Positions 1-60,789 are shown, numbered from the whole stretch's first letter. The stretch is 60,789 nucleotides of DNA, filler included, from Bipalium vagum (GCA_037834085.1; 3 parts of 3 records of this genome joined end to end with filler, not necessarily neighbours in it), one strand, 5' to 3'. Notes: a model not told the origin generated them from the sequence alone. Translations and numbers: made by a program.

Positions 1-72
<72 letters not shown>
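1..72. repeat. (ATA)n microsatellite
   Basis: Perfect ATA repeat running off the window start. Confidence 0.95.
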
Positions 73-73
<1 letters not shown>

Positions 74-368
74 CATTGATAGGAATTTAAGGAATTTAAC
101 TAAAAATTATTGCCTTTTTTTTAAAGTAACAATTAATATTATATTTTACCAATTTTATTATAAGACTATTAATTGATTTTTGCATAAGACAATAAATTTA
201 TACAAAAAAAACAATGGATATCCTAATTTTATGCTCATTTTATTTCTAGAAAGTCACTTGTAACTGCCTTAAAATTATACGCTGTTTATTACTTAAAATA
301 CCTTTTCCTGGACTATACTTTTTGAATTATATTTGGAAATATCCACATAAATCGTGCTGACGTTTCAG

Positions 369-3300
369 GACTCAAGATATTTGTACATGGTAATGGATTA
401 TTTACCCGGTGGTAATCTAGTCAACTGGATGAGTAAACTTGAGGTTCTGTCTGAAAAGGACGTCTGTTTCTATGGTGCAGAAATCGTTCTTGCGATCAAT
501 GCACTTCATCAATACGGATTTGTTCACCGAGACATCAAACCAGATAACCTATTGTTCGACGTACAAGGTCATATAAAATTGGTCGACTTCGGTTCCTGCG
601 TTAAAATGGATCCCGTTACGAAATTTGTCAACTGTAATCGGGCCATCGGTACTCCTGATTATATCAGTCCGGAAGTATTGCTTTCACAAAGTGATAATAC
701 GAAGTACGGTCAAGAGGTTGATTGGTGGGCGCTGGGAGTGATGTTGTACGAAATATTCTACGGTGAGCCTCCGTTTTATTCCGACAATCTTATCAACACT
801 TATGGAAAAATTATGACCCATGAACAAAGTCTCTCATTTCCTCCCGATGAGGACGTATCGGAAATTGCTGTTGATTTTATGAAGAGTGAGTTTTCGGCTT
901 TCGGTTAAAAAATCTATGGAAAAGAATTCTCATATTTTCCTCGAAAAAAAATTAATGTTATCTTTTTTATCGTCAGATTTAATTTGTGATCGGTCGATTC
1001 GTCTCGGTCAAACCAGTGATGCTGAGGACATAAAATCCCATTACTTCTTTCGACCCGGTAATCACAAATGGAATTGGGACAATATCCAACACTTTACTCC
1101 TCCTTTCGTTCCGAAACTGGAGAACGATTTGGACACGTCCTATTTCGATTTCGATGAAGACGATATCGACAAGAACTTCTCTTCTCAAGAAAACAAGGAC
1201 GTCATAAAACCCACCAGCTTCATTGGAGAGAATCTCCAGTTTTCCGGTATTGATTTTTTTTTGGTTTTTTAAAATTTTTAGCTATGGATAATGAATTTTC
1301 ACTGATTTTAATATTTGGTTCTTTTATACTCCCCACAGGATTTACTTACTCCAAAGACGCAAAAGCCTTTGTCAGTGCTAATGAAAAGAACGTATCGAAA
1401 ATCGATAATAATATTTCGCCAAAAACGCCGGCAGTGTTAGAAGAAAAACTGAAACGCGTTTCCAAAGAAAATCAGGAAAACAAAGATATGGTCGATCGAT
1501 TGGTGATTGAGAAAAAGGACTTGGGTGAGTGTTTTGCATTTATGATTTAGTAAAATAGATCTGGACATAACAAAAAATGACTAATGTAAGATATGATTGA
1601 ACTTTTCGGTGTCTTTACACCGTGACCAGGCTGTGTCCTGTCGGAAGTCTGTGCGTCAACCTAACCTTTATACCCTAATTGTATTGATTGTTTATTAAAT
1701 GGAGCTTTTGTGAAGTTTTTTGTCAGTGGTAGAGACAAACAATTTTAAGTTTCTGAAAATAATCGATTTAAATTGTGCACCACAGACAATGTCAACGGTA
1801 AAACTGGAAAAAATCTCTGTTCTATAATATATTGATTTTTGTTATAGAATATTATTGATTTTTTAAATTTTCAATTAACTTCGGCTTTCAGTTTAATCTG
1901 TGTTGAGATATTATTGATTTATTTAATTTTTGCTAATCAATTATGTAATATATTTATCATTGATTTCAGATCATTACCACCGAAATTTGTGATTTTCGAC
2001 GAATTTTTCTTTTGGGTTTTTTTCACATGTTTTATGGTGTTATTTCTTCAACGAGTTTTCTATTTGATTTGTCGGTCTTGTTGGTCTTTTGTGTTTCATT
2101 AAATGTGTGAATTTAGATAAAATTAAGAAATAAATAATCCTAGGGATAAATATTTTTAAAATTTGGAAATATATAAAATTATTGATAAAATTTTCCAGTG
2201 ATTTATCAATACTTTTATAGTTTATTCAAAAAAGTATGTTCAATAAAAAAAATTTTTAGCTATTTATTTTATTTAATTTTTCTAGCTGGATGAGGTTTTA
2301 AACTGTAATATTATTATTAATTATTATTATTTAATTAATTTTAAATATATATTTATTAGAATATAATTTTTATTTTGTTATTGATTTTCAATAATTAATA
2401 AATTTTTAATAATTAAATATTTTTCAAATTTTTTTTGATTTTGTGATATAAATCAAGAAATACAGCTGCTGGCAATTAATAATAATTTCAAAAAGGAAGA
2501 GAATATTTCTAAAAAGTTACAGAACGATTACAGTGACTTGAAGACATCCCATGCCAGCAGTCAGCAAAAAATTCAAAAGCTTGAAGAGATCAATCAAAAT
2601 ATTTCTTCAGACATTTTGAAGTTAAAAGTAATTTTCTACTGTGATTTTGTAAATATTTCTTCTTACTTTTATTTTTCAATCTCGTAAAATTGATTATAAT
2701 AAATATTAAAGCGAATAATATTAATAATAAATGGTTTTTCAAGACTTTTTTAATTATATTTTTCACTTTCGTAAAATTGATAATAATAAGCCCTAAAATG
2801 AATAATAATAATAATAATAAATGATTTTTCAAGAGTTGCTATCGTTTTTCATTTTCATTTTATTGAGAAATCTCTTTATCAAGTCACAAAAGAATCCTAT
2901 TTATTATTTATTTTTATTTTATATTTTTAACAATATTTTTAATAAATCAAAGTGTTTAACATAATGATTTCCTGTTCTAAATGTTTTCTCCAGGCTTCGG
3001 CTGAAAAAGAAAAGGAACGCCTGTTGGCTGACATCGAGAAACTCGATAGTCATTTGAAAAGATCCAACGTAAAACTTATTGAAGTTCAAACGGAATTCCA
3101 TCAAAACAAGTTGCGCTCTGTGAAATTGGAAAAAGAGCTGGCTAAATTGCAGGAAGCCTATGATTTGTTGGAAACTAATATCGCTCTGGCACGGAAGCAG
3201 GATGGAACTTTGAATGTGAAATCGGTAACAATTTTAAATTTTTGGATTTTTATTTCTTTTTCTTTTTCATTGATTTTTTTTTGGTTGCCAGAAAGAAATA

Positions 3301-6300
3301 TCTGAGAACATGTTCCTTGGAGAAAGCGGTGTAAATCAACATAACAATGATTTCGACACGAAACTGGTCGGCCTGCAGAAAGATATTATGGAAAGTAAAT
3401 CTCTGCCTATGGAAATCGAACGACTAGAGAACGAAAAAGAAGAATTAAAACTGTCGATCGCTGAGCTGGAATCGAAATTCTTCCAAGAGATCCAGACGAA
3501 TCAGAAATTGGAGAATGATTTGAAAGAAAAGGAGAAAGAAGCAGGAAAATTGGTAAGACGAAAAAAGAAATTTTTTTGCATTTGTGAAAGAAAAAATGAT
3601 AATAGTTAAGAAAATCAATCGAATTTTAAGTGCTTATAAACCTTTCTGTGGTCATTGCTTTCAAGTTCCGCATCCGATCAATATTTAAGACCTTTGAAAG
3701 ATCAACTCCAAGTGTGTGACTTTAGGTGTTTGCTGAAATAAGTTGCTAAGCTCTCTCAGCCTTAAAGCACAACACCCCTTTGCACTTTGATCAACTCTGT
3801 TTGTGTATATGCGTATGGATCGGGAGGTGTGCGAGTGGGTGTCTGCAAGAATGGATCCAGTTTGTTGGACTGGTGATCAACGTTGCTCATAGGACTCGTA
3901 CATTTATAATGTTTGTCAAGAAAAATCCAGTCTCAGTGTGTTACGATCTCGATCACACGACATCTTCGTTTTATTCTTGTAATTTTGAACCGAAAATAAC
4001 CTAATACCTTTCCGACTAAACTGAATTCAATGATCTCGAATTAGAGTGCAAGCAATTTAATTTCGTTATTCGTACACTGTCCTTTTAATGGCTTTCATTA
4101 AACACTTTTATCACTACTTTATTATCATTGGTAGTATTATTATTATAATATTTTTATGACTTTATTCTTCTCGAAATTTAAAATATGTCAAGTTCTTTGA
4201 ATTTTGAAATATTTATTTAGATAAATTTTTAAGTACTCTGTGGCATGTAGGGATTTTTCAGTTCGAATCGCGCTATTATTATCACCATTATTAAAATTTC
4301 TATGGATATTACTTTTTTTATTATCAATTTTATTATTAATATCAAATTATTACTATTTTAAAAGTATTATTAATTTAACTATTTTATTACCATTTTTATT
4401 ATTTTATTTATTTATTATAATTACTATTGCTAATAATATTATTATTAATTAAATTATTTTTTTATTGCTATTATTTTTTGAGTTTTTGTTTTCTTCATCG
4501 TTATTTTTATTTCTATTTTTAAAAATAATAGTTGTTAAATTTTTTGTTGCTATGATTATTTAATTATTTTATAGATAATAATATATTATTTCATTACTAT
4601 TTTACGATTATTATAAAATTATTTTTATTAGGATTTTTATTTTATCACATTTTATAAATGCTATTTTTATAATTTTAATATTATTTTATTTTTTATATTA
4701 TTATTACTATAATTTTTCGAATATCTTATCAATATTGTTATGATATTTTATTTTTATTAAATATCGATTCGATCCTTTATGACAGTTTCCCAAACTCAGT
4801 TTTTGTTAGAACTGTCTACATTTACCATTAAAAAAAATTCTTTTGTTCTTCAGTGATTTAAAAATAAAGAAATCAAGTAACAAAAGAAATTGTTTCTCCA
4901 TTAGTTTGTTCCTCAGAAAAAAAGATTATAATAAAATTATTTGGCTTAAGCTAAGAATAAAAATCCATTTCGAGCCATTTTGAAAATTGATTTTTCTCAG
5001 AGGAATAATGTTTATTGCGCTTTCTAATGAGACCACCTCTCCGATTTTCGCCACAGTTCCAAGAAATCTCGTCTGATTAATGGTGATTTTGCAGAGATCA
5101 ACATATTCTGATATGGAGGTGTGCCAAAGCAAATATCGTAAGGTGGTGATGGTCGTTGTGGTAGTGGTTGTGGTATCATTAGCTTAAGCCAGGTGACACA
5201 CCCACGACTTTATTCGTGTCGTATTATTGACTGATATTGTTAACATTGATCGACCTGTTTTACTTTGATCAGGAGTGGACTTACATTTTTCGGAAATCTG
5301 ATATATATTATTGATTTCCCATTAACAAGGAAGTTGATTTTCTTTTCATTCTGCTCGCGTCAAAATGTGTGGGTCCAGTCCCTTTTTTTCATAAAAAAAT
5401 AAAATCAATCGATTTAGAAAATTAAGAGTTTCCATTGAATTTGTTCAAAATTTTCACGGTTGAGTGAGTTTATTTGGCCTGCACTAAAAATGTATGAGTA
5501 ATGTGACATTTTGTGAGCAGTGTGTCACGGAGTCTATAAGAAAGGTTGGGTCTGGAACAGAAAACGAAGCAGTTGTTTTATCACCTGAATGGGTTTGCAG
5601 AAGACCGTGAATTGTTGATCTACGGTCAAACATCAACGTATTAATATACTACTGGCTCTCTGGTACGCAAATGTTCCGTTTCGTCCACGAGTGCACTAAA
5701 TTAAACAACGGAGAGATGAGTTGACTGTGTAGCGTTTGGTGTTTCATATTTCTGTGTATTCGTTGAAGAGCCTTTGGTTGAATGTATTTGTTTTCACTAC
5801 TTTTAATTGTAATCTCATCTTAATTACTGGCATTAAAATGTCATTTTAACTTAATTGACACAGACAAAATCATCCAAGAACAACACAATCAACATCGATT
5901 GACAATTTCTTTGTGCTGTTATTATTTTTTTACATATATATTTTCATCTATCAATTATTCTCATTAATTATCAAAGACACAAATCTCACGTGTTCTTTCA
6001 CGTTCCTTGTTTATTTTTTTCATAGAAAAACGAAATCAAAAAACTTCATGCATCGCTGGACGATGCAGTGAGAAAAGAGGTCAATGCCACTCAGAAAATG
6101 TCCAAATTGTTGAGAAACAAAAGTACAGAAAAGCAGAAGTTTGACCAGGTGAATATAATCAAGTTTTCTTTTGCAATGCGGCATGTGTGATGAGATTGAT
6201 TGAAATGTGTTCCTTGTCCCAGGAAGTGGAGGAGCAGAGGAACAAGCTCAATAAAATCATTACGACGAAAACAAGTGAAATCCAGACCATGAAAACCTTG

Positions 6301-9300
6301 ATTGACAATCTGACCGAGGAGAATGTGAGACTGACCAAACAAGTCGACTTGGATAAGATCAAACAGGAAGGATTGGTAGCAAAAATCAATGAGGTGTTTG
6401 TAACCTTTGAATCGACGACGAAAATAATAATTCCTTTCTAGATCATTCACGGAAAATCATCGACGGCCAAAGAAATGATGATCCGAGAGGAAATGAAGAG
6501 CGGATTTTTGGGCAAGAGGTCGGGTCGATTTTATATTCAGTTGACAAATAAAAATAAGAAAATGGAAAGTGTGCTGGAGGAAGTGCAGAAAAATTCCAAA
6601 ACAAAAGAAGCTGAAGTTCGATTAGATTCAACCATTCGACTGTTGAGCTTATTGTAATTTTTTCTAGATGCGGAAACAGATAGATCAATTAATGAAAGAA
6701 AAGGAACAAGTCATGTCAGAAAACAGAGCGCTCCAAGAGCATATTGTGTACTATGAAAACTTAAATAACTGTGACCAAATCAATAACAGAAGCAACGTGA
6801 ATACGATTGGATATTCTCAGACCAGTCTTGACAGGTTATTAAGCATTTGTTTCTGTTTTATATTTATTTAATGAATAATTAAACTATTTCAAAATTTTAT
6901 TATTTCATTGCAAAACTCTGTGCTCGATTTTATTAAAAAATACGAAAAATCAAAATTTTAATAAAATGATTTTATTAATCATTAACATAGTCACCATTTC
7001 TCTCTAGAATTAGTTTTCAACGATCTACAAGTTTTTCGATCCCAAATTTTAAAAATTTGCTTCGCTTTTCTAGGCTAAAGTTACATTACATGACGTGAAT
7101 TCATTTTATCTTTATTCATAATATAAATAAAACTGAAAGGTGAATATATATTATTTAAAGCATTTAGCTAAAAACAATACCTGATAATATCAACGAAACA
7201 GTATGATTCATTTTAATATAAATCATTGGTTATAACGTCCTGATCCAGGTTTGTAATTAAGGATTTGAAAAATCGGGTTCGAACTTTTGCAAAAACCCAA
7301 TTTGTTTAATTCAGAAAGAAAAGTTTTTTATGTTACTACAAATTAATTGGTTAACAGAAAAATATTGATTCCTTATATCGATCTTTTATATTCTTCAAAT
7401 ATTGTTGCAATATTTTTTAATATATCAGTTGGGAAATATTGAATATAACATAAGAAAATCAATTTTTCATTTGCTAAAATTTCATTGGTTAATAGAAAAA
7501 TATTGATTTTTTTTATTTTTCATATTTTTTTCAAATTTATTATATAATAATTTTCATTTTAATTATTTCTTTATGATCGCTATTCATATTATTATTTAAA
7601 ATAATGGCAAACTTTTTAATTAATAAAAAATATTACAAATAATTATTTCTATTTAATAGTTTCACTTTTAATTAATTGACATTTCAAGAGTTTCTTTTTT
7701 ATTATATATGAAAGGTCGGCTCTAAAAATTTATTTATATTTTACAACATATTTATGAATAATTTTGGCGTTCTCTAATTATTTAATGAAATTTCATGTAC
7801 AATATTTATCAAAATTTTTAATTTAATTATATTAAAAATTTTATATAATTTATTTGACATTTCCAAAATTTTAGAAAAAAAAGGGTGTTTTTTGTTCTTT
7901 TGACTTATATTCATTGTTACCTTAATGGTAGTTATATAATAATAAATGTCAAAAATATTATTTCTTGTCATGTATTTTAAAATAATTTGATAAAATAAAA
8001 AATACCGTTAAATGAAATTTGAGATATCGATTTTTGTAATGAATATTGAATTAATTAATTAAAACGATCTTTATTGTTTTAAAAAAAACTTTTAATGTGT
8101 TATACTTCCTTTTACATATATGTGTTTAGAGTAAAAAATTTTACTTATCATTGTTATAATTTAGCGATTTTACTATCGACTCACCCCATGGATCATCGAT
8201 CTCATTTCGCAGACCCGTTAAACCACCTCGAGGAAAACCTCCACTAATTAATCATATTTCATCATTAAAATCCCAAAATCATCTAAAAAATGAAACGACA
8301 AGTGAATTTTTCCGTCAAAACAGTGAAGATAACCAGTCCGACGTAAAAGTTCGACAGAAAAGGCCGTTGCCATTGGATTTGAGGCATTCGAGAAGTGAAA
8401 GCATGACAATGGATATTCCATTCAGTGAATCTCATCTGGAAGTCAATGTTAAAGTTAAGGGTAAAAAGATGTCTTGGGAAGGACGTGTTGTCAAGGTGAT
8501 TTTGTTTGTTTAATTTTCGTTGATTGATTCAATTGTAGCACGACGATCAATGTATATATTTTTTTGATCGAGACCTTGAAAAGTGTCATTTGAAGCTATT
8601 TTTCACAAGTTTGATATTTATTCGATCAGTTTCGAGTGTGGATGTCATCCATGCTAAGAAATCGGAAATACCGAGAATTTTTCAAATATTGTACGATAAA
8701 AACGAGAATATTCTGATGGAAATGCAAAAGTCCAAGTCAGTCACCAGATCGAGCATTTCAATTAACAGTGCAGACTCTCATAAAAGTAGCAAATCCAGTT
8801 CGAGCAATGAGGTCGAATCACCGTCTCAGGTGGAAGTGGTAGATAAAAAAAGTATATTACAATTTTAATCATATTCTACTTTTAATTATTGATATTTGGG
8901 TAATTTTATTATTATTAAAGAATAATTATTTGTTTTATATGATGATTCAGATAAGTATCCGGGCTACATGAAAAATAATGTTTCATAATAAAAATATCCA
9001 GCGATTTCTTAGTTATATAGTTACAGTGGACAAGAATCCCTGAGTTTATATAACCTCATCTACGCGCGAATCCAATAATTATTTATAATATAAATTTTTT
9101 ATACGCTTTCAAAATTTTAAATTTTTTTTTATTGAAATAATTTTAATTTGGCTAATATATAAAATTAAACATTTTTTTTAATTTAAATTTTATTTATACT
9201 TTTTATTTAATAATGATTATTTTATTCATCTTATTATTACTATTCTGATTAGGGTCGACATTTAAATCAATATTTGATGTTTAATTAAGAAAAGGGAATT

Positions 9301-12300
9301 TATTAATAATTTCAATTTTTGGAACGTGACAAAAATTTGTTTACACAAAATGCACTTTTGTAAAAAAAAAACACATTCCACGAAAGAAATTAATTAAATA
9401 AAAAATTAAACATCATTTTTATTCCAGTAAACTATTTTGTTCTCTTAATAATTTCATTATGAATCTGGTGAGATTTGTGGAAAAAAGTATTGAATTTTTC
9501 TATCTTCAAATTCATATAGTAAACTATTTTTACAATTAGCTTAAACGAAATGTACCATGTTCTTCATCAACAATAACTTTAATGGCCGAAATCGAATAAT
9601 TAGTAGAAGCCTAAATTTAATTGTCCAGCGATCGATATAAACAATATTTTGTTTATTTTTAGTCTACTAGGAGACCAATAATATTAAATTGTTGATAGTA
9701 ATAAATAATTTAATTAAGATAATCTTTCAGATAAATTAGAAGCTGTTTCAATTTAAATCGCATACATATTAGGGTTTTCAAATTGAAAATTCGTTTTTTA
9801 ATAATATTAAATACCGTTGTTTTAATATTGTTTATATCGTCCATAATAATAAGCAAAACTTTTAAATTCAATTAAAAATCAAAGATTGGTGTCAAGTATA
9901 GCAATAATTAAAAAATTCAAAAATGACACTCGTATTCGGCTTTGTGTGCTGTATGAGTTTAAATGGGGATCAAATACCATCATTGCCACCAAAAATATCA
10001 ACCATGTTTACGGTGAAATAATTGATGTTCGAAAATACCAAAAATTGTTCGACCAGTTTCGTAATGACGATCTCAGTTTAAAGAAAAAGCACGAGTGCAT
10101 CGACAATCTCTGGTGGATAATGATTTGATAAAGGCTATCATCGAAAAAAATCCTAGATAAACATTAAAAGAATTGTTTGTTCTTTTAAACTGTATTGTCG
10201 TCAGTGTATAGAATCACATAAAAGAGATGGGCAAAATCAATCTGTGTGGTGTTAGGGTTCCTCATGATTTAACTCCAGAACAGAAGACAAGTCCAGATCT
10301 GTCATTTATTTTTTCATTCGGCATTTAAAGGAACCATTCTTCAATGGATTGTGACTGGAGATGAAAATTAGATAATGTACAAGAATACATATAACAAAAA
10401 TCAGTACTTATCCCCAGTCCAAATCCTGTACCAGTGACGAAAGCAGGATTTCATCCAAAGAAAGTCTTATTAAGTGTCTTCTGGAAATGCAAGGGATTAA
10501 TTCACTTTGAATTATTGAAAATGAATCAAACAATAAATTCCAATGTATTTCTTGACCGTTTGAGAGATGCAATAATTGTGAAACGTCCTGCATTGATCAA
10601 CAGAAACAAAATAGTTTTTCATCATGACAGGGCTGCCACACTGCAAAAATGAGACAGCAAAAGCTGAAAGTCTTTCAATGGTAAATAATGCTTCAATCTT
10701 CATATAGCTCAGACATCACACTTCGGTTCGAATCCCGGTATCTCCGATTAATTTTCACTAACATGGCGACCACACCAGGACACCAATTAGCGGAAGAGGT
10801 CTCAGAAATAAAAATGTAAAGGAATTGAATGGAAATAGAAGTTAAGAGACTCGAGGCAGTTAAGTGTATGGATGTGAGGTTTAAAGGAGGGGATGTGAGA
10901 TATCTTGAAAATTAGTCTGGAGATGTAGCTCAGCGGTCAGAGCAGTCCATTCGCATGTGAAGGTCTTCTCCGATCATCCCAGTATCTCCGATTATTTTCA
11001 ACTAACAAAAAGTTTCACAGAATTCGTAATATCGAAACTTCTTTGAGTCTGTTCTTTAATGACAAACCCGGTTCGTAGTATGTCAATGACATCAAAAGTT
11101 TGGTCAAACGTTGGAAATATAAAATGGAAAATACAGTACCTGGGCACTGAAATAGACTCAAGTATTATTTTGCAAACAATGGTATTTCACTGAAATAAAA
11201 ATACTACGGAAACACACTTTGGTCAAAAGTTAATAAAAATTAGCTTTTTCAAATCGGTTTAATTTCTTATGTCAGGCTTGCTTCCTGGATGAAAGTTCAA
11301 TCGTGCTTAACAATGACCTTATTAATTTGTTCGTCGCCCATTTTATCTGCGAAAGGGATAAGAATGAATTACGGCCTCAATTAAGAATTTGATTTCTTGC
11401 TCGTGAACGATTTCAGTTCATGCATGATGGAGAATCTTGCCACAGAACTGAGGTAATTCAAAAATATATCAATGCAGAAAAAATACCACTTTTGGACCGC
11501 CCGGTAAAATTCTCCTGACATAAATCCGATAGAGAATGTTTGGAAGGCTTTGAAAGATCAGCTCACTATAGAAAATGTGATTACGAAATATGAAATTATC
11601 GAGAAAATAAAGTATTTGTGGCATAACAACAAGAATGTTCAGTGGACAGCCATAAATTCTGTCAAAGCGTGCAATCAAGAGGAGTGCAACTACTTCTTAA
11701 AAATGAGGAATGTTGCCAAATATTATATATTTTCTTTTGTACAATAGATATGTATAACATTTTTTTAGTGTTTTCAGTTTAATAAATCATTATTCTTGTA
11801 TTAAATAATGAATTACGTTAAAAAACCAAATTAAATTGAATTTACGAATAAAATCGATATTTTTTGTTTGAGTCTATTTCAATGGCCAGGTACTATATAA
11901 TATGATTGACTTCATTTTGTTATTTTATAAATAAATTTTCTAAAAAAAAATGAACTTTGAATTTGAAAACCCTAATATAACCTATGATATAATATAAAAT
12001 TTTAATTAAATCAATAATTAAAGTAAATTAATTTATTTTGATGGAAAAAATTTAAATTTCTCTGATTTGATAATTAAATTTGTTGAAAATTCCGTTATAT
12101 TTATCTCGATATATTGAAATATTTATTAGTTTTGATTACTTGTAGAATTATTTTATTATCATATTATTATTAATTTTTTATTTTTAATCTTCATTGTTAC
12201 CTCTCTTCAATATATTTATTATTATTAATTATTACTAATATTAAAATGTATTTCTTTCTGTTCACTGTATTAATTTTAATTTTTCATTTTTAATTATCTT

Positions 12301-37075: not shown

Positions 37076-38704
37076 ATGTCTTCTTTTGCAAAGGCCTGTG
37101 TAGATTTGTCAAACAATATTAGAAATTTCAGATTTTCTAAATCCAGTTCCCAATCATCGCCATCAACTATCAACAAATCTGAACTATCGAATACTACAGA
37201 AAACATACAGTTGATCAATCACCAAAACCTTTCCAATACTAATGCGGTTTTACCAAAGGATTCTCCTACAATAAGTCGATGTACTACTGTTGCTGCATTC
37301 AAACAACGACTTTTTAATCAAGGAATGAAAGTAGAGATTTCACCAAAGAAAAGAAAAAGGACCCGATATAAAGATTATGCACGAGAACATTTTACCAAGC
37401 GAACAGTTTCTCAGGACTCTAAATTGTGGATGTCAAAAGAATTTCTTTTGGTTTTCTTTAGATATTTTTCCGGTAAAGATTTATGTACCTTTTCTCTGGT
37501 TTGTCGGTGTTGGAATTTAATCATTTACTCTAAACAATTTTGGAACAAAATTAAACTAATAATTAACTTTAAGTTGCTTCCAGAATCGTATTTGAATGAG
37601 AAGATTAAAGAAATTTCTCGAACTATACGTGTGCGAAAGATCTCGTTTTGTGTTTTTGAACATGTTTCTGATCGTCATTTATCCACATTTATGGATGAAA
37701 TAAGTAGGTCTGAGATAGAAAGTATTGTCACTCATATTAGTATAAGATGTAGTAGCATAACTGACAGATTGCTGCAAAAAGTAACAGAAATTTTTGTAAA
37801 TTTAAATAATCTGGAAATCTTTTGCTGTAATGACTTATCTGAAGTTTGTTTATGGTCTGCTCTGGTTCCTAATATAACTGTCTTAACACTTTGGGATTGT
37901 ATTAATATCAGCGATGAAAGTCTAGGTGCAGTAACTCAGTTGTTACCAAATCTAACGGAATTTTATTTACAGGCGTATCATATTTCTGATATGTCATTAA
38001 CATATTTTAATTCCAGAAATTTGACAAATTTGAAAACGTTACAGATTGTTCAGTGTATGGATATAACTAACCAGGGTGTCGTTAATATAGCGCATTCCTT
38101 GCCAAATCTTACAAATTTAAGTCTCTCTGGTCTCAGTAAATTGACTGATGATGGGCTAGATGTCATATGCGAAAGTATGAAACAATTGGTTGTGTTGAAT
38201 ATCAGTTGGTGTCCAAAATTAACCGATTCAGGATTAGAATGTGTAGCATGTGATTTAACTCTGCTTGAAGAATTGATTCTTGATAGGTGAGGGATTTTAT
38301 ATAATTGCATTTTTTATTTTTTTTTATAAAAATATATCGATAATTATTATTTATCTTTTTAGATGTCCTACTATAACGGATAATGGAGTAAACTATTTGT
38401 CTACAATGCCAAATCTAACCAAACTTAGTCTACGATGGTGCAGTGGAATAACTAATTTATCTTTGACATTCTTGTTAAGTATGACTAATTTAAGGTATTT
38501 AAGTATTGCAGGTATTATTTAACTAATCTGTAAGTATATATTGAAATAATTTTAGGTTGTAAAAGATTCACTGAAGAAGGAATCTGTAGTTTAATAAGGC
38601 ATACTAATTTGAAGAAAATCGAAATTACACATTGCAAAGGCAGTAGTGAAAGAGTTAAACAATATTTCAAAAAGCATATGTCACATTGCTTATTAATAGA
38701 TTAA
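37076..38704 (+). CDS. FBXL16: F-box/leucine-rich-repeat protein 16-like, 3 exons
   Basis: F-box (FFRYFSGKDLCTFSLVCRCW) and LRRs DCINISDESLGAVTQLLPNL, LQAYHISD, ITNQGVVNIAHSLPNL, ACDLTLLEELILDRC, LSLRWC. Exons ~37076-38286, 38363-38511, 38556-38704. Confidence 0.88.
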
Positions 38705-39249
38705 TCTCGGGGAATAGATAGTATTACTATTTTTATGATGATGGCAGATATTTTTCTTTTTACCTTAAAAATTTTCATATATTTAAATGCAGCTAATCAA
38801 GTTTTGGCCAATTTTCATAGTGAAGAAACTCAATTCCATTTATAAAGGCATTAATAAATTTTGTTTTTCGGCAAAGTTATTATTAAAATTTTGTAAAGCA
38901 ATAATTCAGTGTGATTTGTGTGGACTGACTTTTTCATTATTCATATTATTCCTATATGAATAATAATGCATTTTCGTAAACTTCATTTAATGTGCTCAAA
39001 GTTTAAAATTTTTAAATTAGATGATGTAATTGCATTTGTATTTAATTTTTAAATAAATAAATATTTTTGAGAATGATTTTGATTTTAGTTATTGATTAAA
39101 ATTTTTATTTTTTAATTACTTTTGAACTCAAAAATAATGTTATATTTTTATAATCAAAATTCCAAGTGTACAAAAATATTAAGTCTAAGTTTGAAATTTT
39201 TAGTCAGTTGTTTTAATAATTTATAATTTTGAAATTCATTTAGATTAAG

Positions 39250-43517
<4,268 letters not shown>

Positions 43518-43739
43518 TGGTTTTTTACAAATAAATTTTCCATTTAGATTTGAGAATTTTTGACTCATCCTTTCCCGTCTTCCCAATTTTATTTCAGCAT
43601 TAGGTGTCATCCTGAAATTTAGTTTTTCAATAATGGAATGTTTTCATCAGTTCAAATAATTTTACTTATATATTTTGTTACCACTGTGCTCGTTCTAACA
43701 CAATTTTGTTGGTTTTTGACAGTGCCAGGTCCCACATTT

Positions 43740-44330
43740 CAGCGAATGTCAAAAAAGAAAAATTTTATACTGTATTATCCCTGGTGGTTTAACAGGACAC
43801 TTGCAACTTGCCGATACTTGCTGGTTCAAATCTTTAAAGGGCAATTTGAAAACCATTTCTTCTAACTGGATAAATGCACAAGAAGAAATATCAAGTTCTG
43901 GAAAGATAAAGCCACCCTCTTTTGAGATAATGGGGAAATGGCTAAAAGAAAGTTGGGATTATATAGACCCAGAATTAATCAAAAAAAGTTTTAAAATTAG
44001 CTTTTTAAATGATTACCCAAATCTTCTTATAAGCAGTGGTCCAATTTTAGGGGCTATCTTGAGAAAGTTATCTATATTATTAACAGCATTCAATCTATGA
44101 CGGTTTATTCTGAATCGGATTTTTCTGAAATAGATTTCGACGTAAATTTATTGTTGTTTATGGTTATTATTATTTATGGTAATTAATTGAATATCAAGAA
44201 TAATTTAAGTATTTATTGCTTAATTTTTATTTAATATAAGATTATAGGAATTTATTTTATAATACCCTAAAATCAGCCATGTGGCTTTAATTCCCCATGC
44301 GCTTAAAACGTGGGATGGGGGTTTATTAAA
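43740..44330 (+). mobile_element. pogo/Tigger-like transposase C-terminal fragment
   Basis: IIPGGLTGHLQLADTCWFKSLK...GKIKPPS...WLKESWDYIDPELIKKSFK. Confidence 0.8.
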
Positions 44331-46769
44331 GGGGGTGAAACTATTTCAAGTTTTAGAGTATGATAAATGGATCATTAAAAAATGATACGGTCATAAATGC
44401 TTAATTAAAAATGATAGATCGGAAAGTCAGTCAGTCCAAGATACCAACAACGTTTTCAGATATCGTAACATTATGTTAGCAGATAAACATTTTCCAAAAT
44501 CTCAAAAAACCCAGATAAAAAAGGACAAGATCAATAAAGGTCTATATGAATAAGATTGGTGATAGTAATTCAGCGAAAACATAATCACTAAGGTATTAGC
44601 ACTGACTCGATTTTACTGAGACACGCTCATCTCTAAATGTGAAGGAGAAAACAGAAATATTTCATGACACAACTAATACATGTCAAGGAACCAAGAATAC
44701 TCAAATGTTTAATAGGTTGAAAAATAGAAACAATCAATAATAAAATTAATTTTCATGTTTAGTGTGATATTAAAACGATGCATAGCATAAATAAATTAAA
44801 GTAATGTAAATAAGTATTTGACATATAACAATAATGATCAATTAAAAGATAATATTGATTTTGTGACATCGTCTTTCAAAGTATAATATGAATATAAAAT
44901 CCGTGTAATGTCGAACTTTACAATAATAATAAATTAAAGTCATCATACTGTTTTCTAGAAAAATATCTTGGAAAATCCGTGCTGTAGAAATCAGTATCTT
45001 TTTCTTCCATTAATATATATCATATTTTGAAAGTCTAGTTGTTTTGGTAACAAGGTGGTGAGTATTATGATGATATAATCAGTAAAATTTTTAATTTGTT
45101 TTCCGATTTTATTAATGTTTTCTATAGTTAAACGAAAATTAAAAATTTTTTATCCTTCTTCAAGTACATCTATTTAATGTAGGAAAAGACCAAATGATTT
45201 GGCCTAAGTCCATTAATTTTGCGATACTTTTTTTAACGCCAGAAGAATAACCGATTTTTAAATTTCCTTAAAATTTAAATTTTCATGGTTATCTAAATAA
45301 AATTAATTTATTTAAATAGATTTTATAAAGAATTCTTAAAAGTTTAGTTTATGGTTTATAATTAATACATTTTAAAATAAAAGATAAAAGTTTTGTTTAA
45401 ATATTTGGTTAATTAAGATTGCGATTTTTGTAAAACAAACATTACGTATTATGACATGTTTGCATGACTTCAATCGTTTCGCAAAACGGTGTTAATATAT
45501 CTATCATTAATTTTTCGATTACATTTTAAGTTGATTATTTGTAATTATTATTTATCAAGATATTAATTCTGATTTTTATCCCTAAATAAATAGTTGTAAA
45601 CGTTATAATAATCTTCAAGTTTAGAAATATTCCTGAAAGTAAAATATCACAGGAAATCATTTTATTAAAAATTCAAAATAATATCAAATTTTAAAGAGAT
45701 CTTTGAATGAGAAAATAATCGGGTGTTTTGATTTTTTATTAACTGGATCGAATTTCAATTTTATGATGAAAACCATTGAGAAAATCAAATATATTTTTGG
45801 AATATAGATAATGTAATTGCTTGGCTTTTTCCCATAATGACAATCATAAATATTTTTCATGAAATTAAATCTTTTATATGGTTTATTTTTAAAAGATGTT
45901 TACGATCTGTTTATGTATCATAAATAAGCCGTTAGGATTGCCACAGTGGTAAATTTTTCTTCATTCCTGTCTGAATGATTTATTGAATTCTGAACCATAA
46001 TATTAGAAAAATCTAATGAGCATATATTTCATAAGTTTTTATTTTTTGAAGCTATAACTTGAACTTCATCTAGAAAAGTTTTTATTATAATATTGTGACT
46101 AAATTATAAAGATATTAAAATTTAAGAATTAAAAAATCTAGTTATAAATGATTATATTGAAAAATTAAAATAAACCTCACGCTGGAGATACGGGAACGGT
46201 AAAAATTCCAAAAAAATATATCAATTTTTTATTAAGAAATGTAAACAATCGTTTTTTCTAAATATAATTTTTTAATCTCTGATTTATCTAATTTATATAA
46301 AGTCCAGCTTCTAACTTAATTTCTTGAGAATTTGATTTTAGATGTTGTTTCTTTTTTTCTAGATCAGCTTATGAGTTCTTTTAATTTTTGTAATTGTTGA
46401 TATAATTTCTGTAGCTAAAGCTTCTTCAATTCCATCAAAAATTGCTCTTAAAATATGAAGTAAATTTCACCCTTTTCTAAAAATTATTATTTGCACTTTG
46501 ATTGGCATTAGAAACCAGAGAAAGGCCTGAGAGCGTTGGAAACCAAAGAATAGACCTGAATAAAAAGAGAATAAATAAAAAATAATAAAATTAAACATAC
46601 ACATTCCAAATAAGAGAATTGAGTCCAAATTGGGAATCAGAGTAACGAGATTGATAATATAAGATATCACCATAAATAATTATAAGAAATAATACAAGAA
46701 TAAATCTTACCATTCAGAATAATAAGAAAAAATAAAAGAATAATGATAATAAGAAATAATAAAAGAGTA

Positions 46770-47670
46770 TTCTATTATATCTTAACATAGTAACCTTCGC
46801 TCGTCTATCAGTAATTCCTCACTTAATAATTCGATTAAACTCAGCTTGAATCAAAACTTCCACAGTAATACTTTATCCGCACCCTAAAAACTGAATCAAA
46901 ACAATCACAATAAAACTTTATTATACATTTTACAACAGCCTAATGCTACAACAAAATTCACTCCAATACTCGTACATCAACTGAAAAATATTTCCAATAA
47001 TCATTAATTAAAAATAATAAAATGGTTTCAACGTCAAATAATCAAAATCGACAATGGTTAAAGTAATAATGAACACAAAAAATGAATGCAATGAAATCTG
47101 ATCAAATATCTTTAAAGAAAAGAACGAGAAGAATAATCACAAAAGGAAAGAATTCAAGAATTACCAAAAAAATACAATGATCCCACCAGGACCGACAACA
47201 AGTCCCCGGGTCATCCACTAGGTCCTTCACAGGTCACCTATGGATTCCCAAGCTCGTTGGGTCCCCTTGGTTAAATTCTCTTGCGAAATCCACAACATTT
47301 TAAGTACAGGATTCCTTAAATTATCTTTGGGTCCTCTGGAAAATTGAGTCAGGTCGTATGAAATCGTCCTTCCGCAATTGTTCTTCTGAAGTTTTTTCTG
47401 TTTCCTTTTCCTAAAATTTGTTTCTCCGAAAACGGTGCTCTAAAATTCGTTTTGGAATTTTTGTTTGTGGGAAAATTTATGGAAATAGCCTTTATTTTAT
47501 TTAGGCTTGGAAATTGGGTACGATCCCCAATCTCCAGATATACTCAGAATAGCCTTAATGTCCAATTCTGTCTCCACGCCGAGAGAGAATTGAAACAAAA
47601 TTTCATGAAGCTAAATTATTAATCAAAATGAAATCCCCATTGACATATTTTCCTCAACGCTCCGAGGATG
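46770..47670 (-). repeat. Solo-LTR-like repeat, copy B (uninterrupted)
   Basis: Colinear by eye with both halves of copy A, including the GC-rich block 47180-47270. Confidence 0.7.
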
Positions 47671-48779
47671 GAACTAAATTAAAATGATTTTTTATTTTAA
47701 AAAAATATATTTCTATTATTAAAATAATTATTATTAATTATCATCATTATCATCACTATTTATTATCATTTATTATCACTATTATTATCACTATTATTAT
47801 CCCTAGACCCAACAAAAGTAATAATAATAAGAAATATGACGAGATTAATAGTAAAAGTTTTGAGATAAAATAATAATAAATAAATAGAATGTTGATAATA
47901 TATAATTATGAATATTAATTTTTCATCAGGATAAAAAAATAGAATATTAATAATTACGTCAGTCAAAAAGTAATAAGACATTATCGTCATTCAACAACAG
48001 TAGTAACAATCGTCATTACCACCAGCATGCAAGAGTTACAGTAAAAAATATACAGCATAAATACCCAAGGAAAAATCATAAAATTGCTTATAAAAATATT
48101 ACAATTACTTTATTATAACTATTAAAAAAGAAAAAGAGTTTATCACAATTCAGTTAAAATAAATCGTAAGTGAATTATTATATTCACTTTAATTATATTA
48201 TTAAACAGAGAGTGAATATTATTTCCCGTGTCTGCCTTTATAAAATAATTTTAATCTCTTCTTTTAGTTTCTATTTCCGGCAATTACAATCTGATAAAGT
48301 ACTTATCAGTTTCAATATTTTTCCTTCAGGTTATCTGCACATTTCCTTGAGTAGATTAAACTCTACTTAAATTAATTAATAGTCATTTTGATCTTTGATC
48401 TTTTGAGTTTTTGACTTTTTTTTAATAAATTTTTAATGTCTTTATTTCTTCTGTAACTCAATTAAATGTGAATATTTAAAGATTTCTATAGTCCATTAAA
48501 CCCTCCGATAGCCACTGCGGATTCCCAAGCGTCAGGAATGTCTTGGAAATATATTTTTATACAATACTATTTTTGCAATATTTCTTAAATAACACATTAT
48601 TTGAAAGTAATTATTAATATTGTAATGAATTATGAATTATAAAGTTATTATACATACAATACTAATTATTAATTAATTGGATTATATATTAAATGTAAAT
48701 TATACATTTTTGAATTATAATATTAGGTAAATGTTTTTCATAATTATTTTTTATAATAACATATCTTTATCAGGAATTT

Positions 48780-49800
48780 TTATTATGCATTCGAAAGAAG
48801 TTAAACTATTAATTAATAATTTGAGAAATCTCTGAGAATCATATGGCTCAAAAGCAAAGAAATGTAAAATGACCAGGGCAGCTGTAAAAAGTATTGTTAA
48901 TTACGAAATTAAAAAAACTAAGAAGAAAATAGGGGTTGCTGTTTATAAATAAACAGCAACCCCTAATGCAAAATAGATTTTATAAACAATGAAAATTCAT
49001 TAGGTGTCAGTTACTTCAAATTTAATTTTAAAGGGACCAATTTAAATGTTTCAAGAAGAACTCTAAACAATTGGTTAAGGAAGAATGAATAAAAATATAT
49101 ATTGAGGGAAAACAGAAATTGCAACTAACGCATTCCCACAGAAAATTAAGAATTGAACTGAAATTATCATGGATTCATAAAAATATTTCGTGGAAAAGTT
49201 TAGTATTCACAGATGAAAAACGCGTTTTTCTGGATGGTCCAGATAATTGGCAATTAAATTGTTTAATAAAAAATATTTATTAAGTACTTTATAATAGGTT
49301 CACATATTGTCTAAAGAAAAGATATTCAATTGGGTAAAGCGGCAATGCGAAGGTGGCAGATTAATGGTTTGGGGGATGCTTATGCCAATTGGCCTCATAG
49401 CTTTGAAAATACTTGAAGGCAAACAAAATGCTCACAAATATTTACTATCAATTCGTTTTGTGTGCCAATAATGAATTTAAATCTTCAGTTTAAGATCTGT
49501 CTGGTAAAAGATAACTGCAGCATTCACGTGGTCAAGAAAAGTAAGAAAATTTTCAAAACACTGGATTTTGAAATAATTCAGTGGCCATCCAAATCTCCGG
49601 ATAATAATTTAATGGAAAATGCTTTCTGACATTATTTATTCAAATAACCAACTGAAGAATACAAAAGAATCGCGAGATAGATTATTTCAAGCAGTTGACG
49701 AAATAAATTCCCGAAAATGCGATATTTGAAAGGAATCTATATCATAATTTTCGAGACACTTACAAAAATATTACTCACAATTATAAATGAATACAAATCT
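48780..49800 (+). mobile_element. Degenerate Tc1/Tc3-like transposase with a probable internal intron
   Basis: VFTDEK..LDGPDNW, GGRLMVWG, KDNCSIH, WPSKSPDNNLMEN. Confidence 0.85.
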
Positions 49801-51143
49801 ATTTATCTCATTAAAAATATAACATTCAACAATTATACTAAGTGTTTGAAAAGATTTTTCCACCAGTATACTTAGTAAGATTTGTTTTATCTTATATCAA
49901 CAAATAGATTAAAAATCCTTATTATTTAACGGTAGATATAATACTCTTTAGCTGACAAGACAAGGGAAATTCAGACTTAATGCTATTTCAAAATATTATA
50001 TTTTGCAATTTCTATTTATTTGGAATATTTATGTTGTTAACGTATAAATGATCAGTGTTCACAATTTAATGATATTTGACCGGTGAGAGGAATTAAAATC
50101 AAACCAACGAAATTTCATCGCGATTTAATTCAACTATTTAAATAAAGGTTTATTCTGTTTTTTGATGACATTAACTTTATTTCTCTTATTAAAAATTTTT
50201 CTTATTTAAATTAGTAATAAAAATAATAATTAATAATAATAATATTTAATATTTTATTTTCAGTAATTTTAATTTATGTAGTTTCTGTAACAATTTTTTA
50301 AAATATTTAATTAACAAGAAATAATTCCAACTGTACTATTACACACAAGTTAATAGTCTGATGAAATTATCCTGAACACTCTTATTCTTGGTTGAAGAAC
50401 AGTCTTGAAAGGCAACTTTTTGATCTCGAATCATCCACTTTTAGCAAGATTGAAGTTACTGCCTCAACATTATCATCATCAATTGAAGTCATTACTCTAC
50501 ACTACCAAGAAGATCGGTCCCTTTAGTCAGAACTTTCAATTTACTTTTCAAATCCCAGTAAATTAAAAATAGCTTGAACATTTGTATATATACATATAAT
50601 TTATATTAAGGAAGAATCAAATTGGATTGAAATATATAAAATCAATGAAGTCCTTTTGAAATTATTTATCAATAAATAGGTTTAAAATTCAACGTGAATT
50701 GTGTAATTAAATCAGCGATAAAATATTCAAGTTCAAACAATCAATGTCAAAACCATGATAATTTATATCTTGTTAACACCTCAACTTAATTAAGGGGACA
50801 ATGAATTAATCAACTTTCCAATTAAAATTTTGAAGTTATAAAATTTCCCTTTGCAAAACATTATTCTTAATAAATAATAAAAAGAAAATTATATAACATA
50901 GAAATTTTTATAATTAAAAAAACAATTTCTAAATATTTTTCCTGGGACCTAAAAAACATTTCAAAATTGACAATAATTTCATTTCTTTCATTTTATGGAA
51001 ATATATTTTTTGTTATGAATTGTTTAATCGGGTTAAAATACATCAATATTTCTTAACAAGCAGTAAATTATAAATATTTTAAAATAAAACTAATGAATAT
51101 TGAATTTAGAATTCTAATTTAATAAAGAAAATTTTTATTTTTG

Positions 51144-54100
51144 ATGGGTAGTCTTTTCCGAAGTCAGGAAATGGCATTGTGCCAGCTGTTTTTACATACA
51201 GAAACTGCTTACATGTGTATATCTGAATTAGGAGAACTTGGAATGGTTCAATTTAAAGATGTAAGAATGCAAAATTTTACATTTTTAATTTGAAATCTGA
51301 TTTAGAGTACTCCAGATACTAGCGTTTTTCATCGGAAGTTTGTCAATGAAGTTCGTAGATGTGATGAGATGGAAAGAAAATTACGTTAGGATGTTTATTA
51401 TTAAGTTCTCCATAATAAATATATATTCAGGGTTTCTAGAAAAGGAAATATGCATAGATAACATTCCGATTTTTGACATTGGAGAAAATCCCGAAGCACC
51501 TGCACCACGAGACATTATTGATTTGGAATCAACATTTGAAAAATTGGAAAAAGAACTTCAAGAAGTTAATATAAATGCCGAACAGCTGAAGAAAAACTAT
51601 TTAGAGCTCTTAGAATTGAAGGAAATCTTTCGTAAAACGCAAATATTTTTTGATGAAGTACGTAAGTTTAATTGAGTGACGTTTACATTTTATTTAGGGA
51701 TTACACGATAATGTAATGAATGAGGAGTCATTAGAATTACTTGGAGAAGAGGGCCTGAAGGCCGGAGGCTTGGTTGGTCAAGGTTTACGCCTGGGGTAAG
51801 TTCGGATACTCACCTTTTTCAACTTATAACAACTTTTTAACACATTTATAATTGATGAAAAGATTTCGAAATATTTTTCATCGTTTTAAATTATCATTTT
51901 TTTCCTAAAATTATTTCTATAAATATCACTAATAATAATAAGTTAAGGAAGTGTTCCGAAAAGTGTTACAGAAATCAATTACCTTAATCTATTATTTTTA
52001 TTTTATGATTTATTTTGAAATTTAAAAAATTTTAAAAAATCGATAATAAAACNNNNNNNNNNNNNNNNNNNNNNNNNNNNNNNNNNNNNNNNNNNNNNNN
52101 NNNNNNNNNNNNNNNNNNNNNNNNNNNNNNNNNNNNNNNNNNNNNNNNNNNNNNNNNNNNNNNNNNNNNNNNNNNNNNNNNNNNNNNNNNNNNNNNNNNN
52201 NNNNNNNNNNNNNNNNNNNNNNNNNNNNNNNNNNNNNAAAATAACAACAATACTTTTTAATACAAAATCCCTTTTTAAGAATAGTTTGAAATTACCTAAT
52301 GTTACAAGATTTAAAATCAATAAAAATATTTTTAAAAATTTTTGATCATAGGAAAATTGTATTTTAAGAATATTTTGAGGCGACTCTCATACTTGGAATG
52401 ATTGATATTTTAGCTTCGATTTTCTTCCTCTTTCTTCATCTTTGATGGCTGCAAATCACGATTTGAATATCTAAGACCGGTATTTTGAGATTAACTTTCG
52501 AAAACCTCGTTTAGATCGCGAAACGAATTCGCTGGTTTCCCTGTTTTCCTGAAATACGGTAGAACATGTTATAACGGATATGAATATAAATAACTTTTTT
52601 ATATTTATAAACAAATTATAATAAAAAAATTAATATCTTTATATTTATTATTTATTTTTTTATTTTTTTATTTAAACATTATTATTTATTGATTTATGTA
52701 TAATTGGAATTATTAATATATCAAATTTATATAAAATTCGTTAATTAATCATTAATCGATTATAAATATTAATTAAAATCTAGTTTTAATGTATTAATTG
52801 TTCATTTTAATTATCCACAAATATTAAAAAGAAATTATAAAATATTTCGGAAGAAAACCATTTTTTCTCTGTTAAAATCTTTTAATAAGTTAATGCGATT
52901 TATTGATTCAAGTTCTTTAATATAATTAGGGTTTATTACTTCTTGTGTCAAGACAATCAATAAATATTAGTAGTCAAGTCCATGTTGACATTTTAAAGCG
53001 TAGAAAGATGACCACTTTTGCCTCTTAAAAAGAATTGGGTTTGAAAAAATGTTGATATTTTGATACTTTTATTTTTGAAAAATTTTTTTTCTTTTTTGGA
53101 ATAATGCATAAATATTTTATTTTTATAAAATTTTTCTTAAAATTAAGTTGCTAATAACTAAATTAATAAAAAATACAAATCAGAAAAAAAATCAAATTTG
53201 GAAAAATATCGAAATAAAAATATTTTCTTTTCATTTCTGTAATAATTTCAAAACTTCTTGGTATTTTAATCAATATTCTAATGATTCTAGATGAAATAGT
53301 AATATTAACGGTTGATTTCAGCTCTAATTATTGGTATAACATTGTTTAAAATTGACAACATTAAACCGATAATGGTAAAAAACTGAAATGATAAATTTAT
53401 ACCTATGATGTGTTAAAAGAATTATGGATCAGATTTCTGGAATCTAATTAATTTTGAAATTCTTAAAAATCCAAGTTCGTAAATAGTTATGATCTTTACA
53501 GATTTTATTAAAAAATGATTTATTATCTTATAGAATACAAAAATTTTTATAAATTATTTTTTTTATTGATATTTTATTGTTTATTAATGTATTGTTACAT
53601 TTCTTCTTTTTACTTTTGAGATATTAAATTGATTTTTTTATAAGTTCTTCATAGAAATATTTATTGGTTTTCTAACGATATGCATTTTGAAGTCATATTG
53701 AGTTTAGATTTTTTAATTGAATATTGAAAGGAGTGAAATATTAAAAAGGCCTGCAAAAATATGCCAAAATATTGAAATTAAAATTAAAAAATCCGAACGA
53801 ATGACAGATAGAATTTTTCAACAGTTTTTTAACGTTTTTAAAGGTTTCAAATAGTTAACGGTTTAATTTTTTATTCAATGTTAACTTAAATCAATAAAAT
53901 CTCAAAGAATAATTAATAAATCTTATTTTCATTAAAAAAATTTTAACACTCAATAAAAAATGTTGAGAGTTAAAAATTCTTTTGTCTTAACATGCTTGTA
54001 AAAGATTTTTAGCATTTGATTCAATTCAATATCTAAGTAAGAGTGAAGATATAAATAAATTACGATTACAATTAAGGTAGAGAAAATCTTCAAAAAATTT

Positions 54101-57100
54101 TAAAATTATTTATATTTTTCTTATTAAAACCATTTTTGTTTATTTTATTGGTAAATAAAAATATTATGAAGATTGATTGATCAAATATTTCACATTCTTC
54201 CTGCTGAAATGAGAAATTTTTTTTTATTTATATTTTATTTGATAAAATTTTTATTAAGTAATAATAAAATTTAAAATAAATATATAATAAAAGTTAAATT
54301 TGTTAAAAATAAATAAATAATTAATTAAATTAATAAGAATTTTATTGATTTTAGTATCCAATAATATGATTGCATAATTGTAAAATTATATTTTTTTATT
54401 GTGTAATAAAAAGACAAAAGATGATTAATATTTTTTATATATGCATATTTATTTTAAAACTTTTTTGTCTAACAATTATTTTTGAAAAATATAAATTGAA
54501 GTATTAATAATTACTTATCACAAAACTTATGAAACAAAAAAGTGGTCAAACTATCATGTTTAATTTAAATTGTTGAGCATTTTTTCCACAAGATACGAGT
54601 GAAATAATAATAATAATAAAATATAATTTTAAAAAATTAATCAAATTGGTTATATCAATTGATTATAATTTGATTTTTAAAAGTATCATTTCTATAAATA
54701 AAAATTTAATAAAAAATTGAAAAAATTATATAACCTTATTTCAATTATGATATATTTCAATAAAATTTGGTTATACTTTAACATTTTTCTTCAAAGGTAG
54801 TAATATTTTCTTTAGTAAATACTCTTTCAATTTAAATTTTGTTAAATAGTTAACAATACAATAGCATTGATATTATTTTGTTAAGATTTCTGCTATATGA
54901 TATTTAATCTTAACATATAAAATATTTTTCAAATGAAATATAACTGATTATAAAACTGGTAAATATCAATAAGAATTTTCATAAATGAATAAAAGGATAA
55001 TATATTCAAAATCTCTACATTTCACTTAAAATGTTAATTACCAAACTGAACTTTATTATTATTACTATTATTTGTGGTCTATTCTTTTCTGTTCTTTACT
55101 TTACTGTTCTGCTCCATCTAAGTTTTATGTATTTTAAATATTTTTTGTAAATTTCAAATTGGTTTTACAACTTTTCAGAATGCCTTTTATTTATTTTTGA
55201 TCGATAAACTTTTTTCTTGTTTTATTATTTTTACTAAAATTTATTTGTCCAATTTTCTCTTGTGTGATGTATCTCTAATTATTATCTAAACATATAAATG
55301 ATTTTTCAAATGTCTCATCTCATTTTCTTTATTTTTGGTAAATCTTTTAACATACTAAGTATTGATTTGTCGAAACCAAAAATAAAATTCCAATTAATAT
55401 AATATATTTTTATATAATTTATTTAAAAGCGTTTCACTAGAGATGTGGTATATTGAAAAATCTGATACACCAGTTGATTATATAATTATTCTGAACTTTT
55501 TAAAGGGTCTTTGAAATATTTCTCAGAGATAAAATAAATTTACGAAAGATTTTCTGTTATTGGAAGATACATTCATTAATTTACCAGTTTTGTTGCGGGA
55601 GTGATTTTACGAGAAAGACTGCCAGCATTTGAACGAATGTTATGGAGAGCATGTCGTGGAAATGTCTATTTGAAACAAGCGGAAATAGATACAGAACTTG
55701 AAGATCCGATTTCGGTATTCCATAGCTGTTTTACTAATACTATTGATTGTTTGAATCGCAGAGTGTAAAGGTTGAAAAATCTGTTTTTCTCATATTTTTC
55801 CATGGTGATCAATTGAAAAGTCGAGTTATAAAAATATGCGAAGGGTAATTTTTATTATTTATATTTTTACAATCAATATTCATTATTATTTTTTTTTAAT
55901 TTTAAAAATATTTATTTAAGTTTTATATGTAAGATGTTCATTCTGTTAAAAATTGATATTTACTGAGGTTGTCGATTTAAATTTTTCAAAAAAAAGGTTT
56001 AAAAAAGTAAAGAAAAATAATTTTGAATTAAAGAATTTGATATAAATATTAGATTGTTAATTTAGAAATTATCGTTTTAATTATTTTAAGAATCAGTAAT
56101 GCATAAACTACCAAAAAGCCAAGAAGTTTTAGTTTTATCATTTATCTCATTTATAAGGTTTTATTAATTTTATCTTTCATTTCATTCAATTTTTATTTGG
56201 AAAAAAAAAATTTGAATTATGGATGACCAAAAATACAAATTCTAATTTCTATTTGCTATGATTTCAAACAAGAAGACTGTCGCAGAATCATACTGAACAA
56301 TATGTGATATGTTGATATTTTTATTAGTAATAGTCAATGCTCGAGAACTTACTGAGATGTTCAAATGTAGTCACTTAGTAAAAGGAAATCATTTACATTT
56401 AATGGGCAAAAAAATAGATTTGGCAATGTATCTCAAATTCTTTTAGTGTTGAAAATATGACAGTATGTATTAATGCGGAGTCAAATTATATTGCACAAAT
56501 TCAAGAATAGTTATTTGACTGAAAAAATCCGTTCTTCGGATGAAATTTGGATACGAAAGTAAGAGTGGTTTATTCCTAATGAAAAGCTAATTTCGAATTC
56601 TCAACAGAAATGAATCGAAATAACAGCGATGCTGTTTATGTTGGAACATGAATGGCTTAGTTTACTTTGAATTGCTGAATTCTGGTCAGATAATTACAGG
56701 TGCTCTGTACGCAGAACAATTAGATCGCGAACATCAGATGTTTCAATTACAGAATGTGGACACGATAAAAATTAATTTTATATTGAACAGCGCTCGACCA
56801 CCCCCGGCAAAAGTTGTTCAGGAAATAATTAAAGAAATAAGTTGGAAAGTTCTGTTCTCCGTCATATAGTACTACTCTCGCCGTATCAAATTACCATTTA
56901 TTCAGGTCAATATGGCACTTGATGCCGGAAGAAATTCAAAATTTCAGAAAATACTTCATTTTCCAGAAAACCTAGTTCATAGTGAAAGAGAGCGAAAAGT
57001 CATTGACATTCGTGGAAATTGTTTTTTTAGTTTAATATAATCATATTTTTTTAAACATAAGAATTCATCTTTTAAAAAATACGCATTCAGCTTTGGACTT

Positions 57101-58868
57101 AATCTTTAAAATATCAATTTTTACTTATGGTTTGTTATCTTCTATCAAATTAAATATTTATAAAAATCAATTTTGTGACAATCATAATTATTATCAATAT
57201 TATTATTAGTTTATTTTCATTTTTATTGAATTTATTTTTTTAACAAAATCTGTGGTTAACTTAAAATAATTAATAAATCATTATTGATTATTTCGATTTT
57301 TGAGAAATTGACGTTCTCCAAAGTATTCACACAAACGAATATTTCTATAACTGAGATTATTTAGAAAGTTGATAGTTATAACTTTTTGCATATTATTGGG
57401 TATTGAACTTATTGATTTGAATAATAATCTAGTGACCACCTATTTCTTTGATACAGTAACATTTTTGTCAACCTTTGTTATTGATTTGATAGATTAAATA
57501 GAAATATAACAAGATATGTTATAGATGATATAATTGATTTTGCATATCGAAATCGGTCGCAAGAAACAAAAATTGACAATTTTTCAAAATCTAACAATAA
57601 ATATCACATATTTTATAAATGTGCTTGGTTTATTACAGATCATAATTCCCTTTATTATTTATTGAAGTTGTCAGTTAATTATGTTTCCGGTTCTTAATCA
57701 TCCAAATTCTATATGATATTCAAATGTTACTTTGTCGTGTCATGTTTAGGGTCAATATTATAATGAAGATTTTCTATGAGGATTTTTAAAAATAAACGTT
57801 AGTTTTTTGTGTAAAAATCGATTTGGATTCACATTTTTTTATTCTAGATAACTTTTTGATTTGTAATTATCTTTTTGTAACCTCATTCTTTAGTTCAGAA
57901 GATTTCATAATGAAAATATTTTATATCTTGCAGGAATTATCGATTTCTTTTTTCATTAATTTCTCCTTCTATTGGTTTCTTATGTTCACAGAAAAACGAG
58001 AATTTTTAAAGATTTCAATTTTTAAATCTGTGAACTAAATGTTTGTAGGAACAAAAGATATCTCATTCATTTTCTTTTTTTCATCTTTATTTTGTGTAAT
58101 GCTCTGACATGAGAACAACTGATTTCAGCGATAATCAGTTTCGAAAAGTCTCACAGTAAAAAAGAATTACATTCATATTTTAAGAATAACTGTTAATAAT
58201 TCTTTAAATCGATAATTATAATTTTAATAGTAAAAAAGTAATTTTATTTCTCAAATATGATTTTGAAATTGAATTTTCAAGTCATGTTTCTGGTTTTCGA
58301 GTATGTTGATAGTATTTACATTGAGAAATATGTAACAATTTGGTTTATGTGTAAGTCTCAAGTTTCTGTTTTTTATCGAGGCTATTTGATGAGAAGAAAG
58401 TCTAATTTTAATTAATGTTGGCAATCGATAAGATAGTATTGATTGAAACTGTGCACATATTTCCCAATAGAGTGTTCCTGAAATGAGAATGGTACAGAAA
58501 AACGAATTTGAAATGATTTCAAAACCATAATAATACATGTATATTTGAAAATGAGCCAGAAAACATGGTACCGCCTTACGTTGTAAGCCCGCATAAAATG
58601 ATTTAGGAATTTTAACTGAAATCTAAAATTATAATTTAATCAATTAAATTAATTTGTTAATAGATTAGTACTTAACATGATCTTGTAATCCATTAGATTC
58701 CATGGAACTATCTATCCATGTCCAGATTCTCAAACTGAACGACGAGAAATGGCTATTGGTGTTATGTCGAGAATAGAAGACTTGAAAACAGTTTTGAACC
58801 AAACTCAAGACCATCGACACAGAGTGCTAATGGCGGCATCAAAAAACTTAAAGAATTGGTTCTGCAAA
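51144..58868 (+). CDS. ATP6V0A1: V-type proton ATPase 116 kDa subunit a, spliced, 3' end outside the window
   Basis: [93 protein letters not shown]. Exon blocks ~51144-51795, 55588-55844, 58698-58868. The specific paralogue number is not determinable. Confidence 0.9.
52053..52237. other. Assembly gap
   Basis: Run of N. Confidence 0.95.
56220..57110 (+). mobile_element. Degenerate mariner element
   Basis: [41 protein letters not shown]. Confidence 0.8.
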
Positions 58869-59719
58869 GTTGGTGATAAGATAGTTTAATAATATTATTA
58901 TTGAAAATAAAGAAAAATCATTAATTCCAATAATTGTTTAAAAATTTTACTCTTAACATTTTAAGTCCTTTATTCTCGTTTGCTTTTACATTGTGGTGAG
59001 TATCAGATTATAATTTACATAAAATTTTCATCATGAAAATAATTATTCTCAGCATATATTAAGAAATTTTGAGTCGAGTAATCAATTATATTTATTTTTT
59101 GTTTTAATTATATATTATTTTATGTTTAAGGAAACTTAACACATTATTTAATTTATTTATTATTTAATTTTTTGCACTTCATATACTTTTTATTGAAAAT
59201 AAATTAATAATAATCATTTGATTATATTGATAACCACGGGTCTGATCTGTAGAAGAGTATTTTAAAATGAATATTTTCAGAATGCTTTTAAATTTGTAAA
59301 TTTTACCTTAAAAACTAGTTTTCAATAAAAATCAATAAATTTCTTTAATTCAACAAAAATTTTATGGAAGCGGAGTTTATGTATGTACGCGAATATTTTT
59401 CATTCTAACCGGAAACAGAGATGCTATTATTATTGTATATTACAATGTGATTGGATGAATGCAAATTTCAACAATCTTCCTTTCTAATTACGATCTTACT
59501 TTTCATTTATTGATCATTTTTTATTCATATAAGCAGATAAGTTCGAAAATAATCAAAAAATTTTGATTTGATAATTGTTTTTTATTTCTCATGATTTCTT
59601 TCATTCATTACAGAGAAAATATAAAAAATATTAAGATTGCATATAAATCGATGATTAAAAAATTGATAATAAAGGAAATTATAGGTTTATTAATTGTAGA
59701 ATACATTTAAAAAATTATG

Positions 59720-60450
59720 GCTAGTGTCCTTAGGATCATTGGCTTGTTGAAATATGAAGTCACGGCTAATTGAACGGATACCACGTGGCACTACATTTCG
59801 AATAAGAATTTTCTTAGTCTTCATTTTTTCATAGTACCATCAATTTTATGATGATTCTACTACCACGACCAATGAAACATCCCCAAACCATAACTTATCC
59901 ACTTCCATGCTTGACTGTTGGTAATAAACATTGAGGTATCATTTTTCAGAGAGATTTCGTCTAACTAACGATAACAACCAAATATTTTGAATTTAGATTC
60001 GTAACTCCAAAGTACATTTCTTCATTGCTCTAAAGTTCAGTTTCGATGTTGATGAGCCCATTGGAAACGCTTTTTTTATTCCGTGGTCTAAACATCGACT
60101 TTTTTACTGCCACACAACCATTAAGCCCACCATTTTTCAAACGTCTTACTGTTGCAACCGATTCATGACTTTTCTTTTTTCTATTCAGAATGGAACGTAT
60201 TTCTGGTGCAGATAATAATCGTCCGTTACGTTTACCGGTAAGCATAACATACTGTTTTTCTCGTGGTGTGGTTAATTTTTGGGGCCTGATCGACGGTGGT
60301 CATTATTTGAGTGAATTTCTTCAAATCTGGTGAAATTGCACTGTACCCCTTTAAGGAAAACCTGTATTTTTATCGCAATTTGAGGAAATGATAATCGCCT
60401 TTTAAGCACACGACGTTTGTCAATCGGTATTTTCTTAGACTTGTACATAT
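59720..60450 (-). mobile_element. Degenerate Tc1 transposase
   Basis: TVRRLKNGGLNGCVAVKK, PTVKHGSG.VMVWGCF, FQQANDPKDT on the minus strand. Confidence 0.85.
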
Positions 60451-60789
60451 TTTCTAAAATAGACGACAGTAATCAAAACGAATAGACAAATAATATAGAG
60501 ATTATTGGCATAAATATATTTAAATTATATGCACAATTACTTTAAATTTATTAAAAATGTTCATATATCCATGAATAAATACTTATAAAGGGTTTTAGAA
60601 AAGTTAGTTATAACAAAGAAAATGGACTTGAATGTCGAGTATAATTCAAAATGTTCTATCCGATATAAGTGTCCATTTTATCATTTTTCATGTTAGACCT
60701 ACGCTCCTTTAGTTAAGTCTGTTCACCCCACTTAATTGAATGATATAAATGATAATATACATAGATTTTAATACATTTTTTATGTTAAT

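Follow-up and report, generated by a model that had tools for sequence, protein, structure and literature searches.

A decayed, 5'-truncated copy of a tRNA-in-LTR retrotransposon family, very probably of Helenus type, in the planarian Bipalium vagum

The window, by which we mean the whole analysed stretch of 60,789 nt of Bipalium vagum DNA (filler included), carries on its plus strand a Mos1-like mariner pseudogene that hosts the insertion of a second mobile element. The left part of the pseudogene (9889-10726) includes HTH_48 (9889-10125) and Transposase_1 (10437-10649) domains, while the right part runs from 11008 to 11117, with about 40 bp of mariner missing at the junction. A protein-kinase exon (354-908) was also observed upstream of the pseudogene, and its best matches with a named organism were to flatworms, an acanthocephalan and rotifers. 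An intronless mortalin ORF taken from elsewhere in the genome agrees with a triclad host: it shares 88% identity with mortalin of Dugesia japonica, compared with 83% or less for the remaining named matches, while one match to a record without organism name reached 93%. The inserted sequence, window 10725-11007, is an old, decayed and 5'-truncated copy of a non-coding LTR retrotransposon of about 360 bp, and all of its parts were found on the same strand.

The 5' LTR is represented by its last ~38 nt (10725-10763, corresponding to LTR positions ~76-115, aligned at 95%), which comprise the T-loop and 3' T-stem, the 3' acceptor strand, a TTTT at 10752-10755 and the terminal ...CACTAACA. It is followed by an 18-nt primer-binding site (PBS), TGGCGACCACACCAGGAC (10764-10781), complementary to the 3' end (with CCA) of host tRNA-Arg(ACG). 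The PBS opens an internal region of 130 nt (10764-10893) that is non-coding, purine-rich and free of TTTT on the sense strand, and that closes with the polypurine tract (PPT) AAAGGAGGGGA (10883-10893), one G shorter than the family norm. The PPT adjoins a 3' LTR of 114 bp (10894-11007) with TG...CA ends and 84% identity to a young LTR, and we call the copy old because of this divergence and the missing G. Within the 3' LTR lies a tRNA-Ala-like sequence (10919-10990), and the TTTT behind it (10995-10998) is a candidate Pol III terminator and putative end of R. The AAAAG directly downstream (11008-11012) is presumed to be the 3' copy of a 5-bp TSD, because intact family copies have 5-bp TSDs; its 5' twin has been deleted.

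The original prediction, made from the sequence of the window, had already located the LTR end at 10763, the PBS, the PPT, the TG...CA LTR and the tRNA-like stretch, and each was recovered at the same coordinates. Its proposal that the truncated upstream LTR repeats the tail of the downstream LTR was confirmed by a repeat search of the window, which returned a direct repeat of 32 nt (10732-10763 and 10976-11007) at 88% identity. The start of the element at 10721 did not hold, as homology to mariner continues through 10726 and the LTR remnant begins at ~10725-10727. The reading of 10919-10990 as a tRNA-Ala-like cloverleaf was retained in part: the stretch is tRNA-like, but it has decayed in this copy. 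No tRNA was called in the window by ARAGORN and no tRNA match was found there with Rfam at E<=1, and a motif scan of the window 3' LTR showed box A kept (10926-10936, intact) and box B lost, with the T-arm destroyed. As it stands, the window copy is inactive and truncated, a relic of the family.

Other mariner copies span the junction, aligning through 10726 and again from about 11006-11008. In the five contigs where both flanks were present, ~26-41 nt separated the equivalents of 10726 and 11006 (38-41 nt in four of the five). Because these copies span the junction, we conclude that LTR positions 1 to ~75, the 5' TSD and ~40 bp of mariner are missing from the window. The joint between mariner and LTR has a 2-nt GG overlap. 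The element inserted into the mariner pseudogene first, and these three segments were lost later.

We searched the genome from which the window was taken (440.8 Mb in 272,664 contigs) for further copies; the candidate totals given here are loose first-look numbers and not true copy counts. The query 10700-11030 returned 2633 first-look candidates, and the 40 matches that were scored were 85-93% identical, many with a second, complete LTR upstream. The internal 130 nt used alone gave ~520 candidates (identity 89-93%), while a young LTR alone gave ~2270. The order LTR-PBS-internal-PPT-LTR was constant in the 53 distinct copies that were read. Intact copies consist of an LTR of 114-115 bp, the PBS, a spacer of ~110 nt, the PPT and a second LTR, with 130 nt between the LTRs and a total of 359-362 bp. 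Among 14 full spans most measured 344-362 bp, with 335 bp where one LTR carried a deletion. Family LTRs begin with TGTGAG and finish with CTAACA. The PBS, TGGCGACCAC[A/G]CCAGGAC, was conserved at the inner border of the 5' LTR in 43 copies, and the PPT, AAAGGAGGGGGA, was conserved in 47 copies directly 5' of the LTR start TGTGAGATA. The family unit has no ORF or other coding capacity, and no tandem LTR-internal-LTR-internal-LTR arrays were present in the 53 copies. The same architecture in 53 distinct copies, with conserved PBS and PPT, is far beyond chance.

Target site duplications were examined around full copies and lone LTRs. Perfect 5-bp duplications flanked 11 of the 14 full copies, and one further copy matched at 4 of 5 positions; a control shifted by 5 nt gave zero matches at 4/5 or better. 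All ten of the sampled high-identity lone LTRs proved to be solo LTRs with 5-bp duplications (seven perfect, three at 4/5). Fixed 5-bp TSDs around both full copies and solo LTRs are the pattern of an integrase and exclude insertion of a SINE by a LINE-type mechanism. Identity between the two LTRs of one element ranged from 99.1% (L025) down to ~81%, so the activity of the family has extended over a long time, perhaps up to the recent past. The genome search thus supplied the intact LTR-PBS-PPT-LTR copies, solo LTRs and TSDs that the original prediction had proposed to look for, and the situations it had named as fatal (an absence of other copies, tandem tRNA arrays or A-tailed SINEs) were not seen among the copies read.

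The tRNA-like part of the LTR is better preserved in young copies than in the window. Ten young LTRs scored 37-50 bits over the full length of the Rfam tRNA model RF00005 (gathering score 29), and ARAGORN labelled them 'tRNA-???', with an anticodon loop shorter than usual. As read from sequence, the family LTR is tRNA-shaped and is not a decoding tRNA. Its acceptor stem measures 7 bp and includes a G3:U70 pair; this pair and a 5' end typical of animal tRNA-Ala are the basis for its putative assignment to tRNA-Ala. Of 60 LTRs, 49 have box A (TRGCNNANNGG), starting at position 33, and 36 have box B (GGTTCGANNCC), starting at position 76. A T4 starts at position 103, just past the tRNA-like part, in 39 of 60 full LTRs, and none starts before position 79. 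The internal region is poor in T on the sense strand (17%, compared with 36% in the flanks; A+G 69%), with TTTT in 5 of 53 copies and AAAA in 51 of 53. This scarcity of TTTT is compatible with Pol III read-through, although the base composition of the region would also predict it. With RF00005 run on ten LTRs, the ~2000 tRNA-scoring LTRs of this kind would inflate tRNA and SINE annotation of planarian genomes.

A search with the complement of the PBS found no exactly matching tRNA gene in the genome, the exact matches being confined to mutated TRIM copies. When mismatches were allowed, tRNA-Arg(ACG) genes were found (L072; called by ARAGORN; 58.8 bits with RF00005). The 3' end of this tRNA plus CCA pairs with the PBS at 17 of 18 positions in most copies. 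One PBS position varies between A and G, a CpG-to-CpA difference, and the less common G variant pairs at all 18 positions.

A further mobile element was found within the LTRs. The 5' LTR upstream of position ~77 was replaced by LINE sequence in ~10 of the 53 copies. The LINE fragment comprises part of a non-LTR retrotransposon ORF, with the C-terminal zinc finger and a region resembling a restriction endonuclease, and a 3' UTR; homologs of this ORF fragment carry RVT_1 and zf-RVT domains, some of them with an Ulp1-type protease (Peptidase_C48) as well. This domain pattern fits a LINE of the NeSL/R5/LIN type. The 3' junction of the LINE is invariant and falls within box B, with ...TTTTGT[T/A]CG on the LINE side followed by TTCGAATCC, identical in at least nine loci. 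Of three readable 5' junctions two kept the upstream part of the LTR. One of these, L065, reads LTR(3-53)-LINE (RT to 3' UTR)-LTR(77-112)-PBS-internal-PPT-LTR, and the other, L079, reads LTR(1-72)-LINE-LTR(77-115)-PBS; LTR 5' sequence precedes the LINE in both, so the LINE was inserted into the LTR and not fused to it. A query spanning the junction detected at least 20 LINE-TRIM composites, along with at least 10 cases in which nothing of the TRIM but the LTR tail follows the LINE 3' end, which represent insertions into solo or 3' LTRs. An apparent discrete unit of 865 bp, or 'long LTR', derived from the LINE fragment was discarded: its start at query position 391 is the truncation of the query copy (L007), and a pattern joining the LTR to the supposed start of the unit gave zero matches. 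In planarians, LIN families are known that insert specifically into 28S, tRNA-Arg and tRNA-Glu genes (Kojima and Jurka 2015, PMC4640811), and a relative aimed at this tRNA-Ala-like LTR would fit the reported targeting.

Taking these observations together, the feature at 10725-11007 is very probably a decayed, 5'-truncated, non-autonomous LTR retrotransposon of the TRIM class with a tRNA-Ala-derived LTR, that is, an element of the Helenus type, or 'TRIMp3' in Kojima's terms. From the window alone one might see nothing beyond a 32-nt direct repeat in which no tRNA is called, and ascribe the likeness to a retrotransposon to chance or to a tRNA pseudogene duplicated locally in tandem; as hundreds of copies at dispersed sites show the same ordered parts and TSDs, we give this explanation practically no credence. 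A somewhat more serious reading, though still a very improbable one, takes the 115-bp unit as a tRNA-derived SINE moved by a LINE, the LTR-internal-LTR forms being accidental SINE dimers. The unit does resemble a tRNA and has both promoter boxes and a T4, lone units are commoner than units joined to the internal region, and the final ~38 nt of the unit are seen attached to a LINE 3' end. In L065 and L079, however, the LTR 5' part is retained before the LINE, so that the shared ~38 nt are target DNA and not the tail of the LINE. The lone units, moreover, have none of the marks of a SINE (no LTRs, a LINE-type tail, variable TSDs and a start at tRNA +1): the tRNA start is always preceded by a 25-nt leader, the termini are TG and CA, the flanks carry fixed 5-bp TSDs, and neither an A-tail nor a microsatellite tail is present. 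The exact placement of the 18-nt PBS and the PPT at the inner LTR borders in all copies also speaks against this reading.

How the window copy lost its 5' end is a separate matter. The window copy and similar 5'-truncated copies may be scars or products of the apparently site-specific LINE, arising either when cleavage in the T-arm led to an insertion that aborted, with loss of upstream sequence, or when the LINE co-mobilised the downstream part of the TRIM, and we hold this to be possible but rather unlikely. The window junction (10725-10727, LTR positions 76-78) lies within ~2 nt of the invariant LINE 3' junction, a site at which the LINE was seen in ~10 of 53 copies; ~40 bp of flanking mariner have been lost and the joint shows 2-nt microhomology; and further breakpoints at LTR positions 68-77 were observed in four copies (L032, L035, L041, L064). 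A random deletion, on the other hand, would end within such a window of ±2 nt with a chance of roughly 4%, truncations at LTR positions 33, 40, 43 and 59 are also present, and the T-stem contains CCCGG direct repeats, which favour deletion by slippage at this spot. No LINE sequence is retained in the window copy, and the excess of 5' over 3' truncations (~8-9 compared with 3) is not significant. We dropped the broader idea that all 5'-truncated copies arose through the LINE, since the first sample was biased by the query and an unbiased sample was truncated at both ends.

The LTR might serve in two roles, as the Pol III promoter of the TRIM and as the dedicated landing site of a LINE of NeSL/R5/LIN type that cuts in box B, with more than 2000 LTRs forming a dispersed 'safe harbour' for a LINE directed at tRNA genes and the truncation in the window being a scar of such an event; we offer this as a tentative proposal that we consider doubtful as a whole. 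If it were true, cleavage by the LINE would inactivate and truncate TRIM copies, read-through from the LINE could ferry parts of the TRIM to new LTR targets, and the arrangement would amount to three layers of parasitism, of a LINE on a TRIM on an LTR retrotransposon. A LINE in box B offers a tractable case of one mobile element targeting the small-RNA module of another.

For the TRIM family itself, a mechanism can be outlined from the arrangement of its parts. The 5' LTR would be the source of the RNA, transcribed possibly by Pol III from an internal promoter in the tRNA-like part, with box A at position 33 and box B at position 76. U3 would then correspond to the 25-nt leader, and R would begin with the tRNA-like part and end at the T4 (position 103), leaving the final 8-9 nt as U5. 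The T4 behind the tRNA-like part would end most Pol III transcripts inside the 5' LTR, and a transcript of the element would require read-through of this first T4. The minus strand would be primed by host tRNA-Arg(ACG) at the PBS and the plus strand by the PPT, with reverse transcriptase and integrase presumably supplied in trans by an autonomous LTR element.

The genome holds several potential sources of these enzymes. Integrase genes are abundant (2155 first-look candidates, some with open frames of more than 1000 aa) and BEL/Pao protease is present, while Copia reverse transcriptase is nearly absent (9 fragments). With a TSD of 5 bp and so little Copia reverse transcriptase in the genome, a Gypsy or BEL/Pao partner is more likely. 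Particular loci considered as partners were rejected. In L079 the seemingly different internal region past the LTR and PBS is single-copy DNA, and in L063 and L071/L078 the LTR ends ...AACTAACA and the tRNA-Arg PBS are accompanied neither by ORFs nor by a pair of LTRs.

Several known systems share parts of this design. One is the class of tRNA-derived SINEs (SINE2), whose head resembles a tRNA and contains boxes A and B and which are likewise short and high in copy number, but which lack LTRs, PBS, PPT and TG...CA ends, have variable TSDs and LINE-type tails, and use LINE reverse transcriptase. Cassandra, a plant TRIM, carries a Pol III-type small-RNA gene in its LTR, as here, and shares the problem of a terminator inside the LTR (cited in PMC10886601). 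It differs in its 5S module, its plant hosts, its length of 565-860 bp and its Pol III transcripts, which have been shown experimentally. Taeniid cestodes have a flatworm TRIM of their own, ta-TRIM (Koziol et al. 2015, PMC4558846), in which the LTRs likewise have TG...CA ends, the PBS matches a tRNA, a PPT is present and solo LTRs are numerous. Its LTR of ~198 bp, however, has no tRNA-like sequence, its internal region measures ~590 bp, its PBS corresponds to tRNA-Leu, and it has a known candidate partner, 'lennie' (PMC4558846).

The closest counterpart is Helenus, the name given to TRIMs with tRNA-derived sequence in their LTRs (Kojima 2024, Biology 13:119, PMC10886601). The planarian family has the same short LTRs with tRNA-like sequence and boxes A (TRGCY...YGG) and B (GGTTC), the same PBS and PPT between the LTRs, no ORF, and solo LTRs with TSDs. 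It falls within the Helenus size range (LTR 104-323 bp, total 311-1263 bp), its tRNA-Arg primer has a parallel in wasp Helenus, and its tRNA-like part is not a usable tRNA, which is also the case for most Helenus LTRs (PMC10886601). The structural features of Helenus and TRIMp3 (LTRs, PBS, PPT, TSDs and both boxes) are thus all present at the level of the family, bearing out the Helenus-type reading of the original prediction, while the window 3' LTR has box A only and the 5' LTR of this copy is truncated. The points of difference are host phylum, TSD length, tRNA type and primer. The TSD is of fixed length, at 5 bp, which is not the published animal length: all published animal Helenus families have 4-bp TSDs and are linked to Gypsy, whereas fungal and plant families have 5-bp TSDs and are linked to Copia (PMC10886601). 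The animal examples in Fig. 2 of that paper align with tRNA-Lys or tRNA-Val, and tRNA-Ala types are reported for rust fungi. The host phylum, Platyhelminthes (here a triclad), lies outside the six published animal phyla, and none of five motifs of the planarian family, including PBS and LTR motifs, occurs in the published Helenus sequence set (PMC10886601). These two findings make the suggestion of an undescribed family in this lineage plausible. While the kind of element, a Helenus-type TRIM, has already been described, on these sequence comparisons the flatworm family appears new and would extend the host range of tRNA-in-LTR TRIMs to flatworms. Given its 5-bp TSD, this animal family probably depends on an integrase of another lineage than that used by the published animal families, and such a difference supports repeated, independent origins of the tRNA-in-LTR design.

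A LINE, probably of the NeSL/R5/LIN type, occupied one fixed site within box B / the T-arm of the TRIM LTR at L007:1746-2610 (minus strand), L065:545-1500, L079:2795-3363 and L022:1240-2259 (minus strand), and was also found in the genomic loci L002, L008, L017, L026, L030, L045 and L061. The 3' junction between LINE and LTR was invariant, and the upstream part of the LTR was still present at the insertions in L065 and L079. The C-terminus of this LINE contained a zinc finger and a restriction-like endonuclease; its homologs carried RVT_1 and, in some cases, Peptidase_C48. The final ~75 nt of the contig holding L079 (C203062; L079:3657-3733) belonged to a further very abundant repeat, with at least 40 matches at 96-99%, many at contig ends.

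The LTRs also varied in sequence. A 13-nt deletion recurred at LTR positions ~72-85, between two T-stem CCCGG repeats (L012, L024, L028 and others), and was probably produced by slippage. Two LTR sub-variants were distinguished, by ATATAT or ATAAAT close to the LTR start and by CACTAACA or CAACTAACA at its end.

Within the window, two Mos1-like mariner pseudogene fragments were observed (9889-10726 with 11008-11117, and 17364-17666), with HTH_48 and Transposase_1 domains. The TRIM copy was nested in the first of these fragments, with ~40 bp of mariner missing at the junction. Another short high-copy repeat began at 11117-11170, the part of the query to which more than 20 genomic matches (88-97%) were restricted. 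A DMPK-family protein-kinase exon (MRCK/ROCK-like, 'Genghis Khan'-like) was located at 354-908 on the plus strand, with 91% identity to a protein from a public run and ~53% to flatworm, acanthocephalan and rotifer proteins; more exons possibly extend as far as ~8868.

Two other LTR ends, ...AACTAACA and ...ATTAACA (L071:~1499-1540, minus strand, C255542; L076, C60943), were followed by ~40 nt complementary to tRNA-Arg, a stretch that extends well beyond the usual 18-nt PBS and covers parts of the T-arm and anticodon arm. At these ends, synthesis of the plus strand appears to have continued into the primer tRNA; no ORFs or LTR pair were found near them. The tRNA-Arg(ACG) gene was also observed as 3' halves, from the anticodon loop on, in L068, L069 and L073, and in L070 (contigs C155911, C180585, C264346 and C188775), with a common A/T-rich repeat end 5' of each. 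This arrangement looks like the published planarian LINE insertions specific to tRNA-Arg genes (LIN15_SM).
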